In this document: positions 1 to 64,000 of the stretch, one piece after another
Numbering within the stretch: the first letter of the stretch is position 1
How the letters are laid out: every line of letters begins with the position of its first letter
NCBI RefSeq assembly: GCF_009914755.1
Contig: NC_060939.1
DNA: 64,000 bases
Origin: the human T2T-CHM13v2.0 reference genome, Homo sapiens
Direction: 5' to 3' (one strand)
The notes under the pieces: generated by a model
What the model was told of the DNA's origin: nothing
Database searches by the model: none
What the model saw: only the letters and a program-made list of their open reading frames with translations
Translations under genes and position numbers: made by a program

Positions 1-3000
1 TTGGTGGCTGGTCCACCTGCTCCTGGCACACCCTTGCAGAGGTGGCTGGTTGCTCTTTGAGCCAGCTTGGCCTTGCCCAGCATGCACAAGTCTCAGTGCA
101 ACAACTGTTCTACAAATGGAACCACACAGAGGACATTAGAGGCAGGCTCAGGAGCAGGGTGTACACTGCCTTTGGTGCTCCAGTCCATGGCTCAGGGCTC
201 ATATGTCACTGCGGGCTTCTTGGTTGCCAAGAGGCAGACCACAGGCTGTCTTGAGGAGGACTTTATGTTCGAGTATAGAAAGCAGCAGGATTACCACCCA
301 GGGGACTTGGCGTTCTGTGGCCCTGACCAGACTTAGAATTTGGGCCAAGGCAGGACAAGCTCACTCACAGCAGCATGTCAGTAGCTGGAGACTATGCATG
401 CCAGGCAAGGCCAAGCTGACTCAAATAGGAACCAGTCACCTCTGCAAGGGTGCACCTGGGACATGTGGAGCAGCCACCAACCTCAGCTACTCAAGGAAGT
501 AGGGATGGCCAAGTTCCCACAGCCTGAATGGCTGCCTCCTGATGGCTGATGGAGCAAAGGCCTGAGGAAAAGCGGATGGCACTGGGGCCCTACCTCTAGG
601 GTAGAAGAACTGATGTGCCCTGACCTGCAACAAGTGAGTTTGGTGGCTGCTCCACCGGCTCCTGGCACACGCTTGCAGAGGTGGCTGGTTGCTCTTTGAG
701 CCAGCTTGGCCTTGCCTGGCATACACAAGCCTCAGTGCAACATCTGTGCTAGGTATGGAGTCACAGAGAGGAAATGAGCAGCAGGCTCAGGAGCAGGGTG
801 TGCGCTGCCTTTGGGGCTCCAGTCCATGCCTCAGGGCTCGTGTGGCACTGCGGGCTTCTTCGTTGCAAAGAGGCAGACCACAGGCCATCCTGAGGAGGAC
901 TTGATATTCAAGTGCAGAAAGTAGGCAGGATTACCACCCAGGGGACTCTGCCCTGGACAGAGATAAAATTTGGGCCAAAGCAGAACAAGCTCACTCAGAG
1001 CAGCATGTCGGTAGCTGGGGCCTGTGTATGCCAGGCAAGGCCAAGCTGGCTCAAAGAGCAACCAGCCACCTCTGCAAGGGTGCACCTGGAGCAGGTGGAG
1101 CAGCCACCAACCTCACCCACTCAAGGAAGTAGGGATGGCCAGGTTCCCACAGCCTGCATGGCTGCATCCTGATGGCTGATGGAGCAGAGGCCTGAGGAAA
1201 AGCAGATGGCATTGGGGCTCTACCTCTTGGGTAGAAGAAGTGATGTACACCGACCAGCTGTGAGTGAGGTTGGTGGCTGGTCCACCTGCTCCTGGCACAC
1301 CCTTGCAGAGGTGGCTGGTTTCTCTTTGCGCCAGCTTGGCCTTGCCCAGCATGCACAAGCCTCAGTGCAACAGCTGTGCTACAAATGGAACCACACAGAG
1401 AAAACAGAGCAGCAGGCTCAGGAGCAGGGTGTGTGCTGCATTTGGGGCTCCAGTCAATGCCTCCGGGCTAGTATGGCTCTGTGGGCTTCTTGGTTGCAAA
1501 GAGGCAGACCACAGGCCATCTTCAGGAGGACTTTATGTTCAAGTGCAGAAAGCAGCCAGGATTACCACCCAGGGGACTCTGCCTTCTGTGGCCCTGACCG
1601 GACTTAGAATTTGGCCTAACTCAGGACAAGCACACTCAGAGCAGCGTGTCAGTAGCTGGAGCCTGTGCATGAAAGGCATGGCCAAGCTGTCTCAAAGAGC
1701 AACAAGCCACCTCTGCAAGGGTGCTCCAGGAGCAGGTGGAGCAGCCACCAACATCACCCACTCAAGGAAGCAGGGATGGCCAGATTCCAACAACCTGAGT
1801 GGCTGCCTCCTGATGGCTGATGGAGCAGAGGCCTGAGGAAAAGCAGATGGCACTGGGACCCTACATCTAGGGTAGAAGAAGTGATGTACCCTGACCGGCA
1901 GTGAGTGAGGTTGGTGGCTGGTCCATCTGCTCCTGGCATACCCTTGCAGAGGTGGCTGGTTACTCTTCGAGCCAGCTTGGCCTTGCCTGGCATGCACAAG
2001 CCTCAGTGCGACAACTGTGCTACATATGGAGCCACATAGAGGAAACGAGCAGCAGGCTCAGGAGCAGGGTGTGTGCTGCCTTTGGGGCTCCAGTCCATGC
2101 CTCAGGGCTCGTGTGGCACTGTGGGCTTCTTCGTTGCCAAGATGCAGACCACAGGCCATCTTGAGGAGGACTTTATGTTCAAATGCAGAAAGCAGCCAGT
2201 ATTACCACCCAGGGGCTCTGCCTTCTGTGGCCCTGGCCAGACTTAGAATTTGGCCCCAGGCAGGGCAAGCTCACTCAGAGCAGTGTATCAGTAGCTGGGG
2301 CCTGTGCATGCCAGGCAAGGCCAAGGTGGCTCGAAGAGCAACCAGCCACCTCTGCAAGGGTGCACCTGGAGCAGGTGGAGCAGCCACCAACCTCACCCAC
2401 TCAAGGAAGTAGGGATGGCCAGGTTCCCACAGCCTGCATGTCTGCGTCCTGATGGCTGATGGAAAAGCAGATGGCACTGGGGCTCTACCTCTTGGGTAGA
2501 AGAAGTGATGTACACCGACCGGCTGTGAGCGAGGTTGGTGGCTGGTCCACCTGCTCCTGGCACACCCTTGCAGAGGTGGCTGGTTTCTCTTTGCGCCAGC
2601 TTGGCCTTGCCCAGCATGCACAAGCCTCAGTACAACAACTGTGCTACAAATGGGGCCACACAGAGAAAACAGAGCAGCAGGCTCAGGAGCAGGGTGTGTG
2701 CTGCATTTGGGGCTCCAGTCAATGCCTCCGGGCTAGTATGGCTCTGTGGGCTTCTTGGTTGCAAAGAGGCAGACCACAGGCCATCTTGAGGAGGACTTTA
2801 TGTTCAAGTGCAGAAAGCAGCCAGGATTACCACCCAGGGGACTCTGCCTTCTGTGGCCCTGACCGGACTTAGAATTTTGCCTAATGCAGGACAAGCTCAC
2901 TCAGAGCAGCGTATCGGTAGCTGGAGCCTGTGCATGCCAGGCAAGGCCAAGCTGTCTCAAAGAGCAACCAGCCACCTCTGCAAGGGTGTGCCTGGAGCAG

Positions 3001-4403
3001 ATGTAGCAGCCATCAAACTGACCCACACAAGGAAGCATGGATGGCCAGGTTCCAACAGTCTGAGTGGCTGCCACCTGGAGACTGATGGAGCAGAGGCCTG
3101 AGGAAAAGCAGATGGCACTGGGGCCCGACCTCTATGGGAGAAGAACTGATGTGCCCCAACCGGCAGCGAGTGAGTTTAGTGTCTGCTCCACCGGCTCCTG
3201 GCACACCCTTGCAGAGGTGGCTGGTTCCTCTTTGAGCCAGCTTGGCTTCGCTCGGCATGCACAAGCCTCAGTGCAACAACTGTGCTACAAATGGAGCCAC
3301 AGAGAGGAAATGAGCAGCAGGCTCAGGAGCACGGTGTGCACTGCCTTTGGGGCTCCAGTCCATGCCTCAGGGCTCATATGGCACTGCGGGCTTCTTCATT
3401 GCCAAGGGGCAGACCACAGGTCGTCTGGAGGAGGACTTTGTGTTCAAATGCAGAAAGCAGCCAGCATTACCACCCAGGGGACTCTGCCTTCTGTGGACCT
3501 GACCAGACTTAGAATTTGGGCCAAGGCAGGACAAGCTCACTCAGAGGAGCATGTCAGTAGCTGGGGCCTCTGCATGTCAGGCAAGGCCAAGCTGGCTCAA
3601 AGAGCAACCAGCCACCTTTGCAGGGGTGCACCGGGAGCAGGTAGAGCAGCCACCAACCTCTGCTACTCAAGGAAGCAAGGATAGGCAGGTTCCCACAGCC
3701 TGTGTGGCTGCCACCTGATGGCTGATGGAGCAGAGGCCTCAGAAAAAGCAGATGGCACTGGGGCCCTACCTCTAGGGTAGAAGAACTGATGTGCCATGTC
3801 TGGCAGGCAGTGAGTGAGGTTGGTGGCTGGTCTACCTGCTCCTGGCACACCCTTGCAGAAGTGGCTGGTTCCTCTTTGAGCCAGCTTGTCCTTGCCCAGC
3901 ATGCACAAGCCTCAGTACAACAACTGTGCTACAAATGGAGCCACACAGAGGAAATGAGCAGCAGGCTCAGGAGCAGGGTGTTCACTGCCTTTGGGGCTCT
4001 AGTCCATGCCTCCGAGCTTATATGGCACTGCAGGCTTCTTGGTTGCCAAGAGGCAGACCACAGGCCGTCTTGAGGAGGACTTTATGTTCAAGTGCAGAAA
4101 AAAGTCAGGATTACCACCCAGGGGACTTGCCCTTCTGTGGCCCTGGCCAGACTTAGAATTTGGCCCCAGGCAGGACAAGCTCACTCAGAGCAGCGTGTCA
4201 GTAGCTGGGGCCTGTGCATGCCAGGCAAGGCCAAGCTGGCTCAAAGAGCAAGCAGCCACCTCTGCAAGCATGCTCCTGGTGCAGTTGGACCAGCCTTTAA
4301 TCTCACCCACTCAAAGAAGCATGGATGGCCAGGTTCCAACAGCCTGAATGGCTGCCACCTGATGGCTGATGGAGCAGAGTCCTGAGGAAAAGCAGATGGC
4401 ACT
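1..4403. repeat. ~640-bp tandem macrosatellite (about 7 units visible, continues off the left edge), each unit with an internal ~106-bp inverted repeat
   Basis: Anchor CTTGGCCTTGCC (or a close variant) recurs at 66, 705, 1335, 1976, 2600, 3241 and 3885 (spacings 624-644). The array stops abruptly at ...GCAGATGGCACTG (4403), where L1 sequence begins. Confidence 0.95.
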
Positions 4404-4405
4404 GC

Positions 4406-4481
4406 TTTGTAATGCCCTTTGTCTCTTTTGATCTTTTCCATTTAAAGTCTGTTTTATCGGAGACTAGGATTGCAACCCCTG

Positions 4482-4517
<36 letters not shown>

Positions 4518-4868
4518 TTTCATTTGCTTGGTAAATATTCCTCCGTCCCTTTATTTTGAGCCTGTGTGTGTCTTTGCATGTGAGATGGGTCTCCTGAATA
4601 CAGCACACCAATGGGTCTTGAGTCTTTTTCCAACTTGCCAGTCTGTGTCTTTTTACTGGGGCATTTAGCCCAGTTACATTTAAGGTTAATATTGTTACAT
4701 GTGAAATTTATCCTGTCATGATGTTGTTAGCTGTTTATTTTTCCCATTAGTTAATGCAGTTTCTTTATAGTGTCGATGGTCGTTACAATTTGGTATGTTT
4801 TCCCAGTGGCTCATACTGTTTGTCCCTTTCCATGTTTAGTGCTTCCTTCAGGAGCTCTTGTAAGGCAA
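4406..4868 (-). mobile_element. L1PA fragment (end of ORF1, inter-ORF spacer, start of the ORF2 endonuclease) with an expanded internal poly-T
   Basis: Minus-strand translation CCIQETHLTCKDTHRLKIKG...AGVAILVSDKTDFK is L1 ORF2 endonuclease; T32 run at 4483-4514. Confidence 0.9.
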
Positions 4869-5046
4869 GAATGTGGATTTATTTCTTGTAAGGCAAATAT
4901 GTGGATTTATATCTGGGTGCTGTATTCTATGGCCTCTACCCCAAGAGTCATTACTTTTAAAAATGCAATTCAAATTAGCATAAAACATTTACAGCCTAGG
5001 GAAAGGCTTATGGCATTAGAATCCTTATTTATAGGATTATTTTGTG

Positions 5047-5338
5047 TTTTTTTGAGATATGGTCTCTGTCTGTCATCCAGGCAGAAGTGGAGTGGCTTGG
5101 TCATAATTCACTGCAGCCATGAACTCTGAGTCCAAGCCATCCTTGTGCCTTAGTCTCCCAACTAGTTGGATCTACAAGCATAAGTCACCATGCCTGGTTA
5201 ATTTTAAATAAAATTTTTTGTCGAGATTATGTTATCACTATGTTGCTCTGGCTGGTTTCAAATTCCTGGCCTCAAGTAATCTTTCTGCCACAGCCTCCTA
5301 TAGTGCTGGGATTACAGGCATGAGCCACCATGCCTAGC
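5047..5338 (-). mobile_element. Old Alu (AluJ-like)
   Basis: Reverse-oriented dimeric Alu ending ...GTGCTGGGATTACAGGCATGAGCCACCATGCCTAGC. Confidence 0.85.
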
Positions 5339-5777
5339 ATAGAGTATTACATTATTTTCAAAGTCTTATTCTAAGAGCCATTTATTGACTTTGGCCTAAA
5401 TAACTCAATATTATATCTCTGAAACTTTTTTTGACAAATTTTGGGGCACGATGATGAGAGAAAGGGGTTTGAAACTTTCTAATAAGAGTTAACATAGAGC
5501 CATTTAAGGAGGAAAAAACACAAATTATCAGAAAAGTAAAAGAAAGATCAAGTGCAAAAGTTCTGTGGCAAAGATGATAGTAAAGAATATATGTGACTTA
5601 TGGTGGCTTTTACTTTGTTCTTGAATTTCTGAGTAATTTAAGGGTTAACATTTAAAGAATCTACATTATAGATAACATTTTATTGCAAGTAAATGTATTT
5701 CAAAATTTGTTACTGGTTTTGTATGAGATTATTCTCAGCCTACTTCATTTTCAAGTTATATTATTTTATTAATGTAG

Positions 5778-6064
5778 TTTGATGATCTTACAGCAGAGCT
5801 GGAAGCTGTATCTTCAAAATATGTCTGTTTGACTCAAAACAATCAAGGTATTCAACAGGAGTTATTATGTATGAAAAAATACAACAGGAATGTAAAAATC
5901 TTGAGGAGGCTAAAAAGATGTTGGAAAAAGTAATATTAAATCTTAAAAAACGTATGGAAAGTACACATTGGTGAAGACACATTGGTGAAGTACAAAAATA
6001 TAAATTGGATCTAGAAGAAAGGGCAATGCAGGCAATGGAAAAATTAGTACAAATCCCTTTACAG
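5778..6064 (+). pseudogene. Disrupted coiled-coil exon of the ANKRD26/ANKRD18/ANKRD20A family
   Basis: AG acceptor 5776-5777 and GT donor 6065-6066. Reads FDDLTAELEAVSSKYVCLTQNNQGIQQELLCMKK / (frameshift) QQECKNLEEAKKMLEKVILNLKKRME / HIGEVQKYKLDLEERAMQAMEKLVQIPLQ, resembling the ANKRD18A/ANKRD26 C-terminal coiled coil as recalled. Also carries a 14-bp tandem duplication at 5963-5990. Confidence 0.8.
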
Positions 6065-6299
6065 GTTAGTTTGTAAAATCAGGTAAGTTTATTTATAATG
6101 TGCTTTCACTTATTTCACTGCAATGGCTCTCTTATAGTAATTTGCCTTGTAGAGTTCTAGCAAAGAGGTGGCATCTGTTTTTACTTTTATATGTTTAAAT
6201 TTCTATCATTATAACAAAATCGATTTTTCACAGTAATGATTCTCAGTGTGGAGTCATTTGATTATTAAGACCCATTGACATGAGATTACATCCTCTGCC

Positions 6300-6757
6300 T
6301 ATAAAAATCCTGGAAGAAAACCTAGGAAATATTCACCTGGACATTGCACTTGGCAATGAATTTATGGGTAAGTCCTCAAAAGCAATTGCCAGAAAAATAA
6401 AAATTGACAAGTATGATTTAATTAAACTAAAGAGCTTCTTCTGCACAGCATGAGAAACTCTCAAGGGATTGAACAGACAGCCTACCGAGTGGAAGAAAAT
6501 ATTCACACACTATGCATACAGCAAAGGCCTATTATCCAGAAGCCATAAGAGACTTAGGCAAATCAACGAGCAAAAAATAAATAACCCCATTAAAAAATGG
6601 GCAAAGAACGTGAACAGTTTTCAGAAGAACACATATGTGGCCAACAAACATATTAACACATGCATACCATCACTAATCATCAGAGAAATGCAAAACAAAA
6701 CATCAGTGAAATACCATCTCACACCAGTTAGAATGACTTCTGTTAAAAAGGAAAAGT
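6300..6757 (+). mobile_element. L1 ORF2 3' fragment
   Basis: ORF 6469-6759 NRQPTEWKKIF...NNPIKKWAK...REMQNKTSVKYHLTPVRM is typical of the L1 ORF2 C-terminal region. Confidence 0.9.
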
Positions 6758-6909
6758 AATAAAAATATTTAAATATTTAATATTAAAATGTCATTTAGAT
6801 TGAGATAAATTAACTTGTCATTATCATTAATTCTCAAAACATGGATATTTAAGAATAACCTTACTTCACATGTAATAACACAACAACTACCTTAAAAACT
6901 AAAAGCTGG

Positions 6910-7232
6910 GGCCTGGCACGGTGTCTCAAGTCTGTAATCCCAGCACTTTGGGAAGCTGAGGTGGGCCGATCATGAGGCCAGGAGTTTGAGACAAGCCTGG
7001 CCAACATGGTGAAACCCCGTCTCTACTAAAAATACAAAAATTAGCTGGGCATGGTGGTGGGCACCTGTAATCCCAGCTACTCAGGAGGCTGAGGCAGGAG
7101 AATCATTGGAACCTGGGAGGCGGAGGTGGTTGCAGTGAGCTGAGATCACACCATTGCACTGCAGCCTGGGCAACAGGGCGAGACTCCATCTCAAAAAAAA
7201 TAAATAAAATTAAATGAATACAAACAAATAAA
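6910..7232 (+). mobile_element. AluS with target-site duplication
   Basis: Full dimer with A-rich tail; TAAAAGCTGG at 6900-6909 and 7233-7242. Confidence 0.92.
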
Positions 7233-7299
7233 TAAAAGCTGGAAGTTCTATGAAAACATTAATGCACATACCATTTTTTAAAAATGTTCATGGTTTCTC

Positions 7300-8500
7300 T
7301 AGAGATTTCAATACCTATTCTAGCTTATTACAGTAACCTATAATTTGTACTATACCAACTATGGTATAAAAACCTTAAAATGTATATTTCTGTTTCCTCT
7401 CTCCTTTATACTATTTATGTCATGCATTATAGTCTCAAATATTATGAATTCCATAATATAAAGTTACTCTTTTTTTAAAAAATTAGACAATCAATTATCT
7501 TTAGAGCAATGTAAAATAATTGGGTTATATATCTTTATATCTTCTCTGGCATTATTTATTTCTTTGTGTAGTTTCAACTTTCACCTGCTTCCATATTCCT
7601 TTTGCCTCAAGAAATGATTTTGACATTTATTTTAGTGCATACCTGTTAGCAAGGGACTCTTCCAGTGTTAATCTGCAAATGTCATTTAATTGTTATTTTT
7701 GCTGTATTACAGTTAATGGATATAAGATTGGGGGTTGACTTTTCTTCAGTTATTTAAGAATTTTGTATCATTGGTTTCTGACTTGTAGAGTTACTGACAA
7801 GCAGTTCATTACAATGTTTGTTTCTGTTTATCTCTCTACACAGTGTTCTTATTTTTTCTGTGACTGAATTCAAGATTTATGCTAATCGTTGGTTTTCAGC
7901 AGTTTCACTAGTGTGATTATTCTAGCGTTCTTTAAATTTTGTATTAATCTTTCTTGTATATTTTGAGGTTATTTGGTCTCCTCAGTCATCTTTTTCAAAT
8001 TTTTCTTCTCTCACATTCTGTTTTTACTCTCCTTCTGTAATTCCAATTAATTGTATTTTGGTTAATTTCATATTACCAGAAAATTCTTTGATTCACTGGA
8101 GTATTTTATTTGCTTGGTTCATTGGTTTATTTGGTTTTTCTCTTTCCTCCCTTTGTGCTACCATTCAAATGATTTGTATTGACCTAGTATAAAATTTACT
8201 GCTTCTTTCTTTAACTCTGATGACCAGTCTGCTAATCAGCTTGCTGATGTAATACTTCATCTCTGTTCTCATGCTTTCACTTATTTCTAGATTTTGCCTT
8301 TTACTGTTCCCATCTTTGCTGAAATTCCTCATTTTTCCATACATGTTGTCTTTTTTTAACTAGATCCTTTAACATTTTGATCATTATTATTTTAAATTAC
8401 TTTCATTTAGTTCCAACATCTGAATTATCTCTGAATTTGATTCTGTTGACTTTTTATCCTTTGAAAATATTATAACTCATAACTCAAATTTCTAACTTGC
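7300..8500 (-). mobile_element. Highly degraded L1M-type sequence
   Basis: T-rich stretch with phrases resembling antisense L1 ORF1; boundaries approximate. Confidence 0.4.
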
Positions 8501-10697
8501 TTTTATGTGTCTCCCAATTTCTAAAAAATGCAAATCATCTGATGTAGAAAAACAGTAGATCATGAGATAATTATTTATGTCGAGATTGTTTTATATTTCT
8601 GTTTCATTTTTGTTTGTGTCATGCTATTAGTGTGGGCAGGAACAAAGGTTGCTTTTTGCTGCGGTGTCTGAAACATTCAGTGAACAATGTAACTCAGATT
8701 TCTCCAGCAGTAGACTGCTATATGATGTGCCTTGTGTGGGGCCTTAGACTCTGGAGAGCATATGCCAATGATCCTGTTCCACAGTTAGCTTTCGGTAGTC
8801 CTTACAACCTATGTTATAGAGAGGGTCTCTCTCCACTTTCTTGTTCTTCTCTAACTGTAGAACATCATTTTGTGTGTGTGTGTGTGACTAGGCAAAAAAT
8901 TCAGGTTGGGGACAGAGGGATGTTTTGTGTTGTTTTTGAGCCAGTTTCATCATTGGACACTCAGAGATGGGGTATTTTTAACACTTCTTGACTCTTTTTC
9001 TAGTGGGAGTCAAACTGTCACTTACCTGTGTTGTTTTTTGCAGAAGAAATAATACCTTACCCTCCTCCCACCTCAGTAGTAGAAAACCCCTGATTTATAT
9101 CATTGCAAGTTTTCAACCCCACAATAAGGGCAAACTCTTTTATTTCTCCTTCCATAGGAACAATGTACCTTTGTCTGTGGTCACTGGATGGAGACTTTCC
9201 AAACCTTTACCACAGTAGCACGACTCTGCATTAGTGCAAAATCCTGGGCCCCAAAACAATCCTTGTTCCTCTCCTGATGGAGGAGTATTTTTCTTGCATC
9301 CCTCTCCCAGAAGCAGTGATCCTTTGCCTGGTGTCAGGTGGGGTAGGGTAGGGTATGAGAGGTTTCTTAACCTTCTCTGGAAGCTGATGTGTTTTGCTTC
9401 TTCTTATCTCCCAGAAACAGTAGACTTTTGCATGGGTTCATGGACCCAGATGCTTTTTTGCCACAGCAAATTAAGGGTTTTGATTCTTAGGAGAGAAGCA
9501 AATGTTCACGTAGTCAATTTTTTTCTTATTTATTTTTTGCTTTGTTTTCTTATTTCAGTAATGATGAGTTCAATATGATCATTATTTTCCACTTACACTG
9601 CTTGCAACTCTAATATTTTGTTTTTGTTAGTCCCCCTTTGACAGTTCAGCACTAAATCAAATGCAGATAATCATCAGTTGTGTGAATAAAGTGTTTTTAA
9701 TTGAGAACAAAATTATTGATATAGACACAAATTTGGATATTATCCTACTTAGCACAATATGTCGCTGGTTCAAAATGTAAAAACCTCTTTAGGCTGAGCA
9801 AATAATGGTTCTTGGAACTATTGTCCCATTTTGACAAATAAAACCCAATGCTTTTTATCTCATGGATAGATTATTAAAATAACTACATACCTGATCTTCA
9901 TTTTATGTTCTCTCTCTTCAAGATATTCCTTCAAAACCACTTTGACTGATTAGTCTCTTTTGAATTATGTTAGACTCTGTATTTTCTCCACAAGCTCATC
10001 AGTGTAAATCCTGCCTTTACATTTTTTATAAAAATTCTCTTTTTTTTTCAAATCTTAGTTGAGCTGAAAGATTTCCACCAAATGTCTCCTATGCCACAAA
10101 GCCTTATTTTACTTATCTCCCCTGTCCTCCTTGCTCAAGCTCATTTAGGAATATTTTAATTAAAACATTCATGCAATACTGTTTTTTAAAAAATCTGAAC
10201 ATATAGTATTTTCAATCTGAATACAAAATAGTGCTCTAATTTGAAAACAAGTTTTAGAAACAAATGTTTCTAGAAGGAGAATCAACAGTGTCATAAATAT
10301 CATAATCCAATTTTCCTGTTTGTACTAAAACATTAGCAAATATTTATTGAGGAATTGCCATCTGCCTGAAAGTATAATGCTTTTGATGCACATTATATCA
10401 TAAAAACTAGGTACTATTATTAGTAGTATCTTAAGAGTATAAATATCGAGTCTTAGAGATGTTAAGCAACGTGCCCAAATAGCATGGGGAAAGTTGGAAT
10501 TCTGAAATTCTGACTATGCTGTGCGTAGGATAGGAGAATCAAGGCTTGTCAAATGTAACTGTTAAGTCATTGTGGGGATACGGAGGCCTCTGATTGCTAG
10601 GGTCAATACACTTAAGCAGATCATGTCACTACTTAGTTAAATCTATTTCATTAAAGCAAAATTCCATAAAGATTATTGCCACCAAAACTATTAATTT

Positions 10698-10822
10698 TCC
10701 TTCCTTCCTTTCTCTCTTTATCTTTCTTTCTTTCTTTCTTTTCTTTCTTTCTTTCTTTCTTTCTTTTCTTTCTTGTCTTTCTTGTCTTTCTTGTCTTTCT
10801 TGTCTTTCTTTCTGTCTTTCTT
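10698..10822. repeat. (CTTT)n / (CTTTCTTGT)n microsatellite derived from an Alu tail
   Basis: Directly visible; abuts the reverse Alu at 10823. Confidence 0.9.
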
Positions 10823-11111
10823 TGAGACAGGGTCTCAGTCTGTTGCCCAAGCTGGAGTGCAGTGGCACAATCATGGCTCACTGCAGCCCCAGCTTCCCCA
10901 GGCTCCGGTGATCCTCCCACCTCATCCTCCTGAGTAGCTGGGACTACAGGCAGGCAAGCCACTACGCCTGGCTAAAATTTTTTTTTTTTTTTGGTAAAGA
11001 TTGGGTTTCACCATGTTGCCGAGCCTGGTCTGCAACTACTCAGCTCAAGCAATCCACCTGCCTTTGCCTCCCAAAGTATTGGGATTCCAGATGTAAGCCA
11101 CATGCCTGGCC
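10823..11111 (-). mobile_element. AluJ-like element
   Basis: GAGACAGGGTCTC...GCTGGAGTGCAGTGGCACAATCATGGCTCACTGCAGC...GCCACATGCCTGGCC. Confidence 0.9.
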
Positions 11112-11438
11112 AAAAATATTATTTAACAAGTTCAATTTAACTATTAGATTTTGGACAATGAGGGATAGAATTTTCTACATCATAAATCATCTTGTGTTCT
11201 TTATTTAAAGTAATATGTAAGGATTTCAATTCAATTCAAATATATTTATTAGGAAATTAAATGTCTTTTTCAGGATTCCAAACTTTTGTTGAAGACATAA
11301 ATGTTAAATGATGTCACTAATTTTAATTAGATTAACAGAAAGGTATTCTGGTGTTTAATAACAGTGACAGAATGGGCTATTAATTTTATTTTCTTTCCCT
11401 TTCTCCCTTTCCCCTTTTTAAAATATTTTACTTTTTAG

Positions 11439-12390
11439 GCTGTTTGGAATCCTGTAGATAGAGTTTTGGAGAATTAGACAAAACACTCACAGAAACTGCC
11501 AACCCTTGGATGAAATATATTGTTACTGTGCTTTGGGATTAAAATAAGTAACTACAGTTTATAGAACTTTTATACTGATACACAGACACTAAAAAGGGAA
11601 AGGGTTTGGATGAGAAGCTCTGCTCTGCAACCAGGAATCTCAGCCACTCATTTCTGTTGGAGCTGCAGGAGCTCCCTGTAAAGAGAGATTATGGAGTCTG
11701 TAGCTTCAGGAAAGATACTTAAAACCCTTCAGAGTTTCTCCATTTTTCCCAGAGTTTCCCCAAAAAGGTTATGACATTTTATAAGAATGCTTCACTTGTG
11801 AAAAACTAATACCAAGTCTTCTTGTAATTTATATTTAAGGATAAATCTTTATTCCATGTTTAATTTATTTCACTTATCCTGTAACTAATATTTCATGCTG
11901 AACACATTTTAAATGCTGTAAATGTAGATAATATAATTTATGGATCATTAATGCCTCTTTAGTAGTTTAATGTCAAAAGAAATGACCCCAGAATAAGCTT
12001 CTTGATTTGTAAAATTCTATGTCATTGACTCAAGTTTGTATGGCATCTCAAAATATAAATATAGACATCTCAGATAATATATTTGAAATAGCAAATTCCT
12101 GTTAGAAAAGAATAGTACTTAACTAGATAAGAATAACAGGTCACCATTATTTGAATTGTCTCCTATTAATTTTTGTTCTGTTGTGTTACTCATGTTTTAC
12201 TTATGGGGGATATACATAACTTCTGCTGTTTTCAGAATTATTGTATGCAGTCAGTATGAGAATGCAATTTTAGTTTCCTTGATGCTTTCTCACACCTCTA
12301 TTACTAGAAATAAGAATACAGTAATATTGGCAAAGAAAATTGACCAGTTCAATAAATTTTTTTAGTAAATCTGATTGAAAATAAACATTT
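11439..12390 (+). other. Possible relic terminal exon/3' UTR of the ankyrin-repeat-family gene remnant
   Basis: Pyrimidine-rich acceptor ...CTTTTTAG|GCTG at 11437-11438, about 0.9 kb of non-repeat AT-rich sequence, and two AATAAA near 12351 and 12380. The family assignment is inference only. Confidence 0.3.
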
Positions 12391-12559
12391 CTTACGGCTT
12401 TCTTACATCAATATTGTTATGTCTTAGACTACCGTATCTGAAATTAAGGCTTTGAAATTCTAATTATGTGCAAATGTGTAAAATATCATCACCTAACGCT
12501 ATATAATATATTCTATTTCTATACTGTGATGGCAGGTTTATAATTCTGGAAAGATATAC

Positions 12560-13060
12560 ACAACATAAAATTTACCTTTTTAATCACTTTAAGTGCACAG
12601 TTTTGTGGCATTAAGTATATTTGCACTATTGTGCAACAGTCACCACCATAGACCTCCAAAACTTGTCTTCTTCTCCAACTAAAATGCTTTACTCATTGAA
12701 CACCAACTTCCCATTCCTCTCCCTCTCCTTCCCCCTAGCAATCACCATTCTACTTTCTGTCTCTACAAATTTCACTAAGTAACTCATAGAAGTGGCATGA
12801 TAGAATGTTTGAATTTTTCTGACTGGCTTATTTCACTTAGCATGTCTTCAAGTTTCATCTATTTTGTAGCATGTGTGAGAATATATTTTAAGGCTGAATA
12901 TTATTATGTTGCCGTATATACCACATTTTGTTTAACCACTCATCCATCAATATTCACATGGGCTGCTCCCTCCCTTTGATTATTGTGAATAATATTGCTA
13001 ACGGACACGCTGCACAAACATCTTTTTGGTCCCTCCGCTCATTTATTTTGGATATGGATT
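12560..13060 (-). mobile_element. L1MB/MC-type 3' end fragment
   Basis: CAACATAAAATTTACC...TTCTGACTGGCTTATTTCACTTAGCATGTCTTCAAG, characteristic of an antisense L1M 3' end. Confidence 0.75.
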
Positions 13061-13649
13061 TGCATTTTAATACAAAGGAGAAATTACACAGCTTTTTAAA
13101 AGTGTCCAAATAAAAAGGAGCACAACATCAGTAAAATATTAGAAAGTAGATTGGGGGGAAAACAGGGAAGGAATTGAACCAAAAGTCAATAAGCTGCATA
13201 AGAGAGTTGCAAGAGGAGGAAAAAATTGACAATATTAACATAGAATTAAAGAGCGATAGGTCGATATTTAGAAAATTGTCGCATGTACTCATATGTCGCC
13301 TGTGAACTGACATTTACATTATTTTATTATTCCAGGTTTCCAAAAGTAAGTGCAATATGAGAGTTTCATGATGCTAAGTAAACTGAAACATGCTATATAT
13401 TTTGATATATTGTCCTTGAGAGGAGGCTGAGTGGTAATTAGTGCAATTTTAAATTATGATATGATAATGCAGTCAATCTGCCAAACTGAAAAAAAGTATA
13501 TATACAATATGTATACATTTCTCGCAAAATTCAGTTTTATCATACAATTAAATTATGATTTAAAACTACCTGACAATTAATGGAGGAAAAAATAAAACAA
13601 CATTTGCATTAATATTACCATAATTTTGATATTATTGTAAATATCAAAA

Positions 13650-14348
13650 TATGTAGTACTTAGAGATAAACCAGCAAAAAAGAGAAACATTTGAAAACTA
13701 CAAAACTACAAAATATTGCTAAAATAAACGAGACCTAAATAAATGGAATTTATGAGTCATAAATCTCAATATTGTTAAGATGTCTACTCTTTCCACATTG
13801 ATCTATAACAATTCCAATCAAATCACAGCTGGATTTCTTATTTTAGAAATTGAGAAACTAAAATTCTGAACTGTACATCGATGGGTAGAGGACCTATAAT
13901 GGCAAATTACTTTGAAAGGAAACAGTTACTTTGAAACCAGGTGCTGCTGGAGAATTAACAGCACCTGGATTCAAGACTTATAACATTACAGTAATACTTA
14001 AGACAATGTAGTACAAATATAGATATACACATGTATATCATCTATCAGCTAATTTTTGATAAAGTTCTTAGACCATTCATGGACATAACATTTTCAACAA
14101 ATGCTTCTGAAACAATTAGATATCCCAGTATATATTTGTGTGTGTGTGTGTGTGTGAAGCTCAATACTTCACACCTGAGAGGTATGAGTGTGCATTACAA
14201 AAGAGAACTGGGAAGCTTTGAGAGTATTGGATATGCTCATTGTCCCCTTCATGGTGATTAATGGGCACATGTACATATCAAATTCATCTCATTTACACTT
14301 TAAATATTGGAAGTGTGTTTTATGTTCGTTAGACATGAATAAAGCTGC
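13650..14348 (+). mobile_element. Degraded L1M ORF2/3' end
   Basis: CTCAATATTGTTAAGATGTC...CAATTCCAATCAAATCACAGC ORF2-like text, ending in an L1M-like tail with AATAAAGCTG. Confidence 0.6.
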
Positions 14349-15049
14349 AAAATGTTATCAAAATATTCACTTACTATGCTTTTATTCATTTTCATCTCTC
14401 TATAAACTTTCAGATAGAAAATGCAGTTGAAAGATATTTCATAAAGGAAGAAAAAGTAAGAATACAGGTGAGAGATATTACTGAGATTTTCTTTCAGTGC
14501 AATTCTGGTCTTTTCTGACTAGCAATATTTTTATGTGCAGAAGTAGTAGAAAAGATAAATATTTTGTACAGTAGAAAAACGCATCATTTCTGTGCCATGG
14601 AAGAGAGAACTCACAAAGATGACAGCTTCTGGCTATGTTGGATACTAACCAGTACTGTAAGTACCCAGCGATCTGACGTTAACATTGGCTGTAAAGCTCC
14701 TTTAATGTTCCTTGCAATGATTTGAACCTGTTACTGGAACCCTCATCGCTTATTGAGTTGAAAAACATTGTTGATATGTGTTTATCTTATATTTGCAGTA
14801 GAGTCATAATTTTACTTCTTAGAAAATTATACATTAAACAAAAAAGACACATGAAATTGTATATTGTTTAATGTTTCAACTGTGATAATCACTCCATATG
14901 CATATTTAAATTCCTATTTGATAAAGGATAGAAAATACAGAAAGAATTCTTGTGATAATAGAGAACACAGAACTGTTGAAAGGTGTTGAAGCTGAGCTGG
15001 AGAGAGTCACCAAGGCTGGCGCCAAAGCTGGCAAGGTCGGAGGGTTTCC

Positions 15050-16130
15050 TGCCTGGGTGGCACAGCTTGAGCTCGCCCTGCATCACGAGTGGTGGAAACT
15101 GCAGACCCAGCTGGGCCCGGAGGCCTCTGCCTCAGCCTCCCGCCCACTAGGAGCTGCGCTGAGGTCCCAGATAGGCGACCCTGGCAGGGCGCCCCTGAGC
15201 GAAGGGGGGACAGCAGCAGGAGACCAGGGTCCAGGGACCCACCTCCCACCGAGGGAACCTCGAGCCTCCCCTGGCACCCCTAGCTTGGTCCGCCTGGCCT
15301 CCGGAGCCCGGTGTGCATCCTGGTCATGGGGACACCCACCAGGTGCCCGGGAGTCCCCCTCCGCCACAGCCTGCGGCTCCGCCGGCCCTCAAGCCTGGTG
15401 CGGGGACTCCAGCCCCGTCGCCTCTGCTCCTGCCAGGCCGGGACCTGTCCTCCTCCTGGGCGCCCGGCAGTAGGGGCGATGCACACTGCCCGCTGCCCTG
15501 CACAGCCTTTCGCCGCACATCACCTCTGGCCCCTCCGCCCCGGGCCAGGACCTTCCTGGCCACACAGAACCCCCCTTCCTTCCCGCTGCAGAGCTGCTGC
15601 GCTTCCCCCACCCACAGGGAAAAACGGCCGATCTCCAACCAAACAGAAATCTGTGTGTGACTCCTCTGGTTGGATACTGCCAGTCCCCACATTTTCTTCC
15701 GGGAGTTTTCTTGGCAGAAGGTGCCCAATGTTTGATGTTTCGCCAGCCATGAGGCTGAAAAGTGACAGCAATAGAGAAACACATCAGGCTTTCCGCGACA
15801 AAGATGACCTTCCCTTCTTCAAAACTCAGCAATCTCCACGGCACACAAAGGACTTAGGACAAGATGACCGAGCTGGAGTGCTCGCCCCAAAATGCAGGCC
15901 CGGAGTGGGTCACCTCCTTAGGGCAGGCCCAGGCTTGTCCTGGCTGCCCGGGCACCTTTCTCCTCACTCCCACCCAATGCAGGGGACCCCAAAACTCGGC
16001 TGTTGGGGCTCCCTGCGCCTCCCTCCACAGAAGCCACCTCCTGCCCTCCAAGCTGGGGGTCTCCTGGGGCGTCCTGGGCTGAGAGGGAAAGACGCCAGCT
16101 CCGCAAGCCGGGAAGGGAACACCGCCACAT
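15050..16130. promoter_or_regulatory. GC/CpG-rich island-like segment
   Basis: Sharp switch from AT-rich to GC-rich sequence with many CpGs and a GC box (CCCCTCCGCCCC near 15530). Promoter activity is not shown. Confidence 0.4.
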
Positions 16131-16725
16131 TGTTACACGCACACACCACCACACTGTCACATGTACAGACACACGGAGACATTACCACACGGAGACACCG
16201 TCACATGGACACACTGGCACATTCACATGGACGGACACACAGACATACGGAGAAATCCACACGGACACACCACCACACTATCACAGGGACACACAGACAC
16301 ACGGAGACGTCACCACATGGACACACCACCACACTATCACAGGGACACACACAAGAGACATCACTACACTGTCACATGGACACACCATCACACTCACACG
16401 AACACAAAAACACACTGCCACATGGACACTGCCACACACACACACACCGCCTCACTGTCACATGGACACACCTCCACACTGTCAGACACCACCACACAGA
16501 CACTGCCATGTGGAAACAAGGACACACAGACACTGTCACACGGATACACAAACACACTGTCACACGGAGACATCACCATGCAGATACATGAACACACCAC
16601 CACATGGACATAGCACCACACAGACACTCTGCCACACGGACACACCACCACACAGAAATGCGGACACACCACCACACAGACACACCACCACGCTGCCACA
16701 CAGAGACACCACCACATCGTTGCCA
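16130..16725. repeat. Degenerate CA-rich repeat (GGACACACCACCACAC-like motifs)
   Basis: Repeated GACACACCACCACAC / CACTGTCACA(T/C)GGA motifs; gives His/Thr-rich ORFs in three frames. Confidence 0.85.
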
Positions 16726-16791
16726 CACTTTCATGTGTCAGCTGGCGGTGTGGGCCCCACGACTCTGGGCTCTAATAGAGAAATTACTTAG

Positions 16792-17108
<317 letters not shown>

Positions 17109-17522
17109 AAGAATTTCTTTCCATCTCCTGTGTCATTGCTTTGGCAGTGGAAATGCGCGTGGCCTCTAGAGTGGGTCCCAAGGTCAGGAAGGCCTGTAAG
17201 GTGGAGGGCAAGGTCTCTCTTTCCAGGCTGGAATGGAGGAAGATGTGGTGGCTGAGGGGCTGCATGTCCTCCTCACAGCAGGCCCCTGAGAACATTTATC
17301 CTCCTGAGCCGCCAGTGTCCCTCAGGGGTGTCTAAAGCGCTGGGTGGGGCCTTTATAGGCCTTAGGAGCTCTGGCCCATTAGTGGTGCGTAAAACGCAGA
17401 GGTGAACACCATAGAACAACAGGTCCAGGAGAATTTTGTAAAAGCTCTGAGGATGCCCTTTTTTGTTCTCCCACTGCAAAATTGTTTTAAAAAGGAAAAA
17501 ATCCATCAATGTCCGGGGAAAG

Positions 17523-19206
17523 TCAATACTGAGTGTCAGCGCGGGATGCTGCCGCTGATACGATCCCGGCGTCCTGGCCGAAAGTGGCCTCCTCGGGGAC
17601 CGCATCTCCGCGCACCATGGCAGCAAACGCCAGCGGTTTGTGGGCAGATGGTGTCCCTGTGGCCATCCCCGCTCCTGAGTGCGGAAGGACAGACAGGAGC
17701 GGGGACTTCTGGGTGTTCCTGGTGTCAGCCAGCTTGACGCCGTTGTTCCTCCTGGACGTCCGGGATTTGGAGAAGCACCTGGTTCCTGATGGAGGCCGTG
17801 GGCCTCTTGGTCCCCGCTTACCAGGCAGCGGCGCCGGCCTAGTTCTCAGCCCCGCCCCCGATGGGCGCCGCCTTCCATCAGGCCAAAGACTTTCCTCCAA
17901 ACTGCCCTTCTTGGGGCGGGGAAGCAGCATCCTGGGCCTCCCCTGGGGCCTGTGGCGCTGGCAGCAGCTCCACGTTGAGGTCGCCTGCAGCCTGCACCGC
18001 GGAGCGCTGGAGGTCCCTGAACCCGGCGTGGGGAGGCCAATCCGCAGGTGCCTGGTGCCCGGTGCCGGTCGCAGTCTCAAAAGCGCCTGGAGGTGACATC
18101 CAGGAGCACCACCGCGCCGCCCGCAGGGAGACGCATGGCAAGGCGCGCCCCCTAAAGCGGCCAAGGAAGAAGCAGAAGGACAGGAAGGCACCCAGAGCTT
18201 GGGGTGATCTCAGGCCGCGCGCCCCAAGTTCCTGGTCTCTGGGAGGTTTTTTTTAAATTTCTTCCATATTATTATTTTTATTATTATTAACTTTTCAAGA
18301 TGGATTAAAGACTTAAATGTTAGACCTAAAACCATAAAAACCCTAGAAGAAAACCTAGGCAATACCATTCAGGACATAGGCATGGGCAAGGACTTCATGT
18401 CTAAATCACCAAAAACAATGGCAACAAAAGCCAAAATTGACAAATGGGATCTAACTAAACTAAAGACCTTCTGCACAGCAAAAGAAACTACCATCAGAGT
18501 GAACAGGCAACTTACAGAATGGCAGAAAAATTTTGCAATCTACCCATCTGACAAAGGGCTAATATCCAGAATCTACAAAGAACTTAAACAAATGTACCAG
18601 AAAAAATCAAACAATCCCATCAAAAAGTGGGCGAAGGATATGAACAGACACTTCTCAAAAGAAGACATTTATGCAGCCAACAGACACATGAAAAAATGTT
18701 CATCATCACTGGCCATCAGAGAAATGCAAATCAAAACCACAATCCGGGAGGTCTTGCCAAAGACGATGTGGGCTTTCTGGGCAATGTCCAGCCTGAGCTG
18801 GAGCTTCTGGGACGCGGTCAAGTGGTCCTTTGGAGATTCCACGGCTTCGGATCCCTACTGCAGGATGCTCCGCTGTGTCTGCCAGCCTCTGGCGTTTTGC
18901 TGAGGGGTAACCTCGGAATGTATAGAAATAAGAACACTGGGATGGCCCAGTCATGCCCCAGGCATTCCTGCACACAGTGGTGGCAAAGGCAGGCGCTCAG
19001 ACAAAGTGCCCGGTCGGCTTGGTGAGAGTACTTTACAGGTTAGTGACAGACTTGGTCCCGTGCTTGTGTCCTCTCATGTTTTCAGTTAACCTGCGGACGC
19101 CCAGGGGCTCCTCCATCTCCACCGTGTTCTCCTCGGGCTGAAGCCCAAAGTCCCCCATTTTCTCCTCAAACGGCTCACAGAGCCACTTCTGCAGGCAGGA
19201 GGACAG
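17523..19206 (-). pseudogene. GRAMD4: GRAMD4 processed pseudogene (5'-truncated, frameshifted, interrupted by L1)
   Basis: Minus strand from ~19206 reads LSSCLQKWLCEPFEEKMGDFGLQPEENTVEMEEPLGVRRLTENMR (GRAMD4 as recalled: LSSRLQKWFYERFGEYVEDFRFQPEENTVETEEPLSARRLTENMR). ORF 17523-18191 ends SKSRTSRRNNGVKLADTRNTQKSPLLSVLPHSGAGMATGTPSAHKPLAFAAMVRGDA...SAAAS, matching the GRAM domain and C-terminus. No introns. Confidence 0.9.
18251..18743. mobile_element. L1PA insertion with 5' inversion inside the GRAMD4 retrocopy
   Basis: Short antisense L1 3' tail (T-run, TTTTTATTATTATTAACTTT) joined to a sense ORF2 piece (18296-18743; [23 protein letters not shown]...REMQIKTT). Flanked by CTGGGAGGTTTT (18239-18250) and CCGGGAGGTCTT (18744-18755). 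Confidence 0.85.
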
Positions 19207-20219
19207 CGGTGGGCTCAGTGGCTGACCTGGGAAGCCACATCTGAAGGAACTGCTGGGTGACTATGGCCGTAAGTCAATCAAAGCAGACTTTCCCTGGCTT
19301 GCTGCGCTACATTGATTTTGTTTTCATATTTTAAAAGACGCAGAAGGGAGGTCCTAGGAAATTTGCCCAATGCAGATGCTGACAAGAGTGGTGACATGAA
19401 AAAGATTACCCAGAAGGAAAACAAGAGCTATTTTCTAAACATCTGAAATCTGTGTAGGCTTTTGGAAAAGTGAAACTAGATGCAAAGCAGCATGATATAA
19501 TTCTGGCAATTTCCACTGACACAGAACTCAGTCAATCTGAATTAATCTAAGGGTTACAAGGAAAATGGCACTCCAAGAGGTACCTATTAACATCACTCAG
19601 CTGCTGTGAAATAGGCTTACAGACAACACGGAGTGTCAATTATCCAATGTTTAAAGTCAGTGATACAGATTGGACTACAATCTCTATGGCTCATAAAGTC
19701 TTCTTTAAAGGATTGATAGATGATTTATCTCATATGTAGACAATGATTCTCAGCAGTTAGCTAGCACAACTTGCTAATATCAATTGCTTGAGAAAATCAG
19801 ATAATTGCTTGAGAAAATTAGGACATTGCTTGAGGATGTTAGGTAATTAAATAAATTACTTTTTTTAAGAATAGTTTAATGTTTTGGCAAGTAGACTTTA
19901 AAATAGATTGGTAATATTTTAAAGGCTACTTTTAAAGAAGTAGCAATATAACATGTTTAATTATGAAAAATAATGTTGGAAACAATTCAATTTTCTATCA
20001 GATAATTTCACAAATATAGAAATACCATCTCAATAATTAGAAGAAGTAGCAGCAATTTCTGTCATTTTTATGCAAGTTACTCCTAGTCCATTTATCTGGT
20101 CTTAAATAGTGTTTTTAAAATTTGTTTTCAAACAAGGCAAATCATAAATAATAGAATATATTTTACAATAATTGAAGTTAACAAAAAATAAGAGCCATTT
20201 AAAAAATTGTATTAGATTG

Positions 20220-21820
20220 TTTAAAAATGTTGTGGGTACATAGTATGTGTATGTATCTGTGGGGTCCCTGAGATGTTTTGATACAGGCATGCAAGGTGAA
20301 ATAAGCACATCTTGGGGAATGGGGTATCCCTCCCCTCAAGCATTTATCCTTCAAGTTATAAAAAATTCAATTACAGTCTTAGTTATTTCAAAATGTACAA
20401 CGAAATTATTATTGGATATAGTCACCCTATTGTGCTATAAAATAGTAGGTCTTATTAACTCTCTATTTTTATACCCATTAACCATCCCCACCTTCCCACA
20501 AAATCCCCCCCCAACTACCTTTCCCAGCCTCTGATAACCATCCTTATACTCTCTATGTCCATGAGTTTGTTTTGATTTTAGATCCCACAAATAAGTAAGA
20601 ACATGTAACATTTGTCTTTCTGCGCCTGGCTTATTTCACTTAATATAATGATCCATAATGTTCCATCAGTGTTACTGACAATGACTGGATCTTGTTCTTT
20701 GTTACAGCTGAATAGTCCTCCATTGTGTATATGTACCACATTTTCTTTATCCATTCATCTGTTGATGGACACTAAGGTTTCTTCCAAATCTTAGTTTTGT
20801 AAACAGTGCTGCAACAAATATGGGAGTGCAGATATGTATTTGACATACTGATTTCCTTTATTTTTGGTATAGACCCAGCAGTAGGATTGCTAGATCATAT
20901 GCTAGCTCAACTTTTAGTTTATTGAGAAACATCCAAACTGTTCACCTTGGTGGTTTTATTAATTTACATTCCCAGGAGCAATGTACAAGTGTTCCGTTTT
21001 CTCTGCTTCCCTGCTAGCATTTGTTACTGCCTGTCTTTTGCATACAAGTCTTATAAACTGTGGTGAGATGATATCTCATTGTAGTTTTGATTTGCATTTC
21101 TCTGATGATCAGTGATATTGAGCACCTTTTCTTATACCTGTTTGCCATTTGTAGGTCTTCTTTTGAGAAATATCTATTCGAATCTTTTGCCCCCTTTTTT
21201 TAACCAGGTTATTAGATTGTTTCTTAAAGAGTTGTTTGAGCTTTTTATATATTCTGATTATTAATCCTTTGTTGGATGAGTAGTTTGCAAATATTTTCTC
21301 TCATTCTGTGGATTATCTCTTAACTTTGTTGCTTGTATCATTTTCCGTGCAGAAGCTTTTAACTTAATGTGATCCATTTGTCCATTTTTGCTTTGGTTGC
21401 CTGTGCTTGTGGGGTATTGCTCAAGATATTTTTGCCCAGACCAATATCCTGGAGATTTCCCCCAAAGTTTTTTTGTACTAGTTTTATAGTTTGAGGTCTT
21501 AGCTTTACATCTTTAATCAACTTTGATTTTACTTTTGTATTCAGTGATAGATACTAGTCTGTTTTCATTCTTCTGCATATGGATATCCAGTTTTTTCAAC
21601 ACCATTTCCCACCAGTGTATGTTCTTGGCACCTTTGTCAAAAATGAGTTCACTGTAGGTATGTAGATTTGTTACTGGGTTCTCTATTGTGTTTCATTGAT
21701 CTATGGGCCTCTTTTTATGTCAGTACCCTACTCTTTTGGTTACTGTAATTCTGTAGTATAATATGAAGTTAGATAATATAATTCCTCCAGTTTTATTTAT
21801 TTATTTATTTTTGCTTAGGA
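20220..21820 (-). mobile_element. L1MA-type 3' portion
   Basis: GGGTACATAG...GGGGTATCCCTCCCCTCAAGCATTTATCC (L1MA 3' UTR) followed by antisense ORF2 (GATATCTCATTGTAGTTTTGATTTGCATTTCTCTGATGATC). Confidence 0.88.
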
Positions 21821-21968
21821 TAGTATTATTTCTTATACTGAAAGCATTCTATGTTATTATTAGTCTAATTTTGCAGTTTTACAATGCTATCCTCTTTTAC
21901 AAAGCTGTGATCAACTCAAAGTCCAGATCAGGGTCAATTGTAGCTATTTGCAAAAGTAGCAATATTCT

Positions 21969-22309
<341 letters not shown>

Positions 22310-22579
22310 TCACTATTATGTGGATCAGAGAGCAGAGCATTCTGAATGCATGAACATATCTTTAACATTTCAATACATTACTCATAATTACTAATGAACT
22401 AAAGAGAAACCAAGAAATTATGGTGATAGTTATATTGACTTGGTGAAATGTAGACACAAAATAACGGTAAGATGAGAAATGTGTTAACACAGGCTATAAG
22501 GGCATGCAAGAATAAAAATAGGGGAGAAAACAGGAGAGTTTTTCAAGAGCTTTCTGGTCATGTAAGTCAATTTGTATCG

Positions 22580-23100
22580 GTTAATTTTTAAAAGGTTTAT
22601 TTACATGCAATAAACTGCACATACTTCAATTGTACATTTTGATAATTCTTGGCATTTGTAGCTCTACAAAACCAACAACATATGAAAATAGCAAACATAT
22701 CCATTACCTTTACCACCAAAGTTTCCTTGTGCTTTTTCTACTCACTTTTTCCTGCCTATCCCCATTCCATCCACAGGCAACCACTGATCCACTTCTAGTC
22801 ACTATCCGTGAGTTTTTATTTCCAAATACATAAAATCATAGGGTATGTATACTTTCTGATCACTCAGCATCACTATTTTTGAGATTTATTCATGTTGCTA
22901 CATCTATCAATTGTTCTGTTCTTACTAGGGAGTATTATTTCATTATATACAGATACCATAGTAAGTTTATAAGTCACAAATTCACCTGTCCATGGATATT
23001 TGGACTATTTTCAGGTTTTGGCTGTTGCAAGTAAAGCTGCTATGAAGATTCATGTAAAATCCTTTGAATGGGCATATGCTCTTAGGTTTTCATCTCTACT
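22580..23100 (-). mobile_element. Old L1M 3' end fragment
   Basis: CAGGCAACCACTGATCCACTT...TTTTTGAGATTTATTCATGTTG...AAAGCTGCTATGAAGATTCATG. Confidence 0.65.
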
Positions 23101-24939
23101 GGAATAGATAGCTATATGGCTATCATGTCTGTAATATGCAAACACAAAGCCTGACAAAACTGATTTCTAAAGTGGAAATTCCACTGGAGAACCTTGACTC
23201 CAACCTGGCTTTTGAGATTATCTCCTATGTCTGGTGCAATGATTGGTCCTGGGGTAGCCACATGACCCAAGGGGGACCATGTTTAAACTTCTGAGTTTTC
23301 ACCGAGGTTAACATGCATTTGTTGAAAGAGAAACCCCTTTTCCCCTACTCCCCCAGCTGCAAATGCCTTCAGGGATTATATCATGTTGGAACATTTGGTT
23401 ACAGTGTTTCCTAAACTTTGGGGGTAAAAATTGTTCAAGTAGGTAAAAATGGAGCACACACAAAGAAAAAAGGAGTCCAGAAATATCAAATAAAGAAAGG
23501 GCCTCCATAAAATCATTTGAACTTATGATTAATTCATTAGTCATTAAAATAAGTTTAGTGTACAAAGAATCATCCCTCCAACCACCCTTTATTCCTTCAC
23601 CAGGTTTAAGTTACATTTTTAAACTTGCAAACAAAAGATTTGTCATTAACTTAGACATCAAAATCCCTTGTCTCCAAGAGCAATCATTCAACTCTGTCCC
23701 TCTCATTATTACAATAATATGTTCACTTTATTCTACATACACCTGCTCGTTGCCCTTGTCTCCCTATTCTATTCTGTTAAAGTTATATCCAGACATTTAT
23801 TTCATTTTATATCAAAGAAACTGTATACACGTTTTTAATCTTAGAAAAATTTCTGAGTAATCTTTTGTCTCATATTCGATTTTAAGCCACCCAAGAAGCA
23901 TTATTTTTTCATTTAGCATTTTAACTTTTCTAACCCAGGACTTTTATAGTAGATATTATGTCTTTTTCTAAATGTTCTGCTTCAATTTACATTTTAAATC
24001 TAATTTTTAAAAAGTGTATGTTTTGAATATTAGCATCATGCATCTCAGGCCTAAATATCCCTTGATAACTAATATTGTCCTTTTTTCTCTACATTTTTCA
24101 CATATTTCAATAGGGAGCTATATTGCCTGCCACAATAAAAGTTTTTGTCAATATAACATAACACATAGGCAAAATATTGTTTCCAAGTGATTGATGATGT
24201 GGTGCCTTCAGTCTAGTCCCAACCCCTCAATGTAATCATCATCCCTAAATCTAATGAAATAGGAAATAAATATTTCATTTTGTTTCTAAAATTCAGCAGA
24301 AAAATATACAGCCTGTCACATATAGCCTGTAACACCAACATATAAAAATTAAAGCAGTTCCTTCTCCACTCCCACTGCTTCACTTGACTAGCCTTAAAAA
24401 ATAATAATAATAATAAATAAAAGCAAAATTGTTCCTTTACTTATCTTTGAAATCTAATGGATATACTATCAGAAAAGCTCTTATGTATATGGAGGGCCTC
24501 TATAAAATATAAACTGTTAACTAGAAAAGTAGATTTATATGATAGTTAAATTTAAAACACAATTATATATAGTACCTTCCCAAATGCACCAGTACTTATT
24601 TCAGAATGCATGATGTAATTGACTAAACCATTTAGGGCTAGACCTCTGAAATAAAAGGCATTCACACTTTGTGATTCCTGGGGAAATATTCAAAATAGAA
24701 ACTTGCAGAATCTTTACCTGATCATGATAAAAAAAATGTTCCTACTTGTTAATATGCCACAGCTTTTACAAGGTCAGCAAAAAGAGATTATCCCACAATA
24801 AAAGCTGATGGCCAAAATTATCTGCCTTACTTTAGTTACCATAATATCTATTAAGTGTAAATTTCTTCTGAAGGAAAACAGATACACTTTTCTCAGAAAT
24901 GTCTTTAGATGAAGATCTAGCACATCTGTGTTCCTCACT

Positions 24940-27900
24940 TTTTAAAATGTTGATTTTATTGATAAATAAATATATATAGGGTACAATGTGGTACGATACA
25001 TGTAGATATTGTGAAATGGACTAATTAGGCTAAATAACGTATCCTTCACCTCAGATATGTATTACATTATGGTGAAACATTTAAAATGTACTATTTTAGC
25101 ACTTTTAAGATATGCACTACATTATGAGTAACTGCAGTCACTTTGCTGTGCACCATATCACCAGAATGTCTTTCTCCTAACTGAAGCATTATCCCATTCA
25201 ATATTTCCCCTTTTTCCACCCCTGCCCCCCACCCTGCTCAGCCTCTGATAAACCACCATTCTATTCTTAACTTCTATGAGTGCACAGTTTTGGATTTCAC
25301 ATATAAGTGATACTATGAGATATTTGTCTTTCTGTGTCTGGCTTATTTTACTTAGCATAATGTCCTCTAAATTCATCCATGTTTTTGCAAATGACAGATT
25401 TTCATTCATTTATAAAGATAAGTAGTATTTTTGTATGCATCCTACATATACTTTTAACTTTCCACAGCTTTATTGAGATATAATTTATACATTGTGTAAT
25501 TCACTCATTTAAAGTACAAACTTCAAATTCTTTTAGTATATTAACTGGATGGACAAATAATCATCATAATATAATTTTAGAACATTTTATTTTCCTTAAA
25601 AGAGACTTGCGCCCATTAGCAATCTTTCCCCATTTTCTCCAGTCTTTTTTAAACCCCTCCTAGTCTAGGCAACCACTCGTCTACTTTCTGACTATGAATT
25701 TGCCTATTCTGGACATTTCACATAAATGGAATTATAATAACACATAGTCACTTTTTACTCACATCTTTCACCTAACATATTTTTAATGTTCATCCATTTT
25801 GGAGCATGCATTAACAGTTTTTTACCTTTTCTTGCTAAATAAGATTCTATTTTATGGACACACCACATTTTATTTATCCACTCCTCAGCTGATGAACATT
25901 TCTGTTGTTTTCTACTTTGTGTTGCTATAAACATTTGTGTACTACTGTTTGTGTAGCATTTGTTTTATTTTCTTTTTGGTAAACACATAGGAGTGGAATT
26001 GCTGGGTCACGTGATAACTCTATGTTTAACCATTTGAAGAACTGCGAGACTGCTTTACATTTTAAAGTCTCACCAGTGGTGTAGAAGGGTTCCAATTTTT
26101 CCACATATTTTTATCTAGTCTTCAGTTGATAAGCACTTAGGTTGTTTCTAATTCATGGGTATTATGAATAATGCTGCAATGAACATGAAATTGCAGATGT
26201 CTGTTTTTGACATACTGATTAAAATTCCTTTGGACACGTATCCAGAAGTGGGATTGATGGATCATAGGGTAAATATATTTATAATTTCTTGAGGAAGCTT
26301 CATACTGTTTTCCAAGATGGCTGTGCTAATTTCCATTCTTACCAACAGTGCACAGGGTTTCTTTTTCTCCACATCCTCATCAACACTTATCTTCCATCTT
26401 TTTTTATAATAGCCCTAGTAAAATGTGTGAGGTGATATCTCATTGTGGCTTTGATTTGCATTTCTCTGATAATTAGAAATGTTTATGATTTTTTCATGTA
26501 CCTGTTGGCCTTTTGTATGCCTTACGAAATGTCTATTCTGGTTCTTTGCTTATTTTTTTTAATAAGCATAGTTTTATTCTTATGTTTGAGTAGGTTGAGT
26601 TACTTATATATTATTATATGAGCCCCTTATCTGATGTATGGTTTAAAAATGTTATCCCATTTGTGGGTTCTCTTCATTCTATTATCACTTCTTTTCCTGT
26701 GGAAAAGCTTTTTAGTTTTATGCAATCTCATTCATGTGTTTTTGCTTTTGTTGCCTGTGCTTTTGGAATAATCTACAGAAAATCATAGCTCAGGCCAATG
26801 TCATACAGTCTTCTTCTATATTTCCTTGTAGTAGTTTTACATTTAAGTCTTTAATTTTGATTTCATGCTTGTATAAAGAGCAAAAGAAAAGTCAAATTTT
26901 ATTCTTCTGTATGTGGATAGTCAGTTTTTTCTACACCATTTATTGAAAATAATTTTCTTTCTTCATTGTGTATTTTTAGTTATTTTATCAAAAAGTCAAT
27001 TGACCACAGACATACGGATTTATTTACGGGTTCTATATCCCTTTGCACTGTTCTACATGTCTGTTTTTATGCCACTGCTATGTTGTTTTAATTACTATAG
27101 CTTTGTAATATAGTTTGGAATCGGGTAGTCTGATGCCTCCAGCTTTATTCTTTTTGTTCAAGATTGCTTTGGTTAGTCAGGGTCTTTTGTGGTTTCATAC
27201 AAATTTTAGCAGTAATTTTTCTATTTCTGGGAATTTGATAGTGGTTGCATTTAATCTGTAGATTGCTTTGGGTAGCATTGACACTTTTACAATACTAATT
27301 TTTGAATCAATCAATAAAGGATGTTTCTCCATTTATTTATGCCATTTTAACTTTTTTCATCAATGTGCTATAGTTTTCAGTGTGCAAATCTTTCACATTC
27401 TTGATTAAATTTACTCCTAAGTCTTTTACATATTTTTATATCTGTTTTGATTCTATTATAAATTGAATTGCCTTATTAATTTATTTTTCAGGTAATAGTT
27501 TGTCATTAATGTATAGAAACAATAATGCTATCTGTATGATTTTGTAACTATTAACTTTATTGAATTTCTTTATCAGCTTTAACCGTTTATTGTGGTGGAG
27601 TCTTTAAGATTTTCTCTACCTTGAGTGCGCCAGGCGCGGGGAGCCTAGGACCTGGAGCGAGAGCCGCCTACCTGCAGCCGCCGCCCACGGCACGGCAGCC
27701 ACCATGGCGCTCCTGCTGCGCTTCGTGCTCCTGTGCAGAGCCGCGGATTTCATCAGAGGTTGGAGTATCACTACTCCTGAGCAGATGATTGAAAAAGCCA
27801 AAGGGGAAACTGCCTATCTGCCATGCAAATTTACGCTTAGTCCTGAAGACCAGGGACCACTGGACATCGAGTGGCTGATATCACCAGCTGATAATCAGAA

Positions 27901-30900
27901 GGTGGATCAAGTGATTATTTTATATTCTGGAGACAAAATTTATGATGACTACTATCCAGATCTGAAAGGCCGAGTACATTTTAAGAGTAATGATCTCAAA
28001 TCTGGTGATGCATCAATAAATGTAACGAATTTTCAGCTGTCAGATATTGGCACAGATCAGTGCAAAGTGAAAAGAGCTCCTGGTGTTGCAAATAGGAAGA
28101 TTCAGCTGGTAGTTCTTGGTAAGCCTTCAGGTACAAGATGTTACGTTGATGGATCAGAAGAAATTGGAAGTGACTTTAAATTAAAATGTGAACCAAAAGA
28201 AGGTTCACTTCCATTACAGTATGAGTGGCAAAAATTGTCTGACTCACAGAAAATGCCCACTTCATGGTTAGCAGAAATGACTTCATCTGTTATATCTGTA
28301 AAAATGCTTCTTCTGAGTACTCTGGGACATACAGCTGTACATCAGAAACAGAGTGGGCTCTGATCAGTGCCTGTTGCGTGTAAACGTTGTCCCTCCTTCA
28401 AATAAAGCTGGACTAATTGCAGGAGCCATTATAGGAACTTTGCTTGCTCTAGTGCTCATTGGTCTTATCATCTTTTGCTGTCGTAAAAAGCGCAGAGAAG
28501 AAAAATATGAAAAGGAAGTTCATCACGATATCAAGGAAGATGTGCCGCCTCCAAAGAGCCGCACGTCCACTGCCAGAAGCTACATAGGCAGTAATCATTC
28601 ATCCCTGGGATCCATATCTCCTTCCAACATGGAAGGATATTCCAAGACTCAGTATAAACAAGTACCAAGTGAAGACTTTGAACGCACTCCTCAGAGTCCG
28701 ACTCTCCCACCTGCTAAGGTAGCTGCCCCTAATCTAAGTCGAATGGGCGCGATTCCTGTGATGATTCCCGCACAGAGCAAGGATGGGTCTATAGTATAGA
28801 GCCTCCATACGTCTCATCTGTGCTCTCCGTGTTCCTTTCCTTTTTTTGATATATGAAAACCTATTCTGGTCTAAATTTTGTTACTAGCCTCAGAATGTAT
28901 CAAAAAATAAGTTAATCAGGAGCTGTAAGGAATATATTTTTAAAAATTTTTGTTTGGTTATATCGAAATAGTTACGGGCATTAAAGTTAGTAAAGACAAG
29001 TTTACCATCTGAAAAGGCTGGATTTTCTTTAAGAGGCTGATTATAAAGGTTTCTAAATGTTATCAGTACCTAAGTAAGATGTAGCACTTTGAGTATGAAA
29101 TCATAGGTGAAGAAATCGGTGAACTTACTTGCATACCAAGTTGATACTTGAGTAACCATCTGAAAGTGGTACTTGATAATTTTTACCATTATTTTTAGGA
29201 TGTGTATCTCATTTATTTATGGCCCACAAGTCTCCCCCAAATTAGTACAGAAACATCCCTGACAAAATTACTTATGTACGTTTGTACTTGTTTTCACAGC
29301 TCCTCGGAAAACTCTGTGTTAGGAATATCTCTAAAAACATAGAAAACACTACAGTGGTTTAGAAATTACTAATTTTACTTCTAAGTCATTCATAAACCTT
29401 GCCTATGAAATGACTTCTTAAATATTTAGTTGATAGACTGCTACAGGTAATAGGGACTTAGCAAGCTCTTTTATATGCTAAAGGAGCATCTATCAGATTA
29501 AGTTAGAACATTTGCTGTCTGCCACATATTGAGATGGCACTAGGTGCAATAGCAGGGATAGATTTTGTTGGTGAGAGGTCTCATGCCTTGAGATCTGTGG
29601 TGGTCTTTAAAATGGTGGCCAGCCAGACCAAGGATGTAGTATCTCATAGTCCCCAACTAAATGCTGGCTTTCCACTTTAGGTGATATTTTTCTAATTAGA
29701 AAACTATTATAACTCACTTATTGTTTGACAATTATAGATTGAAATTTCCTAATTCTAAATTTTAAGTGGCTCTTCGGTTTCAGTGCTCTATGTTGTTTGT
29801 TGTTGGTTTTGGATGGCATTACATATTATATGTTCTAGAAACATGTAATCCTAAATTTACCCTCTTGAATATGATCCCTGGATGATATTTTTATCATAAA
29901 TGCAGAATAATCAAATACATTTTAAGCAAGTAAGTGTCCTCCATCAGTTCCGTATTCCAGACTTGGGAGGATGTACAGTTGCTGTTGTGTGATCAAACAT
30001 GTCTCTGTGTAGTTCCAGCAAATCAAGGTGAGCTTCAAAAAAGTTTGAGTCTCAGTTTTGTGAAAGTGATTTATTCTTAAAAAAAAAAAAAAAGAAAGAA
30101 AGAAAAAAAGAAAAAGAAAAAAAGATAAGAAAAAGGAATAAAGCAACCACTCCTCCTTGTCAAATGTGCTAAATATCATTTTAGGAGAAGAGAGTGGACT
30201 TATTGTATCTCCCTTAAGATTGTGAGGGAGTGTGGATACAGTAGAATGAGCCAATAGTTTCTTTATAATAAATACGGTCTGCAATAAATTATTTCACTAG
30301 CTCTAAAACCTTTCCCTAGATTTTAGTGGGGAGTTGGTTTCTGTTAATATCTTTGGGTGCTGTGGTGGTAAATGCTACATTATAAACGGTGGCATGTATT
30401 TACAGTTACAGTATTGTGTGTACACTTTTTAATGGTAAACTTAAGCTGAATGTGTAATGGACTTGTGTATAGTTTTACATATTTGGAAGCATTTTAAAAA
30501 TAGGTTTTAACCTTACATAAAATTACTTTTATACTTGTGTTAACATTTTCTTCTGTGCCTTTTGGGTAATTTAATTTCTGTTATGAATTTCTGGTGCCTA
30601 TGAGCTAGCTATCACCTACCTGAAAGTTGCTTAGAGGTGAAGGTACTGTTTCTAAAAACACATCACTGTGACATCTTTCTATCCTCATATTTTCAAGCTT
30701 GCCTCTTTTCTGTTCTTTGTGGATATAACTTAAGTGATTGTGTTATTCATAAAGATTTAGAAATTTCAATATTCCCAACACTCTGACTATGTTTCTGATT
30801 TTATAACAGTAGCCATTTTTGAATGTCAGATGTTTGGCCTGTTTTATATGAATAAAGTTTATTTATAAAATATTATAAAAATAAGTAAATAGAACATTAA

Positions 30901-31030
30901 TAATAAAAAAAGATTTTCTGTATCTTAAGATTATATTTTCAGAAAACAGAAACAATCTTACCTCTTCCTTCCCTATATGGATTTCTTTTATTTCTTTGTC
31001 TTGTGTAATTGATCTGGCTAGGCAATTACA
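24940..31030 (-). mobile_element. L1MA/L1MB antisense complex, split by the CXADR retrocopy
   Basis: L1M 3' ends near 24940 and 25460, antisense ORF2 to 27618, resuming collinearly at 30923 (AAGATTATATTTTCAGAAAACAGAAACAAT...GATCTGGCTAGG). ORF 25158-25409 ENLSFAKTWMNLEDIMLSKISQTQKDKY is the L1 ORF2 C-terminus. Confidence 0.85.
27619..30910 (+). pseudogene. CXADR: CXADR (coxsackie/adenovirus receptor) processed pseudogene with 5' UTR, CDS relic 27704-28799, ~2.1-kb 3' UTR and poly-A remnant (CXADRP1/2/3 class)
   Basis: Intronless. ORFs 27704-28363 and 28353-28799 together cover the 365-aa CAR protein ending in GSIV. Two 1-nt deletions (A-run 28300-28304; between 28341 and 28342) give 1096 instead of 1098 nt. 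AATAAA at 30851, A-tail, TSD AAGATTTTCT(C/G)TA at 27606-27618 and 30910-30922. Confidence 0.97.
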
Positions 31031-31129
31031 CATAATGTTTTCAGCATTTGTAATTTTACATCAAATCCATCCATTGTAGCACATTGACTGCTACTTTTCA
31101 ACTTGTAAACCTGGACATTTATCACCACT

Positions 31130-33270
31130 CTTCCTCCAGTACAGGAGTCCATGGCCCGGTGTGGGCCCTACTGTGCCACAGTCCAGGGCACGGCTGGGCG
31201 CAGGTTCTCTCGTGCAAGAGTCCGCAGCTCTGCGGAGCAAGAGTTCTCCAGTGCCTTAGACCAGGGTGAGGCAGGGGTGAGGCTCCTTCAGTAGCTCAGT
31301 CCAGGACGCAGCCCTGCGAGGGTCCTCCTGTGCAGGAGTACACGATGCTGCGGGGTCCTACTGTGCCTTAGTCCAAGACGCCAGGGGGCTGGGTCCTCTG
31401 GTGCCATAGTCCAGGGTGCAGTGGAACAGGAGTCCTGTGGAGCAGCAGTCCAGGGCGCGATGGGGCATGGATTCTCAGGTGCCGCAGTCCAGAACACTGC
31501 AGGGCGGGATTCCTGCCTTGCTATATCCAGGGTGCCGCGGGGCGGGGGTTCTCTTGTGCAGGAGTCCAGGACGTGGCGGAGCAGGAGTCCTCCGTGTAGG
31601 TGTCCTCCGGTGCTGGAGTCCAGAGCTCAGTGAGGCTGGGTCCTCCCGTGCCATAGTGTAGGGCATGGCGGGACAGGGATCCAGCCCTGCGATAGTCCAG
31701 TGCTTGAGTCCGCAGTAAGGCAATGGTCCTCCAGTGCTGGAGTTCACGGTGTGGTGGGGTCGGGGTCCTTCGGTGACTTAGTCCAGGGCGTACCAGGGCG
31801 GGGTTCCACAGTTGCCATAGTGAGGATCCTGGAGGAGGGTGGTTCCTGCCTTGCTGTAGTCCGGGGAGCAGGGGGCAGGGGTTCTCTCTTGTCAGAGTCT
31901 CTGGCGCGATGGGGGTGGGCTGGGGGTTTTCCTATGCGATAGCCCACTGGGCGGTGAAGCCGGGTCCTCCCGTGCCTTTGTCCAGGGTGCAGGGGGGCGA
32001 GGGTCTTCAGTGGTGGAGTCCGTGGAGCAGCAGGGCGGGGGTCCTGCAGTGCCATATTCCAGGCCGCTGCGGAGTGGGGGACCTGTCCTGCAGTGGTCCA
32101 GGGCATGCGGGAATGGTGGTCCTCCTGTGCCATAGTCCAACGCGCAGCGGGGCGGGGGGTCACCTCGTCCTGCGGTCCACCAACCACGAGGCCCGGGTGC
32201 TGCTGTGCCTCAGTCCAGTGCGCGGTGGGACGGCGGTCCTGCTGTGCTGTAGTGCAGGACGCGGTGGCGCAGGGGTAGTCCAGAGAGCGCCGTGGCAGGG
32301 GGTCCTCCAGTGCTGGAATCCAGTGCAAGGCGGGTCAGGGGTCTTACCGTGCCGAAGTCGGTGGCAGGGGTCCTCCCGTGCCATAGTCTAGGGGGCGACG
32401 GGGCAGGGTTCTCTAGTGCAGGTGTCCAGGGTGTGGCAGGGCAGGAGTCCTCTGGTGCAGGAGTCCAGAACCTAGCCGAGGAGTCCTCCAATGCCAGAGT
32501 CCAGGGCTCTGCGGGGCCGGGTTCCCCCATGCCAGAGTGTAGGGCGTGTTCAGGCGAGGGTCTTGGCGTGCAGTAGTCCAGGGTGCGGTGGGGCAGGGGT
32601 AGTCCAGACCTCCATGGCGGGGGTCCCTCTGTGCAGGAGCCCAGTGCCCGGCGGATCGGGGGTCCTTCCGTGCTGTAGTCCGGGGCACGGCAAGGTGTGG
32701 GTCCTCTGGTGCCCTAGTTCGGGGGCGGCGAGTCAGAGGTTCTCCCGTGTCTTGGTCTAGGGCGTGGAAGGACTGGGGTCCTGGAGTCCACGCGGTAGCA
32801 CAAGTTGCCCCAGGACCAGGTCCTCTGGAACCACAGTCCAGGGCGCTGAGGGGCAGGAGTAGTTCAGGGCGAGCCGGGGCCAAGGTCCTCGGGAGCCAGA
32901 GTCCAGGGTGTGGAAGGGTGGGGGTTCTGCAGTGCACAGTCCAGGACACCGCGGGGCGGGGCAGGGCGGGGATCCTCCGGTGCCTTAGTCCAGGGCTGAG
33001 CCGCGGTAGAGGTCCTTCAGTAGCATAGTCTAGCGCACGGCGTTGCAGGTGTCCTCCAGTGCCTGAGACCACGGCAGGTCGCGGGTCCCACTGTGCTCTA
33101 GTTCAGGATGGAGCAGGTCTGAGGTCTTCTGTTGCCTCAGTCTAGGGCGCTGGAGAGCGGGGATCCTCTGGTGCCAGAGTCAATGGATCCACCGGTCGGG
33201 GTCCTCCCATGTCTTAGCCCCGGGAGGGGAGAGGCGGGGGTCCTCCTTTGCCCTAGTCCAAGGCATTGTG
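31130..33270. repeat. ~39-bp GC-rich degenerate minisatellite (core GGGTCCTCC..TGCCATAGTCCAGGG), roughly 50 copies
   Basis: AGTCCAG(G) anchors at 31408, 31447, 31486, ~31524 and 31563; strong G skew on the plus strand; CpG-rich. Confidence 0.9.
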
Positions 33271-34609
33271 AGGCCCCGCTCCTGCATTCTTAACTGTCTG
33301 TGCCTCTGCCGCCGCGGGGGAAAACTGCACCATCTCAGGCAAGCCTAACAGAGCAGCTGTCCTTAAAAGATTCCCAGTTGAGTGTGGTTCGGAGCAGGCC
33401 TGAGAAGTGTGCCCTTAGATGGCTTCAAGGGCTCTGGGCAATGTTTAAGGAATCCAGCTGACCTCAGTTACTCCGAGCCCTTTTCCACTCAGCAGAACTT
33501 CTGGCCACCGGGTCCTCTATCTGCGGAGCCCTTCTATCATCCCAGATCCCCACAGGGTGGACTCCGTCTCATCCTCACAATCTCAGCTCAGGCCTTATTC
33601 ATCACAGCATTCCTGGCACCAGGCCTGGCCCATGAGAAATTGGTCAGATTAAGAGCTAAATGTGTTTCCATGGTCACTTGTTTTCTTCAGGCCTCCTTTC
33701 TTTGTGCCAGCATCTTTGGGTTTTGGTTAAAGTTTTCAGCAGCTGCATGAAGTTCCATTTTTCTTACCAGGTAAGAGACATAGCTTCATGAAAACAAAGG
33801 CAGAACGCTTGTGACCAGAGAACTCCCAGTCCTCTCCCTGCATAGGAAAACTGGACTTCTCCGGAGGGCTCCAGCTCCTGGGCAAATCTCTAGGGCCACT
33901 TAATTGGGCTGTCCCCCACCTTTGTTTCTGGTTTTGAAGGGGCGGAAGTTGGGAATCCTTTCTAAGTCTCTACACATGGAGCCCTTCTTTGGTGGGAAAG
34001 TCTTGACATATACCAGGATTGTCACTGACCTTTCAGAGCCTTCAAGAATCCTGAGCTGCTTTGGCTTCTGTTCCTGGAAGAGAGGCCACTGAACTGCTCT
34101 GGAGCTGGAGTTCAAGTTCAAATATTCATCACTGTTACTAAGCCTTTACATAGCATGTGATTTCTTTCCGGCAGGCTCATGGTCACTTAGGTTTGCTTGT
34201 ATGTAGATGGAGTGGTCTGCATCCTCATTCAGGTAACACCCCCAGCCTTTCATGCTGAGATTGGCCATTTTATTTGTAACTCACTGTACAATCCATTTGC
34301 TCTTCCAGTGTCCCTTAGAAGGATGCAGAGTGTACTGTAGAATGCCATAGAGACCTGGGTTTAGGGAAAATATTTGACCCAAAGTCCGCCAACTCACATG
34401 AGTATCTCCCCACAACTTGTACCGTGCTAGTCTCTGGGTATATAGCAAATGAAACCGTGCCTGAACAGATGTTACAAACACCCTCCCCTGAGAGACTCCA
34501 GGGCTGCTTTATTCATGCAAAACGGTGGGCTCTAATAAGCTCAGAGCTGAGAGGAACAAGTTTTCATTCCAGTGTTCTCAAAAACTCCCTTTGTGACTTT
34601 AGGCCTAAT

Positions 34610-34810
34610 AATAATAACACTACCTAGGTAGTGAACACCTCTGTGCCAAGAAATATCATGATCATTGCCTGAGTTGTAATTCTCACAGTAGTCCTGCAGG
34701 ACAGCTGCTATTACTGCTTATTATGCAGATGGGCAACCTGAGGCTCAGATGGAGTTAAGTGGCTTAATTGGTAGCAATAGAGCCAGGATTTGAACCCAGG
34801 GCTGCCTGAT
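34610..34810 (-). mobile_element. MIR
   Basis: MIR core GCAGATGGGCAACCTGAGGCTCAGATGGAGTTAAGTGGCTT...GAGCCAGGATTTGAACCCAGG. Confidence 0.75.
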
Positions 34811-35755
34811 CACCAAATAAAATTGTACTCAACATGATGCACTTAACTTTTCTGGCCTCATTTCTCTCACCTGTAAAAATGCATATTTCAGATGTTTGTA
34901 ATATTTTACCTGTGGTTGAAAGAGTTACCAGCCCTTCCTTGATCACCCATGGTAAGACCCATGAGCCTCTGAATATAATTATAGAAAACATTTGGAGAGG
35001 GATAGAGAGAAACAAGCTCATGCCTCCTTTGATAATGTCAAATTTTCAGTGCACGAAGCCATACATAGTGCAGTTTTCTAGCTTCCCTTTCACACATGGC
35101 GTTGAAGAAAGTAAATTAAGCAACTCAGCTAACACTGGGAATGCAGCAGAAGTCATCGAGTTCAGTGCTGGGAGACAGTTGCCATGATATTCCAACATGG
35201 ACACCAGGATCACAGTCGATGACTATGCCCTCCCTTGAAGATGGTGGCTTGCCTCTCTTTCTGTAAGCACATGTCATGTCATAACAATATTAAACAATTA
35301 AAAGTAATGTCCCCATCTTCTTCTACACTGCCTTTGAATTATTATTTTAGATCTGCCAAAATAAATTGCAAACTCATTACCAAGAAATGGGGGTGCCTGC
35401 ATCCCTGCCTTCCTGAGTAGTCTATTCACCCAAAGACAAAAGGGTGACCAGCCTCCATCTGGGATATTCAAAGACACAGTCACCCTGCCATGCAGCCTGA
35501 GGCTGGCGAAGGTCCAATCCCCTTTTTAAGAAGCTTGTTGGATGAGCTTCATAAACATACAACCACAAAGGAAAGGCACAGCTGATGTGAGCGAGGCTGA
35601 TAAGATGGGCATTTTGTCTGCTTCAAGGTTAGAATGCAACTTGTCTGTCAAAATGTGGTTATCTGACCTCCACAATGCTGCAGTCCAGCTAAATCCTGCA
35701 AATATTCATCCACCATTTACTATGGATAAAACAATAATGTGCTGTGGGGAATCCA

Positions 35756-35758
<3 letters not shown>

Positions 35759-35788
<30 letters not shown>
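35759..35788. repeat. (AC)n microsatellite
   Basis: About 15 perfect AC units, with imperfect CA sequence continuing to ~35820. Confidence 0.95.
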
Positions 35789-35793
<5 letters not shown>

Positions 35794-36619
35794 TGCACAC
35801 ACACATGCATGCACACACACTGCTCCTGCTGTCTCAGAGGTTCCATGCTGGCAAGGCAGAAGTGCAAACATTAGCAGGTAAGTCCACTAGCAGGAGGAAT
35901 GTGATAAGTAGATCCAACAGGGTACAACACAGTATGATAGAAGCAAACAAGGTAGAAATGAGTTCTGACTCCCTTTCACTTATGAAACTGATTATGGAAT
36001 AGTGTATGAAAGGCTTGCCTGAATGAATCTCATATTTTCCAAGTGTTTTCTATCCCAGTGATTGGAACTTTTATTCATTTATACCATTGTCCAAAAGGAA
36101 AATACAGGAGATTTTCCTAAGACCATCCTCTGTCTTATCGCTCATATCATATCCCCAAACATCACCAAGCCCTGCCCACTTTTACCTACTCGGTTTCTCT
36201 CCAGTTGCTCTGTTTTCTCCATATGCACTAGTGATACCTTGGCTACATGAAGACCACCAGCAGCAGCCGGGACAACCAGCACCCTGTGGAACTGCATAGA
36301 GTGCATAGAATACGTCCTCCCTTCAGTCGGCTTGGGTCAGCTTAGGTCATGGGCCACCTGGACTGACAGCAGTTTCCACAGAAATGCCTCAAGATGATAG
36401 AATAATCCAAATCTCTTTGCATGGGGCATGGTGTGGCTATCTGAGAAAATCCTGGCTTTTATAGGAAGGAGAAAGAAGAATGCTTCTTGAGGGGAAGAAA
36501 CCAACAGGAATGTGCCTCAGGGAAATGTCACCAGAGGAGAGTGAGCTGTAATGAGTATTTTGGCAGATTGCATGTTTCTTGTGGTTCTTGTGTTCCTCGG
36601 CCCTGCACAGAGCTACCAT

Positions 36620-36900
36620 TTACTCATTTGACAAATATTTGAGTAGTAGACTCCAGGGTTCAATAGTGAGCAAAAATGCACAGAATTTCTTCTCTAGTGG
36701 AGCTGAGAGTCTAACAGAAAGAGGTGATGTTAGTCACAGAATTATGTAACAAGGGAAAGTTCAGCAGACCCAGGGGTGCTGCAAGAGCCTGGGAAGGTGG
36801 ACTGACCCCAAGAGGGAGGCAGGAAAGGTTGCCCCCAGGAAGCAGCACTTGAGCTAAAATCAGGGAGAAAACTAGGCAAAGACACAGCATTCAGGAGGAG
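36620..36900 (-). mobile_element. L2 fragment
   Basis: CATTTGACAAATATTTGAG...AATAGTGAGCAAAA...TGGAGCTGAGAGTCTA, typical antisense L2 3' end. Confidence 0.55.
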
Positions 36901-37719
36901 GTAGAAGCTGGCCCATGAGGATGGTGGTGTGGAGAGGTGAACCAATACCCAGGTCTTGGATTTATTGTTGAGCTGCTGAATTAACCAGTGCTGGCTCTCT
37001 CCCAACCTCTGCACTTCTTGTTTTGCAAGGTTTTTTTTTTTTTTATTTAAAAGCTAGTATGAGTTGGGATCTGTTGCTTTTCTGAGACCCCATCATGTGA
37101 GGTAGACAGGGGGCCTCACTGTACTCTGGGGGAGCTAAAGATGGAGAAGAGTTTTAGAGTGCCTGGAGAAGAGGCCCTTTAATAGATCATTTAAGAAGAG
37201 GGTGCTACCGCTAGACTGCCCAGATTCACTTTCTGGCTTTGTGACCTTGGGCTCTCTGTGTCTGTTTTCCAATCTGAACAATGGAATAATGATAGTATCT
37301 GCCTCTGCCTGCAAGACCCTGTCCTATCAGACCAACTACCTTTTCACTAGAACTCTCTTCCTGCACTGTACCCCAACTGGACCCTCATTAACACTTAAAA
37401 TGGGCATGTTTCCCTTTTCTAGATTTTGCTCAAGACATTTCCCTCATCAGAATTAACTTTGGTCCATCTCCCTCTATTGGAATTCAACCCATTCTCCAGA
37501 AATCAGTTCAAATTTTATCACCAGAATGCCTCTGTCAATTACACCAAGCCTCTTTTATACTTTGTGCCATTTCTGCCATGATTTCTTATGTTTTCCTTTT
37601 TCACTACATATTGGTACAGGTACATATGATCTCCACTTCCACTCAAATGTGAGGTTACTGCGGGCAGTCCCTATGGGTATAGTCATATCCCAAGAGTCCT
37701 GGGCAGAGGGTCCCCCTCT

Positions 37720-37983
37720 TGCACCCAGGTTGGAGTGCAGTGGTGCAACCAGAGCTTACTGCAGCCTTGACCTCCTGGGTTCAAATGATCCTCTCACCTT
37801 AGCTTTTCCAGTAGGTGGTATAAAAAGGCGAGCACCACCATGCTTGGCTAATTTTCATATTTTTCGTAGAGATAGGGTTCCACCATGTTGCCTTGCTTGG
37901 TCTCAAAGTTCTGAGCTCAAGCAATCCACCTGCCTCAGCCTCTCAACATCCTGGAATGACAGCATGAGCTACCACACCTGGCC
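37720..37983 (-). mobile_element. AluJ-like element lacking its tail
   Basis: CCCAGGTTGGAGTGCAGTGGTGC...GAGCTACCACACCTGGCC. Confidence 0.85.
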
Positions 37984-38683
37984 AAATGCCGAATACTTTA
38001 GTCATATATGCCTGACACTTCAGGGCGTGCAGAACTGCCTCGCTTACTTTTCTTTTGACTCAGTTTATAAATTTTCTTAATTTAAATTTTAATTTCAACA
38101 TGTGTACATCTTTGAAATAAATAAAATAATCTCTTTGAATGTTTGGCATAATGTAGAAGAAATTGACAAATGGATATCTTTACTTCATTTTCCATCTCAA
38201 AATGTGGTAGAAATATGCTCCCCTAAAGTGATCCCAATTATTACATAGCCATCTTGCTGTGGTTAATGTAGAATCTTTTTGCAATATCACATGCATGACA
38301 GGGCACATCCAAAAAACATTTAAGTGAGGATAATACTAGATTCTTGAAAGTATCTAGACACTTAAGAGCAGGCAGTGATGATGTTAATTAACAGTAACAA
38401 TGTCGAGGGACTGGCTTTTGCCCTTCCCTAATAAACATAAAGAGCATAGAAACTCAGCAAATTTGCTCTTATTTTCTTCATTATTTGGTTGTTGAATCAG
38501 TAAATGCTTTCCACAGGGGTCATCTTGTTAGTCATCTTGTCATTTTGCTGTGTCCCTTCTTCATCCTTGCACTTTTTCCTTTCTCCCATTTTGGAATGTA
38601 TTGAGAGGAGTGTTATGTTGATGGAATGCCATGTCCTGACTTGCCATTTGATTAGAACTTCCCTCAATTTTTAACATGCTTCT

Positions 38684-39074
38684 TGATATGGTTTGGATTT
38701 GTGCACCCCTGCATCCCCAATCTGATGTGGAATTGTAATTGCCAGTGTTGGAGGAGAGGCTTAGTAGAAGGTGTTTGCATCATGGAGGTGGTTTCTAATG
38801 GTTTAGCCTCATCCCCCTAGTGCTGTCTGATGATAAAGTTATCCTAAGATCTGCTTGTTTAAAAAGTTAAAAAGCACCTCCCCTGACTCGTTTCAGCCAT
38901 GTGAATATGTGCTTGCTTCCTTTTCACCTTCTGCCATGATTGTAAGTTTCCTGAGGCTTCCCTATAAGCATAAGTCTGTACAGCCCACAGAACTGTGAGC
39001 CAATTCAATCTCTTTTCTTTTTCAATTACCCATTCTCAGGTATGTCTTTATAGCATGTGAGACAGACTAATACA
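38684..39074 (+). mobile_element. MaLR solo LTR (MSTA/MSTB-like)
   Basis: Starts TGATATGGTTTGG, contains CTGCCATGATTGTAAGTTTCCTGAGGC and ends CAGACTAATACA. Confidence 0.9.
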
Positions 39075-39397
39075 CTCATCCTCAGAAAGCATTCAATTTA
39101 GCTGTGTCTAAAGGTATGCCAGCTGTCCTGGGACATTATCTTAGCCAATCATTCTTCCTCTTCAGCAAGATCTATTTGCCTATCACAGCTTGACCACACT
39201 TCCTATCATACCTGTCTGTAACAAGTAGCCTATAACATCTGGAGGGATTTCATTGAAATCACAGAGGTTCCTTGGTTCTTTACTTTATTAGCAGGCATTA
39301 GGAAAGCACATCAACTTTCTTATTTAATAAAGTGCCTGTTGCTTTGAAAAATTGCCCAAAAGAAGAAAAGAGAGGGTTACTTAAAGGTATCACTATA

Positions 39398-39724
39398 GGC
39401 ATGGCATGCTGGTTCACACCTGTAATCCCAGTACTTTGGGAGGCTGAGGAGACAGGATCACCTGAGTCCAGAAGTTCAATACCAGCCTAGGTGACATGGC
39501 AAAACCCCATCTCTACAAAACGAAACAAAACAAATAAAACAAAACAAAATAGAAAAAATATTCAGGCATGGTGGCATGTGCTTGTATTCCCAGTTACTCA
39601 GGAGACTGAGGTGGGAGAATCACTGAGCCCAGGGAGGTTGAGGCTGCAGTGAGCCATGATCATGCTACTCCACTCCAATCTGAGTGACAGAGCAAGACCC
39701 TGTCTCAAAAAAAAAAAAAAAAAA
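39398..39724 (+). mobile_element. AluJ-like element with 15-bp TSD
   Basis: AAAG(G/C)TATCACTATA at 39383-39397 and 39722-39736. Confidence 0.9.
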
Positions 39725-40337
39725 GCTATCACTATACTATCTGTAACTGTTCTTAATTAAGATAACTAGGTTTTTTCCAACAGTGGAAACTCCAAACAGA
39801 CTAAATTGTTGTACATCAAGGTGAATTGTCATAGTTAATTCCTTTGCTTGCAACTGCCCAATAAATGGATGAGGACTCACTTCACCAATAAATAAGAAAG
39901 GTGAACAGCACATGGGGCCTGTAGATGCCTTTTGCAGGGCCCTCTTTTAATCTTCCTAAAGTTGCAATTTGCATATTTCTGTAGATGGGCACATCATAGA
40001 AGCTGTCATCCTAGATCAGAGCCTGGAGAGAGAGATACAAGTGTCATGCTTAAATCTGCAGAGTAGGAACAAGCCCAGAGAAATCAAGATGATTAAGCAG
40101 AGAGTTTCCATACTGGAGATAAACCAGCTGTGTAAAAAGTCATGCTTATTGAACAAAAAAGCATTGCACCGCCGAAATAACTGCTTTAACTAAGAAGTAA
40201 AGAACTGACACCCCAACAGAGCACAGAGAGCCACATAGACAGGAGCTGCATTTCAAACAAGGTCATTGCTGTTTTCCCCACTCTGAGTTAAGTGTCTCTG
40301 CTTCACCCTTCCTTACCAAAGTTCTGCTTGATCATCC

Positions 40338-40368
<31 letters not shown>

Positions 40369-40485
40369 GTACTTCCCTTCTTTGAGAAAATATAAACCAA
40401 AATTTTACATAAAACAGGAATTCAGCTTTTGACAATGTTAGCCATTGAAACAACAACAAAAAAGGTTTCTATTATTTCTCATCTC

Positions 40486-40690
40486 TGTGCTATCCAGTGC
40501 AGTAGCCAATAGCCACAGGTGACTATTAAAATTAAAATTAATTCAAATAAAACAAAATTTAACATTAGCTGGTCAGTTGTACTAGCCACATCTCAATTAC
40601 TCAATAGCCACATGTGGCTAGTGGCTACTGAACTAGGCAGCATGAATGTAGAACATTTTCATCATCATAATTTTCTAGGTCATGGAAAAA
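40486..40690. mobile_element. MER3-like hAT-Charlie non-autonomous DNA transposon
   Basis: Palindromic TAGCCACATGTGGCTAGTGGCTAC motifs around an AT-rich centre. Confidence 0.75.
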
Positions 40691-41719
40691 TTACAGAACT
40701 CAATTTCCAGTGTGCACATTTATTTGCATACCTAGGAGCTTTCTGACCCTGTGTTGAGCTGCCTAACCAGCTTCCTGATTGACCTCCTGATATTTCTGCA
40801 AATGTGGACTAAGAGGCCAGGATTCCTCAGGGCCCAGGTGACTCAGGTTATTCAGAAACTATGTTTGGACTAGCAGGCCTCTACTTGATTTGGGATGCGA
40901 AATGGGACTTCTCTTCCTAATTGCTAAAATAGATTTCAAGGTTCACCTCTCATCGCGGTAAGAGTCTCATTTCCTGAGACTCTTATTTCTTTCCATGACT
41001 TATGGTATATTCTGGAGAGAGTGGATTCACACAGAAGAGCTGGCTCTGTGCTGGTTTTCCAGGGGTCAGCCCCCTTGTCAGTGACAAGCCTGCCTATCTA
41101 CATGATGTACATTATGTCCCACTACTGGTAATAGAAGCTCAGCAATTGATTGACTGTTAGGTTATTTTCAAAGCTCAGTATTCACAATAATCTAACAGAC
41201 ACCCACACAACCACAAGGACAGACAAGGCTCTCATAACCTGCAAAAGACAAGGTGCACATTTCTTCTTTCCATCCCAGCAACAAATTGCCAAACCAGCCA
41301 GCACTTAAGTTGGGGTAAAAATTAATTAAAAGAAGAACCTACCAATGTAGATAAAAGAACAGAAAAGCTATTGCAGCTGTCTTCTCCATAACAGAGGCCT
41401 GTGATTTGAATTTTAATGTTTCAATCTACTTTCTGCTCTTGTGTTTATTTTATTATTTATTTTTTGTCACTATCTCTTATTTGTAGATACAAATTTTTCA
41501 TATTTAAAAGCTATTTTAAATATAATCTTTAAAAGGAGAAACATTATTTTTTTTAATTGCACAAAATACTGAAGGTGAGATCCACTGATTGGAATGCAAA
41601 ATGGGACAATATCTCTGGAAGCAATTTTATCCAGATAAATCAATAGCTTTAAAACAATTCAAAACCTTGGACCTAATACCTCTACTTCTAGGAAGCTAGC
41701 CTATGAAGGTTTCTGCTGA

Positions 41720-42097
<378 letters not shown>

Positions 42098-42698
42098 AAT
42101 AAGCAACATATTTAAACACTAGAATATTATGCAAACATCCCAGGCATGCTTTGGAAAAACTATTAATCCCACAAAAGATGCTTATGTTATTATACAGACT
42201 AACAGACCAAGATTCTCCAGGACACTTACTATGTTACATGTCTGAAGTACAATATAATGCCATATATAAAATGTAACCTCAACTCAGGCCCCAGTCTTTT
42301 CATCTGGAAAATTCTATTAATTATACTGCCCTTCCCCTTTTTAGGTTTTCTGTAGGAGTTAAATACAATACACTTTGTCAATTGCTTAACACCATGCTCA
42401 ACACTGGTCGGGAAGATATAAATGTCAGCTATTGTACTATGTGCCAAAAAAACAAACAAAAAACCACACAGACAGACACACACACACAAAGACACACACG
42501 GAGGGAGAGGAAGTAAAGATTAAGAAGCAGCACATAATGTTACGGTAGGCAATGGGACCACTAGTGATTTTCATATCCTTTTTTATTTTCTTCTTTATAC
42601 TGCTTACATTTTTCAGTGTATACAATGAGCACGTATTACTTCTGTAACCAGAAGAATGTGGTATAAACCTCACCTTAATATAATAAAACAAAATTACT

Positions 42699-43010
42699 GG
42701 CCAGGAACGGTGTCTCGTGCCTGTAATCCTAGCACTTTGGAAGGCTGAGACTAGTAAATCTCTTGAGCTCAAGAATTTGAAACCAGCCTGAGCAATACAG
42801 TGAGACCTTGTCTCTGCAAAAAATACAAAAATTAGCCAACCATAGTGGTATACAACTGTAGTCCTAAGTTACTTAGGAGGCTAAGGTGGGAGGGTGGCTT
42901 GAGACCAGGAGGTGGCTGCAGTGAGCTGTGATTGCACCACTGCACTCCAGCCTGGGTGAAAAAGCCAGACCCAGTCTTGTACAAAAATAAAAAAAATAAA
43001 AAAAATAAAA
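42699..43010 (+). mobile_element. AluJ-like element
   Basis: GGCCAGGAACGGTGTCTCGTGCCTGTAATCCTAGCACTTTGG...GCACTCCAGCCTGGG plus A-rich tail. Confidence 0.88.
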
Positions 43011-43055
43011 AGTTATTACTTAGATCCCACATGCTGTCTTGGAGCCATTGTAGTG

Positions 43056-43600
43056 TTGCGGGATTCAAGAGACTGGAGAGACCAATGGATGAGACAGGAG
43101 GATTTTATTAAAGTGGCCACTGGCCTAGTAGATTCGCATCCAAAAGGCTGAGCCTGGAACAAAGATGGGGCCTGGTTTTTAAGCATGCAGCTGCGTGAAA
43201 CTCACAGGGTGGGCTTAGCAAGCTTACAGAAGCAGAACAAAGGCAGTTAATCAAACAGTGACAGGTGTATGACTCAAACATGCCTGGTGACCTCTGCTGG
43301 GCCATCCAGCAGGCCCTCAGCAGATGGTTACTATTTTAGGCTTGCTCAGACATGTCTTGTGACCTTCTCAGTGTTGCACAGATGGAAAACAGGAACTTAC
43401 AAAATCCTTACAAACTTACAGAAATAGTTACAAAAATAGTTATGAGAGCAGAGCAAACAGATACTGGCCTAGGAAAGAATCTCAAAGGGGGAAGCTGATA
43501 AGAAGAACTTGTTCTTCTCATCCCTGTTCCTGGAGTCCATTCCTTCTGGGCTCTGCTTGGCCTTGTATATAAAGTTAGCTTAGTCCTAGCAGGGCCTTGA
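43056..43600 (-). mobile_element. Probable ERV LTR fragment
   Basis: Begins TGTTGCGGGA, has a minus-strand AATAAA (TTTATT near 43105) and ERV-LTR-like text; family and right end uncertain. Confidence 0.5.
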
Positions 43601-44909
43601 TGTGAGTCAGCCTGGTACAGGCAGGAATTTAGGTTTTTCTCCTTTTAATTTCGGCTTTAGTAGGCTAGGGTTCTGGTTGCCACTGCTGAGAAAGTAAAGT
43701 GTGTTCAGGCTGTCCATGGTTCTGGGCTCCCCCGGGTCTCTGAGGAGGGCTGTCCCCTCTATCACAGAGAATATCAGGACACTAGCCTGTTCCTAGTTAT
43801 ACTTACACACTCCTCTCATGTTGTCTATGGAGTGGAGGCTGCAGGGAGGGTGACATCCTAGTTAGTCCCAAGTGCCAGACTGCCTGAAGCTCACTGTTAA
43901 CAAGTCCTGCCTTGGAGAAGAAGGAAGGTTGTCTCTGTGAATCTCCCACCTGGGCCAAAGGGAGGCCACTCTCTCCTCTGCCTCTCCCCAACCTTGGTCT
44001 TCTGCACTCCTAGTGAACCTCTCTCCCCCTGCCTACAGGCCTGGAATCTCAAGACCATGATGACCTAGTCACCCCTGAATCCAGGGCTTTCCCTTTACAA
44101 AGGGGAAACTGAGACCTGGAGCAGGGCCGATGTTCAGCCAGCCGATAAGGGAATAGCCGAATTGGTGGTAAAATACTGAAATAGTTCCAGTGTGGATGGA
44201 AAGGGGCCACTGCCCTGAACATCTCTACCCCGCCGCCTCAGCCCATCCTCCAGGACCCTGGGTCAGCACCAGGAGCATCAAAGTGGCCAGGATTGGCTGA
44301 AGCCCATGCTAATGGCTCTGCCAGCCCTTCTCCCCACCAGAGAAGGCAGGGGAAATCAGGCTATCTGGGGGTAGCACTGTGACCGTGTATGCAGTAGTCA
44401 AACCTTGTGTGCCACCATCCCTGACTTTGTTGATAAGGGCATCAGGCTACATCCCTCTGGTACTCAGTGGTAAGCATCTAAAATCTTAAAGAAAAAATTT
44501 AAAAAGCTTTCAAAATATAGGACTTAACATATGAGGCTGCACAAACATCTCTTTAGCAGTTGTCCAACTGGTGCTTCTGGTTCTGCCTCCCCAGAGAGTG
44601 GATGACCTGGGCCACCCTCCACCGCTGCCCTGTAAGGCCATGGGACACACAGCCCATCAGTTCTCTTCACGTGGTCATCCCCCTTTAGATGGGAGAAAAT
44701 ATACCTGCCTCATTTTTGTACCTTCTGTTTGGACATTCCATGACAGAGCTTCACTAAATGTGTGATGAAGAACTGAATGAATGAATGAATGAATATGAGA
44801 GCAAATGAATGAATGGTTTAGATCCTGGGCTGGAAGTCTGTATGAGGATGGTGGGTAGAGGAGAGTGTGTTTTTCTTGCCTTTAAGTCATTACTTGTCAT
44901 TTTGGGGCA

Positions 44910-45120
44910 GGAGCACAGGCTTTGAATGCAGACTGACTGGACTTTAATCCTGGCTTTACTAGTTGTGATTGTGTGACCTTGTACATGTTACTTAAACCCT
45001 CTGTGCCTGTTTCTTTATCTGTAAAATGGAGATAATAAGATGACAAAGGACTGTGGTAAGAATTAAATGCTTAAAAAAATCACAGTTTGTATTAAGTCCT
45101 CAATAGATTGGGTTTAGCAT
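44910..45120 (+). mobile_element. MIR
   Basis: TGTGTGACCTTG...GTTACTTAAACCCTCTGTGCCTGTTTCTTTATCTGTAAAATGGAGATAATAA. Confidence 0.8.
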
Positions 45121-45569
45121 CATGAGTGCATGTGTTTCTGGAACAATGCTCATCTTGGGCTGGATGGTGCCTACACAGAGAAAGACTCTGGCCTCTTCTC
45201 ACTCACATGTATCTGTCTTATGCCTGGTTCCCATTCCCAGATCCTTGGAAGATCCATATTGCTGAAACGGTGAAGGGTGATGGGCACCTCAGGACAACTA
45301 AGTTGCTCCCCAAACATCTTCCCCCGCCCAAACTCTCCTGTGGTCTTTAGCATTTAACAGGAATCTCTGGACACTCCAAGGGGTGATCCTCTCACGGAAG
45401 CCCAGTGGGGAGGAGGCTGCGGGAAAGGTCAGGCACTGTGCACTTCCCTGACAGCTGCAAATGGTTCTGTTTCCAAGCCCACGGGTCACTACAAATAAGG
45501 CAAGTTATATGACATAATAATGTGATTCTTTGGTGCCTCGGTCCACACTGGCACTTTAATACTCCTAGA

Positions 45570-45742
45570 GTGGATTGCATGGTGGTCTATCAAAAGATAT
45601 GTCTACCTGGAACATGTGAATGTACCTTTATTTGGAAAACAATCTGCAGATGTAATTAAATCCAGCACCTCGAGATGAGGGCATCTCATCTTGGATTAGG
45701 ATGGGCCCTAAATCCAATGACAAGTATCCTTATAAGAAAAGC
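45570..45742 (+). mobile_element. MLT1-type MaLR LTR, 5' part only
   Basis: GAATGTACCTTTATTTGGAAA...TGCAGATGTAATTAA...GGATTAGGATGGGCCCTAAATCCAATGACAAGTATCCTTATAAGA. Confidence 0.8.
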
Positions 45743-45746
45743 GGCA

Positions 45747-46026
45747 GGTAGGGCACAGTGGCTCACACATATAATCCCACCACCACCACTGAGGAAGGTC
45801 AAGTTGGGAGGATCGCTTGAACTCCAGGCGTTCAAGACCTGCTGGGCAACATGGTGAGACACTGTCTCTCCAAAATGTATATAAAATATAATAGCCAGAC
45901 ATGATGGCACCCGCCTGCAGTCCCAGCTACCAGCTACTCAGGAGGCTGAGGTGAGACGATAGCTTGAAACTGGGAGGTTGAGGCTTCAGTGAGCTGTGAT
46001 CATGACACTGCCCTCCAGTCTGGGTG
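45747..46026 (+). mobile_element. AluJ-like element truncated just before its 3' end
   Basis: Ends ...CACTGCCCTCCAGTCTGGGTG and runs directly into the GC-rich satellite; no tail or TSD. Confidence 0.85.
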
Positions 46027-49000
46027 GCCCCTGGCCCCTCCACAACCTGCGCTAGAAGAGCTGGGCCCTGGCTCTGGGCATCATGCAGCCTCTGAGGTGG
46101 GGCTGAGTGCCAGTTCCTGCCCTCCTGCAGCTGGGGACCAACACCCTGACTTAGGCGCTGTGGAGGCTTCTGGCCCAAGGGTCCGCACTGCTGGTGGCAC
46201 TGGCAGGGTCGGAGTTTGCCACAGCTGCTGCTGCGCGCCTTGTGCAGGTTACCACTGCAGCTGAACCTACATCAGAGGCAGGCAGGGCTGGTCCCAGACA
46301 GCCTGGGGGTCTCTGAGTGCAGGGCCCTTTCACCCTAGAGTCAGCTCTTTCTTGCCGGAGCCCACAGCGGGGTGTGCAAGCGCTGGGTACAGGGCAGCAG
46401 CCAGGAAATGGCTGAGCGGCCGGCTCCCGCCCTCCTGCAGCTGGGGTCTGACCAGCTGAATTAGCCGGTGGGCGGCGTCTGGCCCTGGGATCCGCCTGGC
46501 TGGTGTAGGAGCCTGGTCTGGGGTTGCCTCCAAGGCTGCTGCGCGCGCCATGTGCAGCTGGCTGCTGCAGCTGGGCCCATCACCTGACAAGGAGTTTCCC
46601 AGACAGCCTCAGGGTCATGGAGTGGACCACTGTCCCAGCCTAGTGTACGCTCTTCTTTTGCCTGCGCCCAGAGTTCCGGGTCGCGGGCACCGGGAACTGT
46701 GCAGCCAAGGTGCTTCGGCCGAGGGCAAAGGTTGCTGCCCTGCTGCAGCTGCTGGGCTGAGTGCCTGAATTAGGCGCTGAGGCGGCGTTGTCCCCGGTGT
46801 CCTGGCTCTTAGTGGTGCAGGCAAAGTGCCCGGTTGCTCTGCTGCTGCGGCGCCCTTGTACAGGTGGCAGCTGTAGCTGAGTTCTCAGTAGACGCCGGCA
46901 GGGTTGGTCCTAGAAAGCGTGAGGATCGCCGAGTGCACCGCCCTCCCAGCCTAGGGTCCACTCTTCCTTGGCCCGAGCCCAGAGCCCGGGGTTTCAGGCG
47001 CTGGGCCCTGTGCAGCTGCCCAGAATATGCTGAGCGGCAGGTTCCCGCCCTGGCAAGGGATCCAGCCGTGGTATCCTCACTGCTGTTGGCGGCGGGCAAG
47101 GTCAGCGGGATTTCCACCGCTGCTGCCGGGAGCCACCTGGCGGTGGTAGCTGCAGCTGAGCGCGTGGCAGAGACCGGCAGGGCTGGTCCCAGACACCCTG
47201 AGGGTCTCTGGGTGCATCGCCCTACCACCCTAGGGTCTGCTCTTCCTTAGCCTGCTCCCAGGACGCGGTGTACGAGCGCTAGACTCTGAGCAGCCTCCAG
47301 GATGGGGCTGAGCGGCGGAGTCCTGCCCTGCTGCAGCTACAGTCTGAATTAGGCGCCACCGCAGTATCTGACCCTGGGGTACGTGCTACTGGTGGCATGG
47401 ACAGAGATGAGGGCTGCCACAGCTGCTATGGGGCTGAGCAGCCGATTTCCGCCCCGCTGCAGCGGGCGACCGCTGCAATCCCCAGCGCTATGGGACCGAC
47501 CACCTGACTTAGATGCCTTGGAGGCATCCGGCCCTAGGGTCTTTGCTGCTGGTGTCTGAGGGCAGGGTCAGGGCTGCCACTACTACTGCCGTGCGCCATG
47601 CGCAGGTGCCAGCTGCAGCTGAGTCCCAGGCAGATGCTGTCAGGGCTGGTCTGAGGTTGCCTAAGGGTGGCTGAGTGCACCGCCCTTCCACCCCAGGGTC
47701 CGTTATTCCTAGGCCGGCGCCCAAATTGCAGGGTCGTGGGCGTTGGACACTGTGCAGCCATGAGGATCTGGTTGGGTGCAGATTCCCGCCCTCCTGCAGC
47801 TGAGAGGCCAACCTCCTAACAGGCGCCGCAGTGACCTCTGGCTCGGCGGTCCGCGCTGCTGCTGGAGCTGGCAGAGACCAGAGCTGCCACCGCTGCTGCT
47901 TCCAGGAGTGTGCAGCTGGCAGCTGCAGCTGAACCCGCAGCGGAGGCTGGAAGGGCTTATTCCAGAAGCCTTGAGGGTCCCCGAATGCACCGCCCTCCCA
48001 CCCTAAGGTCCAGTCTTCCTTGCCCGCTCCCAGAGAGTGGGATTGCAGGCGCTGAGCACAGTGCAGGCGCTGGGATGGGCTAAGCTGCAAGTTTCCGCCC
48101 TCTGGCTGCTGGGGGGCCGACCGCCTGAGTTATGCGCCGCGGCGGCTTTTGGTCATGGGGTCCGCACTGCCGGTGGCTTGCACAGGGTCGGGGGCTGCCA
48201 CAGCTGCTATAGTTCACCATGTGCACGTGGCAGTCGCCCCTGAGCCCACCGCTGAGGCTGCAGGGCTGGTCCGGTCTCAGACGGCCTGAGGGTCATTTGC
48301 CCGCGCCCAGATCCGGGTGGCTGGCGCTGGGCACTGTGCAGCCTCCAGGAATCCGCTGAAGGGCAGGTTCCCGCTCTCCTACAGCTGTGGGCCGACTGCC
48401 TGATTTTGGCCACTAGGTGGAGTCTGTCTCTAGGGTTTCGAGGCCGCTGGTGTCGGCGGGCGGAGTCCGGGTTTGCCACCGCTGCGCGCCATGAGCAGGT
48501 AGCAGTTGCAGCGTAGCTTTAGACAGAGGCTGGCAGGGCTGGCCCCAGACGGCCTGAGGGTCAGGGAGTGCAGGGTCCTCCCACCCTAGGTCCGCTCTTC
48601 CTTTGCCCTTACCAAGAGCGGGTTGTGCGGGCGCTGGGCTCTGTGCAGCCGCCGAGGTGGGGCTGAGCAGCGGATTTCCGCCCTGCTGCAGCTGGAGGAC
48701 GATTACCTGAATTAGCCGCTGAGGCGGCATCTGGCCCTGGGTTACTGCTGCTGGTGACGCGGGCAGGGTCAGGGTTGGTTGCAGTTGGCAGCTGCTGCTA
48801 AACCCATTGCGAGCCTCAGGGTCACCAAGTTCACCGTCCTTTCATCGTAGTGTCTGATCTTTGGCCCGCGCCCAGAGTGAGGACTCGCCTGCGCTGGGGA
48901 TTGCATAGCTTCTGGGGGGCGGTCAGCGCCCGTTTCACGTCCTCCTGCAGCTGCGTGGCCTAAGGTCTTAGGCGCCGCGGCGCTATCTGGCCCTGCTGTC

Positions 49001-49380
49001 CGTGCTGCTGGTGGCGGGGACAGGGTCGAGGGTTGCCGCTGCTGCTCCCGTGCACCATCGGCAGGTGGCAGTTGCAGCTGAGCCCACAACTGAGGCTGTT
49101 GGGGCTGCTCCCAGGTTGTCAGAGGGTCGCCGAGTTCACCGACATGCCACCCTAGGTTACGCTCTTTCTTGGCCCGCAACCAGAGCGCCGGGTTACGAGT
49201 CCTGGGCCCTGTGCAGCCACGGGGATGGTGCTGAGTGCAGGTTCCCGTCTTCCTGAGATGCGGGGCGACCACTGGAATTAGCCTCTGTGGTGGTATCTGA
49301 CCCTAGGGTCCGAGCTGCTGATGGCGTGGGCGGGGTCGAAGTCGCCTCTGTTGCTGTGGCGTGCCATTTGCACTGTCCTC
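46027..49380. repeat. ~300-bp GC-rich degenerate satellite (gamma-satellite-like composition), about 11 units
   Basis: CAGGGCTGGTCCCAGACAGCCTGAGGG-like anchors at ~46283, 46588, 46899, 47178, 47641, 47950, 48261 and 48534; recurrent CCCGCCCTCCTGCAGCTG and CTGAATTAGGCGC motifs. Confidence 0.85.
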
Positions 49381-49965
49381 TGGAACAGGCTGGTCTGTGC
49401 TGTGTATGGTCAGTGGAGTCTTCTCTGGGCATGCTTCACTGATATCTGCTGACATGGCTCATCTTCTCTTTGATTTTGCATGTATTGGCACTCAGTGATG
49501 AAGTTTCTGGTCACCCACTGCCATTTTCCTCTAGCCTCCAAGACCTCACATTCTGAGGCCAGCATGTCCCACCAGGGGCCTCCACTGGTCCTGTCAAACC
49601 AGGTGTGAGTCCCCCTTCCACCAAGCTTGGAGAGACTGGCTTTTCAGACAGCACTCACAGGCTGAGAGTAAGGGAACTGATCTCTCAGGCACTTCCCCCT
49701 GTCCTGCCACTCTGTCATTCCTGGGACACCCTATGTGCACTAGAGAAGTAAGACACCAGCCTGCATATTTTCTCATCTTTCTTTAACTGTCTATTTTTTC
49801 CTATCCATCTGTTTGAGCGAGTCCCAGGAGGATGTTGGGGCTGAATACCTGATCAGAGACACAGGCAGAGCCATAGTCACATCTCCTGGGAACTTTCTTC
49901 TTCCTGTGTAGTTAAAAGCTCTTCTCTTCCTCTTCTTCATAGAAATTCCCCTTACACTAAACCTT

Positions 49966-50508
49966 TGACTAAAGCCATCCCCTCAGTTTGATAAAATTTT
50001 AGACAGGATTATTTCTGATTCTTGGCTCCTCACCTCTTTTTTTCTTTAGCATATTTTAGAAATGTTATCATTGTAAATTCTTTCTCTGCCTCTTTGATAA
50101 ATCTTTCTAAGAGCCCACGTGCCAGTTTTACACTTCAGAAATGTCCATTTCAAGGACCTCAGAGCCATCCCTTTGAAATGTAATTCTCAAAAAAGATAAC
50201 ACCATTATCTCCCAGACTCCATGAGAGAGTAAGAGCCAAATTTTGGTGGGCATATTCCTCTAATTTGTAAAATCACCTTCTGTCATAAAGATAAAAGATA
50301 GTTTAATATTCCTTTGGAAAAAGACAACTATCAAAGACAAGTGGTCTATGATCTCCCCCTCATCCTGGCTCTTAAAATCTCTACTGCTGTTTGTTTCAGC
50401 GGAGCTGAGTTCAGACTAAGTTCTGGCCTCTTTGCCCTTTTGCAATAGTCTTCAATAACAGCTTTTTTATGTGTTTAACTTTGTCTGGTGCAACTGTTTT
50501 CTTTGACA
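49966..50508 (+). mobile_element. ERV1-class solo LTR (MER31/MER67-like)
   Basis: TGAC...TTTGACA termini, CCATCCCTTTGAAATGTAA, and a TGCAATAGTCTTCAATAA poly-A region. Confidence 0.65.
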
Positions 50509-51199
50509 CTTTCCACCCTAACTAGAACTTCCATTAAAGTCATAATAGGATTCAAGGCAGCCAAACTTGACTCACATACGTAAAAAAACTTGTTAGGATT
50601 TAGAAACCCATATTCTCTTCAATAAATTGTTTCTTCAGACTGTTGCCTTATTAAAAGTTTCTAGTTCTTATTTTGGCATTGAAAAGGAGAATACCAATTT
50701 TTAAATAAGTCTCTGCTCACTTTTAATTTCTGCTATCACAATTTTATTGCTTTCCACGGCTGAACAATGAGAAGACCAGAACACAATTTTAAGTTAAATT
50801 TTATTTAATTTTTACCATTACAATTTTATTGCTTTCTCTGACTGAAAAGAGAAAACTCAAACAAAGTAGTCTAGTCTATGAAGTGGACTAGAACAAAGAA
50901 TCACGTCTCATTAATACATTTCAGAAAGTTACCTCCATTTAACATCAATGGTGTCATTTAATATTCTTAACTTTCCTATCAAGTAGATGCTATTATTACC
51001 TCTATTTTATAGGATATTAAGTCTTATATATTATACATAACCAGCTGAAGGTCATGTAGCATGTAGATATGATAGGCATACAAAGAAGCAATGACATTAG
51101 AAGCAGAGGAGGGAGAAGGATTAAAAGGCTATACCTAGGTCGGTTAAGAGAAAAAGAAAAACTAGGAGGAGACAAATTCTTGTTAGAAAAAAATAATGA

Positions 51200-54100
51200 T
51201 CGAGGCAGAGCAAGACAGTGGTGCAGACCTCTCCAGCTATCATACCCCTATAGAAACATCAATATGAACAACTGTCCACATGTGAAATTACCATTACAAG
51301 AGCCAACAGAACCTCAATACATGAACAAGGTTATGAAGCACCTTTGGCCTGTGAAGATGGGTAAAACCATGGCTTACAGAGTGAGAGAACCAATACTCTG
51401 TGACTGTGATACTCCTCCCTCAGGCCATTATGGTACCATCTGCAGAAACTCCCATAGGGCTTATAGTTTTTACACTGAAAAAAGTCAGCAGGAGGTTGAT
51501 ATTTGTTTTTTCCACTATACTGAGTGCCTTCACAGTAGACTCACTCCTGTATCAGCCCACAAGTGGCACCATGAGTGCCAAAAGGGATGAACCACCTGAG
51601 GCATGTTAAGGACGTAAGAGGAGGTGGGGCCAGCAACAGCCACCATGTGAAACATAATACACAGACTACACGCTTGACGGCCTGACTTGTTCTCCCCCAT
51701 AGCCAGGGGCTCCCTGTGGATCACCCATGGGCCCATCCAGCAAATGTTGCAGCAGTGGTGGAGCCATTGGAAGACTTATGTCTAACGTGGGATTTGGACT
51801 CTCTCTAATGCTAAAATGGAATACGATGGTAAGTCCGCTCAACATTTCCTAATAAGCCCACTTAAAAGTAGTCACAAACAAACCCAGACTGAGAAGACAC
51901 AAATAAATATCTAATTCATCAATGTGTAGACAGAGATGTATATCTACATATAATAATGATAGCTTAGGAAAAGTTGCCTCTCCAAATGGACAAAACAAGG
52001 TGTCAGCAACTGAACTTAAAGACATACAGATGAATGATCTGGCAGGCAAAGAATTCAAAATGGCTGTTTTAAGAAGAGCCTGAACACTGAGAAAGCAGAG
52101 ACATAATTCAGAAATTTACCAGAGAAATTCAACAAAGAAATCAAAATAATGGGAAAAATCACATGTAAATCCTGAAGCAGGAAAGTTCAATTAACACATT
52201 GAAAATCCAACGGAAGGCATCAACCGAAGAACTGATCAAGCAGAAGAAAGAAACAGTGAGCTCAAAGACAGGCTCTTTGAAAATACATGGTCAGAGTAGA
52301 ATGAAAAAAAGAATGAAAAGAAACAAAGAAAGTTTATGAGATTTGTGGGACACCAACAAAAGAGCAAATCTACATATCATTGGTGTTAAAGGGGAACTAA
52401 GAATGAAAAGGAGATAGTTTATTCGAAGAAATAACAGAAAACTTTTTAAACCTGGAGAAAGATTAAAATGTTTAGGATGGTCAAAGTGCCCAATCATATT
52501 TAATCTGAATAAGACAACCAAAGACATTTTATAATTAAACTCTCAAATGTCAAACACAAAGAGAAGACCCTGAAAGGACTAAGAAAAGGGAAACAACACA
52601 TAAGAGAATTCCAATATGCCTGGCAGCAGACTTCTCAGCAGAAGCACTACAGGCCAGGAGAGAGTAGGATAATAGATTCAAGTGCTGAATTAAAAAAACT
52701 GTCAACCATGAATAAAGTATCCAGCATAGCTATCATTTAGAAATAAAGGAGAGATTGAAACATTCTCAGACAAACAAAAAGCAAAGGAATTCATTGTAAT
52801 CAAACCAGCCTTACAAGAAACGCTAAATATTGTTCTCCAAACTGAAAGAAAATGGCAGCAATATGTAACACAAAAAATCTGAAGGTATAAACCCACAGGT
52901 AGAAGTGAGGGTTCAGACAAATTTGGAATGCTCTAATATGGTAATAATTGGATGTAAAGCACTTATATATCCTTAGTAGGAAGGTTAAAAAACAATACAA
53001 ATAAAATAATAATAATTACAATAATTTGTTAAGGACTAGCAATATACAAAGATGTAAATTAAGACATCAAAAATGCAAAATGTGAGGGAGTGATGGAGTT
53101 AAAGAGTAGAGTGGTTTCTTTTCCCCTCTTTTTGAATCAAAATTAAGTTGCTATCTCTTTAAAATAACTTATTGTAACCATAAAATGTTCTTTGCATGCC
53201 TTGTGGTAACCACAAAGCAAAAACTTTTAAAAGATACTCTAAAAATTAAAAAAAAAAAAACCGAAACACACTGATAGAGTAAAGCACTTAATCACAAAGG
53301 AAGATAGAGAAATCAATCAATCAAAGTACAAATTAAAAAAAACATGAAAACAAGTAATAATATGGCAGAACCAAGTCCTTGCCTATCAATAATTATCTTG
53401 TATGTAAATGGATTATCCCATTTAAGACATATAATGGCTACACTGATTAAAAACAAGACCTAACTATAAACTTTCTACAGGAAATTCACTTCATCTGTAA
53501 ATACACACATAAATTGAAAGTGATCAGATGGAAAAATATATTTTATAAATATGGAAACTGAAAGAAAGCCAGTATAGATATATTTATATCAGATAACATA
53601 TACTTCAAACAAAATCCTATAAAAACAGACAAATACAGCCATTATATAATGATAAAGGGATCAATATCACAAGATAATATAATTGTAAATATATATGCCC
53701 TCTATATTGAAGGACCTAAATATATAAAACAAACGTTAATAGATCTAACAGGAGAAACAGCAAGCAATAAAATAATAGTAACATTCTACTTTCAGCAATA
53801 AACAGATTATCAAGACATAAAATCAACAAAGAAACATCATATTTAAAGTGAACTCTAGACCAAATAACTTAGCAGTCATTTACAGAACATGTTATCCAAC
53901 AATTGCATAATTCACAGTCTTCTCTACTGCGCATGGAACATTTTCCATGATAGATCATATACTAGGCACAAAATGAGCCTTAGCAAATTCAAAAAAAAAT
54001 CAAAATTATATCACATCTTTTCTGACAATATAGAATAAAACTAGAAATAAACAACAAGAACTTCAGAAATTGTGCAAATACATACAAATTAAACAACGTG

Positions 54101-56232
54101 CCCCTAAACAAACAATGGGTTAAAAAATAAATTGTTTCATTTTAAAAATTCTTAAGACAAATGAAAATGAAATCAGAACATATAAAAACTTACGAAATAC
54201 AGCAGAAAAAGTCCTCAGAGGGAAGTTTGTAGAAATAAATTTCTATATGAAAGAAAGAAAACTCTCATTAATAATTTAAGAATGCATTTCAAGGAATTAT
54301 AGAAACGTGAACAAACTTAGCCCCAAATTGGTAAAAGAATATAGATAATGAAGACCAGAGCACAAATAAACAAAATGGAGACAAAAATATGAAAGATCAA
54401 TGAAATAAAAAGTTATTTTTTGAAAAGATAAACGCAATTGATATATCTTTAGTCAGATTAAGAAAAAAGAGAGAAGATTCACATAAATAAAATGAGAGAT
54501 GAAAAAAGACATTAAAATGGTTACTACAGAAATACAAAGAATCATGAGAAAGTACTAAAATTATATGCCAATAAATTAGAAAACCTAGAAGAAATAAATA
54601 CGTTTCTGAACACATATAACCTATCAAAATTGAAGAATTAAGAAATACAAAATGCGAACAGACCAATAACAAATAAAGAGATTGAAGCATTGTCTCTCAA
54701 TACAAGAAAATCTGGAGGGCTGGCACAGTGTCTCACACATGTCATCTCACACTTTGGAGGCCAAGGCAGGAGGATTACTTGAAGCCAGAATTTCCAGATT
54801 AGCCTGGGGAACATAGTGAGACCCAGTCTTTACAAAAATAAAAATAAAAATTATCCAGGTTTAGTGGTGTGCACTTGCAGTCCTAACAACTTGGGAGGCT
54901 GAGGCAGGAGGATCACTTAAGACCAGGAATTTGAGGCTGCAGTGAGCTATGATTGCACCACTGTACTCCAGCCTGAGTGACAAAGAAAGACCATGTCTCT
55001 AAACCAAAAATATTTAAGAAGAAGAAGAAAAAGAAAGAAAGAAAGAAAGAAAGAAAGAGGAAAAGAGAGACAGAGGGAGGGAGGGAGGGAGGAAGGAAGG
55101 AAGGGAGGGAAGGAGAAGAAAATAAAAATCGAGGATCCAATGCTTATACTGCTGAATTCTTCAAAACATTTAAAGAGGAACATATACTAATTATTTACAA
55201 ACTGTTCCAAAAAAAGTGAAAAGGAGGAAACTCTTCCAAACTCATTCTATGAAGACAGAATTACCTTATTCCAAAATGCGACAAGAACAGTGAAAAACTA
55301 AACTACAGGCCAATATCAGTGATGAACATAAATGCAAAAATTCAAAACCAGCAATGCTAGCAATCATAATTTGAAAGCACATTAAAAAGATGATTCACCA
55401 TAATCAGGCTGTATTTGTTCCAGGGAGGCAAGGAGGGCTTATGATATATAAATCAATAAATGTGATACACCACATTCGATAAGGTAAGATAAAAATCATA
55501 TAATCATTTAAATAGATACAGAAAAAGCATTTGACAAAATTCAATGTTTTTTGTAAACATAAGATCTCTTAACAAATCAGTTATAAAAAGAGTATAACTC
55601 AATAAAATAAAGGCCATATGTGATAACCCACAGCCAACATGATACTGAATAAGGAAAAATTGAAAACTGTGTCTCTAAGATCAAGAACAAGACAAGGATG
55701 TTCACTTTAATAACTTCTCTTCAACATAGCACTGGAAGTCCTAGCTAGAGCAATTAGAAAAGAGAAAGAAAAGACATCCAAATTGAAAAACAAAAAGAAA
55801 GTCAAATTGTCCCTGTTTGCAGATGACATAGATCATGTCATATGTATAAAAGACCCTATACTGAAAAACAGAAACAGTAAATGAATACAGTAAAGTTTTA
55901 GAATACAAAATCAGCATAGAAAAATCAGATGCATTTCTATACCCAACAGCATACTATCTGAAAAAGGAATCCCCATTGAAAATAGCTATAAAAAAAATGC
56001 CTGGCAAAATAAAGACGTCTAAAATGAAAACTATAAAACATTGATAAAAATCAATTGAAAAGATACAAGTAAAGACAAGGTTATCCCATTTTTTGAATTA
56101 GAAGTGTTAATACTGTTAAAATGACCATCATACTCAAATCAATCTATAGGTCCAATACAATCTCTAACCAATTTCCAATGTAATTCTTCACGTTCTGCGG
56201 ATGTTAAAAAGATTTTTAAAACCGTTTTTTTG
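51200..56232 (+). mobile_element. Long degraded L1M element (5' region, ORF1, ORF2 endonuclease and RT), 3' end missing
   Basis: ORF1-like text at 51950-52850 (GCAGACTTCTCAGCAGAA), ORF2 from ~53360, RT motif CTGTTTGCAGATGAC (LFADD) at ~55813; breaks off at the LONRF2 fragment. Confidence 0.88.
54717..55125 (+). mobile_element. AluJ-like element with (GAAA)n(GGGA)n(GGAA)n tail, inside the L1
   Basis: Alu dimer 54717-55000 followed by a purine microsatellite at 55017-55120. Confidence 0.85.
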
Positions 56233-56239
56233 GTTCTGC

Positions 56240-57000
56240 AGGCGAAGGCTGTGGCCGCGCTCCCGCCGGCCAGTTCCCAGCAGCAGCTCATCGCCCCTGC
56301 TCCGCGCCTTCGCTCCAGGCCCGCACGGTCGCAGCCCCGCGAGAATCAGCACTGAGCCGGTCCCGCCGCCGCCGCCCCAGTGTCGGGCTGCTGCTGCGGG
56401 AAGCCAATCGCCCACCGCCTGGAGGAGGGCGACGAGGCCTTCCGCGCGAGCAAGTACCAGAAAGCGCCGGGCTCTTCCGCTCCATGCTGGCCCTGCTGGC
56501 GCAGCCCGACCGCGGCCGGTGCCTGAGGCTGGGGGACGCGCTGGCCCGCGCCGGCCGCCTCCCGGTGGCCCTGGGCGCGTTCCATGTAGCCGGGAGGTTG
56601 GAGGCGCTGAGTCCGGAGGAGCTGGGGGAGCTGGCGGGCGGCCTGGTGTGTCCCGGCCTGCGCGAACGGCCACTGTTGGCGGGGAAGCCTGGCGGCGAGC
56701 TCAGGGCTAGGGAGGGCCGGCCCTGGCGCCCGGCGCGCCCCGCGACCTGCTTGGCTGCCCACGGCTGCTGCACAAGCCTGTGACGCTGCCCTGCGGGCTC
56801 ACGGTCTGTGAGCGCTAAGTGGAGCTGGGGCCCGCGCGGCCACAGGCGCGGGCGCGTGAACGTGGTGCTGAGCCGCCTGCTGGAGAGGTGCTTCCCGGCC
56901 GAGTGCCCGCTGCGCAGGCTGGAGGGTCAGGCGCGGATCCTGCAGCGCCAGCAGCAGCCCGAGGCCGCGCTGCTCAGGTGCGACCAGGCCCTGGAGCTGT
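56240..57000 (+). pseudogene. LONRF2: LONRF2 exon-1 fragment with CpG island (unprocessed partial duplicate)
   Basis: Frameshifted pieces EPVPPPPPQC, RLEEGDEAFRA, MLALLAQPDRGRCLRLGDALARAGRLPVALGAF...EELGELAGGLV, LLHKPVTLPCGLTVC and RVNVVLSRLLERCFPAECPLRRLEGQARILQRQQQPEAALLRCDQALEL match the LONRF2 N-terminus (TPR and first RING) as recalled. The start codon appears as ATC at 56345; homology ends at ALEL. Confidence 0.9.
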
Positions 57001-58489
57001 GACTTGGCTGTGGGGCTGGCCCGCCTCCCTGGCCCCTGTCAAGCCGAGCGGCTGGAGCTAACCCGCGGGCCTGGGCTTTTGAGCGCTTTGTCCAGGCGTA
57101 GGGGGTCACTTTGCTTACTAATGATGGGAAGGTGAAAGGTGGGGGAGGCCACTCCCTGCAGTCAGGGTGGCAGGTGTCAGAGGCCACATGCAACCCACTG
57201 GTTTTGTCTTTTCTAGGATGCTGATAAGTTTCCCGCGGCCCCCGGAGCAGCTCTGTAAGGCCCTGTAGTTGCCTTTCATTCCCTTCTGCTCTATTGAGGA
57301 GTGGGAGGATGACAAAGTGTTTTTGCTCAACCCGAAGGAAAATGCACATGGGAGGACACACCGGGTTACTATTTGAGTAGCCCAGGCAAGAGACCAGCGG
57401 CTGCTTCAGCCATGAGACCACCTCAGGCCAAAATAGCCTTGTGGTTGTTTTACTTCTTTTCACCAAATGGGTCTTTTTGGGGTTTGTGGCATGTCCCATG
57501 TAATGATGATCTCTTGGTTCCCCTTTCTCATTCACACCCGGGAGCTGAGGTGGGGTGGGGGAGTGGGGGGGGGAAGGGGAGTGGCCACCTGCGCCAGGTA
57601 TGAGAGAAGCCACACCTGAGACCAGCCCCTCTGTCCTCCTGCCTCTGCATGCAGCGTCCCTGCAGGAGGCAGAAGGGGTGAAAAGTAGCCTCGATGTGAA
57701 AGTCCTTGTGTGTCCCTGAGGGGGGAAGTAAGTCACAGTCGGGACACTGGTTCCTGTCACTGGGTGCAGCACAAAGAAGGACCCCAGGACATGCGGTGCA
57801 GACGGGAGCACAGAGAGGGTGAGTGCTACTGGGGTGCACAGGCAGCTTGAGGAGGATGGAGATGGCAAACTTCCCTTTGTCACACCAGGTCCACGTTCAG
57901 GGCCGGAGGACCACCAGATCCCCAAAGCCTCCGGTGCTTCCGAGGCAGAGGAGAGGCAAAGCCGGTGGCCCCCGGCGTCCAGGGACCTGGCAGCCACCAC
58001 TGAGGCCCACCTGCTTGTCCCTCAGCCGGGTGCCCACTGGCAGCCACACTCCAGGTCTCTGGGCTCTGCCCAGGACGTGTGTTTGGGCTTCTCTCCCCAG
58101 CAGAAGTCATCAGCGTACCCTCTGCATCCCACGGATTTGCTTTGTTTCTGAGGGAATAATTAAGGAATGTTAGTATGATATCAGAAAATAGCTAATTATG
58201 GTGAAGAGCTAACAGGGCAATCTGGGAAGCTGTGGAGCTCTAGTTAGTGATGACAGAAGAGGAACATATTTGACTGTTTTGTGCTACACCCAGGTTCTCA
58301 GGAGGTGGCCAGGGAGGAGACTTGGCACTGTGCCATGCTCAGAGCCCCTAGTCCCAGGGACTGTTTCCCTGTGGGAGTTTGGATGAGAGGCAGTTGGCTG
58401 GGAAGCTCAGGATGGAGTGAGGAAGGAGAACGACTTGAGGTGCTTGGGTTGGAAAGATCTAGTACCCCAGGAGGGACTGGCTGTGGCCT

Positions 58490-58850
58490 GCACACACCCC
58501 AAACTCACACACTCTGTCATGCTCACACAGACACGCACACACACTCATGGACCCAAGCTCACACACCACACTCACATGGCTTATTCACACACTTACACAC
58601 ATTAACACACATATGCACTCATATTTACACATCCGCACACAGTTATATTCCACATACACACTCATACTGCCAAGTTCAAACACCACTATCACACATTTCT
58701 TCACAAACATTCACACAACTCACATACACACTCTCACACACGTACACACTCACCTACCCACTCTCCATTACACACATTTACCTGTCCGTTCTCACACACA
58801 TGCACAAACACAAAGCCAAATTAGAGCCATTTTCCTGGTCCCACACAAAC
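58490..58850. repeat. CA-rich low-complexity repeat
   Basis: Degenerate (CACA)n / CACTCACA tract. Confidence 0.85.
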
Positions 58851-59789
58851 AAAAATGATACCTCAGTTTCTTGATCTTGACCAGAATTGGGCACATGATT
58901 CCATCCAACCACAAGGTGGGGCGGGAATGAAATCCTATCACGTCCTCAGGCCGTGGAGAAAAAAAACTATGTCAGGCCTCTCTAATGCCTCCCACAAATG
59001 GGCAGGAGGGATTGAAACAGAAAAGGGGTTCCTCCTGACATGTGGCATTGATGGAGCCCAGTTCTGCCTCATGCCAAGCCCTGCCTTGCCCCTCGATGAT
59101 GGAAAATGGTTGTGTGTCTTGTTTCCTGGCCTCCATCTCTGTCTTGGTACAGAGTAGAGACTTGAGTCTCAGTTCCAAAGACAGGAGTCCCGCTGAGCTG
59201 ACCCGCCCACTGACAGATGAAGTCTTGCCATCTGCTGACCAAGTTCCCCAAGGCCCCTTGAGACTCAACTTCTGAAGAGGGTCTGCTCAGAATTCCCCGT
59301 CCCCATGATCTGCCCGGCTGTCGGGACACTGGTGAGCCTGCTCAGTGGGGAGTCCCTTTTCAGCTCAGTCAGCAAGTGGCTCTTCTCTATAAAGAGGCAG
59401 GGGATGAACCTCCTCTCTAGTTTTAGCAGAAGAGGCCATGAGACCCATGGCAGAGGCCAGAGCTGTGCAGGCTGTAGGAGGTACCACGTCAGGGATTTCA
59501 AATGGAGGAAGGTACTTTCCAGAGAGTACTGCAGGGAACCAAGCCATATCCACCGTAGCTGCAATAAAAACTCTGAGGCTCAGCTTAAACTCAATCCTAG
59601 AAATGATGTCCCAGCACAAACTTTGCAGGATAAGCAAAATCTAGAGAAGAGAAAATGCAGACCCAGGCAACGATAAACACAAGTCATCGGGACCACCACG
59701 GAGCAGATACAGTGCCTTCTCCACGTGCGGTGAATGAGGTTCTCACGTCTGTTAGTGTGTGGAATTGAACATCAATATCAGAATCATTC

Positions 59790-60010
59790 TGTGTTACCTA
59801 CAACTGGTTTTATGTTGTTATGCCTGTCTCCTGATGACTGTGTATCTTTAGCCAACCTTTTCACCCCAAAGCTCCTGCCCCAACCCCTCCTCCTGGAAGT
59901 GCCCATCTCTGGTCTCGGCAGGAGGCTGTTCTTCCCAGCCTGTGGGGTGGCCACCTTGCAGGCTGTAACCCTCTACAAGAAATAAAGTCTTCTCTCCTTT
60001 TCTAAATTTC
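59790..60010 (+). mobile_element. Probable ERV LTR 3' fragment
   Basis: GGCCACCTTGCAGGCTGTAACCC...AGAAATAAAGTCTTCTCTCC resembles an LTR R/U5 region. Confidence 0.45.
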
Positions 60011-61749
60011 GATATTTGCTTAATCCTTAGCTTCTATTTTTTCAAGCTTTTAAACTGCTTTTAGGTCATGGCCTCTTCTCTGTAGGGTCTGGAGGCTGAG
60101 AGATGTCCAGCAGGAAAGAACTGCTAACTAATTCCAGTAGCACTGCTCTTCTGCCTAACGGAGGTGTTTAAATGTTGATTTTGGCAAAATCTATGAGCAG
60201 GTTGCTCCCCCTCTCCCGAGATCTCTCACAATACTTTGTAAAACCCAATTTAGCGCATTGTCTGGGAGGGCAGCTTTTACTGGTTCTGCAGCGATCTTCC
60301 TTACTCATAATCTATTGAAATATTGTAAAGCGATGCAGATTTGTGGCATGTGAGGAGAGCATGTAGACACACACTCCGCTGTGATTCAAAGTGCCCTAAC
60401 ACCTTCCTCTCCCCTACAGGCTGTGATAGGAGGGTGCTCTGGGTCACTGAGGAAGGGGAGTCATAAAGGAGCAGAGGCCCCCCCGTCGTGAGTGCCATCT
60501 CTCCTTGAGTGTGGCCTCTTGTTCTAGCCCACAGGCCCACCATGCCCTGACTAAATGCTCGCACTGCTCATACATCCACTTTTAAAAATTGAGTTGAACA
60601 TGAGAACATGATCATTCATATTTTATCCATTTGCATGTATTCAATACCATCCTTTCCTCATCTCTGCTTTACCGCCTTTTCCTTTAAAGAATGAATGTTT
60701 CCATGTTTTATATCCACAGAATTTCTGGTCTTTCCCTTTGGAGCCCAAGGAGCAAGGGCAGAATGAGGAACATGATGTTCCTTACAGACAGTTACTCATG
60801 AGGCCACAGCACAGAAACTGCAAGAAATGTCAGTCATGAAGTGTCCCAGTGCATTTTAAATTGATGGTTATTAAAATCCTTCTTTATCTATAGGGGATCT
60901 AAAAAAATTAAACAACTCATAATTTAAACACAGTTGCCAGGTAACCTGAGTCAAAAATCAGGAGAGGCTCCGTGGTCTGAAGTCTCCTAGTGCTCACCTT
61001 GGTGACGTTCTAGTTGCCTAACGGGTTGGTGTAATGACGTCATTCAACACAAGCAAAACACAACTCCCTTGGAGTTGTTCAAAAAATCAGGAAATAGAAA
61101 AAAAAATAAGGGAGAATAAAATATTGACAGGAGAGAAAAATGAAGAGTTACTTGGAGATTTGAAGGAGGTGAAATGGGCAAAAAGTAAATTTAGCAATTA
61201 GAATTTAAAGTCAGTGGATAATTAAGTCGAATAATTTATTCTTATGTCCATGTATTTTGGTTTTAAAGTTTTGATTAATACTCACTCAACACTAATTTCT
61301 AACAAATTAGAATATTCCCATATTGACTATTTTTACCAGTGAGCTTGTAATAAAGATCCACCAGTAATTTTAGTACACCATAACCTTTCAAAAGAAGCCC
61401 ATAGAATAAACTAATTTTTAAAGAGCCACATTTTATTCAATGTCTATTTATACATGTTACTAGCAATAAACTCTTTTATCTTTAATTTTGAGAAGCTTTG
61501 CAAATACAGAAAAGTAGAATGACTAATAGAGCCGGTAGCCAGGACTCAGATCGGAAAAATAGGTCTAATCGGTTGTTACACTGTGTTTATGTCATACATT
61601 TCACTTATTTTTATCAAATAAAAATTAGAATTTATAAAATGTTGATTAAAAGGAAAACATTCTGACTAAAGTTTAGTCCTGTGTTTCTTCCTCCAAATCT
61701 CTTTGTTCTACACTAACAAGTCAGGATAAGTATGGATGGGGAGGCTGGA

Positions 61750-62570
61750 AAAGGGGCATCCTTCCCCATGAGGTCCCCAGAGCCACCTTCTCCAAGCAGA
61801 ACTTGGGGAACATCCTTCTCCATCCAGGACCTAGGGGGCATCTTTTCTCCATCCAGGACCTGAGGGGTGTCCTTCTCCACCCAGGACTTGGGAGGTGTCT
61901 TATCCACCCAGGACTTGAAGGGGATCCTATTCCATTCAGGAGTGGGGGAAATTCTTCTTCATCTGGACTTTGGAGGCATCCTTCTCCATTTAGGACTTGG
62001 GGGGCATCCTTCTCTATCCAGGACTGGGGTTTGTCCTTCTCCATATAGGACTTGGGGGGCATCCTTCTCCATCCAGGACTGGGGTTTGTCCTTCTCCATA
62101 TAGGACTTGGGGGGCATCCTTCTTCATCCAGGACTGGGGGGTTATCCTTCTCCATTCAGGACTGGGTTTGTCCTTCTCCATGTAGAACTAGGGGGCATCC
62201 TTCTCCATTCAGGAATTGGGGAGCATCCTTCTCCATCCAGGACTTGGGGGACATCTTTTTCCATCCAGTAACTAGGGGGCATCCTTCTCCATCCAGGACT
62301 GAGGGGGGCATCCTTCTCCATCCAGGACTTGGACGACCATCTTTCTCTATCGAGGACTTGGGGGACCATCCTTCTCCATCCAGGACTCAGGGGACATCAT
62401 TCTCCATCTAGTAACTAGGGGGCATCCTTCTCCATCAAGGACTAGGGGGCATCCTTTTCCATCCAGGACTGGGGGGCATCCTTCTCCATCCCAGAATTGG
62501 AGGGCATCTTTCTCTATCCAGTATTGGGGGTCATCCTCCTCCATCCAGGACCTAAGGGGTGTCCTTTTCT
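61750..62570. repeat. ~28-bp minisatellite (GGGGGCATCCTTCTCCATCCAGGACTT), about 29 copies
   Basis: AGGACT anchors at 62047, 62075, 62102, 62130 and 62158. Confidence 0.93.
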
Positions 62571-63362
62571 GCGCTTCCATGGATGGCAGCCTTGCCTGTG
62601 CAGTCATTCAGAAAGTCAGGCTGACACATGTTGTCGTCTTGAACTCTGGCATCTCATCTCTATTCTAGGTGAATGCCTTCATGTTTATAGTGATTTACCA
62701 TTAAATCACTGTGCTGTTTTTCCCTAAAATATATGGGGCGTGTTTTTTGTTCTGACTTCTTTTAGTCCTTTGGTCCCTATCTCCGGGTTTTTGTAATTTC
62801 TTTTGCAACCTAATATGGGTCCCATTTGGTAAGTATTACATATACTAGAAAGTGATGTACATTCAGCATTTGTTGTGATTTAAAACCTTTTATAAACACA
62901 TAACATCTTTGTCTATTTCCCATTTAAATTCAGAAGTATGAGTTCCAGTGTCCCTCTCTAGACCTGCTCTATCCTGTTAGTTTCTTTGTATGTCCTGGAG
63001 GTGAGGCCAGCATTGGACTTGACGTTGGTTCACCTACCCGGTTCTATGGTCCCTCCATGTGCAGTGTCAATCTTGTTGTTTATTATTTCTTCCTTAAATT
63101 TTATTTAAACTAAAATTAATTTTGTGATAGCAGCTTGCTTTCTGTGAATATTTACTTAAAATTTTTATAAACTATTTAATTTTTAATTTCTTTAATTTGA
63201 AAGTGCTGCTTAGTTATTGATAATTTTGTATTTTAATATATGAGGTTAATCCCTCTATGTTTGGTAGGAAAAAGTGATATATTTGAACTTATTTCTATCA
63301 TTTGATTTTTGGATTTTGTATTTGCAAAGCTTTATCCTCAATTCTCTTTTCCTTTTTTCAGA

Positions 63363-63670
63363 TTTCTTTTCTTTTCTTCTTTTTTTTGGGGGACAGAGTT
63401 TCGCTCCTGTTGCCAAGGCTGGAGTGCAATGGGGAGATCTTGGCTCACGACAACCTCTGCCTCTCGGGTTCAAGCAATTCTTCTACGACAGCCTCCAAGT
63501 AGCTGGGGTTACAGGCATGCACCACCATACCCAGCTAATTTTGTATTTTTAGTACAGACAGAGTTTCTCCATGTTGGTCAGGCTGGTCTCGAACTCCCAA
63601 CCTCAGGTGATCCACCCATCTTGGCCTCCCAAAGTGCTGGGATTACAGGCATGAGCCACTGCGCCCGGAC
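63363..63670 (-). mobile_element. AluSp-like element
   Basis: GAGTTTCGCTC, TGCAATGG and GTTTCTCCATGTTGGTCAGGCTGG diagnostic positions. Confidence 0.88.
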
Positions 63671-64000
63671 TTCCAGATTTATTTTCAATCAATGTTTCAT
63701 TTTCCACTTCCTTCCTATGCTGGCTTGTAGGTTTTCCAGGCTATTTACCTTTATTTGGTGTCAAAAATTCTTTTGGGAACTTTTGAGTTGTCAACCAATA
63801 GTTGTAAGCATATTGGATATTGCTGTTTTTCTCCCAGTGCTCTGGTTATAATCTCTCCTATTAATACCTTGTAGTCTTATTGTTGTAGTTTTTTTTCTAT
63901 TAATTTCTGAGATATAAGAATTAGAATTGTCAAATTGTGGATTTATGCATTTATCATTTTAATTCAATAACTTTTGCTTCATGTATTTTGTTATTTTTCT

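What the first reader, a model, noticed from the sequence alone, without database searches (positions are those of the whole stretch)
1..4403. Macrosatellite built from serial ~106-bp inverted repeats: candidate long-hairpin (dsRNA) array
Seen: every ~640-bp unit has arm B (~385-486, 1015-1120, 1656-1761, 2295-2400, 2921-3026, 3561-3660, 4205-4310) and its reverse complement, arm A (1-96, 634-735, 1260-1365, 1901-2006, 2525-2630, 3166-3271, 3810-3915). Manual ungapped alignment of 1015-1120 against the reverse complement of 1260-1365 gives 12 mismatches in 106 (~89%). Spacers alternate between ~140 nt (B to A) and ~290 nt (A to B), so about one third of the array is self-complementary. Established: duplexes of this length are substrates for ADAR, Dicer and dsRNA sensors such as PKR, as inverted Alus and fly hpRNAs are. 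Inference: a transcript from either strand would fold into a string of ~100-bp stems of non-Alu sequence whose number scales with array copy number, giving a primate-specific hairpin-RNA/endo-siRNA or editing locus able to act on paralogous copies. In DNA the arms could form fold-backs and drive unit inversion.
Basis: partly seen in the sequence, partly recalled or inferred. Interest (0 to 1): 0.85.

Follow-up and report, generated by a model that had tools for sequence, protein, structure and literature searches.

The report
Decaying hairpin-bearing tandem repeat beside POTEB2
This is a real tandem array of about 640-bp units that each carry a 100-bp inverted repeat, but the paired arms are decaying like the DNA around them, so it looks like a passively copied piece of duplicated DNA, not a purpose-built hairpin-RNA gene.

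Summary
Window 1-4404 is the larger part of a 5.07-kb array (about -661 to 4404) of eight ~635-bp units. Each unit has arms A and B, 80-92% complementary, with spacers of ~140 and ~290 nt.

The array arose by tandem duplication of a single-copy segment that already held one B-141-A inverted repeat. Thirty-four solo copies lie in ANKRD18/ANKRD20A/SNX18P duplicons, and at least 32 arrays share one duplication junction. The long spacer carries SNX18 pseudogene fragments.

The functional reading is not supported on the sequence side:
- Arms are no better conserved than spacers.
- Neighbouring arms pair no better than distant ones.
- 65 hairpins show no compensatory signal (85.7% paired against 85.6% shuffled).
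- No annotated exon overlaps the chr15 arrays, and only one predicted intron covers this one.

RNA would fold into imperfect ~100-bp stems if it were made. Expression, editing and small RNAs could not be tested. Inverted fragments next to arms in paralogous arrays give some support to DNA fold-back rearrangement.

Verdict: an ordinary repeat of low interest that I did not find named in print.

The parts
1..4404 (.). Window part of the tandem array. The whole array runs from about -661 to 4404 (chr15:19,839,339-19,844,404) and has 8 units of 624-644 bp.
1..96 (.). Arm A of unit 2 (begins at -6)
395..485 (.). Arm B of unit 2
633..735 (.). Arm A of unit 3
1015..1120 (.). Arm B of unit 3. With 634-735 it gives the best stem in the window: 94 of 102 pairs, longest perfect run 56 bp.
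1260..1365 (.). Arm A of unit 4
1656..1761 (.). Arm B of unit 4
1901..2006 (.). Arm A of unit 5
2295..2400 (.). Arm B of unit 5
2525..2630 (.). Arm A of unit 6
2921..3026 (.). Arm B of unit 6
3168..3271 (.). Arm A of unit 7
3561..3660 (.). Arm B of unit 7
3810..3915 (.). Arm A of unit 8
4205..4310 (.). Arm B of unit 8. It is followed by 94 nt of the short spacer, then the array ends.
804..855 (+). SNX18 5'UTR-like piece inside the A-to-B spacer (79% to SNX18 locus L033 586-637). Weaker copies lie at 2071-2111 and 3343-3375.
869..921 (+). SNX18 coding-like piece (L033 1710-1762, about aa 337-354) inside the A-to-B spacer. It recurs at 227-266, 1500-1552, 2137-2192, 2765-2817 and 4046-4100.
1260..3165 (.). 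Remnant of a two-unit higher-order repeat. Unit 1260-1900 and unit 2525-3165 are 93.3% identical. Locally, 1196-1495 and 2461-2760 are 98% identical.

Best explanation
The array is a passively amplified tandem repeat carried by pericentromeric and acrocentric segmental duplications. A single-copy segment sits just 3' of ANKRD18-type genes, at the 5' edge of an SNX18 pseudogene. That segment already contained one inverted repeat of about 100 bp with a 141-nt loop (arm B, loop, arm A). A piece of about 590-640 bp spanning this inverted repeat and the first SNX18-like bases was duplicated head to tail once. It was then expanded, presumably by unequal exchange or replication slippage (inferred), and dispersed with the duplicons to POTE group II and chr2 POTE genes and to ANKRD20A-type blocks.

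Tandem copying of one inverted repeat produces the serial A/B pattern with two alternating spacers automatically. The long-spacer pairing (A, 290 nt, B) exists only because of the tandem arrangement.

Since then the arms have decayed at the same rate as the spacers, without compensation. The periodic self-complementarity is therefore a by-product and not a maintained device. Any RNA that crosses the array would form imperfect stems, and the DNA may be prone to fold-back rearrangement. I take both to be consequences and not selected functions.
For: Origin
- ANKRD18A and ANKRD18B each carry one B-141-A copy, 92-95% identical to the window arm used as query.
- 34 loci match the full 769-nt solo query. 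Array units from chr2, chr15, chr20 and chr21 all match only query 182-769, so they share one duplication junction.
- SNX18-like pieces lie in every A-to-B spacer. The SNX18P body follows the array in ANKRD20A-type copies.
- The 150 listed hits cluster into 32 arrays, all next to POTE, ANKRD20A, SNX18P or TEKT4P-type genes.

Neutral decay
- Pairwise identity over 63 canonical units: A 0.854, long spacer 0.875, B 0.870, short spacer 0.868.
- In 16 solo copies: B 0.908, A 0.924, loop 0.925, flanks 0.897-0.934. Own-arm complementarity is 0.882 against 0.880 across loci.
- Within arrays, adjacent arms pair at 0.830 (short spacer, n=87) and 0.821 (long spacer, n=87), against 0.828 for non-adjacent arms (n=544).
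- Between paralogous arrays, differences in arms against spacers are 9/1696 vs 8/3357 (POTEB2-POTEB3), 5.1% vs 3.9% (POTEB2-POTEC), 5.5% vs 5.3% (POTEB2-POTED) and 2.45% vs 3.06% (POTEC-POTED).
- Covariation on 65 hairpins: 85.7% of cells paired against 85.6% shuffled (43/500 shuffles reach it). Pairs changed on both sides number 13 against 14.2 (384/500). The covariation score is 0.055 against 0.053 (36/500).
- CpG observed/expected is 0.13 at 57% G+C.

No product
- No exon overlaps the three chr15 arrays.
- There is no credible Rfam match.
- ORFs are short and differ between units, with no Pfam match above cut-off.
Against: No expression, small-RNA, editing or methylation data could be consulted, so function is judged from sequence evolution and annotation alone.

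Fast-evolving hairpin-RNA loci need not conserve sequence. A dsRNA sensor or ADAR needs only imperfect duplexes, and these exist: the longest perfect runs are 16-56 bp.

Two measures lean weakly towards pairing. The covariation score is reached by only 36 of 500 shuffles and the percentage paired by 43 of 500. The tool itself warns that related sequences give such values without any structure.

Only 18 of the 32 arrays and 16 of the 34 solo copies were read. POTEB2 and POTEB3 are nearly identical and so are not independent.

The origin of the inverted repeat itself is unexplained.
Confidence: 0.75

Rival explanations
1. The array is a functional long-hairpin RNA locus. Transcripts fold into strings of ~100-bp stems that Dicer or ADAR process, giving endo-siRNAs or an editing sponge that acts on paralogous copies. 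The dose scales with copy number.
For: The folds are very stable on both strands. The array lies inside an intron of Gnomon model XM_054377166.1 on the sense strand of POTEB2. The chr15 short-arm copy lies in an intron of a transcribed pseudogene. Group 1 and 2 POTE genes are testis-specific in normal tissues (abstract of PMC6244393, as shown in the listings). At least 66 loci (32 arrays plus 34 solo copies) carry matching arms.
Against: Arms evolve like spacers, and partner arms do not co-evolve. Stems carry 8-21 mismatches per ~100 bp. No exon overlaps the chr15 arrays, so no annotated mature-RNA target exists there. The curated POTEB2 mRNA ends 6.6 kb upstream of the array. From established knowledge (recalled): outside rodent oocytes, mammalian Dicer processes long dsRNA poorly. 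No paper in the searched library links POTE with hairpin, siRNA or dsRNA terms.
Confidence: 0.06
2. The inverted repeats matter at the DNA level. They extrude as fold-backs or cruciforms, or cause template switching during replication. This makes the arrays hot spots for small inversions, deletions and copy-number change inside the duplicons.
For: In 13 of the 18 arrays read, pieces of the long spacer occur in reverse orientation directly beside an arm. These 13 are the chr2 POTE arrays and the ANKRD20A-type arrays. Examples: chr4 locus L034, arm 1556-1661 followed by the inverted spacer end at 1663-1715; POTEF, arm fragment 3031-3094 followed by an inverted spacer end at 3096-3128, recurring four more times along that array, at 3236-3365, 5245-5342, 5450-5546.... 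Unit counts differ between paralogues, with 6 to 26 arms per array.
Against: The window's own array and its three closest paralogues (POTEB3, POTEC, POTED) are strictly regular, with no inverted piece. The rearranged units recur as higher-order copies, so they may stem from very few events. Tandem arrays vary in copy number without any inverted repeat. I made no comparison with arrays that lack inverted repeats.
Confidence: 0.15
3. The B-loop-A module (about 350 bp) is a relic of a non-autonomous DNA transposon with unusually long terminal inverted repeats. The array is a tandemly amplified transposon plus flank.
For: The module has the shape of a compact element with inverted ends. The arms have no similarity to SNX18 or its 5' flank, so their source is unknown.
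Against: The first look of the genome search found only 86 candidate regions in each of two searches. Every scored hit lies in the same ANKRD18/20A/POTE duplicon context and includes shared flanks. A mobile element should also occur with unrelated flanks. Target-site duplications were not examined, and no transposon library was on hand.
Confidence: 0.04

Closest known systems
Long inverted repeat (LIR) of POTE genes (Wang and Leung, Genomics 2009). Known to me only through passages of PMC7073761; the original paper was not read.
   Same: [quoted passage not shown]
   Different: [quoted passage not shown] The array here lies downstream of the last exon of the curated mRNA, is tandemly repeated, and is shared with ANKRD18/ANKRD20A duplicons.
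Macrosatellites such as D4Z4 and DXZ4 (recalled, not tested)
   Same: A tandem array of a complex, non-simple unit. Copy number differs between paralogous sites. It lies in duplicated pericentromeric or acrocentric DNA.
   Different: The unit is only about 0.64 kb and the arrays hold 3-13 units. It has no ORF or gene of its own and is strongly CpG-depleted. Its units are 13% diverged, not homogenised.
Inverted Alu pairs as ADAR/PKR/MDA5 substrates, and Drosophila hpRNA loci (recalled)
   Same: Intramolecular duplexes of 100 bp or more are possible in a transcript, and the stems are imperfect like those of old Alu pairs.
   Different: The arms are not Alu. There is no evidence of transcription in a mature RNA. 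Unlike fly hpRNAs, the arms show no maintenance of complementarity.
Tandem arrays born from a duplicated gene or pseudogene junction inside segmental duplications, such as the composite repeats described for T2T-CHM13 in the preprint 10.1101/2021.07.12.451456 (passages seen)
   Same: The unit is a mosaic of unrelated pieces (unknown flank with the inverted repeat, plus SNX18 5'UTR and coding fragments). It is amplified in tandem and spread by duplications.
   Different: The gene names POTE, ANKRD and SNX18 and the words hairpin and palindrome do not occur in that preprint's main text (its 11 'pote' hits were words such as 'potential').

Membership tests
Hairpin-RNA (hpRNA) / endo-siRNA locus | Long inverted repeat able to form an intramolecular duplex | tested here: met
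   13 arm pairs, 80-92% complementary. Folds of -233 to -279 kcal/mol per hairpin.
Hairpin-RNA (hpRNA) / endo-siRNA locus | Both arms transcribed in one RNA | not testable with these tools
   No RNA data were available. The annotation shows only an intron of one Gnomon model and no exon.
Hairpin-RNA (hpRNA) / endo-siRNA locus | Small RNAs of defined size confined to the arms | not testable with these tools
   No small-RNA data were available.
Hairpin-RNA (hpRNA) / endo-siRNA locus | Complementarity of partner arms maintained: arms conserved above loops, or compensatory change | tested here: not met
   Arms 0.854/0.870 against spacers 0.875/0.868. Adjacent arms 0.830/0.821 against non-adjacent 0.828. 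85.7% paired against 85.6% shuffled, and 13 against 14.2 double-change pairs. Solo copies: own arms 0.882 against 0.880 across loci.
Macrosatellite | Head-to-tail units of constant period | tested here: met
   Spacings of 626-644 bp over 7 units in the window and 8 in all.
Macrosatellite | Unit of a kilobase or more (definition recalled) | tested here: not met
   The unit is 624-644 bp. The two-unit higher-order remnant is 1265-1271 bp.
Macrosatellite | Copy number polymorphic between people | not testable with these tools
   Only one genome was available. Paralogous arrays hold 6 to 26 arms.
POTE long inverted repeat (Wang and Leung 2009) | Lies in the intron between POTE exons 10 and 11 | tested here: not met
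   The array starts 6.6 kb downstream of the last exon of NM_001277303. The LIR position is taken from a passage of PMC7073761.
Inverted Alu dsRNA substrate | Arms derived from Alu | tested here: not met
   The only SRP/Alu-like Rfam match in 1-6000 is at 5229-5338.
Non-autonomous DNA transposon (MITE-like) | Many dispersed copies with unrelated flanks | tested here: inconclusive
   86 candidate regions at the first look, of which 32 and 40 were scored. All listed hits lie in ANKRD18/20A/POTE duplicons and share flanks. No transposon library was available.

The most novel reading that the evidence does not exclude
The 32 or more arrays and 34 solo copies form a family-wide set of non-Alu inverted repeats. 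They sit just beyond the polyadenylation sites of cancer-testis genes (ANKRD18, ANKRD20A, POTE). When these genes are strongly transcribed in testis or in hypomethylated tumours, read-through RNA would carry up to 13 tandem stems of ~100 bp. That would be a copy-number-scaled source of ADAR-edited or sensor-visible dsRNA. It would be an unselected by-product, but one with measurable consequences such as hyper-editing clusters or a contribution to the interferon 'viral mimicry' signal.
Probability: 0.1. Interest if true: 0.55.

Novelty: new member of a known kind. Interest (0 to 1): 0.22.

Why it matters
As it stands, the value is mainly in annotation. A 5-kb block that looks like an elaborate hairpin device is explained as the tandem copy of one old inverted repeat. 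Its source, its single duplication junction and its roughly 66 sister loci are identified. RefSeq's SNX18P pseudogene spans include sequence that has no SNX18 similarity.

The finding also warns that serial self-complementarity in a tandem array needs no selective explanation.

If the arrays were shown to be transcribed, they would be a useful non-Alu test case for how imperfect, tandemly repeated duplexes are handled by ADAR and dsRNA sensors. The arm-adjacent inverted fragments in paralogues would be a natural record of fold-back rearrangement.

Tried and rejected
Steps that led nowhere
- Rfam at a permissive threshold gave only three sub-threshold CcsR1 matches in the arms (18-22 bits against a gathering score of 65.3). 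I treat these as chance. It also gave an Alu/SRP match outside the array.
- A coding reading is rejected. There are 15 ORFs of 90-206 aa, mostly with GTG/TTG starts and placed differently in different units. Of the four tested, none reaches a Pfam cut-off; the best is zf-LITAF-like at 14.2 bits against 23.8.
- The sigma-70/terminator scan was a misjudged call. It models bacterial signals and says nothing about human DNA.
- I first thought the lack of soft-masking over the array showed it to be absent from repeat libraries. The mask track covers only 9.2% of the window in stretches of 100 bp or more, so it cannot be a full RepeatMasker track, and I dropped the argument.
- I considered that the whole unit derives from SNX18. 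Only about 110 nt of the long spacer does, and the arms give no match to 4 kb of the SNX18 5' region or to its protein.
- I wanted the 3' flanks of ANKRD26, ANKRD30A/B, ANKRD62, ANKRD36, CCDC144A, POTEA, POTEG, POTEH and POTEM. These would show whether one arm exists alone in an outgroup and whether those POTE genes lack the array. I could not obtain them. No hit near POTEA, POTEG, POTEH or POTEM is among the 150 listed of 586 matches, which does not show absence.

Literature
- Searches for POTE with tandem/inverted repeat, macrosatellite, T2T-CHM13/satellite/acrocentric, hairpin/siRNA/inverted repeat and dsRNA, and for SNX18P/ANKRD20A/tandem, named no such array.
- My statement that it is not in print rests on these searches only. 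It excludes supplements, subscription journals and the repeat databases.


Full report
**1. The observation**

The window opens inside a tandem array.
- The repeat finder gives seven in-register copies with spacings of 626-644 bp.
- It also gives 13 inverted-repeat pairs of 86-107 nt at 80-92% complementarity. The gaps between arms alternate between 124-155 and 279-308 nt.
- BLAST of one unit against the window joined to its upstream 20 kb shows that the array begins about 661 bases before the window and ends at 4404. That makes eight units and sixteen arms in strict A-B alternation.
- Twenty shuffles of the region gave no inverted match of 40 nt or more, against 98 observed.
- No further copy of the unit lies elsewhere in the 64-kb window.
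- Units are 86.6-93.3% identical to each other. The two highest values fall at a distance of two units, which is the trace of a 1.27-kb higher-order repeat.

**2. Position relative to genes**

- The curated POTEB2 mRNA (NM_001277303) ends 7308 bases before the window.
- Only the Gnomon model XM_054377166.1 continues, and the array sits in its intron from -2908 to 5793.
- No exon of any annotated transcript overlaps this array, the POTEB3 array or the chr15 short-arm array.
- The long inverted repeat already published for POTE genes is a different object. [quoted passage not shown]

**3. Relatives and origin**

A unit finds 586 matches in the reference genome. The 150 that are listed cluster into 32 arrays.
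- Nine arrays lie just 3' of POTEB2, B3, C, D, E, F, I, J and KP.
- The rest lie in ANKRD20A/SNX18P/TEKT4P-type duplicons on the acrocentric short arms and near the centromeres of chr1, 4, 9, 20 and Y.

At ANKRD18A and ANKRD18B the same sequence occurs once, with a single B-141-A inverted repeat.
- A 769-nt query from that solo copy finds 34 full-length solo loci.
- Array units from four chromosomes all match only query positions 182-769.
- The arrays therefore share one duplication junction and go back to one tandem duplication (inferred).

The 290-nt spacer contains a piece like the SNX18 5'UTR and a piece like SNX18 codons 337-354. In ANKRD20A-type copies the rest of the SNX18 pseudogene follows the array. 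The arms themselves have no SNX18 similarity, and their source is unknown.

The serial hairpin pattern is therefore what tandem copying of one inverted repeat must give.

**4. Is the pairing maintained?**

- Across 63 canonical units, from the 18 arrays read of 32, the arms are no better conserved than the spacers: A 0.854, B 0.870, spacers 0.875 and 0.868. Units outside 600-670 bp or without the A-B-A order were left out.
- Of 242 arm hits I kept the 212 that span at least 90 nt. Same-type arms are 0.869 (A-A) and 0.879 (B-B) identical.
- Opposite arms pair at 0.830 and 0.821 when adjacent, and at 0.828 when not adjacent.
- Only 2 of 106 columns distinguish A from B.
- On an alignment of 65 short hairpins (63 from arrays, 2 solo), 85.7% of cells pair, against 85.6% after shuffling partners among units. 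Thirteen pairs show a change on both sides, against 14.2 expected. The covariation score is 0.055 against 0.053, reached by 36 of 500 shuffles. The tool's own description says such values arise from relatedness alone.
- Sixteen solo copies tell the same story.
- Differences that arose after the duplicons separated fall in arms at least as often as in spacers in three of four independent comparisons.
- The region is strongly CpG-depleted, with observed/expected at 0.13.

That condition is met.

**5. What remains of the interpretation**

- Physically, an RNA over the array would fold into imperfect stems with 8-21 mismatches per ~100 bp and longest perfect runs of 16-56 bp. Whether such RNA exists could not be tested here.
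- The DNA-level idea has some support. In 13 of the 18 arrays read, but not in POTEB2, POTEB3, POTEC, POTED or POTEI... (see note below), pieces of the long spacer lie inverted directly beside an arm, as fold-back or template-switch events would leave them. Note: the strictly regular arrays are POTEB2, POTEB3, POTEC and POTED; all chr2 POTE arrays and all ANKRD20A-type arrays show at least one inverted piece.
- The rearranged units were themselves re-amplified, so the number of separate events is small and unknown.

**6. Age**

- The POTEB2 and POTEB3 arrays differ at 17 of 5053 aligned bases. This is the order expected from the roughly 1 million-year duplication estimated in PMC7073761 (passage).
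- Units within an array differ by about 13%, and the shared junction is present at group II, chr2 and ANKRD20A-type loci.
- The amplification therefore predates the split of the POTE groups, which that paper places before the Old World monkey-ape divergence. This dating is an inference. No other primate genome was available.

**7. Novelty and verdict**

- I found no paper that names this array.
- The main text of the T2T repeat preprint does not mention the POTE gene, ANKRD or SNX18.
- Its supplementary tables, the supplements of PMC7073761 and the repeat databases were out of reach, so the unit may already be catalogued.
- It is a further example of a known kind: a mosaic segment amplified in tandem inside segmental duplications. 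The self-complementarity is inherited, not selected.
- Interest is low. The boldest reading still open is that read-through from cancer-testis genes turns these arrays into a copy-number-scaled source of non-Alu dsRNA.

Noticed in passing
upstream of the window, chr15:19835197-19835266 (window -4803 to -4734), minus strand: MIR3118-2 lies between the POTEB2 3' end and the array. POTEB3 and POTED have their own MIR3118 copies in the matching place. The duplicon therefore does carry an annotated small-RNA hairpin, but outside the array.
   Followed up: no
chr2:132071678-132071852 (locus L039): The annotated start of lncRNA LINC01087 (132071678) falls inside the last unit of the POTEKP array, which ends at 132071852. 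LOC440910 starts about 1 kb after the POTEE array. A promoter may sit at or just past the distal array edge in the chr2 copies.
   Followed up: no
L034, L035-L039, L043-L049, L052 (paralogous arrays): Pieces of the 290-nt spacer lie in reverse orientation directly next to arms. There is also a variant B-to-A spacer of 316-320 nt. These recur as higher-order units in the chr2 POTE arrays and the ANKRD20A-type arrays.
   Followed up: partly
L050 and L051 (chr9 SNX18P3 and SNX18P7), and window 227-4100 for the SNX18-like pieces: RefSeq's SNX18 pseudogene spans include the solo inverted repeat, although only the part from the 5'UTR-like piece onward resembles SNX18. The pseudogene lacks the SNX18 stretch L033 638-1706, which holds the SH3 and linker coding part.
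   Followed up: partly
window 4413-4704 and 5229-5364: Right after the array end come a masked stretch with a 32-T run (4483-4514) and an SRP/Alu-like match (5229-5338, 39 bits). These are presumably Alu insertions. A 28-bp repeat of 2.1 copies lies at 4856-4914.
   Followed up: no
window 2401-2524 (loop of the hairpin 2295-2630): This loop lacks 15 bases that are present in the POTEB3 copy and in all other short hairpins (alignment A1, columns 167-181). It is one of the few differences between the POTEB2 and POTEB3 arrays.
   Followed up: no
window 1-64000: The supplied 'masked repeat' track covers only 9.2% of the window in stretches of 100 bp or more. Within the array it marks a single 107-bp piece (2593-2699). 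It is not a full interspersed-repeat annotation, so absence from it says little.
   Followed up: yes
window 5794-6367: Exons of the Gnomon model XM_054377166.1 (5794-6064, 6234-6367) begin 1.4 kb after the array. This suggests RNA-seq-supported splicing downstream of it. The model is the only annotated link between POTEB2 transcription and the array.
   Followed up: no
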